This document shows, piece after piece, positions 1 through 64,000 of a stretch of DNA of 64,000 nt. Both the position numbers and the translations under genes were made by a program. The first letter of the stretch is position 1, and every line of letters begins with the position of its first letter. Under the pieces are notes generated by a model. That model searched no databases. It was given only the letters and a program-made list of their open reading frames with translations, and was not told the DNA's origin. The stretch comes from Byssovorax sp. (lineage in GTDB: Bacteria > Myxococcota_A > Polyangia > Polyangiales > Polyangiaceae): assembly GCA_046351295.1 (NCBI GenBank), contig JAXLYT010000035.1, forward strand, positions 13,452 through 77,451, written 5' to 3'.

Positions 1-331
1 CGCCGCGATGGCCGCCCTCGTGCGCCACGACTGGCCAGGCAACGTCCGCGAGCTCGGCAACGTGATCGAGAAGGCCGTGGCGTTCGCCAGGGGCGACACC
101 CTCCGGGAAGAGGATCTCCGCCTCGGCGCCGCGCGCTCCATCCCGCCTCCATCGGTCCCTGCCCCGAGCAGGTCTCCCCGCCGGGCCCCCACCAAGGACG
201 CCGTGCTCGGCGCGCTCGCGGCCCACAAGGACATGGAGGCCGCCGCCCACGAGCTCGGGATCAAGATCAGGCGGATGGAGCAGCTCATCAAGGAGTACGA
301 GATCAAGCTCGAAAAGCACTGGCACGCTTGA
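1..331 (+). CDS. sigma-54-dependent transcriptional activator, C-terminal fragment (5' end lies outside the window)
   Basis: The translation contains [16 protein letters not shown], the hallmark end of the sigma-54 interaction (AAA+) domain. An HTH-like tail follows. The gene is truncated by the window edge. Confidence 0.7.
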
Positions 332-1299
332 CAGTGGAGCGAGGTCCCATGGCCGATACCACCGTTGCCTATTGCCTCCTCTGCGGGCGAGCAGTGCCCG
401 CCAACACGCCTCTGCCGAGGCTCTGCGCGGGCTGCACGGGCCTCGGTCATCGCGCGCCGTCCGGCCCGCCGCCCGCCCCTGCGATCCCGGGATACGAGGG
501 GCTGTCGCGGCTCGCCGAGGGCGGCATGGGAGTGGTCTTCTCCGCGCGCCGGATCGCCGACGGCGTGCCCGCCGCCATCAAGGTGCTCCGGCACGACCTG
601 TGGAAGAGCAGGCCGATGGCAGAGGACTTTCTCACCGAGATCCGGCTCCTCGGCGAGCTCAGGCACCCGGGCATCGTGGCGCTCTACGAGGCCGGGCCCC
701 TGCCGGATGGGCTCTATTATGCCATGGAGCTCTGCGAGGAAGGGAGCGTGGCGGCGCGGGTGAGCCGGGCCGGCCCCCTGTCCTGGGCCGAGGCCAAACC
801 TCTCGTTCATGAGGCCCTCGAAGCGCTCTCTTTCATCCACGAGCGCGCCGTCGTCCACCGGGACATCAAGCCGCAAAACCTCCTTTTGCGCGCGGGCGGC
901 GCGGTGAAGATCGCCGATCTCGGCCTCGCGCGCAGCTTCCGGGACGCGACGTACCGGCGCACCGCGACGGGCGCTCCCGCCCTCGGGACATGGCGCTTCA
1001 TGCCCGCCGAGCAGCTCGCCGACTACAAGCACGTCCGACCCGCCACCGATCAATGGGCGATGGCCGCGACGATCCGCTGGATGCTCACCGGCCGGGGCCC
1101 GCGCGACATCCCGGACGGCGCCGGTGAGCCGGAGGTGCTCGCGATCATCGAGGATCCAAGCTCGATCCTGCCCCTGGGCGAGCACCGGGCCGGCCTCCCC
1201 CCGCGCGTCGCCGCGGCGCTCGACCGGGCGCTCGCCTTCGATCCGAACGACCGATTCCCCACCACCCGCGCGCTGCTCGCTGCCCTCAAGGAAGCGTGA
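328..1299 (+). CDS. Ser/Thr protein kinase with N-terminal Cys-rich zinc-ribbon
   Basis: Hanks kinase motifs GGMGVVF...[14 protein letters not shown] and DLGLAR are present. The N-terminus carries CLLCGR...CAGC. The gene overlaps the upstream stop by 4 bp. Confidence 0.85.
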
Positions 1300-1439
1300 T
1301 GTCGCGCTGCGCGGGGCTCCTCCCCGGCGCCCCGCCGGGTAGAGCGGGCAATTCCTCGCGCCCCTCCTTGCCAGGGAGCGGCCGCGCCCCCACCGTTGAG
1401 CCGCCTGCCAGCGCCGCACCGCGCGCTGTCCGGAGGACC

Positions 1440-2792
1440 ATGCAAAACCCCTTCTCCCGCTCGCCCAAGCCCCGTGAGGGCCTCCCGGTCCTGCCAGGCG
1501 CCTTCCCCCTGGTCGGGCATATTCCGGCCCTCTACCGCGGCGCCGCGACCGTCCTTTCGCGCGCCCGCGCCGAGCACGGGCCGCTCTTCTGGATCACCCT
1601 CGGCAGCGGCACATGGGTCCTCGTCTGCACGGGCCCCGAGGCGTTCGACGTCTTCCGGCACCCGGCCTTCGACAGCTCGCACCTGCCGGCCATCTCGCCC
1701 CTCGTCGCCGGCCATTCGATCCTCGCCCTCGACGGCCCCCCGCACCGCCGGATGCGCAGCGCCCTCAACAAGCCCTTTCAGCCGCGCGGCTTGACCGCCG
1801 GCAAGGTCGGCGAGGTCACCGCCGAGACGCTCTCCGCCATGATCGAGCGCTGGGCCGCCGCGGGCGAGGCCCGCGTGCTCCCGGACGTGCAGGAGGCCGC
1901 GCTCGCCATCATCTTCGGCATCCTCGGCGTGAAGCCCTCGGATCTCGCCGCGTGGCGTGTCCACTACCGCGCCTTGCTCCTCGCCAACACCGGCATCAAG
2001 GCGCGCTTCCCCGGCTCCCCGGCCGTGCGCGCCGAGCGCGCCAAGGTGTGGATCGACGCCCGCTTCGCCGAGCTCGTCGCCGGCGCGCGCAGCCATGGCG
2101 ATCGCGAGACGCTCCTCGGCGCCATCGTCCACGCCGAGGACGACGAGGGCCACCCGCTCGCCGACGCCGAGATCCTCGACAATTTGCGCCTGCTCGTGCT
2201 CGGCGGCCACGAGACCATCTCCTCGGCGCTGTCGTTCATGACCGTCGAGCTCGCCACCCACCCCGCCGCCTGGGACGCGCTCGCCGCCGAGGCCGTCGCG
2301 ACCGATCACCCGCCCGTGACCCTCGCCGAGGCCAGGCGCCTGCCCTTCGCAGAAGCCATCTTCCGCGAGTCGCTCCGCCTCCACCCGCCCTTCAGCCTGA
2401 TCACCCGCGTGGCCATCGCCGACGCCGAGATCGCCGGCCGCCGCGTGCCCAAGGGCTCGCTCGTGGGCATCGATCTGCGCGGCCTCGGCCGCGATCCCGC
2501 GGCCTTCCCCGACCCCGAGCGCGTCGTCCCCCAGCGCTGGATCGGCCGCGATCGCAGCCCGACGCCCCTCGAGCTCTCCCCCTTCGGCGCCGGCGCCCAC
2601 TTCTGCCTCGGCTACCACCTGGCCTGGCTCGAGGCCGTCTCCTTCGCCGCCACCCTGGGCCGGACGATGGGGCAACGCGGCCTCCGCCCCACGCTCACCA
2701 CCGCGCGCCCGCCGGGCTCGATCTTCCTCCCCACGGAGCATCCGCCGGCGAGCACGAAGATCCGCTTCGTCCCGCGCGAACAAGCAGCCTGA
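1440..2792 (+). CDS. cytochrome P450
   Basis: The heme-binding loop FGAGAHFCLGYHLA is present, along with an ETxR-like ESLR motif. The N-terminus has the proline-rich LPVLPGAFPLVGH motif. The ATG at 1440 was chosen inside the longer ORF 1296..2792. Confidence 0.85.
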   Translation: MQNPFSRSPKPREGLPVLPGAFPLVGHIPALYRGAATVLSRARAEHGPLFWITLGSGTWVLVCTGPEAFDVFRHPAFDSSHLPAISPLVAGHSILALDGPPHRRMRSALNKPFQPRGLTAGKVGEVTAETLSAMIERWAAAGEARVLPDVQEAALAIIFGILGVKPSDLAAWRVHYRALLLANTGIKARFPGSPAVRAERAKVWIDARFAELVAGARSHGDRETLLGAIVHAEDDEGHPLADAEILDNLRLLVLGGHETISSALSFMTVELATHPAAWDALAAEAVATDHPPVTLAEARRLPFAEAIFRESLRLHPPFSLITRVAIADAEIAGRRVPKGSLVGIDLRGLGRDPAAFPDPERVVPQRWIGRDRSPTPLELSPFGAGAHFCLGYHLAWLEAVSFAATLGRTMGQRGLRPTLTTARPPGSIFLPTEHPPASTKIRFVPREQAA

Positions 2793-2862
2793 TCGCGCCG
2801 TTGTTTCCCCGCGGCCGAGCCGGCGATACGCTCGCTGCCTCGACCCCCTGACGGCCCGTCCC

Positions 2863-4437
2863 ATGCGCGCATATCTGCTCTCGATTCCCCTGCTCCTCGC
2901 CGGCTGCTCGCTGCCGATGCCCCCGCCGCCTCCGGCGCCCCCCTCGCTCCCGGCGGTGCTCCTCGCGCCCCCGCCTTGCGAGAAGAAGCCCGAGGCGCCC
3001 GGCCGGATCACCTTCCGCGTCACCCGCGCCCCCGACCCGAGCGGCGCGCCCATGAGCGGCCGCCTCCTCGTCTTCATGTCGAGCGACAAGGAGCGCCAGC
3101 CCGTGCTCGGTCCCGGCTTTGGCACCCTCGATCCGGCCTTTGCCGCGGCGGACGTCGACGCCCTCGCCCCGGGGCAAACCATCGACCTCGACCCGGACAA
3201 GATGGCCTTTCCTCGTCCCTTCTCCGAGCTCCCCGCGGGCGACTATCAAATCATGGCCGTCCTCGACCCCGATCACGGCTTTCCGCACACCCTTCAGGTA
3301 GACAACGACCTCTACGGCCCTGTCGAGCAGGTGACGATCGACCCGGCCCACGCCGGCACCATCGCGCTCCGCCTCGACCAGAAGAGCACGCATGGCCCCC
3401 TCATCCCGCCCGAGGGCGTCGTGCCCGTGGCTCTCCCGAGCCTCAAGCTCTCGGCCTTCTTCGGCCGCCCGGTGCAGATCGAGGCCTTCGTCCTCCTCCC
3501 GAAGACCGCCGACCAGAAGAAGCGCTTCCCCACCGCCTATCTCATCCCGGGCTTCGGCAGCTCCGATGAGAGCCGCCTCCGCCGCGCCAAGATCCTCCGC
3601 GAGGCGATGGATAAACCCCCCTTCAGCGACATCGCGCTCGTCTACCTCAAGGGCGAAGTCCCGACGGGCCATCATGTCTTCGCCGACTCCCCGGGCACCG
3701 GCCCCTGGGGCGCCGCCCTCGTCGAGGAGCTGATTCCCATGCTCGAAAAGCTCTTCCCCCTCATCGCCCGCCCCGAAGCCCGCTTCCTCACGGGCCACTC
3801 CTCGGGCGGATGGTCCTCCCTCTGGCTCCAGATCAACCACCCCGACTTCTTCGGCGGTACCTGGTCCACCTCCCCTGATCCGGTGGATTTTCACGCCCTC
3901 TTCGGCACCGATGTCTCGCCCGGCGCGACCGACAACTTCTACCGCGATCACGACGGCAAGCCCAAGAGCGGCTGGCGCGACGGGCCGAAGACGCTCTTCA
4001 CCTTCGAGCAGCTCATCCGCTACGAGGACGTGCTCGGTCGCGACGGCGGTCCGTTCTCCACCCTGGAGTGGGTGTTCTCCCCCCGCGGCCCGCACGGCAA
4101 GCCCTTGCCCCTCTTCGATCGACGCACCGGCGTGCCCGACCCGGAGGTGCAGAAGGCCTGGGCGCGCTGGGACATCCACCATGTGCTCGAATCCCGCTGG
4201 AGAGAGCTCGGTCCCCGGCTCAAAGGCAAGCTCCATGTCTGGGCCGGCGCGGAGGACAACTTCCACCTCGAAGAGGGGGTGAAGAGGCTCTGCGCCTTCC
4301 TGAAAGAAAAGGGCAGCGACGCCACCTGCGAGATCGTCCCCGGCAAGGACCACTTCAACCTCTACGGCCAGAGCTATACCGCGGAAGATGGGCTCCTCGT
4401 CCGCATCCTCCGCGACATGCTGGCCAAGAAACGCTGA
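2863..4437 (+). CDS. lipoprotein, alpha/beta-hydrolase 'putative esterase' family
   Basis: A lipobox LLLAGCS follows the signal peptide. A GHSSGGW nucleophile elbow (GxSxG) is present. Overall similarity is to the esterase D / enterochelin esterase family. Confidence 0.65.
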   Translation: MRAYLLSIPLLLAGCSLPMPPPPPAPPSLPAVLLAPPPCEKKPEAPGRITFRVTRAPDPSGAPMSGRLLVFMSSDKERQPVLGPGFGTLDPAFAAADVDALAPGQTIDLDPDKMAFPRPFSELPAGDYQIMAVLDPDHGFPHTLQVDNDLYGPVEQVTIDPAHAGTIALRLDQKSTHGPLIPPEGVVPVALPSLKLSAFFGRPVQIEAFVLLPKTADQKKRFPTAYLIPGFGSSDESRLRRAKILREAMDKPPFSDIALVYLKGEVPTGHHVFADSPGTGPWGAALVEELIPMLEKLFPLIARPEARFLTGHSSGGWSSLWLQINHPDFFGGTWSTSPDPVDFHALFGTDVSPGATDNFYRDHDGKPKSGWRDGPKTLFTFEQLIRYEDVLGRDGGPFSTLEWVFSPRGPHGKPLPLFDRRTGVPDPEVQKAWARWDIHHVLESRWRELGPRLKGKLHVWAGAEDNFHLEEGVKRLCAFLKEKGSDATCEIVPGKDHFNLYGQSYTAEDGLLVRILRDMLAKKR

Positions 4438-4449
4438 CTGGAGAGCCCC

Positions 4450-5793
4450 ATGGCCTTGCCCCCCGGCCCCTGGACTCCCGGCATCATCGCCCTGCTCTCC
4501 TGGATGCGCTCGCCCATCGAGAGCTTCGCCGAGGGCTTCGCGCGCTGGGGCGATGTCTACACCATCAAGAACCCCCTCTTCGGCCGCGAGGTGGTCATCT
4601 CCCACCCCGCCCTGGTCAAGCAGATCTTCACGGGCGATCCCGACGTGTACCACGCCGGCGAGGCCAACCTGGGTGTGGCCCCGGTGGTCGGCCCCCGCTC
4701 GGTGCTCCTGCTCGACGGCGCCGCTCACCACCGCGAGCGCAAGCTGCTCATGCCGCCCTTCCACGGCGAGCGGCTCGGCGTCTATGCCGAGGCCATCCGG
4801 TCCATCACCGAGCGGGTGATCGACGCGCTCCCGGCCGGTCAGGAGATCTCGATTCTCCCGGCCATGCAAGAGCTCACCTTCGATGTGATCCTGGAGACGG
4901 TGTTCGGCGCCCGGGAGCGCGACAGCGCCTCCATCGCCGCGCTGCGCGAGCGTCTGACCGCCCTCGTCGATCACGCGCAATCTCCCCTCGGGATGCTGTG
5001 GATGCTGCCCATGTTCCAGAGGGATCTCGGCCCGCTCACCGGCTGGGCCAGGCTCAAGCGTCATATCGCCGAGGCCGACGCGTCCATCTTCGAGATCATC
5101 GCGCAGGCGCGCGCCGCGGGCAGCGCCGCCGAGCCCCGGAGCGACGTGCTCTCCCTGCTCCTGTCCGCCCGCGACGAGGCCGGCGAGCCGATGAGCGACG
5201 GCGAGCTGCGCGACGAGCTCATCACGCTGCTCCTCGCCGGCCACGAGACGACCGCCGTGGCGCTCGCGTGGGCCATCGACGAGCTCGGCCATCGACCGGA
5301 GATCGTCGCGCAGATCGAGGCCGAGCTCCGCGCCGCCCCCGAGGGCGCGCCCGCTCCGCAGCCGTACCTCGACGCGGTGATCAAAGAGGTCCTCCGGCTG
5401 CACCCGATCGCGCCCATGCTCGTCCGCCGAACGGCCGCGCCCGTGACGCTGCGCGACTACGAGATCCCTCCGCAAACGTACCTCGTCATCTGCATCCACA
5501 ACGTCCACCACCACCCGGAGTTCTGGCCCTCCCCGGCCGAATTCCAGGCCGATCGCTTCCTCGGCAAGAAGGTCGATCCCTACGCGTATCTCCCCTTCGG
5601 CGGAGGCTCGCGCCGCTGCATCGGAATGGCCTTTGCCCTCCTCGAGATGCGTATCGTGCTCTCGACGTGGCTCAAGAAAGTGCGCTTTTCGACCCCTCGC
5701 CCGCCCGCCAAGACGACGCTGCGCAGCTTCCTGTTCGCGCCGGACGGCGGGACACGGGTGGTGATCGAGCCGCTGAGCTCCGCCGCGCCGTAG
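4450..5793 (+). CDS. cytochrome P450
   Basis: The heme loop FGGGSRRCIGMAFA and the I-helix motif AGHETT are present. Confidence 0.9.
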   Translation: MALPPGPWTPGIIALLSWMRSPIESFAEGFARWGDVYTIKNPLFGREVVISHPALVKQIFTGDPDVYHAGEANLGVAPVVGPRSVLLLDGAAHHRERKLLMPPFHGERLGVYAEAIRSITERVIDALPAGQEISILPAMQELTFDVILETVFGARERDSASIAALRERLTALVDHAQSPLGMLWMLPMFQRDLGPLTGWARLKRHIAEADASIFEIIAQARAAGSAAEPRSDVLSLLLSARDEAGEPMSDGELRDELITLLLAGHETTAVALAWAIDELGHRPEIVAQIEAELRAAPEGAPAPQPYLDAVIKEVLRLHPIAPMLVRRTAAPVTLRDYEIPPQTYLVICIHNVHHHPEFWPSPAEFQADRFLGKKVDPYAYLPFGGGSRRCIGMAFALLEMRIVLSTWLKKVRFSTPRPPAKTTLRSFLFAPDGGTRVVIEPLSSAAP

Positions 5794-5843
5794 CACGGCA
5801 CCTCGCGTGCGCTCGGCGCTCGCGAGGAGCGACCGCCCCGGGG

Positions 5844-6260
5844 CTAGGAGAGCCCCGCGGTGTTGCAGAGCACCACGCGGAAGCCGTCGGGGTCTTCGTA
5901 CGTGAAGCTCTTGTCCTTCCAGTAAGGGTTCTCCGGCTCGACCGGCGTGTGCCCGAGACCTTCGAGCCGGGCGCGCACCCCGTCGAGCTCCGTGCGGTCG
6001 GGGATGTAGAGCACGAGGAGGTTATCGCGGCTGGGCGCCGGGCAAGGGCTCCCCGCCTCGTGATGGACGAACTCGAGGTGATAGTCGTGCCCTGGCAAGC
6101 CGAGCATGACGCCGTCGTACCCGGCGTGGCCGGTGAACGAGGCGATGCGCGGGAGGCCGAGGCCTTGCTCGTAGAAGGCGACGACATCTGCCAGCTTGTC
6201 GGTGGGGCGGGCGACGCGGACCTGGGCGATATGGGCACCATTCGGCCATGCTCGGGACAT
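5844..6260 (-). CDS. VOC family (glyoxalase/bleomycin-resistance/dioxygenase fold) protein
   Basis: A 138-aa product starting MSRAWPNGAHIAQVRV was found inside a long spurious ORF. Paired beta-alpha-beta-beta-beta modules carry His/Glu residues typical of VOC proteins. Confidence 0.7.
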   Translation of the reverse strand: MSRAWPNGAHIAQVRVARPTDKLADVVAFYEQGLGLPRIASFTGHAGYDGVMLGLPGHDYHLEFVHHEAGSPCPAPSRDNLLVLYIPDRTELDGVRARLEGLGHTPVEPENPYWKDKSFTYEDPDGFRVVLCNTAGLS

Positions 6261-6313
6261 GGGCCGTCGGTAGCACGATCCGGCGCGATCGGGAACCCTG
6301 TCTCTTTCTTTGT

Positions 6314-7546
6314 CTACGACCCGAGCACCCACTGCCCCGCTGCGGCCATGGCGATCACCACGGCCCACGAAGGTGCCTTCCACTGCTCCAGCAGGCCAAA
6401 GGCCAAGAGCGCTGCCACCACATCGCGGCTCGTCCGCACGCTCTCCGTGAACACGGGAGTATAGAGCGCGGCGAGCAGCACCCCCACCACCGAGGCATTC
6501 GCACCCGCGAGCGCGGCCTGCGCCCAGCGCTTCTCGCGGATTCGATGCCAGAATGGCAATGTCCCGCCGATCAGCAACCACGCAGGCAGGAAGATCGCGA
6601 CGAGGCATAATACCCCGTTTTGCCAATGCGGCCCGTCGGGGCTCATCGCCGTTCCGAGATAGGCCGTGAAGGTGAACATCGGCCCGGGGAGCACCTGCGC
6701 GGCGCCGTAGCCGGCCAGGAATTGATCGTTGGTCAACCACCCGCGCGGCACCACCTCGGCGCGCAGGAGCGGTAAGACCACGTGGCCGCCGCCGAACACG
6801 AGCGATCCGGAGCGGTAGAAGCTGTCGAAGACAGCGAGCGATCGCGAGCCCGTCGCCGACGCGAGCGCGGGCAAGGCCACGAGCAGCGCACCGAACACGA
6901 GCAGCGCCAGGGCGGCGGCGACGTGGCCGCGCGCGCTCACCGGCGAGGTCGGCGCGCCTCCTGCGGTGGCGCTCTCGCGGTAGAGCCGGAGCCCCGCCAG
7001 CGCGCCGGCCGCGATGACGCCGAGCTGTGCGAGCGAGCCGGGCGCGGCGAGCAGCAGCGAGGCGGAGAGCAGGCAGATCGTGATGCGCGCGCGATCGGGG
7101 CAGAGCTTCTTGCCCATGCCCCAGACGGCCTGCGCGACGACGGCCACGGCGGCGAGCTTCAGGCCGTGCAGCCAGCCGGCGGTTCCGAGCGAGGAGAGGC
7201 GGGCGACGCCGTAGGCGAAGGCGATCATCAGCAGGGCAGAGGGCAAGGTGAAGCAGAACGAGGCGGCCATCGCCCCGAGCAGGCCGGCGCGGTGCATCCC
7301 GATCGCGAACACCACCTGGCTGCTCGCGGGGCCGGGGAGAAACTGGCAGAGCGCCACCAGGTCGCCGAGGTGGGCGTCGTCGAGCCAGCGGCGCTTTTCG
7401 ACGAGCTCGGCGCGGAAATAGCCGATATGGGCGACGGGTCCGCCGAACGACTGGCATCCGAGGCGCAGGAACGTCCACGCCACCTCACCGGCGAGGCGAA
7501 GAGGGGCCGGAGGCGGCCCGGCGGCGGGGGGCGCGGGCTCGCTCAT
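6314..7546 (-). CDS. chrA: chromate transporter ChrA (CHR family)
   Basis: Two homologous halves each carry the CHR signature, for example LGCQSFGGPVAHIGY and VFGGGHVVLPLL. It is a polytopic membrane protein. The start was chosen at MSEPAPP (7546). Upstream ATGs exist. Confidence 0.8.
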   Translation of the reverse strand: MSEPAPPAAGPPPAPLRLAGEVAWTFLRLGCQSFGGPVAHIGYFRAELVEKRRWLDDAHLGDLVALCQFLPGPASSQVVFAIGMHRAGLLGAMAASFCFTLPSALLMIAFAYGVARLSSLGTAGWLHGLKLAAVAVVAQAVWGMGKKLCPDRARITICLLSASLLLAAPGSLAQLGVIAAGALAGLRLYRESATAGGAPTSPVSARGHVAAALALLVFGALLVALPALASATGSRSLAVFDSFYRSGSLVFGGGHVVLPLLRAEVVPRGWLTNDQFLAGYGAAQVLPGPMFTFTAYLGTAMSPDGPHWQNGVLCLVAIFLPAWLLIGGTLPFWHRIREKRWAQAALAGANASVVGVLLAALYTPVFTESVRTSRDVVAALLAFGLLEQWKAPSWAVVIAMAAAGQWVLGS

Positions 7547-7709
7547 GGAACCTGGCTCGGCGTCATCGCGGCCTGAAACAAGGAGCAGGGGGCGTACGCT
7601 GTCAACTCTTTTGGTCCCTGCCAGGCCTGGGCGCCGGCGTGACGCGCGCAAGTTGCTCCCGCGCGGCCCGGGCCCTACCATCGCGCGCCGAACCTTCGAG
7701 GAGCGCGCC

Positions 7710-8660
7710 ATGACCAAGGCCTGGGACGATCGGATCAGCGAGACGTACACTTTTCTCCGGGCCTATTCCGTGGGGTCGAACGCCCAGTATGCGAGGCAGC
7801 TCGTCGAGCACCTGCAGCACCAGGCGAACAACGCCCATAACCTCCAGGCGATCAGCAACGCCATGGCCCAGGGGGGCGGGTCGAGCAACACGACCGCCAA
7901 GGACAACCGCAAGAAGCGCCGGTCCATCATCTTCATCCGGTGCCTCATGCACAACCACGTCCCGGCCGTGGCCTCGTCCGCGGTGTCGAGCATCCCCGAC
8001 ACGATGCTCGACAGTCAGCTCAACTACGAGATCGGGCTCGCTCGCAACAACGTCATCCAGGCGCTCAACACCGCCTTCGCGCAGCTCACCAACAACACCG
8101 CGACCTTCCTCCAGAACAACTCGATCTGGGTGCGCAGCAACACCTCGCGGGGCGTGCAGACCTTCCAGCTCTCGCACGACCCGACGCAGAGCCGCTACCG
8201 GATCGAGCCCCTCGGCATCACGCCGCAATTCTTCGGGACCACGGTGCAGATCAACCACATCCCGGTCACGCGATACTCCACCGTGCAGAACACGCTCGGG
8301 CAGATCGACGGCGTCGATCTCGACGTGAACCACGTGGCGCTGACGACGCAGCTCACCGGCTGTTCGTACATGTACGAGATCAACGGCAACGCGATGCAGG
8401 CCGCGCACCTCTGGCCCGCGAGCGACATCGCCCCCATGACCCTGACGACGACCCTCCGCAACGCGCCCGCCGCCTTTCAGAACGGCAGCGCGGGCGGGGA
8501 GGTCATCTTCGGCGCCGCGGTGGGGAACACCACCACCGGATACATCCACACCGGCACCTGGACGTACCTGGTCGCCGTCTACGCCGGAGGCTGGCAGCTC
8601 CACGCCCAGCAGGTGCCCCAGGGCAAGAGCGCCCCGATCACGTACACGCGCGTGGTGTAA
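7710..8660 (+). CDS. hypothetical protein, Asn/Gln/Thr-rich with conserved-looking Cys...His pair
   Basis: The ORF has high GC3 but low overall GC, because of its N/Q/T/I-rich composition. The C-terminal segment LTGCSYMYEINGNAMQAAHLWP places a Cys and a His 15 residues apart. No family was recognised. Confidence 0.5.
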   Translation: MTKAWDDRISETYTFLRAYSVGSNAQYARQLVEHLQHQANNAHNLQAISNAMAQGGGSSNTTAKDNRKKRRSIIFIRCLMHNHVPAVASSAVSSIPDTMLDSQLNYEIGLARNNVIQALNTAFAQLTNNTATFLQNNSIWVRSNTSRGVQTFQLSHDPTQSRYRIEPLGITPQFFGTTVQINHIPVTRYSTVQNTLGQIDGVDLDVNHVALTTQLTGCSYMYEINGNAMQAAHLWPASDIAPMTLTTTLRNAPAAFQNGSAGGEVIFGAAVGNTTTGYIHTGTWTYLVAVYAGGWQLHAQQVPQGKSAPITYTRVV

Positions 8661-8820
8661 GGCCCGCTCACGCCGGTTCCGGCAGCAGCAGATTGATCCA
8701 CATATTCCGCGGCGATCTGCCGCGAAGAGCCACGGATGGACCGCCGCTGAACCAGCGCCGACGATCCGCCGGCCGGTCGTTCCCGATTTCGCAATTCTCC
8801 GCGCCGCCCTTTCCGCTAAG

Positions 8821-10104
8821 GTGCTCCGCGTGAGCCACTTCCGCACCACCATCTTTCCCCTCTTCCTGATGCTCGTCACCCCCGTGGTGATCATCATCGT
8901 CTGGATGACCGCCACGCAGTACGACGGCTCCCTCCTTCGCTTCTTCAGCACCATCGACTGGCCGACCCTCGCCCGCACCTGGCCCGCGCCGAGCCTCACG
9001 GCCGCCAAGATCATCGGCGCGTTCGCGGCCTTCGAGGCCGTGCTGATGGTCGCCCTGCCCGGCAAGACACACCTCGGCCCGGTCACGCCGACGGGCAACC
9101 GCCCGCGCTACAAGCTCAACGGCATCCCCGCTTACGTGGTGACGCACGCCGCCTTCTTCGTCGCCGCCTACCCGCTGCATCTCTTCTCCCCGTCGATCGT
9201 CTACGACAACTTCGGCTCGATCCTCACCACCATCAACCTCTTCGCCCTCGCCTTCTGCGCCTTCCTCTACGTCAAGGGCGTCTATTTCCCCTCGTCGAGC
9301 GACGCCGGCCGGAGCGGCAATTTCATCTGGGATTTTTACTGGGGCGTGGAGCTCCACCCCCACCTCGGGTCGTTCAACATCAAGCAGTTCACCAACTGCC
9401 GGGTGGGGATGATGGGCTGGAGCGTGCTCCTCTTCGCCTTCATGGCGAAGCAGTACGAGGCGACGGGCCATGTGTCGACATCGATGCTCGTCTCCGTGTT
9501 CATCCAGGTCGTCTACATCATCAAGTTCTTCTGGTGGGAGAGCGGCTATTTCGGCTCCCTCGACATCATGCACGACCGGCTCGGCTACTACATCTGCTGG
9601 GGCGTCCTCTGCTGGATCCCGGGCACCTACGCGCTCGTCGGCCTGTATCTCGTGAACCACCCGATCGAGCTCCACCCGGCGTATTCGGCCCTCTGCGTGA
9701 TCCTCGGCCTCGGCTCGATCTGGGCGAACTACGACGCCGACGCCCAGCGCCAGCGGGTGCGCGAGACCGAGGGGCAGACCATGGTCTGGGGGAACCCGCC
9801 GGTGCTCATCAAGGCGAGATACACGACGACCGACGGCAAGGAGCGGGAGAACCTCTTGCTCGCCTCGGGCTGGTGGGGATTGGCCCGCCACTTCCACTAC
9901 GTGCCGGAGATCCTCCTCTCGCTCGCGTGGACGTTGCCCGCCATGTTCACCCACGCCCTGCCCTACTTCTACGTGGTCTACTTGACCATCCTCCTCACCG
10001 ACCGCTCCGGCCGCGACGAGAAGCGCTGCGCCGAGAAATACGGCGACGACTGGGAGAAATACCGGAAGGCGGTCCCCTACCGCATCATCCCCGGGATCTT
10101 TTGA
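8821..10104 (+). CDS. sterol reductase family protein (ERG4/ERG24; 7-dehydrocholesterol / C14 / C24(28) reductase-like)
   Basis: It is a polytopic membrane protein. The C-terminal signature is LLxSGWWGxxRHxxYxxE...YxxYxxxVPxRxIP, as in ERG4/ERG24/DHCR7. Confidence 0.8.
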
Positions 10105-10118
10105 CGAGGAGAACACCA

Positions 10119-11147
10119 ATGCGACTCGGTTTGATGATGGGTTATTCCGGCGCCGGGATCTCGGTGGACATCGATCTGATCAAGGAGGCCGAGGCGCTCG
10201 GCTACAGCTCGGTGTGGACGGCGGAGGCCTGGGGGTCGGACGCGGTGACGCCGCTCGCGTGGGTCGGCGCGCAGACGCAGAAGATCAAGCTCGGCACGGC
10301 GATCATGCAGCTCCCCGGGCGCTCTCCGGCCAACGCCGCGATGACGGCGATGACGCTCGACGCGCTCTCCGGCGGTCGCTTCATCATGGGCCTCGGCACC
10401 TCGGGCCCGCAGGTCGTCGAGGGCTGGCACGGCGTCTCGTTCGACAAGCCGCTCACGTGGCTGCGCGAGTACATCACCATCGTGAAGCAGATCTTCGCCC
10501 GGGAAAAGCCGCTGGAATTCCAGGGCGCGCGCTACCAGATCCCCTACCGAGGGCCGGGGGCGAGCGGGCTCGGCAAGCCGCTCAAGAGCATCCTCCACGG
10601 GCGCAAGGACCTCCCCATCTACACCGGATCCATGGCGCCGAAGAGCCAGGCGCTGAGCGCGGAGATCGCGGATGGGTTGCTGCTGACGTGCATGCACCCC
10701 GAGCGCTTCGAGGTGATCGGCGAGAACCTCGAAGAGGGCTTCGCCAGGGCCGGCGGCGGCAAGAGCCTCGCCACGTTCGATGTCGCCCCCACGGTGAACG
10801 TGATCGTGGGCGATGATCTCGACGTGTGCCGCGCGCCGATCAAGATGAGCCTCGCGCTCTACATCGGCGGCATGGGCGCGCGGAACAAGAACTTCTACAA
10901 CGACTACGTCCGCAAGATCGGCTTCGAGGAAGACGCGATCGCCATCCAGGATCTGTACCTCGCCGGCAAGCGGGGCGAGGCGATCGCCCGTGTGCCCGAC
11001 GCGCTGGTCGACGCGCTGCACCTCGTGGGGCCGAAGGAGCGGATCCGCGATCGGTTCGAGGCGTGGAAGGCCTCGAAGGTGGGGACGATGATCGTCGCGA
11101 CGGTGCAGCCCGAGGCGGTGCGGCTGATGGCGGAGCTCGCCGGCTGA
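10119..11147 (+). CDS. LLM-class (luciferase-like) F420-dependent oxidoreductase
   Basis: It has a TIM-barrel LLM fold. The motifs [20 protein letters not shown] are typical of F420-dependent LLM enzymes. It sits beside F420 biosynthesis genes. Confidence 0.75.
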
Positions 11148-11154
11148 CGCTCGC

Positions 11155-11796
11155 TCAGGGCAAGCCGGTGATGCGCAGGCCGGCCGTGCCCTTGTACTTG
11201 CGGTTCAGGTAGAGCAGCACCGGCGTGAGGCTCTCGAGCGCCACGGCGTTCGGCAGCGGGCCCGCGTCGAGGCCCTTGAGGCCGAGATCGGCGATCAAGG
11301 CGAGCACGGTGGCCTTCGCGGCCTCGTCGTCGCCGGCGATCAGCACGTCGCACTCGATCGCGTGATCGGGCTCGCCGAGGTGCGCCGAGCTCACGTGGTG
11401 CAGGGCCGCCACCACCTTCACCGTCGGGCCGAGCAAGGCCTGGGCTTCCATCGCGGCCGAGCGGCCCTCGGGGAGGTTCACGAGCGTCACCTTCGGGGGC
11501 TTGAGCGGCACGGTGATGTCGATGAGCACGCGGCCGGCGAGGTCTTCGGCGAGGCCCTTCAGCGTCTCGGCGTGCGCGGCGTAGGGCACGGAGAGGAGCA
11601 CGACCTCGGACTCGCGGACGCACCAGCCGTTGTCGCCGCCCTGGATGCCGGAAGCCTCTGCGGCGAGCTCCGCGGCGCGCGCCTTGGCCCGCTCTGCGTC
11701 GCGCGATCCGATGCGCACCTCGTGCCCTGCCCTGGCCCAGCGCATGGCGAGCCCTTTGCCTTCGCGTCCCGTTCCGCCGACGATCCCGATGCGCAT
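11155..11796 (-). CDS. fno: NADPH-dependent F420 reductase (F420H2:NADP+ oxidoreductase, Fno/NpdG)
   Basis: The N-terminus [27 protein letters not shown] carries a Rossmann GxGxxG motif. The protein is about 213 aa, the expected size. Confidence 0.8.
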
Positions 11797-11940
11797 CTCG
11801 ATCCTCCAGCCCGGGCGTTCGTCGCGTGGAGCGCCGCCGGGCGCGCGACTCTACCAATGCGCGGGCTTTACGTGGCCGGAAAACCGGGGTACTCCGCGGC
11901 CGAGGTGCGAGCTACGGCTGAGACGGGCGAGCGCCGCGCG

Positions 11941-12732
11941 ATGAACGTCCACTGCGGAGATCACCTCGAAATCCGGGCCCTCTCCGGCCTGCCTCTGATC
12001 GAGCCCGGCGACGATCTGGGCGCGATCGTGCTCGCCGCGCTCGCGCGGGACGGGCTCTCGCTGGTGGACGGCGACGTGATCGTGGTGGCCTCCAAGCTCG
12101 TCTCCCGGGCCGAGGGGCGCTTCGTCGATCTCCGCACGGTCGAGGTCTCGCCGGAAGCCGCGGCGCTCGCCGAGGAGACCGAGAAGGACCCTCGTCTGGT
12201 GGAGCTCGTCCTCCGGGAAACGAAGGCGATCTCGCGCAAGAGCAAGGGGGCGCTGGTGGTGCGTCACAAGCTCGGCTTCGTCTCGGCGGACGCGGGGATC
12301 GATCGGAGCAACGCGCGTCCGGTGGGCGCGCCCGAGGGCAGCGGGCCGTGGGCGCTGCTCCTGCCGGTCGCGCCGGATGCCTCGGCGCGGGCGATCCGCG
12401 AGGCGCTGGAGAAGGCCTCGGGCAAGACGGTGGGCGTGCTCGTCAGCGACTCGTTCGGCCGGCCTTTCCGGCTCGGCACGGTGGGCGCGGCGATCGGCGT
12501 GGCGGGCCTCCCGCCGGTGTGGGACCGGCGCGGCGAGCTCGACCTGTATGGCCGCCCGCTCGAGCACACGTTCACGGCGCTCGCCGATCAGGTGGCCGCG
12601 GCGGCCGATCTCGTGGCCGGGCAAGCGGCGGAGCGGCGGGGCGCGATCCTCGTCCGCGGCCTCTCCTTCGAGGCGGGCGAGCACTCCGCGGAGGAGCTTT
12701 ACCGGCCTCTTCCCATGGATCTCTACAGGTGA
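11941..12732 (+). CDS. cofE: coenzyme F420-0:L-glutamate ligase (CofE; archaeal-type, no nitroreductase domain)
   Basis: The motifs [17 protein letters not shown] and [12 protein letters not shown] match the CofE/FbiB N-terminal ligase domain. An alternative start at 11857 is possible. Confidence 0.75.
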
Positions 12733-12739
12733 TCGGGCG

Positions 12740-13663
12740 ATGAAGGCGAGGGTCCTCGGCCTCTCGGGCGGCGTCGGCGGCGCGCGCTTCCTCCATGGCC
12801 TCTACAAGGCGCTGCCCGCGGGCGCGCTCACCATCGCCGTCAACACCGGGGACGACTTCGAGCACTGGGGCCTGTGGATCTCGCCCGATCTCGACACGGT
12901 GATGTACACGCTCTCCGATCTCGGCCACGAGGAGCGGGGCTGGGGGCTCGCCGAGGAGAGCTTCGCGACCCTCTCGATGATCCGCCGCTACGGTGGGGAC
13001 GACTGGTTCGCGCTGGGCGATCGCGATCTCGCGACACACCTCCTGCGCACGGAGGCGCTCCGGCGCGGCGAGCCGCTCCACGCGGTGACCGATCGCCTTT
13101 GCCGGGCGCTGGGGATCACCGCGCAGGTCTTGCCGATGGCCGATGGCCCTTGTCGGACGATGATCGACACCGAGGAAGAGGGCACCCTGCCCTTCCAGGT
13201 GTGGTTCGTGCGGCACCGCGCCGCACCCAAGGTCACGCGCGTGTGGTCGGACGGCGCGCCGCCACCTGCGCCCGGGCTCGTCGCGGCGATCGAGGCGGCG
13301 GAGCTCGTGCTGATCGGGCCGTCGAACCCGTACGTGTCGATCGATCCGATCCTCGATCGGCCCGGGGTGCGCGCGGCGCTCCGCGGCAAGACGGTGGTGG
13401 CGGTGAGCCCGCTCGTGCACGGGCAGGCGGTGAAGGGGCCGCTCGCGGCGATGATCCCGGCGCTCGGCGGGCGCGAGGCCTCGAGCGCGGCCATCGCGGC
13501 GCACTACGGCGATCTGCTCTCCGGCATGGTGGTCGAGACGGGCGACGACGAGGGGCTCGGCGCGCTGCCGTCGCTCGCGACCTCGACGGTGATGAAGACG
13601 CGGGCCGACAGCCTGCGCCTCGCCCGCGAGGTGCTCGCCTTCGCGGAGGCGCTCCGGCGATGA
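12740..13663 (+). CDS. cofD: 2-phospho-L-lactate transferase (CofD/FbiA)
   Basis: The N-terminus [21 protein letters not shown] matches the CofD/YvcK family. The motifs [24 protein letters not shown] and [14 protein letters not shown] are also present. Confidence 0.85.
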
Positions 13664-14328
13664 GCGCCGCGCCCTCCCGCGACGCCGGGCCGCCCTGGGC
13701 GCTGATCCCGGTCAAGGCCTTCTCGCAGGCCAAATCCAGGCTCGCGCCGGCGCTCGGCCCGCGGGAGCGCGCCCTCTTCGCGCGGAGCCTCTTCGAGCAT
13801 GTGCTCGGGGCGCTCGCGCCCTGCGCGGAGCTCGGCGGGGTGCTGGTGGTGACGGCTTGTCCCGAGGTCGCGGCGGTCGCGCGGGCGCACGGCGCCGAGG
13901 TGGCAACCGACGCGGTGCCGGAGGGGCTCGGCCTCATCGTCGACGGCGGGCTCGCGGCGCTCGCGGCGCGCGGGGCCGGGAGCGCGCTCGTGCTGATGAG
14001 TGACCTGCCGAGGCTGGAGACGGCGGAGATCCGGCGCCTGCTCGATCTTTTGAGGTCCAACGATCTGGTGCTGTCGCCGGACGAGCGGGACGAGGGGACG
14101 AACGCGCTCGGGCTCTCGCCGGTCGATCGGATCGAGACGCTCTTCGGGCGGGCCGACAGCTTCGCGCGGCACTGCCAGCGGGCCAAGGATCTCGGCCTCA
14201 CGCCGGCCATCCTCCGCAGCCCGGGGCTCGGCTTCGACATCGACGGGCCGGACGATCTGGCGAGGCTCGGAGCGCCCGGCCGATCAGCGGCGCTCGGCGC
14301 CGAGCCCGGCTCTCGCCCGGCGGCCTGA
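13660..14328 (+). CDS. cofC: 2-phospho-L-lactate (or PEP) guanylyltransferase (CofC/FbiD)
   Basis: It overlaps cofD by 4 bp (ATGA). It has an MobA-like nucleotidyltransferase fold ([14 protein letters not shown]). The protein is about 222 aa. Confidence 0.75.
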
Positions 14329-14343
14329 TCGCGCCGCGAACGA

Positions 14344-14379
14344 GCGCGCGCTTTGCGCTCCAGTACGCAAAGCGCGCGC
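14344..14379. promoter_or_regulatory. perfect 14-bp inverted repeat (gcgcgcgctttgcg-N8-cgcaaagcgcgcgc), 16 nt after the cofC stop
   Basis: The arms were verified as exact reverse complements. No T tract follows. It is either a terminator-like hairpin or a palindromic operator in the cofC-had intergenic region. Confidence 0.4.
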
Positions 14380-14577
14380 ATTCCGCTGCGTCATCGAGCG
14401 CGAAAAAGCGCTGAAAATTCCCTGCAAATCACGTCGTGACCGGGGCTGGCACAAGCGCTGCACAGGCGCTCGACACCGGTTCTTCGGCGCGTGAGCCGAG
14501 GCCGTGAGGAAGCCAAACTGCTCACCTTCGGAAAGGAAGCTCGAGCGAACGCGGCTGACCACGCCGGATCATCTTGT

Positions 14578-14637
14578 CCACGGAGACGTGGAGGTGCCCA
14601 AAGTCCTCCAACCGCCCAAGCCTCCACGTCTCCGTGG
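14578..14637. promoter_or_regulatory. perfect 17-bp inverted repeat (ccacggagacgtggagg-N26-cctccacgtctccgtgg) about 55 bp upstream of the had start
   Basis: Exact reverse-complement arms were read directly in the sequence. It lies in the leader of the benzoyl-CoA operon. Confidence 0.4.
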
Positions 14638-14692
14638 CTCGTTCTTCGCGCGGCCTGCCCGGGGCCCGAGCTCCATTCGCCCTCGGGGTGCC

Positions 14693-15805
14693 ATGTCAAT
14701 CGATGGATATGTATGGGCCCTGGAAGCGCCCGGCCATCCGCTCGTGCGCAAGCCTCGCACGTTCACCGATCCTCCCGCCGGGCTCGCGCTGCTCGAGGTG
14801 ATGGGTACAGGTGTCTGTCACACCGATCTCGGCTTCGCCGACGGTGATGTCGCGCCCAAGGCGCCGCTGCCCCTCGTGCTCGGACACGAGATCGTCGGCC
14901 GCGTGCTCCAGGTGGGCGGCGGCGCAGGCGATGATCTCGTGGGGCGCCGCGTGCTCGCGCCCGCCGTGTCGCCGTGCGGTGTCTGCGCAGCGTGCCGGCG
15001 AGGTCGCCCCACGTCGTGCCCCAAGGGGCGAATGCCGGGCAACGACGCCGACGGCGGCTTCGCCACGCATGTGCTCGTGCCCGCCGTCGACCTCGTGGCG
15101 CTCGATCCTCCGGGCGCGGCCGGCGCGGCCAGCTTGCAAGGCCCGCTCGGTGAGGCCGGGCTCGAACCGTGGGAGATCGCGCCGATCGCCGACGCCGCCA
15201 CCACGGCCTACCAGGCCATCGTCCGGGCGAAGCTCGCCGAGGGCGAGGTGGCGATCTTCATCGGCGCGGGCGGCGTGGGCGGCTTCGGCGTGCAGCTCGC
15301 GAAGACGGTGGGCGCCTTCGTCGTCGCGATCGACGTGAGCCGGGCGCGCCTCGCCGCGCTCGAAGGATCGGCCGACGAGGTCGTCGACTCGACGGGCCTC
15401 GACGCGCGCGGCGTGCGCGAGGCAGTGCGATCGAAGATCAAGGCGCGCGGCAAGGGCGGCGTCCCCGTGCGGGTCTTCGAGACCAGCGGCACGACGCCCG
15501 GCCAGGCCGCGGCCTTCGAGCTGCTCGACCGGGGCGGGAGCCTCTCGATCGTCGGCTTCACCCGCGACAAGACGCCGGTGCGTCTCTCCAACGTGATGGC
15601 GCTCGACGCGGAGATCTACGGTAACTGGGGCTGCGATCCCGCCCTCTACGGCGAGGTCGTCAAGAGGGTGCTCGCCGGGCAGGTCAAGGTCCGCCCCTTC
15701 GTCGAGCGCCGGCCCCTCGACAGTGTGAACGAGGTCCTGAACGAGCTGCGCGCGCACCGCCTGAGCCGCCGCGCGGTGCTCGTCCCCGAGATTCTAGGAG
15801 GGTAG
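14693..15805 (+). CDS. had: Zn-dependent medium-chain dehydrogenase, probable 6-hydroxycyclohex-1-ene-1-carbonyl-CoA dehydrogenase (Had/BamQ-like)
   Basis: The zinc site GHEIVGRV with CHTDL and the structural-zinc Cys cluster CGVCAACRRG place it in the MDR family. The 370-aa size and the context upstream of oah/dch/bcr match Had. Confidence 0.65.
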   Translation: MSIDGYVWALEAPGHPLVRKPRTFTDPPAGLALLEVMGTGVCHTDLGFADGDVAPKAPLPLVLGHEIVGRVLQVGGGAGDDLVGRRVLAPAVSPCGVCAACRRGRPTSCPKGRMPGNDADGGFATHVLVPAVDLVALDPPGAAGAASLQGPLGEAGLEPWEIAPIADAATTAYQAIVRAKLAEGEVAIFIGAGGVGGFGVQLAKTVGAFVVAIDVSRARLAALEGSADEVVDSTGLDARGVREAVRSKIKARGKGGVPVRVFETSGTTPGQAAAFELLDRGGSLSIVGFTRDKTPVRLSNVMALDAEIYGNWGCDPALYGEVVKRVLAGQVKVRPFVERRPLDSVNEVLNELRAHRLSRRAVLVPEILGG

Positions 15806-15810
15806 CGCCG

Positions 15811-16923
15811 ATGGGTTCTCACGAGCTTGTGCCTGGGTATGAATTCAAGGCGATCCGTTACGAGCGAAGGCCGCTGAAGAGCGCCGCCGGCGCCCCGGTC
15901 GAGGGGCTCTATTCGGCGTGGATCATGCTCGATAACCCGTCGGAGATGAACGCCTACACCACCGAGGCGGTGCGCGAGGTGATCCTCGCCTTCCGCCGCG
16001 CGAGCGAGGACCCCGCGGTGGTGGCGGCCGTCTTCACGGGCGCTGGCAACAGGGCCTTCTGCGCCGGCGGCAACACCCGCGAGTACGCGACGTACTACGC
16101 CGGCCACCCGGCTCGCTACCGCGCGTACATGCGGCTCTTCAACGACATGGTGAGCGCCATCCTCGCATGCGACAAACCCACGATCTGCCGCGTCAACGGC
16201 CTGCGGGTCGGCGGCGGGCAGGAGATCGGGATGGCGTGCGATTTCTCGATCGCCCAGGACATGGCGCGCTTCGGCCAGGCGGGGCCCAAGCACGGCTCGG
16301 CGCCCGACGGCGGCGCGACGGATTTCCTCCCGCTGTTCGTGGGCGTCGAGCGGGCGCTCGAGAGCTGCGCGCTCTGCGAGCCGTGGAGCGCGCACAAGGC
16401 GCACCGCCTCGGCCTCATCACCGAGATCGTCCCGGCGCTGCGCGTCGACGGCGAGCTGAGGCCGAACCCGCTCGTCGAGACGAGCCGCTTCGTCGATCCG
16501 GCGACGGGCAAGATCGTCCACGGCGAGCCCCTGACGGGCGAGGCGCTCGCCGAGGGCAAGAAGCTCCTCGCGCGCGGCGAGATCGATCTCGGGCCGCTCG
16601 ACGCCGCGGTCGAGAGCCTCGTGACCCGCCTCGCCGCCACCATGCCCGACTGCCTGACGCGCACCCTGGAGAGCGTGCGCAAGCACAAGCTCGAGCACTG
16701 GGATCGCAACAAGGAGGGCAGCCGCGCGTGGCTCTCGCTCAACATGATGACCGAGGCCAAGGCCGGCTTCCGCGCCTTCCACTTCGCGCCCGGGGGAAAG
16801 CGCGAGCTCGATTTCTACGCGCTCCGCAGGGCCCTCGCCTCCGGCAAGACCTGGGACGAGTCGCTCTTCAAGGAGCTCGGTGTCGATGACGCCTCGTGCG
16901 TCGAGCGAGGGGGCAAGGCATGA
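15811..16923 (+). CDS. oah: 6-oxocyclohex-1-ene-1-carbonyl-CoA hydrolase (ring-opening; Oah/BamA), crotonase superfamily
   Basis: It has a crotonase fold (FCAGGN, GGGQEIGMACDF) with the long C-terminal extension typical of Oah/BamA. The protein is about 370 aa. Confidence 0.75.
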   Translation: MGSHELVPGYEFKAIRYERRPLKSAAGAPVEGLYSAWIMLDNPSEMNAYTTEAVREVILAFRRASEDPAVVAAVFTGAGNRAFCAGGNTREYATYYAGHPARYRAYMRLFNDMVSAILACDKPTICRVNGLRVGGGQEIGMACDFSIAQDMARFGQAGPKHGSAPDGGATDFLPLFVGVERALESCALCEPWSAHKAHRLGLITEIVPALRVDGELRPNPLVETSRFVDPATGKIVHGEPLTGEALAEGKKLLARGEIDLGPLDAAVESLVTRLAATMPDCLTRTLESVRKHKLEHWDRNKEGSRAWLSLNMMTEAKAGFRAFHFAPGGKRELDFYALRRALASGKTWDESLFKELGVDDASCVERGGKA

Positions 16924-17696
16924 GCCGCGAGACCACGGTCGCCGTCACTCGCCTCGCCGGAGGGATGATCGCGCGGGTCTGCCTCACCGGCGACAAGGGC
17001 AACATCCTGAGCCGCGCGGCGGTCGCCTCGCTGAGCAAGGCCTTCCAGGAGATCGGCGCGGACATGCGCGTCAAGGCGGTGCTGCTCGCCGCCGACGGGC
17101 CGAGCTTCTGCTACGGCGCGAGCGTTCCCGAGCATGCGCCGGGCGAGGTGGAGCGGATGCTCCCGGAGTTCTGCGCGCTCTTCCGCACGATCGCCGCCTC
17201 CTCGCTCCCGGTGGCCGCGGCGGTGCGGGGCCGGTGCCTCGGCGGAGGGCTCGAATTGGCGCTCGCCGCCACGCGCCTCGTCGTCGCGGAGGACTCCGTG
17301 CTCGGCCTGCCCGAGGTCACGCTCGGCGTCTTCCCGCCGGTCGCGCCGGTGCTCCTCCACTTCCGCACGCGCCAGCCGGTCATCGATCGCATGGTGGTCC
17401 TCGGCGAGACCATCTCCGGCGTCGAGGCCGTGGCCCTCGGCGTGGCCGACTCCTGCGCGCCGGCGTCGGAGGTCGAGCCGAAGGCCCTGGCGTGGGCCGA
17501 GCGCTACCGCGATCTGTCCGGCGTCGCCGTCCGCTACGCCACCCGGGCCTCGCGGATCGGCTGGAACGAGGCGCTCGCGGGCAGGCTCGATCGCCTGGAG
17601 AAGATGTACCTCAACGACCTGATGGCGACGGCCGACGCGAAGGAGGGCATCACGGCCTTCCTGGAGCGCCGCTCCCCCCGGTGGACCGACCAATGA
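16920..17696 (+). CDS. dch: enoyl-CoA hydratase family, probable cyclohexa-1,5-diene-1-carbonyl-CoA hydratase (Dch/BamR)
   Basis: It has a crotonase fold (GGGLELALAATRLVVAED). It is about 258 aa. It overlaps oah by 4 bp and sits directly upstream of bcrC. Confidence 0.7.
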   Translation: MSRETTVAVTRLAGGMIARVCLTGDKGNILSRAAVASLSKAFQEIGADMRVKAVLLAADGPSFCYGASVPEHAPGEVERMLPEFCALFRTIAASSLPVAAAVRGRCLGGGLELALAATRLVVAEDSVLGLPEVTLGVFPPVAPVLLHFRTRQPVIDRMVVLGETISGVEAVALGVADSCAPASEVEPKALAWAERYRDLSGVAVRYATRASRIGWNEALAGRLDRLEKMYLNDLMATADAKEGITAFLERRSPRWTDQ

Positions 17697-18859
17697 GATC
17701 GACGACGGAGATCGCCGCGCTCTGCGAGCAGATCGCGCTCGACACGCAGCTCGGCGCGGTGCGCGCCTACCAGGAAAAGACGGGGCAGAAGGCGATCGGG
17801 CATTTGCCGATCTATGCCCCGCGCGAGGTCATCCAGGCCGCGGGGATGCTCCCGGTCGGCATCCTCGGCGGCGGCGATCAGATCGAGATCATCCGCGGCG
17901 ACGCCTACTTCCAGTCGTACATCTGCCAGATCCCCCGGAGCGTCGTGGAGATGGGCCTCACCGCCCGCCTCGACTGCCTCTCCGGGATGCTCTTCCCCGC
18001 GATCTGCGACGTGATCCGGAACCTCTCCGGCGTCTGGCAGCTCCTCTTCCCGGAGAAGTACGTCCGCTACATCGACGTGCCGCAGAACGAGGTGTGGGAG
18101 ATAGGCGGGCGCTTCTACATGCACGATCTGCGCGAGCTCGGCCGCGAGCTCGGCCAGGTGTCCGGCACGGCGCCCACGGACGAGAGCCTGCGGGCGGCGA
18201 TCCGCGCGCACAACGAAGTGCGCCGGCTGATCCGCGAGCTCTACGATCTGCGGGCGAAGCGGCCCGAGCTCGTGCCGACGGCCGAGGCCTATGTGCTCGT
18301 GCGGGCCGGCTATCAGCTCCCGGCCGAGGAGCATGCGGCCCTGCTCCGCGAGTACATGGACGCGGCGCGGGAGAGCAAGCGCCCGGCGCTCGATCAGGCG
18401 CGCGTCATCGTGATCGGCACCTTCTGCGAGCAGCCCCCGCTCGGCCTGCTCAAGACGCTGGAGCGCGCCGGCTGCTACATCGTCGACGACGATCTCATCC
18501 TCGGCGCGCGCTTCCTCACGAGCGACGTGGACGAGACGATCGACCCGTGGGAGGCGCTCGCCCGGGCGTATTTGCAGAGCCAGGCGCACACCTCGTCCCG
18601 CTACCGCCCCGAGGAGCAGAAGGGCCGCTACCTGGTCGACCGCTGCAAGCAGCGCGGCGCCGAGGGTGTGATCTTCTGCGCCCCGAGCTTCTGCGATCCG
18701 GCGCTGCTCGAGCAGCCGATGCTGGAGGCCGCGCTCGATCGGGCGGGCATCCAGCACACCGCGTTCAAGTACGCCGAGAACACCGCGCAGTTCCAGGCCA
18801 TTCACGAGCAGGCCGGCACCTTCTCCGATTCCATCCGCCTCTGGAGCCTCGAAGCATGA
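17693..18859 (+). CDS. bcrC: benzoyl-CoA reductase subunit C (gamma), HgdB/BcrC family
   Basis: It belongs to the 2-hydroxyglutaryl-CoA dehydratase D-component family. At 388 aa it matches the size of the BCR gamma subunit. It overlaps dch by 4 bp. Confidence 0.8.
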   Translation: MRSTTEIAALCEQIALDTQLGAVRAYQEKTGQKAIGHLPIYAPREVIQAAGMLPVGILGGGDQIEIIRGDAYFQSYICQIPRSVVEMGLTARLDCLSGMLFPAICDVIRNLSGVWQLLFPEKYVRYIDVPQNEVWEIGGRFYMHDLRELGRELGQVSGTAPTDESLRAAIRAHNEVRRLIRELYDLRAKRPELVPTAEAYVLVRAGYQLPAEEHAALLREYMDAARESKRPALDQARVIVIGTFCEQPPLGLLKTLERAGCYIVDDDLILGARFLTSDVDETIDPWEALARAYLQSQAHTSSRYRPEEQKGRYLVDRCKQRGAEGVIFCAPSFCDPALLEQPMLEAALDRAGIQHTAFKYAENTAQFQAIHEQAGTFSDSIRLWSLEA

Positions 18860-20184
18860 AAGACGACGCCGCGCAGGATGTCCCCAAGGAGCCCTCGATG
18901 CTCCGCCAGAAGGAGCTCGTCTCCGGGCACTTCGACGCGCTCGCCACGGCCCGCGACGACGGCCGCAAGGTCGCCTACACCTTCGTGCCGGGCAACCTCA
19001 CCGAGCTGCTCCTCGCCTTCGACGTGCTCCCGGTGCTGCCGGAGATCAACGCGCTCCAGTCGGGGATGCGCAAGCGCTCGGGGGCGTACATCACCGAGGC
19101 CGAGAAGCTCGGCCACTCGGAGGATGTCTGCTCGTATGTGAAGTGCGACATCGGGATGCTCAAGACGGGCCTCGGCCCGACGGGCAAGCCCATGCCTCCG
19201 CCCGACCTGCTCCTGCTCTCGTACACGGGCTGCTTCACGTTCATGAAGTGGTTCGAGCTGCTCAAGCAGGAGTTCCCCAAGGCCGAGATCGCGATGCTCC
19301 ACGTGCCGTACCAGGGCGGCGGCGTGATCACGAAGGAGATGCGCGACTACGTGGTCGCCCAGCTCCGGAGCGAGGTCGTCCCCAAGCTCGAGAAGATCAC
19401 CGGCAAGAAGCTCGACGAGGACCGGCTGAGGGGCCTGCTCGAACGCTCCGCGCGCGCCGAGGAGGACCTCGTGTGGGTGCTCGAGTCGGGCAAGCGAAAC
19501 CCCTCGCCGATCGACGGCTACTTCGGCGGCGTCTTCTACATCGGGCCGATCTTCACCGCCTTCCGCGGCACGGAAGAGGGCTGCGACTACTACAAGATGC
19601 TGCGCGAGGAGGTGCAGGGCCGGATCGATCGCAAGGAAGGGCCGATCACGCCCGCGGGGCCGCTCGATCAGCAGCGCTACCGCCTCGTGGTCGAGGGCCC
19701 GCCCAACTGGACGAGCTTCCGCGAGCTGTGGGAGATGTTCGCCTCCGAGGGCGCGGTCTGCGTCGCCAGCACGTACACCAAGGTCGGCGGGCTCTACGAT
19801 CAAGGCTTCCGGCACGATCCGGATCACCCCTTCGAGACGCTCTCCGACTACTGCCTCGGCTGCTACACGAACCTGAACCTCCCGTCGCGCACCGGCCTCA
19901 TCGCGAAATACGTCAAGGAGTACCAGGCCGACGGCTTTCTCGTTCACTCGGTCAAGAGCTGCAACTCCTTCAGCGCCGGGCAGCTCCTGATCCTCCGCGA
20001 GATCGAGAAGCGCACCGGCGTGCCCGGGGGCTTCATCGAGAGCGATCTCGTCGATCCTCGGTATTTCTCGCCCGCCAACGTGAAGAACCGGCTCGAGTCG
20101 TACCTCCAGATGATCGAGCAGAAGCGCCACGGAGGCGAGCGCAAGGAAGGCGCGTCGCTCACCGGAACGGAGTCCTCGCCGTGA
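18856..20184 (+). CDS. bcrB: benzoyl-CoA reductase subunit B (beta), HgdB/BcrB family
   Basis: It is a paralogue of BcrC with conserved Cys residues. It is 442 aa. It overlaps bcrC by 4 bp. Confidence 0.8.
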   Translation: MKDDAAQDVPKEPSMLRQKELVSGHFDALATARDDGRKVAYTFVPGNLTELLLAFDVLPVLPEINALQSGMRKRSGAYITEAEKLGHSEDVCSYVKCDIGMLKTGLGPTGKPMPPPDLLLLSYTGCFTFMKWFELLKQEFPKAEIAMLHVPYQGGGVITKEMRDYVVAQLRSEVVPKLEKITGKKLDEDRLRGLLERSARAEEDLVWVLESGKRNPSPIDGYFGGVFYIGPIFTAFRGTEEGCDYYKMLREEVQGRIDRKEGPITPAGPLDQQRYRLVVEGPPNWTSFRELWEMFASEGAVCVASTYTKVGGLYDQGFRHDPDHPFETLSDYCLGCYTNLNLPSRTGLIAKYVKEYQADGFLVHSVKSCNSFSAGQLLILREIEKRTGVPGGFIESDLVDPRYFSPANVKNRLESYLQMIEQKRHGGERKEGASLTGTESSP

Positions 20185-21539
20185 GCCGATCGACCTTCCT
20201 ATGCTACGTCGGCATCGATCTCGGCTCGACGACGACCAAGTCGGTCGTGGTCGACGATCAAGGCGAGATCATCGGTCGCGGGATCACCAACAGCCGGAGC
20301 AACTACGATCTGGCGTGCGAGATCGCCCGGAGCGAGGCCTTCGTCGACGCCCAGATGAACCGGCTGCGCAAGGCCCTCGCGCAGAACCCGGTGCTCGAGT
20401 CGCATGCGAAGGTGCTGAGCGCCTCGCTGGAGCGCTCGTTCCGCTACCGGCAGCATGCGCGGCAGCTCGAGAGCCTGCGCCGGGCGTGCATGGAGATCAC
20501 GCGCGGCGCCCAGCCGCTCGAAGGGGCGCTCGTCGAGATCCTCGACGAGCTCGATGCCCTCGCCGAGAAGATGTTCAGCGGCATCGCCGGGGCCGAGAAG
20601 CGATCGGAGTTCTTCCGCGACATCGCCGGCGCGCAGTTCCAGAAGGCCGCCGAGACCCGGGCCGATCCGAAGCGCCTGCCCTTCGAGGACATCGTGGCCG
20701 TGTTCGACAAGGCCATCCTCAAGGTCGAGAACGAGCGCGACGATCTGACCTTCGAGGGCAACGCGCGGGCGGCGTTTTCCCGCTCGCTCGGGCGCTACGG
20801 CAAGGCCACGCCGGAGGTGCAGGCCGCGGCGGCCTCGGTGCTCGACGATCTGCTCGAGCGACCTCCGGTGATCGGCGCGAGCGTGGGCACCGGCTATGGC
20901 AGGGCGCGCCTCCCCTTCCCCAAGGAGCGGATCCGCTCGGAGATCCTCTGCCACGGCCTCGGCGCCCACGCGATGTTCCCGAACACGCGCACGGTGCTCG
21001 ACATCGGCGGGCAGGACACCAAGGCCATCCAGGTCGACCAGGAGGGCATCGTCACCGGCTTCCAGATGAACGATCGCTGCGCGGCCGGCTGCGGGCGCTA
21101 CCTCGGCTACATCGCCGACGAGATGAACCTCGGCGTGCACGAGCTCGGACCGCTCGCCGAGCAGGCCACGCGCAAGGTGAAGATCTCCTCCACGTGCACG
21201 GTCTTCGCGGGCGCCGAGCTGCGCGACCGGCTCGCCCTCGGCGAGAAGCGCGAGGACATCCTCGCGGGCCTGCACCGGGCCATCATCCTCCGGGCCATGT
21301 CGATCCTCGCCCGCTCGGGTGGGGTGCACGACGAGTTCACCTTCACGGGCGGCGTCGCGAACAACCCCGCGGCCGTGCGCGCCCTGAAGGATCTCATCGC
21401 CGAGAACTACGGCGCGCGGATCCTCAACATCTCGCCGAGCTCGATCTACACGGGCGCCCTCGGCGCGGCGCTCTTCGCGCTGCGCGACGCGCGGCGGGTC
21501 GAGGAAGAGGCCGCCCGCCCCAAGGAGATCCACGCATGA
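20181..21539 (+). CDS. bcrA: benzoyl-CoA reductase subunit A (alpha), ATPase (BadF/BadG/BcrA/BcrD family) with large insertion
   Basis: It has a GTG start. The N-terminus GIDLGSTTTKSVVVD carries an actin-like ATPase motif, and a second motif GGQDTKAIQVD is present. A roughly 170-aa insertion relative to BcrD gives the 452-aa alpha subunit. Confidence 0.8.
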   Translation: MSRSTFLCYVGIDLGSTTTKSVVVDDQGEIIGRGITNSRSNYDLACEIARSEAFVDAQMNRLRKALAQNPVLESHAKVLSASLERSFRYRQHARQLESLRRACMEITRGAQPLEGALVEILDELDALAEKMFSGIAGAEKRSEFFRDIAGAQFQKAAETRADPKRLPFEDIVAVFDKAILKVENERDDLTFEGNARAAFSRSLGRYGKATPEVQAAAASVLDDLLERPPVIGASVGTGYGRARLPFPKERIRSEILCHGLGAHAMFPNTRTVLDIGGQDTKAIQVDQEGIVTGFQMNDRCAAGCGRYLGYIADEMNLGVHELGPLAEQATRKVKISSTCTVFAGAELRDRLALGEKREDILAGLHRAIILRAMSILARSGGVHDEFTFTGGVANNPAAVRALKDLIAENYGARILNISPSSIYTGALGAALFALRDARRVEEEAARPKEIHA

Positions 21540-22405
21540 GCCGGCTCGATCGCGCCCTCCTCACCGCCGGCGTCGACGTCGGGACGAGCGGCATCAAGGT
21601 CACCCTCTTCCGGGTCGAGCCCGGCGGCGCCGCGACGCTGCTCTCCAAGGTCACCGAGCGGCTCCGCCGCCGCGATCCCAAGGCCGTGGTCGAGCACTGC
21701 TACGCCTCGGCGCTCGAAGAGGCCGGCGTCGATCGCGACAAGATCGACTACGTGGCGTCGACGGGCGAAGGCCACCTCGTCGACTTCCACAGCGGCCACT
21801 TCTACGGGATGACGACGCACGCGCGCGGCGCCGCCTACCTGAGCCCGGGAGCCAAGGGCGCGCTCGACATGGGCGCGCTCCACGCCCGCGCCATCCGCAT
21901 GGATGAGCGGGCCAAGGTGCTCGGCTACGCGATGACGAGCCAGTGCGCCTCGGGCAGCGGGCAGTTCATCGAGAACATCGCCCGCTACCTCGGCGTGACG
22001 CTGGGCGAGGTGGGCGAGCTGTCGCTCTCCGCCGGCTCGCCCGAGAAGGTGAGCGGCATCTGCGCGGTGCTCGCCGAGACCGACGTGATCAACATGGTGT
22101 CGCGCGGCGTGCGCACCGCCGACATCCTGAAGGGCATCCACCTGTCGATGGCCGATCGGCTCGCCAAGCTCCTGCGCTCGGCGCGGATCGACGGCTCGGT
22201 GATGCTGACCGGCGGGCTCGCCGCCGACGTGGGGCTGCGCGGCGCCATCGCCCAGCAGCTCGCCGGGGACAAGCGCCTCCAGGTGAAGCTCTTGACGCAC
22301 CCGGACGCCATCTTCGCCGGCGCCATCGGGGCCGCGCTGTGGGGCGCCGTGCGCTACCAGAAGCTCGCCGAGCGGCGGGCCCAGACCGAGGAGCTTTCCG
22401 CATGA
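21536..22405 (+). CDS. bcrD: benzoyl-CoA reductase subunit D (delta), ATPase (BcrD/HgdC-like)
   Basis: GVDVGTSGIKVTLF and the [4Fe-4S]-bridging Cys context are present. It is 289 aa. It overlaps bcrA by 4 bp. Confidence 0.8.
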   Translation: MSRLDRALLTAGVDVGTSGIKVTLFRVEPGGAATLLSKVTERLRRRDPKAVVEHCYASALEEAGVDRDKIDYVASTGEGHLVDFHSGHFYGMTTHARGAAYLSPGAKGALDMGALHARAIRMDERAKVLGYAMTSQCASGSGQFIENIARYLGVTLGEVGELSLSAGSPEKVSGICAVLAETDVINMVSRGVRTADILKGIHLSMADRLAKLLRSARIDGSVMLTGGLAADVGLRGAIAQQLAGDKRLQVKLLTHPDAIFAGAIGAALWGAVRYQKLAERRAQTEELSA

Positions 22406-22881
22406 GCCGGATGGATCGAGAGCCGGGGACGCTGGACACCGACGCCGTGGTCGTTCGCACGCTCGAGGAGCGCGACATCGACGCCATCGTCCGCATCGAC
22501 GCGAGCGCGACGGGCAAGCCGAGGCGCGAGTATTACCGGGACAAAGTGGCGGCCAGCCTGGGCAACAGCCGCCTCCGCACCTCGCTCGTCGCCGAGGTCG
22601 ACGGCATGGTCGTCGGCTTCCTGATGGCCACCACCCATTACGGCGAGTTCGGCCAGGCCGATCCCGTGGCCGTGCTCGACTCGCTGGGCGTTCACCGGGA
22701 TTTCCAGCATCAGCACGTGGGCTCGGCGATGATGCGGCAGTTCCTGATGAACGCCCGGGCTGTCGGGGTGAGCAAGCTGCGCACCGAGCTCGGCTGGAAC
22801 GAAGTGGAGCTCATCCGCTTTTTCGACCGGCACGGCTTCAAGCACGGTGGCAGGATCGTCCTGGAGCACGACCTCGGCTGA
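22402..22881 (+). CDS. GNAT family N-acetyltransferase
   Basis: The acetyl-CoA binding motif QHQHVGSAMMRQFL is present. It overlaps the bcrD stop by 4 bp, so it is translationally coupled. Confidence 0.75.
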   Translation: MSRMDREPGTLDTDAVVVRTLEERDIDAIVRIDASATGKPRREYYRDKVAASLGNSRLRTSLVAEVDGMVVGFLMATTHYGEFGQADPVAVLDSLGVHRDFQHQHVGSAMMRQFLMNARAVGVSKLRTELGWNEVELIRFFDRHGFKHGGRIVLEHDLG

Positions 22882-22980
22882 CGAGGGTCAGCGTGGTCAC
22901 TGCGTACGCCGGTATGCGCCTCTAGCGCACTTCCCCCGCGCGCCTCATCGGCACTATTCTCCGCGCCGGAGAGCGTCACG

Positions 22981-23955
22981 ATGGGCTTCTGGTCGGCCTA
23001 CAAAACATCCCTCAAGCCCGCCGAGGTGGACGAGCCCATCGACGTGCTGCTGCACCGTCCGCTCGGGTACATCGTGGCCCGGCTCGCCACCCCGACGCGG
23101 ATCACGCCCAACCAGATCACCGCGGTCTCGTTCGCCTTCGCCATCGTCGCCGCCGGCCTGCTCTTCGCGGCCTTCCCGGGGCACCTGCCGGCCGCCGGCC
23201 TGTGCATCTTCCTCTCGCAGATCTTCGACTGCGCCGACGGCCAGCTCGCCCGGATGCAGAAGAGCGGCACGCCCTTCGGCCGGATGCTCGACGGCTCGGC
23301 CGACGCCATCGGCTCGGCCTTCGTGGGCGCGGGCTGCATGTATGTGACCTGGACGATGTACCGCGACGTGCCCTGGCAGGCCGCCGTGGCGATGATCACC
23401 TGCCTGCTCACGATCTACGAGTGCCACACCCACTCGGTGGCCTACGATCACTACAAGAACGTCTTCACCCGGATGACGACGCCCGATCGCGCCGAGGGCG
23501 ACGACCTCGAGGACATCCTCGCGCGCGCCGAGCAGGCCCGGCGCGCGCACGAGGGCTGGCTGCCCCGCTTCGCCCTCACCATGTACGTGGGCTTCTTGAC
23601 GCGGCAGCGCGTGATCATCCGCGCGCTCGATCCGTACACCCACACGCGCCTGAAGGACCTGCCCCGCTACACGCCCGAGCGCGCCGCCATTTACCGCAAG
23701 CACGCCCTCGCCCCGATGCGCCTCTGGAAGTCGCTTTACGGCGTGGGCCTGGTGATGTTCGGCCTCGCGGTGTTCTACGGGATCGGGCGGCCGGAGATCA
23801 TCATCTTCCTCCGCCTCGTCGTCTGGAACGGCATCCTCTGGTTCTACCTCGGACCGCTCCAGCGGCGCGCCTCGCGGCGGGCCTTCGAGGAGATGGCGGC
23901 CCTGCCGATCGGCGAGCACGACGAGGACGCGGCGCCTGCGGCGGCGCGCGGATAG
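22981..23955 (+). CDS. CDP-alcohol phosphatidyltransferase family membrane protein
   Basis: The D-x2-D-G-x2-A-R signature (DCADGQLARM ... GRMLDGSAD) is present. The protein is polytopic. Confidence 0.7.
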   Translation: MGFWSAYKTSLKPAEVDEPIDVLLHRPLGYIVARLATPTRITPNQITAVSFAFAIVAAGLLFAAFPGHLPAAGLCIFLSQIFDCADGQLARMQKSGTPFGRMLDGSADAIGSAFVGAGCMYVTWTMYRDVPWQAAVAMITCLLTIYECHTHSVAYDHYKNVFTRMTTPDRAEGDDLEDILARAEQARRAHEGWLPRFALTMYVGFLTRQRVIIRALDPYTHTRLKDLPRYTPERAAIYRKHALAPMRLWKSLYGVGLVMFGLAVFYGIGRPEIIIFLRLVVWNGILWFYLGPLQRRASRRAFEEMAALPIGEHDEDAAPAAARG

Positions 23956-24006
23956 CAGCCTCTCCGCGCTTGACGTACCCGGCCCCCGAGGCCGACCATC
24001 CCTCGC

Positions 24007-24909
24007 ATGGAAACGCGCGTCTGTCCCGCGAGCTGCCTCTGCGGCGCCGTCCGCTGGGAGGTCGACGGTCCCCTGCCCTCCCCCGACCCGGCGAGCGCCG
24101 ATCCGATGGCGCTGCTCTCCATGAGCCACTGCCACTGCGGCCGGTGCCGCAAGGCCCACGGCGCGTCCTACGCCACCTACCTCTGCGCGCCCGAGGCCTC
24201 GTTCCGCCTGACCGCGGGGCGCGAGCAGATCGTCCGCTACCCGTCCTCGCCCAGCCTGTTCCGGCCCTTCTGCGGCCAGTGCGGCTCGGTGGTGCCAGAC
24301 GGAAGCGCCTGGAGCGGCATCGTCGGCATGCCGGCCGGCGGCTTCTCGGTGGACCCGGGGCTCGTGCCACGCGCGCACATCTTCGTCGCATCGAAGGCGC
24401 CCTGGGTCGAGATCCACGACGATCTGCCGCGCTTCGACGCCTACCCCGCCCACCTCGGCATGCCCAGCATGGACACCCGCGCCCCGCTCGATCCCGAGGG
24501 CGAGGGCCCGCGCGGGAGCTGCCTCTGCGGCGCCGTGGCCTACGTCCTGACCGCCGCGCCGATCCTCGGCCGCATCTGCCACTGCTCGCGGTGCCGGCGC
24601 GCCTACGCAGCCGCAAACGCGATGAACATGCTCCTGCCGCTCGACGGCGTCCGCTTCACCCGCGGAGAGGACAACCTCCAGACCTTCAAGCTCCCCGACG
24701 CGCGCTACTTCAAGTCGACCTTCTGCCGCACCTGCGGCTCGAAGATGCCTCGCCGCGACGAGGGGCGGAAGATCACCATCGTGCCCATGGGCGGGCTCGA
24801 CGACGATCCGGGCATCCGCCCGAACATGCACATCTTCGTGGGATCGAAGCTGTCGTGGGACGTGATCGCCGACGGCCTGCCGCAGTTCGACGAGCTGCCG
24901 CCGAGCTGA
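24007..24909 (+). CDS. tandem GFA (glutathione-dependent formaldehyde-activating / CENP-V-like) zinc-binding domain protein
   Basis: Two copies of the Cys pattern are present (CLCGAV...HCHCGRCRKAHG and CLCGAV...CHCSRCRRA). Confidence 0.7.
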   Translation: METRVCPASCLCGAVRWEVDGPLPSPDPASADPMALLSMSHCHCGRCRKAHGASYATYLCAPEASFRLTAGREQIVRYPSSPSLFRPFCGQCGSVVPDGSAWSGIVGMPAGGFSVDPGLVPRAHIFVASKAPWVEIHDDLPRFDAYPAHLGMPSMDTRAPLDPEGEGPRGSCLCGAVAYVLTAAPILGRICHCSRCRRAYAAANAMNMLLPLDGVRFTRGEDNLQTFKLPDARYFKSTFCRTCGSKMPRRDEGRKITIVPMGGLDDDPGIRPNMHIFVGSKLSWDVIADGLPQFDELPPS

Positions 24910-24965
24910 TCGCGCGGGGCCTGCAGAACCGATCGAGATCGTGGGGAACGGAGAGGCTCACCGGA

Positions 24966-24987
24966 GCGCGCCGGAAGATCGGCGCGC
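24966..24987. terminator. short GC hairpin (gcgcgccg-gaagat-cggcgcgc) between convergent genes
   Basis: It has an exact 8-bp stem. It lies between the GFA gene (+) and the BNR gene (-). No T tract follows. Confidence 0.3.
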
Positions 24988-25009
24988 CCCGGCAAGCGTC
25001 ATCGCGTGA

Positions 25010-28000
25010 TCACAGGTGGTAGGTGATCACGAGCTTCGGGCGCTTGGCCACGGTGGGGTCGGTCGCGGACGAGAACTGGCTGCTCACGCCGGCCGCGCTC
25101 ATCAGCAGGATGCCCTGGTTGGCGGTGGGGTTCGTCACCCAGGTCTGCACCACGGCCGTGTCGAGGTTCGCCGTCTTCACCTGGTTCGCGCCGGTGATCG
25201 CGGTGCTGATGGCGAACGACGAATTGGCCACGAGGTCCGAGCCTTCACCGGCGGCGCCCTGCACGGCCCAGAGGTGGGTCGCGTCGCGGTTCACCCAGCC
25301 GAGCTTGTACTGCGGCGCGTTCGGGTCCCAGGACGCGAGCAGGTAGCGGCCGACGGCGCTGAAATTCGGGCTGTACGTCGCGAAGGTCAGCGTGAGGGTC
25401 GCGCTCGTGACGATCGCGCCCGTCGGGAGGCCCAGGTTGTTGAACCGGACGAGCCCCTTGCCGATGAAGCCGCTCTGCGCGCTCGACGTGTCCTGCACGT
25501 AGAGGATGGATCCCTTGAACAGGTTGCCGTTGAAGTTGTTCCACGACGCGCGCGACTGCGTGGTGATGGTGACGTCGACGCCGCCGGCGTAGCCGTTCGC
25601 GCCCTGCTGGAAGCTCACGGTCACGGGCGTCGCCGGGTCGGGCTGCACGGTGACGGTCACGTCGCTCGCCGAGGTCGTGATCCCGTCGGAGACCACGAGG
25701 TGCAGCGTGTACGTGCCCGCCGCCGTGAAGGCGACCTGCGTCGTCGCGGCGGAGGCGCTGGCGTTGGGGGTGAAGGTCACCGCGGCCGGGCCGCTGCCGA
25801 GCGACCAGGTGTACACGAGCCCGTTGCCCGGGAAGCCGTCGGGATCGGAGGCCGTCGCGGTGAGCGTCGTCCCGTTCGGCAGCGCGACGGTGCTCGGCGT
25901 CGCCACCGTCGAGGCGATGCTCGGCGGCTCGTTGTGCACCACGGTCACGTAGGTGGACGAGCTGTGCCCATCGAGCGTGGCGCTCACCTCGAAGAGGCCC
26001 GTGGAGACACCGTCGGGCGTGAAGATGCCGGACGCGTCGATCGTCCCGCCGCCGGAGACGGCCCACGTGAAGATGGGCGGGGGCATGATCGCCGCGCCGA
26101 ACTGATCGATCACCGCCGCGGAGAAGCTGATGGGCTGCGTTTGCGCCACGGTCGGGTTCGCCGGCGCGATGGTGATGAGCGAGGGCGTCGCCACCACCTG
26201 CACGTCGACGCCGCTCGTCACGGAGATGCCGTTCCGATCGGTGATCGTCACGCGCATCCCGTAAAAGCCGATCTTCGAGAAGGTCGCGACCGTGTCCTTG
26301 GCCGCGTTGTTGCCGTTCTGGCTGAAGATCACCGGCGCGTTCGGCGAGCCGGGCGCGACCGACCAGGTGTAGGTGAGCGAGGATTCGCCGCCTTCATCCG
26401 GGAAATCGGTGCCGAGCACGTGCAGCGCGGTGTTGAAGCCCGTCACCACCTGGGGGCTGGCCGTCGCCGTCTGGGCGATGGCCGCGGTGTACACCACGGT
26501 GAGCTTGGGCCGCTTGGCGATGGTCGCGTCGAAGCTCGACGTGAGCGTGCCGCTCTTGCCCGCGTTGCCGAGCAGGATGATCCCGTTGTTGGTGGACGGC
26601 GTCTCGACCCAGCCGCGCACGATCGCCGGATCGAGGGAGACAGTCTTCGCCTGGTTGTTTCCGAGCGAGAAGCCGTCGATCGAGAACGAGCTGCCCGTGA
26701 GGACATCGCTCCCCTCCCCCGAGGCGCCCGGGGTGTTCCAGAGCTGCCCCTGGTCCCGCTCCAGCCAGCCGATGTGGTACTGGGGCGCGGCCTGGTTGAA
26801 GAAGGCCCCGAGGTAGCGGCCCGTCACCGCGTAGCCGGCGGAGTAGGTGTTGAAGTTGAGGGTGAGATCGGCGCTCAGCACCTTGGACCCGGGGGGCAGG
26901 TCGAGGTTGCCGAAGCGGAGCAGCGACTTGGCCACGAAGCCACCGCTCGCCGCCGTGTCCTGCACGTAGATCGGCGAGGAGCGCACGGTGTTGCCGTTGT
27001 TGAAGTTCCAGGCCGCCTGGTACTGCGTGCTGATGCTGAGATCGACCTCGCCCGAGTAGCCGTTCACGCCGTCCTGGAAGGAGATCGTGATCGGCACCGT
27101 CGGGTCGGGGTTGACGACCACCGTGACGATGGACTGCACGCTCGAGATGGTGTCGCTCGCGACGATCTGGAGCTGGTAGATGCCGGGGGCCGAGAACGCG
27201 GCGGTGGTCGCCGTCGGATCGGTGCCGTTCGGCGTGAACGTCACGACGCCGGGGCCGCTCACCTTGCTCCAGGTGTACGTCACGTCCATGCCCGGGAAAT
27301 CGTCGGGATCGATCGCCTCGGCCACGAGCTCGGTGGTGCCGGGGAGCGTGACGGTCGACGGCAGCGCGACGGGCGTGGCGGTGAAGACGGGCGGCTCGTT
27401 GCGCACCGTCACCACCGTGGCCGTTTGCTGTACGCCGCCGGCCGCCGCCGTGACCGTGAACGAGCCCGTGGAGACCCCGTCGGCCGTGAAGAGGCCCTGC
27501 GCGTCGATGCTCCCGCCGCCCGACACCGACCAGGTCCAGGTCGGCTGCGGGTTGATGGTCACGCCGAACTGATCGTTCGCGATCGCCGCGAAGGAAAGCG
27601 ATTGATCGTTCGCGATGATCTGGAAGGTCGGCGAGAGCAGGACTGAGGTCACCGCCTGGGCGACGGTGATGGTGATCTGGCTCGTCGTGACGAGGCCGCC
27701 GCCGTCCTGGATCACCACCGTGAAGGTGTAGGTGCCCGTCTTGTTGACGGTGGCCCGGGCGTTCTTCGCGGCGTTGGTGCCGCCCTGATCGAAGGTCACC
27801 GTGGCCATGGTGGGCGCGGTCGTCGCGAACCACGTGTAGGTCAGCCCCGCCTCGCCGCCCTCGTTGGCGAGGTCCGCGCCGAGGACGGAGAGATCGACGA
27901 TGGACGGGCCGGCGACGGTGGCCGAGGCCGGCGTCGCCACCGTGGGCGCGTGGTTGATGATCTGCACGATCATCCCGCTGCTGGCGGAGCGGTTACCGTC

Positions 28001-29482
28001 GTCGGCGGTGAAGGTCAGCACGTAGTCGCCGGGCGTCGAGAACGACACGGTCGTCGAGGTCGCATGCTCGTCGGCGAACACGGCCTGTCCCGGCCCGCGG
28101 GCGGCCCAGTGGTAGTCGAGCGGATCGCCGTCCAGGTCGGTGGCCGAGCCGGACACCGCGATGGGCGTCCCGAAGCTCGACGGCCCGGGCGGTGTGCTGA
28201 GCGTGATCTGCGGCAGGTGGTTCGGCTCGTTGATCACGAACTTCCACACCTTGCCCGTGCCGCCGACGAAGACGTCCGTGCCGTCGGTGCAGATCGCGTT
28301 GCAGTAGGGCGACACGAAGGGCTGGTTCACGTCGGCCTCTTCCCACGAGAGCCCGTCGCGCGAGAGGTACACCGTCTGCTTGCCGCCCCCGGGGACGCTG
28401 TTGTCGTAGTAGTTCGACGAGTAGCCGGAGATGAAGTTATAGCCGACCGACGCGACGCGGAGGTTTCGCATGATCGCGTCGCCCCCGTTGTACTGGTAGA
28501 ACACGTTCTGCTTGTTGAACTGCCAGGGCTTGAGCCCGGTGGAGGCGGAGATCACCACGCCGTAGCGGCCGAGGACGGTGAACACGTCGCCGCCGGCAGG
28601 GACGGCCGCCGATCGCCCCCAGTTGGCGAAGATCGGCTCCTGGTCCTTGTTGAAGCCGATCGAATAATCGTTCTGCGTCCGGCCGATCGCCGTGGTCGCC
28701 GCCGGGTCGAGGGGCAGCCAGGTGTTGCCGCCGTCGGTCGAGTGCCAGAACCCGATGAGCTCGGTGCCGTAGAAGTACTCGCCGGTGACGGGGTTGTAGT
28801 TGAACGAGTAGAGGTTGCCCGGGCCGGTGCCGGCATAAGGGCCCACCGTCGCGACGGGCACGGCGGTGAACTGGTAGGTGCTGCCGTGATCGAACGAGCG
28901 GAGAAAGCCGGGGATATAGGCCCAGCCGAGCCAGAGCACGCCGTTCTTGTCGAGCGTCATGTGGCGCGGGAAGCGGCGCTGCTTGGGGATGGCCACGCCG
29001 CCGATCGTGATGGTCTGCGAGCCCGTGGGGTCGTACCCGTCGGTGCCGATGTCGCGCCCGGTCGGGATCGAGGCGGCCACCCAGGTGCGGTTCGCCCAGT
29101 CGAGCCGGAAGAGGTATTGCCCGGGCTGCGCGCCCACCTCCCGTGATCCGATGATCGGCTCGCCGAGGTCGTTGACGATCATCGTCATCATCTCTTTGTT
29201 CGGGATGTCGTTCGTCATCCCGAAGTTCGGCGGGGCGAGCTTGATGAACGTCTCCCCGCCATCGGTCGAGCGATACACGCCGTCGCCGTACACCGTGGCG
29301 AAGAGCTCGCCGTTCGCGTTGATCGCGACCTGGCTCACGTCCCCTCCCGCGGGCAGGCCTGCGCTCGTCAGGGCGACGAAGCTCCCGTGGGGCGCGGCGC
29401 GCGCCGGCACGGAGAGCCCGAGGATTGCGAGCGTCGCCGTCAAGAGACAAAGCAAGGCCCGCGACCGAGCAAAATTCATCAT
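25010..29482 (-). CDS. secreted giant protein: N-terminal BNR/Asp-box beta-propeller (sialidase/GH74-like) + tandem Ig/PKD-like domains + duplicated C-terminal beta-sandwich modules
   Basis: The signal peptide is MMNFARSRALLCLLTATLAILGLSVPARA. Asp-box repeats STDGGETF, SFDHGSTY and STDGGNTW are present. Repeated Thr/Val-rich Ig-like segments follow. The protein is 1490 aa. Confidence 0.75.
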   Translation of the reverse strand: MMNFARSRALLCLLTATLAILGLSVPARAAPHGSFVALTSAGLPAGGDVSQVAINANGELFATVYGDGVYRSTDGGETFIKLAPPNFGMTNDIPNKEMMTMIVNDLGEPIIGSREVGAQPGQYLFRLDWANRTWVAASIPTGRDIGTDGYDPTGSQTITIGGVAIPKQRRFPRHMTLDKNGVLWLGWAYIPGFLRSFDHGSTYQFTAVPVATVGPYAGTGPGNLYSFNYNPVTGEYFYGTELIGFWHSTDGGNTWLPLDPAATTAIGRTQNDYSIGFNKDQEPIFANWGRSAAVPAGGDVFTVLGRYGVVISASTGLKPWQFNKQNVFYQYNGGDAIMRNLRVASVGYNFISGYSSNYYDNSVPGGGKQTVYLSRDGLSWEEADVNQPFVSPYCNAICTDGTDVFVGGTGKVWKFVINEPNHLPQITLSTPPGPSSFGTPIAVSGSATDLDGDPLDYHWAARGPGQAVFADEHATSTTVSFSTPGDYVLTFTADDGNRSASSGMIVQIINHAPTVATPASATVAGPSIVDLSVLGADLANEGGEAGLTYTWFATTAPTMATVTFDQGGTNAAKNARATVNKTGTYTFTVVIQDGGGLVTTSQITITVAQAVTSVLLSPTFQIIANDQSLSFAAIANDQFGVTINPQPTWTWSVSGGGSIDAQGLFTADGVSTGSFTVTAAAGGVQQTATVVTVRNEPPVFTATPVALPSTVTLPGTTELVAEAIDPDDFPGMDVTYTWSKVSGPGVVTFTPNGTDPTATTAAFSAPGIYQLQIVASDTISSVQSIVTVVVNPDPTVPITISFQDGVNGYSGEVDLSISTQYQAAWNFNNGNTVRSSPIYVQDTAASGGFVAKSLLRFGNLDLPPGSKVLSADLTLNFNTYSAGYAVTGRYLGAFFNQAAPQYHIGWLERDQGQLWNTPGASGEGSDVLTGSSFSIDGFSLGNNQAKTVSLDPAIVRGWVETPSTNNGIILLGNAGKSGTLTSSFDATIAKRPKLTVVYTAAIAQTATASPQVVTGFNTALHVLGTDFPDEGGESSLTYTWSVAPGSPNAPVIFSQNGNNAAKDTVATFSKIGFYGMRVTITDRNGISVTSGVDVQVVATPSLITIAPANPTVAQTQPISFSAAVIDQFGAAIMPPPIFTWAVSGGGTIDASGIFTPDGVSTGLFEVSATLDGHSSSTYVTVVHNEPPSIASTVATPSTVALPNGTTLTATASDPDGFPGNGLVYTWSLGSGPAAVTFTPNASASAATTQVAFTAAGTYTLHLVVSDGITTSASDVTVTVQPDPATPVTVSFQQGANGYAGGVDVTITTQSRASWNNFNGNLFKGSILYVQDTSSAQSGFIGKGLVRFNNLGLPTGAIVTSATLTLTFATYSPNFSAVGRYLLASWDPNAPQYKLGWVNRDATHLWAVQGAAGEGSDLVANSSFAISTAITGANQVKTANLDTAVVQTWVTNPTANQGILLMSAAGVSSQFSSATDPTVAKRPKLVITYHL
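25013..27960 (-). repeat. intragenic tandem duplication of a ~490-aa supermodule (3x Ig-like + ~200-aa C-terminal module), two copies
   Basis: Copy 1 begins NHAPTVATPASATVAG and ends ISFQDGVNGYSGEVD...AKRPKLTVVYT. Copy 2 begins ATASPQVVTGF and ends VSFQQGANGYAGGVD...AKRPKLVITYHL. The copies are about 40-50% identical. Boundaries are approximate. Confidence 0.6.
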
Positions 29483-40052: not shown

Positions 40053-41560
40053 TCAGTGGTCGGGGAACTGCGCGCTCGGCGGCGTGAACGCGGCCGTGTA
40101 CCGGGCCACGCCCACCGTGACCCGCACGTCGTCCATGTTCCCGACGAAGCGGCCCCAGGACGCCGTGTAGGCGCCGATCCAGGGGCGCGGCGAGGCGACC
40201 GGCGTGATGGACACGTTGTACGCGATCGAGCCCTGGAGCGCGCCGTCGACGAACAGGCGCAGCGTGCCCTGCTGGCGGGTGGCGGCGACATGGTGCCAGA
40301 GGCCGTCGGTGACGTTGCTCGTCCCGATGAGGTCGAGGGTCGCGCCGTCCCACAGGTTGACCCGGCCGGTGCTCGGGACGATCGCGATCTGGAAGTTGCC
40401 CGCGGCGTTGCCCGTGGGCCCGTCGGTCATGAAGATGCGCCGGTAGTAGGTATCGGCCGCGTTCGTGTTGCTCTGCACCCAGGCCTCGACGGTGAAGTCG
40501 GAGAGGCCGATCGCAAAGACGCCGCTCGCGCCGACGCTCAAGTAGGCGTTGCCGTTGAACACCGCGCCGTACGATCCGAAGCGCGCAGCCGGGCCGCTGA
40601 AGGTCACGCCGCTGTTGTTGACCGGGTTGCCGATGACATCGACCGCGCTGTTCTCGACATGGAGGAGCAACTTCACCGAGGCGAAGCTCGGATCGGTGGG
40701 GCTCTGCGCCCCGGTGATCGCGAGCCACTGTGCGCCGTCGTAGAAGCGGAGCTGCGCGAGCGTGGTGTCGTAGTAGAACGTGCCGAGCGTGGGCGCCGCG
40801 GGAGGCGAGGCCGCGCTGGGGACTTGCCCGCCGCCCGCACCGGCAGGGCCCGTCGGCCCGACCGCGCCTTGCGGCCCGTCTGCGCCGGTGGGCCCCGCGA
40901 CGCCTTGCGGCCCTGCGCGCCGGTGGAGCCTGCCGGACCTTGCGGGCCCGTGGCGCCCGTGGAGCCTGCCGGACCTTGCGGGCCCGTGGCGCCCGCGGGA
41001 CCGATGGGGCCGGCGGGCCCTTGCGGGCCGGCGATTCCCTGCGCGCCCGTGGGGCCGGCCGGCCCCGCTGGGCCCACGAGCCCCGTGGCCGGCCCGACCC
41101 AGTTGCCCTGCGCGTCGATGACGAGCTGACCGTTGACCGAGACCGTCGTGGGATGGATGTCGCCGACGGCATCCCCGGCCACGAGGGCATAGGGCACGCT
41201 CCGGGTGCTCTGGCGCGGGCTCATCTCCGGGTCATTGCCGACCTTGATGCCCACGTAGCGCTCGGCCCCCGTCCAGACGCCGGTGGGGATGGGCACGAGC
41301 GCGCCGAGCTCGGCCGAGAAGTAGCCTTCGTCGAGCGTGACGATCTGCGCTTCGGTCCAGAGCGCGTTCCCCCCGGACGCCGCGTCGTAGAGGGTGAACG
41401 TGAGGGTCACCGTCCCGTCGAGGGGGCTCCCCGCGGCATCGAAGAGGCGGCCCTGCTCGGTGAGGCCATGCGGCACCGCGGCCGAGGCGAGGCAAGGGAC
41501 CGCAAGGACAGCGGGCACGAGCAAGGCGGCGAGGAAGGGGTGACGGGGGCGAAGGGGCAT
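40053..41560 (-). CDS. secreted collagen-like triple-helix repeat protein with C-terminal ConA-like/LamG jelly-roll domain; reading frame interrupted (frameshift near 40915)
   Basis: The signal peptide is [27 protein letters not shown]. About 35 Gly-X-Y triplets follow. Translation in one frame ends in Arg/Ser-rich nonsense after GSTGAQG. Shifting the frame at about 40915 continues as [27 protein letters not shown]...[15 protein letters not shown] and joins the LamG ORF at 40053..40676. Confidence 0.6.
40921..40992. repeat. perfect 36-bp tandem duplication (gtggagcctgccggaccttgcgggcccgtggcgccc x2) within the collagen repeat region
   Basis: The repeat was read directly in the sequence. It encodes two in-frame GXY4 units ([12 protein letters not shown]). 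The frameshift lies at its upstream-coordinate edge. Confidence 0.8.
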
Positions 41561-41768
41561 GGGGACTCCTGGGAAGTGCGGCGGTTCGCGTCTCCGCTCC
41601 GGCCTGCACGGCGCGAACCATGGGGGCGCGCCATTTTTCACGGTAACCCGCAGCGGGCCCGGTTCTCTACCGGATTCGATCGCGGACGCGGGAGGCGCGG
41701 GAGAAGAACGCGGAGGCGAAGGGGGCGGGGCGTCGCCGAAATGAAGGAGGGCCTGCCGCGGCCGGGGC

Positions 41769-43403
41769 TCAGCGGTTCATCTCGTAGGCGCCCGCGAGGG
41801 CGTAGACATGGTTCTTCCAGATGTTCTCGTAGCGGGCCGGCCCGGCCACGGGCTTTCGCACCATGCCGAGGCAAGCGGCCATCTGCTCCGGGGTGCTGCT
41901 CGTCTTGCTGTAGAGGCCGAGGGCGAGGCGGGAGAAGTCGCGGACGAAGACGTCGAAGATCTGGTCGATGAGGTCGCCCGGAATATCGAGGATCTTGGCA
42001 TTTTCGAGGATGAGCTGGGCATAGACCACCAGGGCGAAGATCTCGCCGCCTGCGAGGAGGAAATCGAGGTCCTTCTGCTGAGCCTCGCTCGGGGGCGTCG
42101 TCGCGAGCATGGCCTTGAAGGCCTCGGCTTGTTCGAGGAAGAGCGACACGTTCGGCTGCTCTACCCCGGCGAAGGCGAGCTTGTAGTCGTGGAATCGGAT
42201 CTTGGAGAGCCCGCGGGTCGTGCCCTGGTGGAAGAGGAAATCGTCGTTCTTCGGCTCGTGCTGGGGGCCGACCGCCGGCAAGTCCGCCGGGAAGAAGAAG
42301 TAGCTCGGCATGAACTTGACGATGAGGGCGATGTTGACGTGGACGGTGCCTTCGAGCTTGGGGAGGCCGCGGATGTCGACGGCGGCCTGGGCGAAGTACG
42401 TGTCCCGCTCGAACCCCTTGGCGGCGATCACGTCCCAGAGGAGGTTTATCACGTCCTCGCCCTGCGTCGTGACCTTCATCTTCACCATGGGATTGTAGAG
42501 GAGATACCGGCGGTCGTCGGCGGTCGCCGCGCGCATGTAGTCGGCCGCCCGCATCGCGAAGAGCTTCATGGCGACGAGGCGGGCGTAGGCGTCCACGAAC
42601 ATCTGCTTCACATGGGGGAAGTCCGTCACCATCATGTTGTAGAGGCGGCGCTTCGAGGCGTGGTTGATGGCCTCGTAGAACGCGTGGGTGCAGATCCCGA
42701 TCGAGGCCCAGCCCAGGTTGAACTTGCAGATGTTGATCGTGTTGAGCGCGCTGTCCCATGCCTCCTGCCCGCGGGAGAGGATGTCCCCCTCGGTGATGGG
42801 GTAGTCGTCGAGGGTGAATTCCGAGACGTAGCTCTGGCTGGCGACGACGTTCTTCACGCACGTGTAGCGGGGGTGCTGGGAGTCGACGGCGAAGAAGACA
42901 TACTCGCCGGTGCCGGCCATCTTGCCGAAGGTGGAGACGATCGCGGCCTTGTTGCCGTTGCCGATGTAGTACTTGCTCCCGCTCGCGGTATATCCTCCCT
43001 CCGCGTTCGGGGTGAGCGTGACGCTCGACGCGTAGATGTCGGCGCCGTGCTCCTTCTCGGAGAGCCCGAAGGCGAAGATCGCCCCGTCTTCGAGGAGGGC
43101 GGCGGTCTTCTTGCGCATCGCCTCGTTCTTGCTCATCCAGAGCGCGCCGAGGCCGAGCGCGGAGACCTGGTACGTGTACCAGTACTGGAGCCCATAGAAG
43201 CCGAGGATCTCCGCGAACGCACAGATCCGGTGGGTGTCCCAGCGCGCGTCCGCCGCCCCCTCGCCGGTGGGGGTGGCGATGGTCGCGAAGATCCGCTCCT
43301 TCTTGACGAACTCGAGGAAATCGGCGTACCACACCCGGTCGTAATAATCCGCCTCGAGGCGGTCTTTCCCCTTCGCCTCGAAGAATGCGATGGTCTTCGT
43401 CAT
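41769..43403 (-). CDS. acyl-CoA dehydrogenase family protein (long-chain type, ~544 aa)
   Basis: It has ACAD N-terminal, middle and C-terminal domains. The start [32 protein letters not shown] was chosen inside the longer ORF. Confidence 0.8.
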
Positions 43404-43539
43404 GACCTCGTTGGAGCGGGCGTCGGGCAGGCTCGGGGTGTATGTCTTGGGGTTCAGCAGGATGTTCACGGGCGGGATGCTACCCGAGGGGGCGCGGTTG
43501 TTCCATGGGGGCGCAGCGCCTGCGGGCTGAGCCTTCGAT

Positions 43540-44523
43540 CTATGCCTCGTCGAGGGCGAGCCCCGCCGCTCGCAACGCAGCGGCGATGGCGTCATCGAGC
43601 CGCTGAAAGGGCTCGAACGCCTTCTCCGCCGCGGCTTCACGGTCCAGAAACTCGAGCGGCACCGACCCGACCGCCGACACATCCGCCACGAGGTCCGCGG
43701 CGATCGCGAGCTCGTAGGCCGCCTCCATCGCGAGGTACACGATCGCTTGACCGGTGAGCCGACTTCGCGCGTCACCCGCCCGGCGCGCGGCCTGGAGAGC
43801 GGCCCGCACCACGAGCAGCTCCTCGGTGCGGATCTCCGCCGAGTCCTCGTAACAGGGGATGCGCCGGTCCTCGCGTCGCGCGCCTGCGCCCGCGAAGATA
43901 TCGACGGGCGTTGTCTCCCCGGATAACCCTGCTGCAACCAGGGCAAGAGGAAACAGCACCTCATGAAGCCAGCGCGCCCAGACCTCCGCATCAGCCGCGG
44001 GCGGAGGTGCGGCCCCAGGGGACATGCGATATCCGGTGATCGCGGTGATCTCCAGAGAGAACGGCCCTTCTTGCCAGTAGGTCGCGAGGCCGAGGGTCGT
44101 CACCGCGGCGGGATCGAGCGGAGGGTGTCCAGGCAGCACCTGGAACGTCGTGCTCGCCTCGAAGGAGGAGAACGGAACCTCGATATCGGCCCATGCGCCT
44201 TCGGGCGGCGCGATCTCGGTCGCGTAGGCGACCTCGGCGAAGGTCTCGCGCGTGCGGAGCCGCACCAGGTAGATCCGACCATCGCCGCGCGCCCGCAGGG
44301 TGATGCCGTCGAAGCCCGAGAGGTCGGTGTCGTGCTCGGCGGACCAGAGCGCCGCGCAGTCTCCCCCGTAGATCTCGAGGCCGCGGACGACGGCGCCGTG
44401 AAACGTGACGGAGCCGCCCTCGACAGTCACCTCCGCGCGGGAGCCGCGCGCATGATAGGCACGGGCCCCGCGCGCGAGGAGCGCGAGCAGATCGGGGCTC
44501 GTGGCCGGGGCGGAGGAGGTCAC
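43540..44523 (-). CDS. hypothetical protein (possible CIA30-like beta-sandwich N-terminal domain)
   Basis: This is an ORF-level call. The family assignment is weak. Confidence 0.4.
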   Translation of the reverse strand: MTSSAPATSPDLLALLARGARAYHARGSRAEVTVEGGSVTFHGAVVRGLEIYGGDCAALWSAEHDTDLSGFDGITLRARGDGRIYLVRLRTRETFAEVAYATEIAPPEGAWADIEVPFSSFEASTTFQVLPGHPPLDPAAVTTLGLATYWQEGPFSLEITAITGYRMSPGAAPPPAADAEVWARWLHEVLFPLALVAAGLSGETTPVDIFAGAGARREDRRIPCYEDSAEIRTEELLVVRAALQAARRAGDARSRLTGQAIVYLAMEAAYELAIAADLVADVSAVGSVPLEFLDREAAAEKAFEPFQRLDDAIAAALRAAGLALDEA

Positions 44524-44543
44524 GCTTGGCTCGCGCGCTCAGG

Positions 44544-45704
44544 CTACGGGAGCTGGGGCAGCGGCGGCAGCGACGAGGGGAGGCCGGCGGGGAGCGACGT
44601 GGGGAAACCGGCGGGGAGCGCGGGAAGCGCGGGAGGGCTGCCCGACCCGGCGGGGGCCGAGGGGGGCGCCGATGGCCAGCCGGGGAGCCCGGGGAGGCTC
44701 GCGGGCCAGCCCGGCACCGAGGTGCCTCCGGGCATGGAAGGCAGGGGAATCGGCGGCATCCCCGGGAGGGAAATGGTCGATGGCATGCCGGGCGGCGCGC
44801 CCAGCGACGGCCCCGGCCCCACGCCCGTGTAGAGCTGCGCGAGCGCGGCCTTGTCGTTGACCGACAGGCCCTCTCGCTGGCCGATGGTCACGCGCGGGTC
44901 TTTCGGGACGATGGTGTCGTTGCCGCTCCGGCTGAAGGCCGCGCGGCTGTAATGCATGATGCTCCCGTAATCGTAGGCGCCGATATCCATCGTGTCGCCG
45001 TCGATGGTGAACTGCGCCTCTTCACCGGGGCTGATCTCGCTCCACTGGATGGTCACGTAATTGTCGCGATCGGTCCGGCTCTGCTCGTGGTAGAGGCCGG
45101 CCGCGTGGCAGATCTCGTGGACGACGCTCCCGGCGACGCCGCAGCCGCCGACGCGCACGAGCTGCGGCCCGCCCACGCGCCCGACGTACGAGGAGCAACC
45201 GTATTGACCGGCCGCCTCGGTGAACACCAGATAATCCCCGTCGGCGGGCGTGCGTGGACGGGGCTTGAGCACGGACTGACTGCCGATATGGGAGACGGCC
45301 CAGTCGATCATCGCGCGCTTTTGCGGGGTCACCGTGGCGTCGATCTCGTAAGGCATCTCGCCGTTCGGCCAGCGGTTCGCCTTCGACGAGGCGGCGGCGT
45401 AGCTCCGCCCGTCGGCCTCGGCGCGCGGGCGCGCGTAGATGATCGGGACGAGCTGCGCGGGGCCGAGCATGATGTCGCCCTGGTAGACGGCCATGCCGCC
45501 GTGGACCTGGTAGTTGACCTGCCGGGCGCGCGCGGCGCCCGGGAGGAAGATGAACGAGCTCGCCTGCGACCCGGGGGCGGACGCGGGCGCGCGGTAGGTC
45601 TCGGGCGGGGGCGGGCGCCCGTTGAAGGCGGCGGACCTCGGCGCGGGGCTCGACCCGCAGCCGGCGGCGAGGATCACGAGGGCGAGGAAGGCGGGGCGGC
45701 TCAT
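44544..45704 (-). CDS. astacin family (M12A) zinc metallopeptidase lipoprotein
   Basis: The astacin signature HExxHxxGxxHEQxRxDRD is present in full (HEICHAAGLYHEQSRTDRDNY). A lipoprotein signal MSRPAFLALVILAAGCGSS is present. A Gly/Pro-rich C-terminal tail follows. Confidence 0.85.
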   Translation of the reverse strand: MSRPAFLALVILAAGCGSSPAPRSAAFNGRPPPPETYRAPASAPGSQASSFIFLPGAARARQVNYQVHGGMAVYQGDIMLGPAQLVPIIYARPRAEADGRSYAAASSKANRWPNGEMPYEIDATVTPQKRAMIDWAVSHIGSQSVLKPRPRTPADGDYLVFTEAAGQYGCSSYVGRVGGPQLVRVGGCGVAGSVVHEICHAAGLYHEQSRTDRDNYVTIQWSEISPGEEAQFTIDGDTMDIGAYDYGSIMHYSRAAFSRSGNDTIVPKDPRVTIGQREGLSVNDKAALAQLYTGVGPGPSLGAPPGMPSTISLPGMPPIPLPSMPGGTSVPGWPASLPGLPGWPSAPPSAPAGSGSPPALPALPAGFPTSLPAGLPSSLPPLPQLP

Positions 45705-46114
45705 GGCATCCTCTTCTTGGAGACCACCTCGACGAGGCGGTAGCGGCGCGACGACGCGTCGGCCGGCGGGTTGCTCGCCGAGGTCACCTCGACCCGGAGC
45801 TCGTACAGGTAGCCCGGCTCGTACGCGAAGCCGTCGATCGTCCGGTAGAAGAGCGTCCACGAGGCGTCGGGCGTGTCCTTCGTCCGGAGGCACTCCATCA
45901 CGCCCTCGCCTTCGCAGGGGACGCGCTTGCTGTCGACGAACATCGTCTTCACGTTGCCCGCGGGCGCGGCGCTCGCGGACGCCTTGGGGGGCGCGGTTTC
46001 GGACGGCGGCGGGGTGGCCACGGGCGGGGGCTGCACATCGACCGGGCCGCTCTGCGCGGCGGGCGAGCAGCCGGCCGAGAGCGCGAGGAGCACGAGGAAG
46101 CGCCGATTCGGCAT
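45701..46114 (-). CDS. small lipoprotein, DUF4377-like
   Basis: A lipobox LLALSAGCSP is present. The conserved-looking block VPCEGEGVMECLRTKD...IDGFAYEPGYLYELRVEV is present. The gene overlaps the astacin start by 4 bp. Confidence 0.5.
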   Translation of the reverse strand: MPNRRFLVLLALSAGCSPAAQSGPVDVQPPPVATPPPSETAPPKASASAAPAGNVKTMFVDSKRVPCEGEGVMECLRTKDTPDASWTLFYRTIDGFAYEPGYLYELRVEVTSASNPPADASSRRYRLVEVVSKKRMP

Positions 46115-46416
46115 GCTTTCATGCTAGCGCAAGAACGGCGGCGACGTGCGTGCTTCGCGATCGTCGGGATCGTGCCGAGCAGGGAAGCGCCGGAGAGCCC
46201 GCAGACCGGCGCAAGCGATACGGCCCACGCGCAACTTGTTCGTGGTCCGCGCCCGCGCTCCTCCGGCCGGCGACCGCCGCGCCGATCCGAAATCTCCGGC
46301 CGGCGACGAATTCGTGTGTGATCCGAGCCTTCGCCGCCCAACTCCATCGCAGACCGGTTGATCGTCGGCGCCTCCTTTGCACGCCGGCGGGCCAGGCTCC
46401 CGACTGGAGGGATATC

Positions 46417-49400
46417 ATGCGCTCACCTCGCTCTGCCGCGCGCAACGTCTTCGCTCTCTGGCTCGTCTCGGGTTTCGCTGCATGCAGCGCCGGAGGCGGT
46501 GAGGAGGGCCGCCTCCCTCCTGCCGGCGGCGAGCGCGTGGGCGCGGCAGCGCAGCAGCAGGTCGCCGCGGCCGACCCCGACGGCGACGGCGTCCTCGGCG
46601 CCGCCGACAACTGTCCGAACGATGTGAACCCTTCACAGCTCGACAGCGACGGCGATGGCCTGGGAGACGCCTGCGACCCGACCTGCCGGATCATCCGGCG
46701 AGGCGTCTTCGGGACGGTGAACGACACCCAGGTCGGGTGGGCGGCGCCCTTCGCCAACTATGGAGGCGCCACCATCATCGCGACGGGCGGGAGCGCCGGC
46801 GAGGACAAGCATGCGCTCCTCCGCTTCGATCTGAGCGCGATCCCCCGCAGCGCCGAGGTCACCAGCGCCGGGGTGACGATCAAGACGTTGAAGGGCGCAG
46901 GCGTCGTCCGGGCCCACCGGGCGACCGATTTCTGGGACGAGGCGTGGACGGACGGGGCGGGCTTCGCCGGCTCTTTCGCGGCGGCGGCGCTCTCGTCCTT
47001 CCCCGGCACCGCCGGCGCCCACAGCTTCGACATCGTGGCGCTGGCCACCTCCTGGGTCCGCTATCCAAAGCTCAACGAGGGGCTCCTGTTCGAGCAAGAT
47101 GCGGGATCGACCACGTTCTTCAAGACCAGCGAGTACGCGGTCGTGGCCGATCGCCCGAGCCTCTATGTCTGCTACCGGACGCGCGAGTGCCTGCCCGGCA
47201 CGGGCGATTGCGACGGTACGCCGAGCAACGGCTGCGAGAGCGCGCTCACGACCGAGGCCCACTGCGGCGCCTGCGGGCATGCATGCGGAGGCGCGGAGAC
47301 GTGCGTCGGCGGCGCCTGCGTGCCGACGAGCTGCCCGCGGTGGCTCGCGCGCCCGGAGCCGTTCCACGCATGCGGCCATGACCCGCAGGCCATCGCCCGG
47401 GGTGATCTGAACGGGGACGGCAAGCTCGATCTCGTCACGGCCGATCTCGGGGACAGCGGGGTGAGCGTGCTCCTCGGCCATGGGGATGGCACGTTCGCGC
47501 CGGCCGTCGCTTATCCCACCGGCCTCGCGCCGCGCTCGGTCGCGATCGCGGACCTGAACGGGGACGGCGCGTCCGATCTCGCCGTGGCCAACGCCGGGGA
47601 CGGCGCCGACCCGGCGAGCCAGAACGTGGCGGTGCTCCTGAACCACGGTGACGGGACCTTCACCGCCGCGGCGCCCCACGCCGCCGGGCCCTCGCCGTAT
47701 TCGGTGGTCGCGGCGGATCTGAACGGCGACGGTCGCGTCGATCTGGCGACCGCCAACGAGGTCATGAATGGAACCGTGAGCGTGCTCCTGAACCAGGGCA
47801 ACGGCGCGTTCGCTGCCCCGCTCGCGCTCGCCGCCGGCGCAGAGCCCCTCACGGTGGCCGCCGGGGACTTCAACGCAGATGGCCTGATCGATCTCGCGAG
47901 CGCCAACATCGGAGACGAGACGGTGAGCGTCCTTCTCAACGCGGGGAGCGGCTCGTTCGCACCTGCTGTTTCGGTGTGGGCGGGACCCTCGCCCTATGCC
48001 CTCGTCGCCGCCGATCTGAACGACGATGGGCGCGCCGACCTCGCGGCGGCCAACCTGTTCTTCACCTGGGAAGACGGGTCCACCACCGGCGGCGTGACGG
48101 TCCGGTACGGCTGGCCCGACGGTCACTTCGACATCATCCCTCCCCCGGTTCCCTATGTCATCTCGGGCCCGACGAGCTTCAAGGTCGCCATGGCAGCCCA
48201 GTCGATCGCCGCCGAGGACCTGGACGGCGACGGGCTGCCCGAGCTCGTCGTGTCGAGCGCGCAGGTCTCCGCGGTGAGCGTGCTCCACAACATCGGCACG
48301 AGCTTCACGGTGATCGACCATGCCGCGCCGGTGTCGCCCGGCCTGGCCCTCGGAGACATGGACGGCGACGGCCGGTCCGACATCGCCCTCGCCGCGCCGG
48401 ACGAATCATGGCCTCCGTCGTACAACGTGCGCCTGCTGATCAACCAGGGAGGCGGGGCGTTCCCCGGAGAGCAGATCCGTATCGGCGCGACCCCGACCTC
48501 GATCGTCGCGGGCGACTTCGTCGGTGACAGCGCGCTCGACATCGTCGTCACGAGCGCCGGTGACGGCGACGTCGCCCTGGTGCGGGGCGGCGGCGACTTC
48601 CTCCTCGTGGACCGCTATCCGGTCGGCGTCGCGCCGCTCGCGGTCACTGCCGCGGACTTGAACGGCGACGGCCACGAGGACATCGCCGTCGCCAACAGCG
48701 GGAGCGATGACGTGAGCGTGCTCCTCGGCCAGGCCAACGGGACATTCTCCCCGGCGGTCAGCTATCCGGTCGACGCCGCCCCCTGGGGCGTGGCAGCGGC
48801 CGATCTGAACGGCGATGGCCGCGTGGATCTGGCGGTCACGAGCTCTGACAACAACACCGTGAGCGTGCTCCTCGGTCTGGGCAACGGGGCCTTCTCGCCG
48901 GCGGTCAGCTACCCGGCCGGCGCCGGCGCGAGGGGGATCATCGCGGTGGATCTGAACGCAGACGGCCGGATCGATCTCGCGGTGTCAAATACACTCGGAG
49001 ACGATATCAGCCTGCTGATGAACCAGGGCAGCGGGACGTTCGCCGCGCCGATTCACGTGGCCACGGGCCCGTACCCGCACGGGATCGCCGCCGCCGACCT
49101 GAACGCCGACGGCTTCCCCGATCTCGCCGTCTCGACGTACAGCGGCGTGAGCGTGCTCCTCGGCCAGGCCGGCGCGCCGGCGGCGCCCGTGAACATCCCG
49201 CTCCCCTCGTCGCAAGATGCGGTGGCGATCGCCGATCTGAACGGCGACGGTCGCCTCGATCTCGCCGTGACCGGCTGGATGGATGCCTATGTGCTGCTCA
49301 ACCAGGGCAACGGTGCGTTCGGCGCGCCCCTCGTGCACCCGGGCGGCGGCCAGGGGTACGGAATCGCCGCCGCGGACTTCGACGGTGACGGCGCGACCGA

Positions 49401-49488
49401 TCTCGCCATCGCGAATGTCGTCAACGGGTCGTTCTGGCCTCCCCGGCCCGTGACGATCCTGCGCAACACGGGCTTCTGCTCGCCGTGA
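46417..49488 (+). CDS. secreted FG-GAP/VCBS repeat (integrin-alpha-like beta-propeller) protein with N-terminal thrombospondin type-3-like Ca-binding repeats and Cys-rich module
   Basis: The lipoprotein-like signal is MRSPRSAARNVFALWLVSGFAACSAG. The Ca-binding repeat is DPDGDGVLGAADNCPNDVNPSQLDSDGDGLGDACD. The ADLNGDGxxDLAVAN repeat occurs 14 or more times. Confidence 0.75.
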   Translation: MRSPRSAARNVFALWLVSGFAACSAGGGEEGRLPPAGGERVGAAAQQQVAAADPDGDGVLGAADNCPNDVNPSQLDSDGDGLGDACDPTCRIIRRGVFGTVNDTQVGWAAPFANYGGATIIATGGSAGEDKHALLRFDLSAIPRSAEVTSAGVTIKTLKGAGVVRAHRATDFWDEAWTDGAGFAGSFAAAALSSFPGTAGAHSFDIVALATSWVRYPKLNEGLLFEQDAGSTTFFKTSEYAVVADRPSLYVCYRTRECLPGTGDCDGTPSNGCESALTTEAHCGACGHACGGAETCVGGACVPTSCPRWLARPEPFHACGHDPQAIARGDLNGDGKLDLVTADLGDSGVSVLLGHGDGTFAPAVAYPTGLAPRSVAIADLNGDGASDLAVANAGDGADPASQNVAVLLNHGDGTFTAAAPHAAGPSPYSVVAADLNGDGRVDLATANEVMNGTVSVLLNQGNGAFAAPLALAAGAEPLTVAAGDFNADGLIDLASANIGDETVSVLLNAGSGSFAPAVSVWAGPSPYALVAADLNDDGRADLAAANLFFTWEDGSTTGGVTVRYGWPDGHFDIIPPPVPYVISGPTSFKVAMAAQSIAAEDLDGDGLPELVVSSAQVSAVSVLHNIGTSFTVIDHAAPVSPGLALGDMDGDGRSDIALAAPDESWPPSYNVRLLINQGGGAFPGEQIRIGATPTSIVAGDFVGDSALDIVVTSAGDGDVALVRGGGDFLLVDRYPVGVAPLAVTAADLNGDGHEDIAVANSGSDDVSVLLGQANGTFSPAVSYPVDAAPWGVAAADLNGDGRVDLAVTSSDNNTVSVLLGLGNGAFSPAVSYPAGAGARGIIAVDLNADGRIDLAVSNTLGDDISLLMNQGSGTFAAPIHVATGPYPHGIAAADLNADGFPDLAVSTYSGVSVLLGQAGAPAAPVNIPLPSSQDAVAIADLNGDGRLDLAVTGWMDAYVLLNQGNGAFGAPLVHPGGGQGYGIAAADFDGDGATDLAIANVVNGSFWPPRPVTILRNTGFCSP

Positions 49489-49800
49489 ATCGAGCTCGAG
49501 ATCTCGGACATTCGCCCGGCGAAGACAAAACGCTCGCGAGAGGCGATGTCGCGCCGGGCGGAGGGATCGCCGCGCAAACGGAACAGGCTCGCTTGACAAA
49601 CCGGAGAATGTCGTCAAGCTTCCGACCCACGACCAGGTAGGTGACGGGCTTCTCGACGACGCGACCTCTTCCCTCTCTCGCTCCCCTCCACGGAGCCCTG
49701 CGCACGGGCGTTTGATCGCCTGTGCAGCGTCGTCGCCGTCTCCCGGGCGGCGGCACGGCCCTTGGTCCGTGCTGCCGGTCACCTCAACCTGTTCGTCCCC

Positions 49801-49873
49801 CTGCGGGGTAGTAGGAGTGGCCCCTACGCCGGGATAGCCTCCCGGAGACGCTCGTTCGACCCGAGCCTCCGCA
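49801..49873 (+). tRNA. tRNA-like cloverleaf (73 nt), probably a tRNA pseudogene/remnant: canonical stems and T-loop but atypical D- and anticodon loops
   Basis: The acceptor stem is tgcgggg/ctccgca (7 bp, one G-U). The D stem is gtag/ctac. The anticodon stem is ccggg/cccgg with loop atagcct (would-be anticodon AGC, position 37 = C). The variable loop is agac. The T stem is gctcg/cgagc with the canonical T-loop ttcgacc. U8 and G18G19 are present, but A14 and A21 are replaced. No CCA is encoded. Confidence 0.4.
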
Positions 49874-50038
49874 ACCGTGCGCGCTGCGCCCCTTCGCGCG
49901 GCCCACCTCCCACGCTGTCCGCGTGTCCGCCTGTCCGCGCGCGAGCGGTGGTTCGCCCGCGCGCGCCGGCGTCAATCGTTCCTGGGCGCGCTGCGCCCGG
50001 CGGGTGGGCCGATATCGCCCGACCCGAGGGAGACTTCC

Positions 50039-50371
50039 ATGCTTTTTGATCGACTCGATAGATCCCGGCTCCGGCGCGACATCGCCGAGCTCACCCTTCA
50101 ATGCCTCTCGCTCAAGCAGGTGTTGCGCCGCACCTGGACCGAGCCCATGGCCGAGAGCCAGCGACGTCTTTTGCGCGCGCAGAGGAACGTCACCGAGCTC
50201 CTCGTGCTGCTCGCTCTCTCGCGCAAAAGGCTCCATGTGCGGCGCCCGCCGCGCGACCTCCCCCCGTCGGAGGAGGCGTGGAGCGCGGAGGCGCACAACC
50301 TCCGCATCGCGGAGCGGGTCGCCCGGGATTATGCGTTACCCTCGGAGCACCAGGAGATCGCCGCGCCATGA
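50039..50371 (+). CDS. hypothetical small protein, translationally coupled to tatD
   Basis: It is a 110-aa ORF ending in ATGA overlap with the next gene. No family was recognised. Confidence 0.4.
   Translation: MLFDRLDRSRLRRDIAELTLQCLSLKQVLRRTWTEPMAESQRRLLRAQRNVTELLVLLALSRKRLHVRRPPRDLPPSEEAWSAEAHNLRIAERVARDYALPSEHQEIAAP

Positions 50372-64000: not shown

Follow-up and report, generated by a model that had tools for sequence, protein, structure and literature searches.

The DNA analysed here, a stretch of 64,000 nucleotides (the window), comes from an uncultured Polyangiaceae (Myxococcota) MAG carrying the NCBI label 'Byssovorax sp.'. It raises the question of what a gene set for the oxygen-free reduction of benzoyl-CoA does among genes for oxygen-linked enzymes. 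The locus is very probably an intact, vertically inherited catabolic operon of this uncultured Polyangiaceae bacterium, whose products would dearomatise benzoyl-CoA and open the ring without oxygen. Its features are as follows.

14447..14461, + strand: candidate sigma-54 (-24/-12) promoter TGGCACAAGCGCTGC, lying 247 nt 5′ of the first codon of had
14693-15805, + strand: had, 370 aa
15811-16923, + strand: oah, 370 aa
16920-17696, + strand: probable dch, 258 aa
17693-18859, + strand: bcrC, benzoyl-CoA reductase subunit C, 388 aa
18856-20184, + strand: bcrB, benzoyl-CoA reductase subunit B (substrate-binding), 442 aa
20181-21539, + strand: bcrA, ATP-binding subunit A, 452 aa, GTG start
21536-22405, + strand: bcrD, ATP-binding subunit D, 289 aa
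22402-22881, + strand: GNAT N-acetyltransferase, 159 aa, translationally coupled to bcrD

ORF calling gives eight genes between 14693 and 22881, all on the + strand, rather than the nine counted in the initial annotation. The 4-bp ATGA/GTGA overlaps described there are present at 16920, 17693, 18856, 20181, 21536 and 22402, and the subunit sizes of 388, 442, 452 and 289 aa are exact. The had/oah junction is a 5-bp gap with no overlap. All eight genes are translationally coupled within one operon. Their GC3 of 0.88–0.96 resembles that of the remaining window, and cofE, cofD and cofC (11941-14328, + strand) lie upstream, separated from the cluster by a 364-bp gap.

The reductase is encoded by four consecutive overlapping genes, two of whose products (B and C) contain PF06050 (HGD-D family) and two (A and D) PF01869 (BcrAD_BadFG). 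BcrC (TIGR02263, 492.5 bits against a cut-off of 421), BcrB (TIGR02260, 680.9 bits against 486.55) and BcrD (TIGR02261, 361.4 bits against 312.85) exceed the thresholds of their NCBIfam equivalog models, and BcrA reaches 554.4 bits with TIGR02259, 24 short of the cut-off of 578, in an alignment covering positions 3–432 of 432. Models of 2-hydroxyacyl-CoA dehydratases score 294–535 bits lower than the benzoyl-CoA reductase (BCR) models; a grouping with those enzymes, named beforehand as the outcome contrary to the assignment, is not seen, nor is one with the bzd type (BcrC, 198 bits for HadC and 101 for BzdN; BcrB, 146 bits for HadB and 69 for BzdO). Subunits C and D are already named by PGAP in this record, the latter as 'benzoyl-CoA reductase subunit D' (MFO0759207.1).

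Each of the four subunits retains the cysteines predicted to ligate Fe–S clusters. Cys92, Cys126 and Cys369 of BcrB align with the three [4Fe-4S] ligands of BzdO, Cys95, Cys128 and Cys380 (residues and numbering from PMC11971306), and Cys78, Cys105 and Cys334 of BcrC align with Cys73, Cys100 and Cys327 of BzdN. The other three BzdN [8Fe-9S] ligands are absent from BcrC in the alignment to BzdN; this pattern, with three of six retained, is consistent with one [4Fe-4S] cluster, the arrangement described for BCR/MBR enzymes of the tetrameric type (PMC11971306). In BcrA, Cys300 and Cys339 lie within the motifs DRCAAG and STCTVF, and BcrD possesses Cys137 and Cys176; these four cysteines would serve the cluster that bridges A and D. 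The insertion of BcrA relative to BcrD, also remarked on initially, is a single segment of ~160 residues following the N-terminal phosphate loop (pairwise alignment, and a split match to MbdQ), and is absent from MbdQ. The solved class I enzymes, Aromatoleum BzdNOPQ and Thauera chlorobenzoica MbdONQP (8s02, 9g87 and 9gai), belong to the same BCR/HAD radical enzyme family, but their similarity to the window subunits is low (70–200 bits).

The three genes preceding the reductase specify the dienoyl-CoA branch. Had, which contains ADH_N and ADH_zinc_N domains, matches the equivalog TIGR03201 end to end (347.8 bits, cut-off 338.65), and the context of its start codon is conserved in the related loci L081 and L085. 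Oah scores 528.8 bits with TIGR03200 (cut-off 464.45), and the runner-up model, BadI, only 121 bits. For Dch, TIGR03189 is the best model at 191.8 bits, 75 more than the runner-up (116 bits) and below the cut-off of 292.5; PGAP calls the protein only 'enoyl-CoA hydratase/isomerase family protein'. Most related loci have a dch homologue in the slot that separates oah from bcrC, and it is on this context that the gene is labelled probable dch. The had-oah-dch-bcrCBAD identifications of the initial annotation are thus supported, with Dch as probable only, and these models place all seven enzymes (Had, Oah, probable Dch, BcrC, BcrB, BcrA and BcrD) in the Thauera-type pathway built on a class I, ATP-dependent reductase.

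In the proposed pathway, ATP hydrolysis at BcrA/BcrD would power a two-electron reduction in which low-potential electrons pass via the [4Fe-4S] clusters to the benzoyl-CoA in BcrB, yielding cyclohexa-1,5-diene-1-carbonyl-CoA. Dch would hydrate the dienoyl-CoA, Had would oxidise the 6-hydroxy product and Oah would open the ring hydrolytically to 3-hydroxypimelyl-CoA, which would then enter β-oxidation encoded elsewhere. As had been claimed, the window lacks a benzoate-CoA ligase, an electron-donating ferredoxin and KGOR: no called gene has an AMP-binding or POR/KGOR family domain, and no CxxCxxCxxxC ferredoxin motif occurs in six frames of the 64 kb. Lower-pathway genes are likewise absent from the window. 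The ligase, the ferredoxin and its reductase are presumably encoded outside it.

Two other uses of these enzymes have to be weighed. The reductase could act on a substituted benzoyl-CoA, and a wider form of this reading, in which it is another member of the BCR/HAD family, for example one that reduces methyl- or halobenzoyl-CoA or dehydrates a 2-hydroxyacyl-CoA, draws on the promiscuity of class I BCRs, on the subthreshold score of BcrA and on the fact that the sole solved relatives are MbdONQP (a 3-methylbenzoyl-CoA reductase), HadBC and BzdNO. We consider it improbable: the Thauera-type equivalogs give 492–681 bits compared with 101–198 for dehydratase or bzd-type models, identity to MbdO/MbdN is low (183–200 bits), and the adjoining had, oah and dch are specific to the dienoyl-CoA route. 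A biosynthetic use, in which cyclohexadienoyl- or cyclohexenoyl-CoA would serve as a reduced-ring starter for a polyketide or other natural product, is harder still to credit and the least probable of the readings considered here. Myxobacteria are rich in PKS pathways with benzoyl-CoA starters, and the lack of ligase and lower-pathway genes in the window would suit such a role. However, the whole ring-cleavage route (Dch, Had and Oah) is encoded and would destroy a cyclic starter, no PKS or NRPS domains or tailoring genes were found in the 64-kb window, and the identical operon occurs in MAGs of Acidobacteriota, Planctomycetota and Gemmatimonadota. Catabolism is preferred over biosynthesis because the ring-opening Oah is present and PKS/NRPS genes are absent from the window.

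A further reading has the cluster as a recently acquired island in a strictly aerobic myxobacterium, perhaps not integrated into its physiology. The same operon is shared by phyla that are only very distantly related, and the BcrCBAD tree distributes the loci labelled Myxococcota over at least three distinct clades, which implies transfers at deep levels. That tree (neighbour-joining, without support values or characterised reference sequences) is, however, largely clade-coherent and places the window in a clade of related MAGs, with L081-84, L001 and L002. Codon usage is indistinguishable from that of the flanks: the RSCU distance between cluster and flanks, 0.236, is smaller than for every control block of the same size (0.25–0.43), and the GC3 of the cluster is 0.933 against 0.924 ± 0.033. 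At least five related metagenomic contigs, from different samples, preserve the synteny, flanking genes included. Specifically, the arrangement cofEDC–cluster–GNAT–CDP-alcohol phosphatidyltransferase is retained in L081-83 and L085, and its bcr–GNAT–CDP-alcohol phosphatidyltransferase part in L086 and L087, whose contigs are cut upstream of bcr. Relative to L081, dS is similar in the cluster (0.34–0.58) and its flanks (0.46–0.71), and dN/dS is about 0.10–0.25 for all eight genes, which are under purifying selection. The cluster borders show neither an integrase or transposase nor a repeat. Recent acquisition is thus contradicted, and we regard it as very improbable; the cluster appears to be chromosomal and vertically inherited, with no recent import.

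The oxygen-linked neighbours are real, comprising two P450s, an ERG4/ERG24 sterol reductase, a Ser/Thr kinase and an FG-GAP protein. To our knowledge, the hosts in which class I BCRs have been characterised (Thauera, Rhodopseudomonas, Magnetospirillum and Aromatoleum) are all facultative anaerobes capable of oxygen respiration too, so that oxygen-dependent enzymes normally occur alongside these reductases. For related Polyangiales MAGs, nirK/S, norBC and nosZ have been reported (PMC11821767). Of the three explanations originally offered, facultative anaerobiosis remains sensible, and neither recent acquisition nor biosynthetic use does; the host may reasonably be read as a facultative anaerobe, or as a micro-aerobe with micro-oxic aromatic catabolism. 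The framing of the locus as an anomaly is not supported, in view of these hosts and denitrification genes, of the evidence against the other two explanations and of the frequency of the cluster type, which is very common in MAGs and already annotated by PGAP in its own record. BcrB has 6,922 homologues at E ≤ 1e-20, and the order had-oah-dch-bcrCBAD recurs in the majority of 80 MAG loci, which come from a wide range of phyla (Myxococcota, Acidobacteriota, Planctomycetota, Gemmatimonadota, Alphaproteobacteria and others). The operon is only mildly surprising because it is common in environmental genomes and publicly annotated already. The host label is borne out by TatD, which shows 100% identity to MFO0759227.1 ('MAG: Byssovorax sp.'); the named hits that come next are from Polyangiaceae, Minicystis and Labilithrix.

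Among the closest known systems is that of Thauera aromatica, for which Breese et al. (1998) reportedly described the order had-oah-dch-bcrCBAD-fdx. The seven enzymes, their order and the subunit sizes, including the enlarged BcrA, are shared, and the NCBIfam equivalogs built for the Thauera type are matched end to end by the window proteins. The two differ in host, Thauera being a denitrifying betaproteobacterium, in the putative sigma-54 promoter of the window, in its diverged Dch, which falls below the equivalog cut-off, and in the gene after bcrD, which is fdx in Thauera and the GNAT gene here. Rhodopseudomonas palustris, whose badDEFGAB also encodes a Bcr-type four-subunit reductase, uses the BadK/BadH/BadI branch, in contrast to the window, where Oah scores 529 bits and BadI 121. 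Unlike R. palustris, the window contains no Rrf2/BadM gene (no Rrf2 domain among its genes), badA ligase or badB ferredoxin.

The terminal GNAT contains Acetyltransf_1 (PF00583) and Acetyltransf_7 (PF13508) domains, with QHVGSA as the acetyl-CoA-binding QxxGxA motif. Its position distal to bcrD, where Thauera has fdx, had been pointed out initially; among the loci examined, a ferredoxin follows bcrD only in those of the proteobacterial clade. In 47 of the 64 informative loci, a GNAT homologue is encoded no more than 3 kb downstream of bcrD, and the dN/dS of the gene in the window, 0.095, is the lowest in the operon. Relatives with 42% identity accompany a bzd-like class I cluster and a BamB-like class II cluster, and in L090 and L091 such GNATs adjoin AFOR/BamB-like genes. 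Judged by these associations, the protein belongs to an acetyltransferase group encoded alongside several types of benzoyl-CoA reductase; no named protein is present among the homologues found. By analogy, an accessory or regulatory role like that of BadL or BamK is most likely. BadL of R. palustris, an aminobenzoate N-acetyltransferase, has a genetic link to the reductase operon: badDEFGAB is not expressed properly unless BadL is present (PMC6191541). A GNAT of the BadL kind would be expected to show homology to the characterised BadL proteins (RpBadL, GmBadL Gmet_2096 and MmBadL amb3392) and to be paired with an Rrf2 BadM regulator. The Geobacter metallireducens bam cluster likewise contains an N-acetyltransferase gene, bamK, induced 21.8-fold on benzoate (PMC1924859), although its reductase is an unrelated, ATP-independent class II enzyme of the tungsten AFOR family.

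A more far-reaching proposal, which we consider unlikely, albeit less so than the three rivals above, is that the class I BCR operons outside the Proteobacteria form a distinct and widespread variant, in which the linked ferredoxin is replaced by the strongly conserved GNAT as a functional component. Such a variant may span Myxococcota, Acidobacteriota, Planctomycetota and Gemmatimonadota, often with an SDR beside the GNAT. The GNAT could, for instance, generate a BadL-like signal with no need for BadM, or it could modify the reductase or the ligase; sigma-54 control would operate in aerobic-looking, sterol-making bacteria; and the neighbouring F420 system might be put to use in the Polyangiaceae lineage. 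If true, a large unrecognised guild within 'aerobic' soil phyla would be reducing aromatic rings without oxygen.

For the catabolic operon proposed here, the eight genes are probably transcribed from the candidate sigma-54 promoter 247 nt 5′ of had. The candidate has one mismatch to TGGCAC-N5-TTGC, and four orthologous upstream regions all retain its GG and GC elements unchanged. Matches to TGGCAY-N5-YTGC upstream of had are confined to the window, L081-83 and L085, against a background of 12 matches in 3.0 Mb (0.0018 per 450 nt). The 64-kb window holds no sigma-54 activator gene, and the enhancer-binding activator would be encoded outside it; in L084, a sigma-54 activator gene lies just upstream of the cluster.

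The operon between 14693 and 22881 is composed of intact open reading frames on the same strand, as proposed in the initial annotation; their number, given there as nine, is eight on translation.

Genes of the operon (translated open reading frames), with family-model scores and cut-offs in bits and GenBank protein accessions
14693–15805, + strand: had, 370 aa; TIGR03201, 347.8 (cut-off 338.65)
15811–16923, + strand: oah, 370 aa; TIGR03200, 528.8 (cut-off 464.45)
16920–17696, + strand: probable dch, 258 aa; TIGR03189, 191.8 (cut-off 292.5); MFO0759203
17693–18859, + strand: bcrC, 388 aa; TIGR02263, 492.5 (cut-off 421.15); MFO0759204
18856–20184, + strand: bcrB, 442 aa; TIGR02260, 680.9 (cut-off 486.55)
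20181–21539, + strand: bcrA, 452 aa, GTG start; TIGR02259, 554.4 (cut-off 578)
21536–22405, + strand: bcrD, 289 aa; TIGR02261, 361.4 (cut-off 312.85); MFO0759207
22402–22881, + strand: GNAT gene, 159 aa; MFO0759208

All six ATGA/GTGA overlaps that had been read in the operon lie exactly at 16920, 17693, 18856, 20181, 21536 and 22402, and a gap of 5 bp lies between had and oah. Upstream of had, 364 bp away, are three further genes on the + strand. Gene calling by GC3 over the whole window supports the eight frames, with no competing open reading frames.

Had, Oah, BcrC, BcrB and BcrD exceed the cut-offs of their NCBIfam equivalog models. BcrA falls slightly under its cut-off, yet the whole model is aligned, and Dch is also under, yet TIGR03189 is its top model by 75 bits. 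The reductase subunits do not group with the 2-hydroxyacyl-CoA dehydratases, because the competing models (HadC, 198 bits; HadB, 146 bits; BzdN, 101 bits; BzdO, 69 bits) score far lower than those of benzoyl-CoA reductase (BCR), and the identity first proposed for them stands. The Pfam domains agree (HGD-D twice, BcrAD_BadFG twice, ECH_1 twice, ADH_N with ADH_zinc_N, and Acetyltransf_1), and among solved structures the 3-methylbenzoyl-CoA reductase MbdONQP is closest, followed by HadBC and BzdNO. With the roles of the BzdO cluster residues taken from PMC11971306, alignment places the active-site [4Fe-4S] ligands Cys95, Cys128 and Cys380 of BzdO at C92, C126 and C369 of BcrB, all three of which are kept. 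Three of the six [8Fe-9S] ligands of BzdN are kept in BcrC (C78, C105 and C334), a set that, judged from sequence, would fit a single cubane, as expected in the tetrameric Bcr/Mbd types. The ATPase module likewise keeps its paired cysteines in the alignment (C300 and C339 of BcrA, C137 and C176 of BcrD), and the insertion described in BcrA relative to BcrD is a single one of ~160 residues.

We regard this enzymatic assignment as highly probable. Following the Thauera-type route, the encoded proteins would turn benzoyl-CoA into 3-hydroxypimelyl-CoA, in anaerobic or micro-oxic catabolism, and the host would be a facultatively anaerobic Polyangiaceae bacterium that presumably encodes its ligase, electron donor, activator and lower pathway outside the window. 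The anaerobic or micro-oxic physiology is proposed with less confidence than the enzymatic assignment, since it rests on analogy with class I hosts. To our knowledge, class I BCR enzymes are found in facultative anaerobes, and we know of no cultured myxobacterium that degrades aromatics anaerobically.

Among the window genes, no domains of AMP-binding ligase, POR/KGOR, PKS/NRPS, Rrf2 or sigma-54 activator type were detected, and the CxxCxxCxxxC motif occurs in no frame of the window, in agreement with the earlier statement that it holds no ligase, ferredoxin or KGOR. A biosynthetic use of the operon, which had also been suggested, is disfavoured by the lack of PKS/NRPS domains among these genes, and we prefer the catabolic reading. 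A recent transfer, likewise suggested, is disfavoured by composition, synteny and divergence. The RSCU distance between cluster and flanks is 0.236, lower than that of every control block of the same size (0.25–0.43), and the GC3 of the cluster is 0.933, against 0.924 ± 0.033. The block running from npdG/cofEDC through had-oah-dch-bcrCBAD-GNAT to a CDP-alcohol phosphatidyltransferase gene is also present in three JGI metagenomes and, starting at cofE, in GCA_964269635.1; GCA_035910455.1 and one ENA assembly, with shorter contigs cut on the 5' side, keep the bcr-GNAT-CDP-alcohol phosphatidyltransferase part. Flanking genes are thus kept in related contigs. The more distant GCA_964437785.1 (BcrB 87% identical) has all eight genes in another neighbourhood, with a sigma-54 activator upstream. 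Relative to L081, a related locus with the cofEDC-cluster-GNAT order, dN/dS is 0.10–0.25 in all eight genes, and dS is similar in the cluster (0.34–0.58) and the flanks (0.46–0.71). The homologous locus L001 is frameshifted, apparently through long-read assembly, and its flanks were left unannotated.

Concatenated BcrCBAD sequences of MAG loci (70 taxa, 1,479 columns) were placed in a neighbour-joining tree without Thauera, Rhodopseudomonas or cultured myxobacterial references. The window groups there with the related contigs and two 'delta proteobacterium' MAGs, phylum labels track most remaining clades, and Myxococcota are split over three.

The TatD protein of the window shows 100% identity to MFO0759227.1 ('MAG: TatD family hydrolase [Byssovorax sp.]'), which is encoded on a contig of 114,297 bp. 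The named matches that come next belong to Polyangiaceae, Minicystis rosea (67%) and Labilithrix (63%). This makes the host an uncultured member of the Polyangiaceae and not a known facultative anaerobe with a published cluster. The GenBank proteins of the operon share one contig with MFO0759227.1, and two of them already bear the PGAP label 'benzoyl-CoA reductase subunit C/D'. The locus is thus already machine-annotated in the public record, and its gene calls are correct.

The operon type is widespread. A search with BcrB at E ≤ 1e-20 gives 6,922 homologues, many of them at least 70% identical, and the order had-oah-dch-bcrCBAD is near-universal among the at least 80 loci listed from a genome-contig scan of GTDB species representatives, all of them MAGs. 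The literature search found no paper devoted to benzoyl-CoA reductase in myxobacteria; class I BCR genes have been reported at annotation level in MAGs of Myxococcota, Acidobacteriota, Gemmatimonadota and others (PMC11704145; bioRxiv 10.1101/2025.11.25.690425), and nirK/S, norBC and nosZ in those of Polyangiales (PMC11821767). The presence in a Polyangiaceae lineage of a class I BCR operon that is inherited vertically and kept by selection adds weight to the view that many uncultured Polyangia live as facultative anaerobes, which may take part in the breakdown of lignin-derived aromatics under anoxic or micro-oxic conditions. The locus leaves the understanding of enzyme and pathway unchanged, and its practical value is modest, a hint for cultivation on benzoate with nitrate or low O2.

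A GNAT homologue lies within 3 kb 3' of bcrD in 47 of the 64 listed loci with enough sequence, adjacent to it in 20 and separated by one gene in 21. The separating gene encodes an SDR in nine of the ten such loci read. This FabG-like protein of about 250 aa (L013, L014, L023, L026–L028, L031, L043 and L054, at about 13.4–14.2 kb in each) occurs in Acidobacteriota, Planctomycetota, Gemmatimonadota and Eisenbacteria and is missing from the window; it may act as 3-hydroxypimelyl-CoA dehydrogenase, the next enzyme of the pathway. Among the listed loci, only those of the proteobacterial clade have a ferredoxin gene after bcrD (motif in nine loci); in four alphaproteobacterial loci this gene was read directly and encodes 81 aa. 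GNATs with 42% identity to that of the window are found in a bzd-like class I cluster and, as two copies, beside AFOR/BamB-like class II genes. Homologue names indicate nothing specific about GNAT function, and the best PDB match is a generic Ard1/NatA-type protein (E = 4.5e-7) that suggests no specific function. BadL of R. palustris N-acetylates aminobenzoate, and the product of this reaction lifts BadM repression of badDEFGAB (PMC6191541), and the Geobacter N-acetyltransferase gene bamK is upregulated 21.8-fold on benzoate (PMC1924859). We infer, by a slight preference, a BadL-like role for the window GNAT. The analysis highlights a GNAT that is a conserved companion of BCRs and has been investigated for its role in R. 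palustris alone.

Inside the 364-bp region 5' of had, TGGCACAAGCGCTGC at 14447–14461 matches the sigma-54 consensus with one mismatch. The GG and GC dinucleotides of this site are unchanged across four orthologous regions in which the remaining positions have diverged, and among the listed loci the motif precedes had only in the clade of the window (background 0.0018 per 450 nt). The pattern is not enriched across the window (35 matches against 44.7 expected, at ≤2 mismatches), so the candidate site is credible by its position and conservation only. Scans of 13.8–25.2 kb for sigma-70 promoters and intrinsic terminators gave none exceeding shuffled expectation. The leader between the putative promoter and had (14462–14692, ~230 nt) contains blocks conserved in the orthologous regions of the relatives L081 and L085, such as AAGTCCTCCAACCG, and a small stem-loop at 14624–14637; no Rfam family matches there or elsewhere in the window.

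On its 5' side, the operon is neighboured by genes for an ERG4/ERG24 sterol reductase, an LLM F420-dependent oxidoreductase (10131–11147), npdG (11155–11745, − strand) and cofE-cofD-cofC (11941–14328). Two radical-SAM genes at 36497–39072 (− strand), a CofH-like pair with a CofH_C domain in one, also belong to the F420 gene set of the window. Adjacency of the cofEDC genes to the bcr operon is confined to the closest relatives (BcrB about 90% identical) and is missing in L084 (a relative with a sigma-54 activator by its cluster), L001, L002 and at least 80 other loci; it was therefore not taken to show a functional F420-bcr link. The sterol reductase (8821–10104; 4.2e-84) and two cytochrome P450s (1440–2792 and 4450–5793) point to O2-dependent sterol-type chemistry, in the segment of the chromosome that also encodes the oxygen-sensitive reductase.

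On the 3' side, the CDP-alcohol phosphatidyltransferase gene is joined by genes for a GFA protein and a PKD-repeat giant. Also on this side, at 30566–33436, a 956-aa protein is encoded that matches three domains of the eukaryote-type major vault protein, MVP_shoulder (1.3e-16), Vault_3 and Vault_4, and no NCBIfam model. Kinase, FG-GAP and astacin proteins are encoded elsewhere in the window. A tRNA-Ala (anticodon AGC) called by ARAGORN at 49802–49876 is a probable false positive in GC-rich DNA, with no Rfam tRNA even at E ≤ 1 and an acceptor stem lacking G3:U70. The stretch 55150–63733 encodes a VgrG-like spike (Phage_GPD, Gp5_trimer_C) and, after it, three paralogues of the DUF2169 family and a 541-aa protein without a family match. 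The GC content is about 0.64 at 33400–36400, compared with about 0.70 elsewhere; this patch, containing an AAA/STAND-like NTPase (35046–36392, − strand; weak Pfam matches only) and a 389-aa frame (33689–34858, − strand), may be a small acquired island.

Follow-up and report, generated by a model that had tools for sequence, protein, structure and literature searches.

Arrest peptides of the RAPP/RGPP type (ApdA, ApdP, ApcA, SecM-like peptides and those of Streptomyces upstream ORFs) carry motifs that cause robust, EF-P-refractory arrest of the ribosome (PMC12992588, PMC10951233). RGPP and RAPP are the strongest, EF-P-refractory motifs, and RDPP and RSPP are partly permissive (PMC12992588). The known examples have canonical starts, and most contain a signal peptide or a transmembrane segment that senses Sec or YidC. 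In the dicistrovirus IGR IRES, pseudoknot I includes an anticodon-stem-loop-like hairpin whose pairing partner, a codon-like triplet, stands immediately before the first codon to be decoded, and initiation takes place without AUG or Met-tRNAi (see PMC3517527). The tmRNA (SsrA) combines in one RNA a tRNA-like domain and a start-codon-less ORF whose first codon is usually Ala (GCN). The 5' and 3' ends of tmRNA together form the tRNA domain, which has G3:U70, is charged with Ala and lacks an anticodon arm; the resume codon is set by SmpB and the upstream sequence, not by anticodon pairing. In T-box riboswitches, a codon-like specifier in the leader pairs and co-varies with the anticodon of a tRNA; the partner of the T-box is a free tRNA of the cell, and the charging of that tRNA is sensed and acts on a terminator or a Shine-Dalgarno (SD) helix. 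Our literature search on a tRNA-like element together with TatD, myxobacteria or arrest peptides returned nothing relevant.

The locus described here contains a tRNA-like element upstream of a small ORF and tatD. Positions are those of the window, the whole stretch of 64 kb of DNA that was analysed.

49802..49876, plus strand: tRNA-like element, putatively derived from an initiator tRNA (ARAGORN, conservation, covariation)
49803-49808 with 49867-49872, plus strand: acceptor helix of the element, 6 bp
49811-49827, plus strand: D arm of the element
49829-49845, plus strand: anticodon arm of the element, with the loop AUAGCCU at 49834-49840
49850-49866, plus strand: T arm of the element
3' end of the element, plus strand: tail A-A-C-C

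ARAGORN calls the element as tRNA-Ala(AGC) at 49802-49876 (+) with a score of 112.0, within 1-3 nt of the cloverleaf drawn at 49801-49873 in the first-pass annotation. Among 200 dinucleotide-preserving shuffles of the 64-kb window there were 15 ARAGORN calls, the best scoring 106.9 and none reaching 112 or more. The MFE fold by itself has a z of -1.6, unexceptional for its G+C content. Conservation and covariation, rather than folding energy, are the real evidence for a structured RNA. The Rfam tRNA model RF00005 gave no match to the element in a whole-window scan at the gathering threshold, and a scan of 49500-50100 at E <= 10 gave no tRNA-model match and no family at all. The details listed from the sequence alone (U8, G18G19, the T loop UUCGACC, G53-C61, C37 in the loop AUAGCCU, the lack of G3:U70 and a variable region of 4 nt) are all present. 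The helices differ from those first drawn: comparative data give an acceptor helix of 6 bp (G2-G7 with C66-C71) instead of 7, position 1:72 being a U-A pair in the window and unpaired in 53 of 66 distinct sequences (80%), and a D stem of 5 bp instead of 4. A14 and A21 are indeed replaced, by G14 and C21; the two form the fifth D-stem pair, which co-varies to A-U in locus L017. The element departs from a canonical elongator tRNA in that 1:72 is mostly unpaired, 14/21 is a G/C pair and 37 is C or U. The AlaRS identity pair G3:U70 is absent, C3-G70 being invariant (66/66 sequences), and no CCA is encoded. The features of the L shape (G18G19, T loop, elbow) are retained. Unlike the element, with its anticodon arm and C3-G70, the tRNA domain of tmRNA has G3:U70, and an ARAGORN tmRNA search of the window found none.

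The element occurs in at least 33 Polyangiales species and in 82 metagenome contigs, with one copy per genome. Comparison with relatives gives the same operon context in all genomes, and in nearly all loci (about 33 genomes) the element lies upstream of a 105-110 aa ORF and tatD on the same strand. It is kept almost base for base across Polyangiaceae and Labilithrix, beside flanks that cannot be aligned. In the 66 distinct sequences all positions of the D, anticodon and T helices are paired (100%), eight stem pairs have compensatory changes (in 58 cells), and the observed covariation score was reached by none of 500 shuffles. The structured RNA is real. The element was absent from the viral contigs searched, and the 64-kb window holds no second copy of either element half at up to 3 mismatches.

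The sequence suggests that the element is a diverged copy of a bacterial initiator tRNA gene, and that its ancestry is not tRNA-Ala. In global alignments against 27 E. coli tRNAs, taken from fetched E. coli tRNA loci, the closest was the initiator metZ, with 69 against 44 for the next best when the consensus element was used, and 57 against 36 for the element of the window. The acceptor stem GCGGGG/CCCCGC and the following A-A-C-C are identical to those of E. coli metZ. As in initiator tRNA(fMet), encoded in E. coli by metZ/metW/metV and metY, a mismatch at 1:72 is the rule (the window element, with U1-A72, is an exception), G2-C71, C3-G70 and G4-C69 are invariant, the T loop is canonical with G18G19 present, and the anticodon stem of the window element is G-C-rich (G29-C41/G30-C40/G31-C39). 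The window element and 40 of the 66 distinct sequences have these three consecutive G-C pairs; 31:39 is G.U in 16 and A-U in 4 (20/66), and 29:41 is A-U in six. Several initiator traits are missing, among them the purine11:pyrimidine24 hallmark (U11-A24 in 46, C11-G24 in 14 and U.G in 6 sequences) and the anticodon CAU recognised by MetRS, in place of which the element has AGC, or AGU or GGC in some relatives. The loop is AUAGCCU instead of CUCAUAA, the D arm is rebuilt (5-bp stem, G14-C21, Y11:R24) and the variable region has 4 nt. Also in contrast to initiator tRNA(fMet), the element stands inside an ORF, encodes no CCA and is missed by the Rfam tRNA model. Its position in an operon is comparable to that of E. 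coli metY, the first gene of the mRNA operon metY-rimP-nusA-infB.

Upstream of the element lies a leader with the following features.

49593..49621, plus strand: promoter-like region (TTGACA at 49593-49598, 17-nt spacer, -10-like AAGCTT at 49616-49621)
49639..49650, plus strand: leader motif A-GGUG-ACG-G-GCU (SD-like AGGUG at 49639-49643, 4 nt, GCU at 49648-49650, with G at 49647)
49648..50049, plus strand: upstream ORF (uORF) in frame A, 133 sense codons and UGA at 50047-50049

A TTGAC(A) and a -10-like hexamer stand at the same relative place in related loci, and we infer a promoter function from this arrangement; a consensus promoter scan gave the region no score because the -10 is weak. 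The motif GGUG-NNN-GGCU is found 25-35 nt past the -10 box in essentially all loci. All 82 distinct leaders have an SD complement of at least 4 nt located 3-10 nt upstream of the first codon, as against control positions, 72% of which have no SD complement. Frame A begins at GCU, takes in the tRNA-like element and stops 8 nt past the AUG of the small ORF. Counted from the first codon, the element stands at a distance of 2 mod 3 in 89 of the 92 distinct loci, over 37 different spacer lengths. In 88 of the 89, frame A stays open across the element, and stops interrupt the other two frames. Such evolutionary signatures suggest that the leader is translated. If so, the 550-bp gap described earlier as non-coding is not, because most of it is a translated uORF. 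No AUG, GUG or UUG is found at the 5' boundary of frame A. In the window, an in-frame UGA (49642-49644) closes it just upstream of GCU, and in many loci an in-frame UGA or UAG stands 0-2 codons upstream; with these stops directly before GCU, frame A has no canonical start. The GUG within GGUG is out of frame A. Eight of the 82 leaders have GUU or GUC in its place; seven of them, those with GUU, carry a GGAGG or AGAGG Shine-Dalgarno instead. The mini-ORF GUG-NNN-GGC-UAG was considered as a functional unit and dropped, as many loci lack the stop and some lack GUG. The spacer has no GC3 excess (0.62/0.62/0.57), and its peptides are Arg/Ser-rich and unconserved, with no conserved N-terminal peptide. 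Among 72 loci, 38 have the uORF stop at most 32 nt away from the start of the small ORF, and in 13 more the two ORFs share their stop (in-frame fusion). One locus, L134, has neither the leader motif nor the open frame.

The first codon of the leader pairs with the anticodon of the element.

49836..49839, plus strand: A34 G35 C36 C37 of the anticodon loop, complementary to G-GCU at 49647-49650

The co-variants are GCU/AGC, ACU/AGU and GCC/GGC. With the 5' neighbour of the codon included, the leader/loop pair is GGCU/AGCC in 94 loci, GACU/AGUC in L093/L102 and L128, AACU/AGUU in L053, GGCC/GGCC in L061 and GGCU/GGCC, with a G.U wobble, in L081. Of the four base pairs that loop positions 34-37 make with the codon and the nucleotide before it, three show co-variation. 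In the ACU/AGU lineages the phase is different, and there the element has UGG CAG in place of UAG UAG, which keeps that phase open. The C37 formerly called aberrant is the complement of the G preceding the first codon. A T-box-like contact between the leader GGUG and the 3' ACC tail was considered and dropped, since the tail varies (ACCC, UACU, CUCU, UAGA); its geometry is also impossible, with 3 nt between the two sites. The T-box binds a free tRNA, whereas here the 'tRNA' lies within the leader, putatively translated; the Rfam scan gave no T-box match and the leader contains no T-box sequence. For an action in cis the dicistrovirus IGR IRES is the nearest functional analogy, although it is eukaryotic and viral, mimics the anticodon stem-loop alone and not a full cloverleaf, has its mimic upstream of the ORF and not inside it, and has no Shine-Dalgarno.

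Downstream of the element, frame A reaches an arrest-type motif and then the operon.

49897..49908, plus strand: Arg-Gly-Pro-Pro (CGC GGC CCA CCU) in frame A, RAPP/RGPP-type arrest motif
49907..49911, plus strand: CUCCC in the Pro-Pro-Pro codons, predicted to pair with the small-ORF SD GGGAG at 50028-50032
50039..50371, plus strand: small ORF, 110 aa, with the RBS GAGGGAGA at 50026-50033
50368..51192, plus strand: tatD (3'-5' ssDNA/RNA exonuclease family; NCBIfam PRK10425 TatD, E = 2.4e-84)

Of 88 loci, 52 encode R[GASD]PP in frame A and the remaining 36 have no RxPP in that frame; each of the other two frames has the motif in four loci. All four CGN codons and AGG, all GGN/GCN and all CCN are in use at the motif, and this synonymous variation argues for selection on the peptide. 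The variants at these loci, including the minor RDPP and RSPP, are the same set as those found experimentally to be competent for arrest (PMC12992588). As in RAPP/RGPP-type leaders, the motif (RGPP at 49897-49908 in the window) lies in a putatively translated ORF that precedes, on the same strand, a gene with an apparently sequestered SD. In contrast to the known examples, frame A has neither a canonical start nor an N-terminal localisation signal, contains a tRNA-like RNA, and carries the motif 15-50 codons before the uORF stop and not at the very C-terminus. The smallest distance between the element end and the stall codon is 15 nt. Pairing of CUCCC with the SD is predicted in both the MFE and the centroid fold of 49877-50060 (z = -1.3). 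In the 14 loci with a placeable SD, the SD is predicted to be paired in all 14, and to the stall footprint in seven. These folds are consistent with sequestration of the small-ORF SD by the C/U stretch of the stall site. Even at this high G+C, 19 of the 52 loci have CCU as the first Pro codon. A pairing of CCUCCC from the anticodon arm with the same SD was discarded, because L006 and L007 change a base without compensation.

We give an even chance to the proposal that translation of an arrest-peptide leader is started by the mimic and that the small ORF and tatD are gated by this leader. The operon would carry, as part of its 5' leader, a copy of the initiator tRNA gene that has diverged. Transcription would start about 20 nt upstream of the SD-like AGGUG. 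With no canonical start nearby, and often with stops just before it, the GCU codon 4 nt past AGGUG would be met in the ribosomal P site by the mimic, through its anticodon AGC and through C37 with the preceding G. The mimic might act in trans as a processed small RNA, or in cis as a folded domain of the transcript. Its placement in the P site would set the frame of a uORF of 100-250 codons, and the ribosome would translate the variable spacer, then the tRNA-like sequence itself, and stall at R(G/A)PP a few codons past the element. The stalled ribosome would cover the C/U-rich stretch that otherwise pairs with the small-ORF SD. As the uORF ends at or in frame with the small-ORF start and the stall would free the SD, translation of the small ORF and tatD would be coupled to that of the leader. 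A wider form of the proposal, possible and somewhat more doubtful, is a private initiation system of Polyangiales, in which a diverged initiator tRNA (a free RNA or an IRES-like domain) starts a start-codon-less leader at GCU (ACU or GCC in some lineages), probably without fMet, and an RGPP arrest peptide converts this start into expression of the small protein and TatD; the mimic might be an RNA 'monitoring substrate' for these proteins.

We infer initiation by the mimic indirectly, and several observations speak against it. Neither the MetRS identity (CAU) nor that of AlaRS (G3:U70) is present, and a mimic in the P site would probably be uncharged; we know of no natural bacterial initiation by such an uncharged mimic. 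The purine11:pyrimidine24 hallmark is missing and the anticodon-stem G-C pairs are not universal. It is odd that a tRNA should be encoded within the ORF that it would start, and in the cis form an embedded tRNA domain cannot reach the peptidyl-transferase centre. The absence of a GC3 excess in the spacer, the 36 of 88 loci without RxPP and the locus L134, without motif or open frame, also count against it, and the sequestration step has a z of only -1.3 and is reproduced in just 7 of 14 loci. The fourth pair (C37 with the -1 nt) is outside normal decoding geometry, and a kissing contact off the ribosome fits it at least as well. This last point leads to a role that would be structural, which we judge unlikely but worth serious attention. 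The tRNA-like domain would then never enter the ribosome; its loop would make a 4-bp kissing contact that hides or exposes the leader RBS, or the domain would be a signal for RNase P/RNase Z processing or for stability, and the uORF would start by another unconventional route. Four contiguous pairs including position 37 suit a contact between RNA loops better than P-site decoding, the kept G18G19, T loop and elbow fit such a role, and with the stall codon at least 15 nt past its end the element could refold behind a stalled ribosome. However, the uORF is left without a start mechanism, even though its frame is set exactly at the paired codon and stops stand directly upstream. The structural role also leaves unexplained the retained acceptor features of an initiator (1:72 mismatch, G2-C71/C3-G70/G4-C69), and the pairing obeys codon-anticodon rules, including the G34.U wobble in L081.

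A start at the GUG of GGUG (frame B), with a +1 shift at GGC-U into the long frame, either by prfB-like slippage or by the element reading GGCU as a four-base codon, is improbable in our view. The prfB frameshift site consists of an SD-like sequence, 3 nt, the shift codon and a stop. The leader matches this geometry, with the SD-like GGUG exactly 3 nt upstream and often UAG in the A site; GGC UAG or GGC UUC UAG closes frame B in most loci, the long frame is its +1, and the complementarity is four bases long. Against this, GUG is exchanged for GUU or GUC in 8 of 82 leaders, L061 has no frame-B start codon of any kind, in many loci GGC is not followed by a stop (GGC UUC UCG in the window), and the GAC-U of the ACU lineage is unable to re-pair after slippage. 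Delivery to the A site would moreover require aminoacylation and binding of EF-Tu, which an initiator-type 1:72 mismatch disfavours. The first-pass annotation had offered a decaying tRNA gene or an attB/attP remnant, and had also named a tRNA-like regulatory element. In naming the last of these as a possibility it was right. That the element is a pseudogene, a remnant of an integration site or a functional elongator tRNA-Ala(AGC) has next to no probability, although ARAGORN labels the element tRNA-Ala and the Rfam tRNA model does not detect it. Near-identity across Polyangiaceae and Labilithrix beside unalignable flanks, together with eight compensated stem pairs, indicates strong purifying selection and not decay. 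A single copy, always in the same operon, absent from viral contigs and with neither half repeated in the window, does not suit an attachment site. It had been argued correctly from the sequence that the element derives from a tRNA and is no functional elongator tRNA-Ala. The invariant C3-G70, C37, A32 and A34 speak against an elongator, A34 being tolerated in bacteria almost only in tRNA-Arg(ACG).

If initiation by the mimic is true, it would be the first natural dedicated non-AUG initiator of bacteria, or a cellular P-site mimic of the IRES type. The leader would also be the first arrest-peptide leader with an RNA, and not a protein-localisation event, as its input. Engineered initiator tRNAs with altered anticodons are known, and to our knowledge there is no natural, evolutionarily maintained non-AUG codon/anticodon initiation pair. 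Searches for arrest peptides or uORFs that require canonical starts would overlook translated leaders of this class. Read with the greatest caution, the element is still a new, deeply conserved structured RNA overlapping a frame that appears to be translated. It is open to direct test in the cultured strain Minicystis rosea DSM 24000, whose genome is complete and has the element at about 8,624,453-8,624,527 of CP016211 (locus L005, 4440-4514).

The downstream flank is a tatD operon, as first annotated; the small ORF and tatD run in the same direction, and the tatD start overlaps the small-ORF stop (AUGA). The small-ORF protein had no match in Pfam and NCBIfam, and its AlphaFold model (three helices, pLDDT 85) had no significant match to PDB folds; the protein is conserved at 49-62% identity. 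The tatD product is identical to an annotated TatD family hydrolase in a Byssovorax sp. MAG.

The only tRNA-like gene that ARAGORN reports in the 64 kb of the window (G+C content about 70%) is a 'tRNA-Ala(AGC)' with a score of 112.0, whose 'Ala' label derives solely from the anticodon. As described in the first-pass annotation, it lies between an FG-GAP gene upstream and the tatD operon downstream.

Features of the locus (window positions)
To 49488: FG-GAP repeat protein gene, upstream of the element
49639-49650: leader motif, Shine-Dalgarno (SD)-like AGGUG then G-GCU
49648-50049: frame A, the upstream ORF read from leader codon GCU through the element; stop UGA at 50047-50049
49802-49876 (+): tRNA-like cloverleaf (the element)
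49897-49908: RGPP, in frame A
50039-50371: small ORF, 110 aa, AUG at 50039, RBS GAGGGAGA, downstream of the element
50368-51192: tatD, overlapping the small ORF by AUGA
Near 51240 to 53303: lytic transglycosylase gene, after tatD, 687 aa (NCBI record)

The TatD product is identical to a protein in a Byssovorax sp. MAG (family Polyangiaceae). In the ORF list, a 1126-aa ORF (49923-53303) corresponds to the lytic transglycosylase with a fused out-of-frame Arg/Ala-rich stretch.

Dinucleotide-preserving shuffles of the window (n=200, 12.8 Mb in total) gave 15 ARAGORN calls, the best at 106.9 and none at 112, so the cloverleaf match is beyond chance for G+C-rich DNA. The earlier judgement that the fold is unlikely by chance holds for this score, but not for the folding energy of the element, by itself unremarkable (z = -1.6). 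The Rfam tRNA model does not report the element, either at gathering or at E <= 10. The U8, G18G19, T loop UUCGACC and G53-C61 of the hand-drawn cloverleaf are all present in the sequence, as is the anticodon loop AUAGCCU with C37, and G3:U70 is indeed missing. The stems had been drawn differently. Unlike in standard tRNA, the acceptor helix is 6 bp and not 7, with position 1:72 unpaired in 53 of 66 distinct sequences, and the D stem, drawn with four pairs, is extended to five by G14-C21 (A-U in related locus L017), at the two positions whose A had been noted as replaced. Across these 66, pairing of the D, anticodon and T helices is complete (100% of cells), and compensatory changes occur at 8 pairs (58 cells). 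The covariation score was reached by 0 of 500 shuffles, all slid controls collapse, and the genome set agrees.

Regarding ancestry, global alignment against 27 distinct E. coli K-12 tRNAs from annotated loci identified the initiator metZ as clearly the closest (69 vs 44 for the consensus, 57 vs 36 for the window sequence). The element resembles bacterial initiator tRNA in its acceptor stem, GCGGGG/CCCCGC followed by A-A-C-C, and in its anticodon stem, (C)CGGG/CCCG(G), with the three G-C pairs typical of initiator tRNAs. In contrast, the element lacks a CAU anticodon, has Y:R at position 11:24, and in a large subgroup carries G.U or A-U in place of the third G-C pair. Because metZ is the closest while these other hallmarks are missing, the sequence marks the element as initiator-derived, yet not an initiator tRNA.

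The first comparison set comprised contigs encoding TatD homologues with 63-77% identity. The same cloverleaf precedes a homologous small ORF and tatD in L001/L002, L005 (Minicystis rosea CP016211), L006, L007, L008 and L009 (Labilithrix sp.). Between these loci the surrounding intergenic DNA is unalignable; the exceptions are the cloverleaf itself, a promoter-like TTGAC(A) with a short motif behind it, and the RBS of the small ORF. Since two TatD loci without the small ORF (L004 and L010; 71% and 65% identity) also lack leader and element, not every related tatD gene carries the module; the two may be paralogues, or lineages from which it was lost. A pattern scan covering a single genome from each species returned 34 matches, one per genome, of which 33 are genuine and from Polyangiales; nearly all are followed by the small ORF and tatD in the same orientation. 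The remaining match, in an Anaerolineae MAG (JAHCIE010000040.1, L022 1917-1946), is a chance hit in unrelated sequence without a cloverleaf, and the only non-Polyangiales match of the 21-base pattern (empirical false-positive rate about 1 in 596 Gb). When metagenomes were scanned with the anticodon arm left unconstrained, this yielded 82 contigs with 66 distinct sequences; a search of viral contigs found no element. The suggestion of an att-site remnant with direct repeats found no counterpart in the window, where neither element half has a second copy. The metagenome contig L010 carries two adjacent ARAGORN tRNA-??? calls, at 7113-7190 (-) and 7378-7452 (-), with 8-nt anticodon loops and anticodons 'agtg' and 'agtt'; the pair adjoins a DUF7227 gene and several consecutive small ORFs, and could represent frameshift-suppressor-like or phage tRNAs.

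Virtually every locus carries the motif (A/G)GGUG-NNN-GGCU, in this or a closely similar form, about 25-35 nt past a -10-like box. The spacer between leader and element is unalignable and has 37 different lengths, from 50 to 458 nt. Of 92 distinct loci, 89 have a distance of 2 mod 3 between GCU and element position G2, measured blind to frame, and in 88 of these frame A meets no stop from GCU to at least 60 nt past the end of the element; the gap had previously been described as non-coding. The GUG frame is mostly closed at once (GGC UAG or GGC UUC UAG), or at UAG triplets at element positions 8-13, and the third frame is closed at U33-A34-G35. In many loci frame A has stops 0-2 codons upstream of GCU: AGG UGA CNG GCU (the window among others), UGA UAG GCU (L008) and UAG GCU (L083, L112). 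These upstream in-frame stops indicate that frame A begins at GCU, where AUG, GUG and UUG are unavailable. Spacer GC3 shows no excess (0.62/0.62/0.57) and the spacer peptides are unconserved; selection appears to act on the act of translation, not on a spacer protein product. Tandem repeats make up most of the 458-nt spacer of L009 (~2835-3283, JAHBWE010000003.1) and keep the reading frame of the upstream ORF (repeated peptide ...LHVARGLR...), and a separate array of 'CCAATCCACGGGGGCGC'-like repeats lies further upstream (~2300-2700).

An SD complement of at least 4 nt lies 3-10 nt upstream of the first codon in 82 of 82 distinct leaders (at least 5 nt in 61); at control positions, 72% are without any. 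The GUG of GGUG lies in a different frame from the GCU, and 8 leaders have GUU or GUC in its place; the 7 with GUU bear GGAGG or AGAGG instead, and L061 has GGGAG 7 nt upstream of its codon. The leader G-GCU is complementary to A34-G35-C36-C37 of the element, and both sites co-vary.

Leader 4-mer and element loop positions 34-37, by locus
Leader GGCU, loop AGCC: 94 loci
Leader GACU, loop AGUC: L093/L102 and L128
Leader AACU, loop AGUU: L053
Leader GGCC, loop GGCC: L061
Leader GGCU, loop GGCC (G.U wobble): L081

Compensatory or wobble changes affect three of the four leader-loop pairs. The ACU/AGU lineages have a different phase relative to the element, and their elements read UGG CAG in place of the majority UAG UAG, so the new phase is open too. 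The exception is L134, with neither leader motif nor open frame.

Past the element, frame A encodes (A/C/S)-R-(G/A/D/S)-P-P in 52 of 88 loci, as against 4 loci for each of the alternative frames. Among known ribosome-arrest motifs of bacteria, the most robust are RAPP and RGPP, which are EF-P-refractory and strongly avoided in proteomes; RDPP and RSPP are partly permissive (PMC12992588; arrest-motif structures, PMC10951233). The spectrum of arrest-motif variants in frame A matches the published set exactly. The Arg codons are CGU (10), CGC (27), CGG (7), CGA (7) and AGG (1), and all four GGN, GCN and CCN codons are used for Gly, Ala and Pro; as third positions vary freely, codon usage argues for selection on the motif peptide. 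CCU is over-used for the first Pro (19 of 52 loci). On these comparative grounds, the motif in frame A is taken as evidence of leader translation. A metagenome subgroup with anticodon-stem G31.U39 or A31-U39 (L062, L064, L066-L068, L070-L072, L075, L077, L078, L080, L081, L111, L129, L130) is without RxPP and instead shares a frame-A peptide conserved in the spacer immediately before the element, ~RRRCQ.A...W.WDA.GR.K.AQR.TL, which could be a different kind of arrest or sensor peptide, or could reflect RNA structure.

Of 72 loci with both sites placed, the small-ORF start approximately by HMM alignment, 38 have the frame-A stop no more than 32 nt from that start; in 13 further loci frame A coincides with the reading frame of the small ORF, and the two share one stop codon. 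In the MFE and centroid folds of window positions 49877-50060, CUCCC of the Pro codons (49907-49911) pairs with the small-ORF SD GGGAG (50028-50032), and a ribosome arrested on RGPP is predicted to free this SD, as in secM-secA. Predicted folds of 14 loci with the SD placed have it paired in all 14, to the stall footprint in 7.

The simplest account using all these facts would be the following. An SD-like sequence would place the 30S subunit with GCU in the P site, and the initiator-derived mimic would supply the matching anticodon, thereby fixing the frame; the ribosome would then translate through the element and arrest at RGPP, and arrest plus termination at the small-ORF start would drive translation of the small ORF and tatD. 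The mimic could act in trans, after processing to a separate RNA, or in cis as a domain of the transcript; the cis mode would resemble the anticodon-stem-loop/codon mimic of dicistrovirus IGR IRESs. Alternatively, the mimic could be purely structural, a kissing contact or a processing signal. Such a role better accommodates the fourth base pair, but provides no start for the ORF. A +1 shift out of the GUG frame, prfB-like or quadruplet, is disfavoured, as some leaders are without GUG and some without the stop. One may speculate that the TatD exonuclease or the small protein uses the mimic as an RNA substrate, giving feedback, because arrest peptides are 'monitoring substrates' for a downstream gene product.

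We know of no counterpart to a start-codon-less ORF whose first codon co-varies with the anticodon of its own embedded tRNA mimic. The components have known relatives in initiator tRNA, RAPP arrest peptides, tmRNA, T-box specifier pairing and IRES P-site mimicry. Rfam searches returned no family for the element, and a search of the accessible literature found no paper on a tRNA-like element in this context. Published RAPP/RGPP upstream-ORF searches used annotated proteomes (PMC12992588), and would presumably miss an ORF without a canonical start.

The small protein (110 aa; alignments A1 and A3), whose gene consistently lies between leader and tatD, has invariant Arg, Trp and His across homologues and a confidently predicted three-helix fold (pLDDT 85). 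Neither Pfam nor NCBIfam gave a family name for the window protein (50039-50371) and its homologues; no family could be assigned, and the PDB yielded no significant fold match. The strict association with TatD suggests that the protein is a partner or specificity factor of that enzyme.
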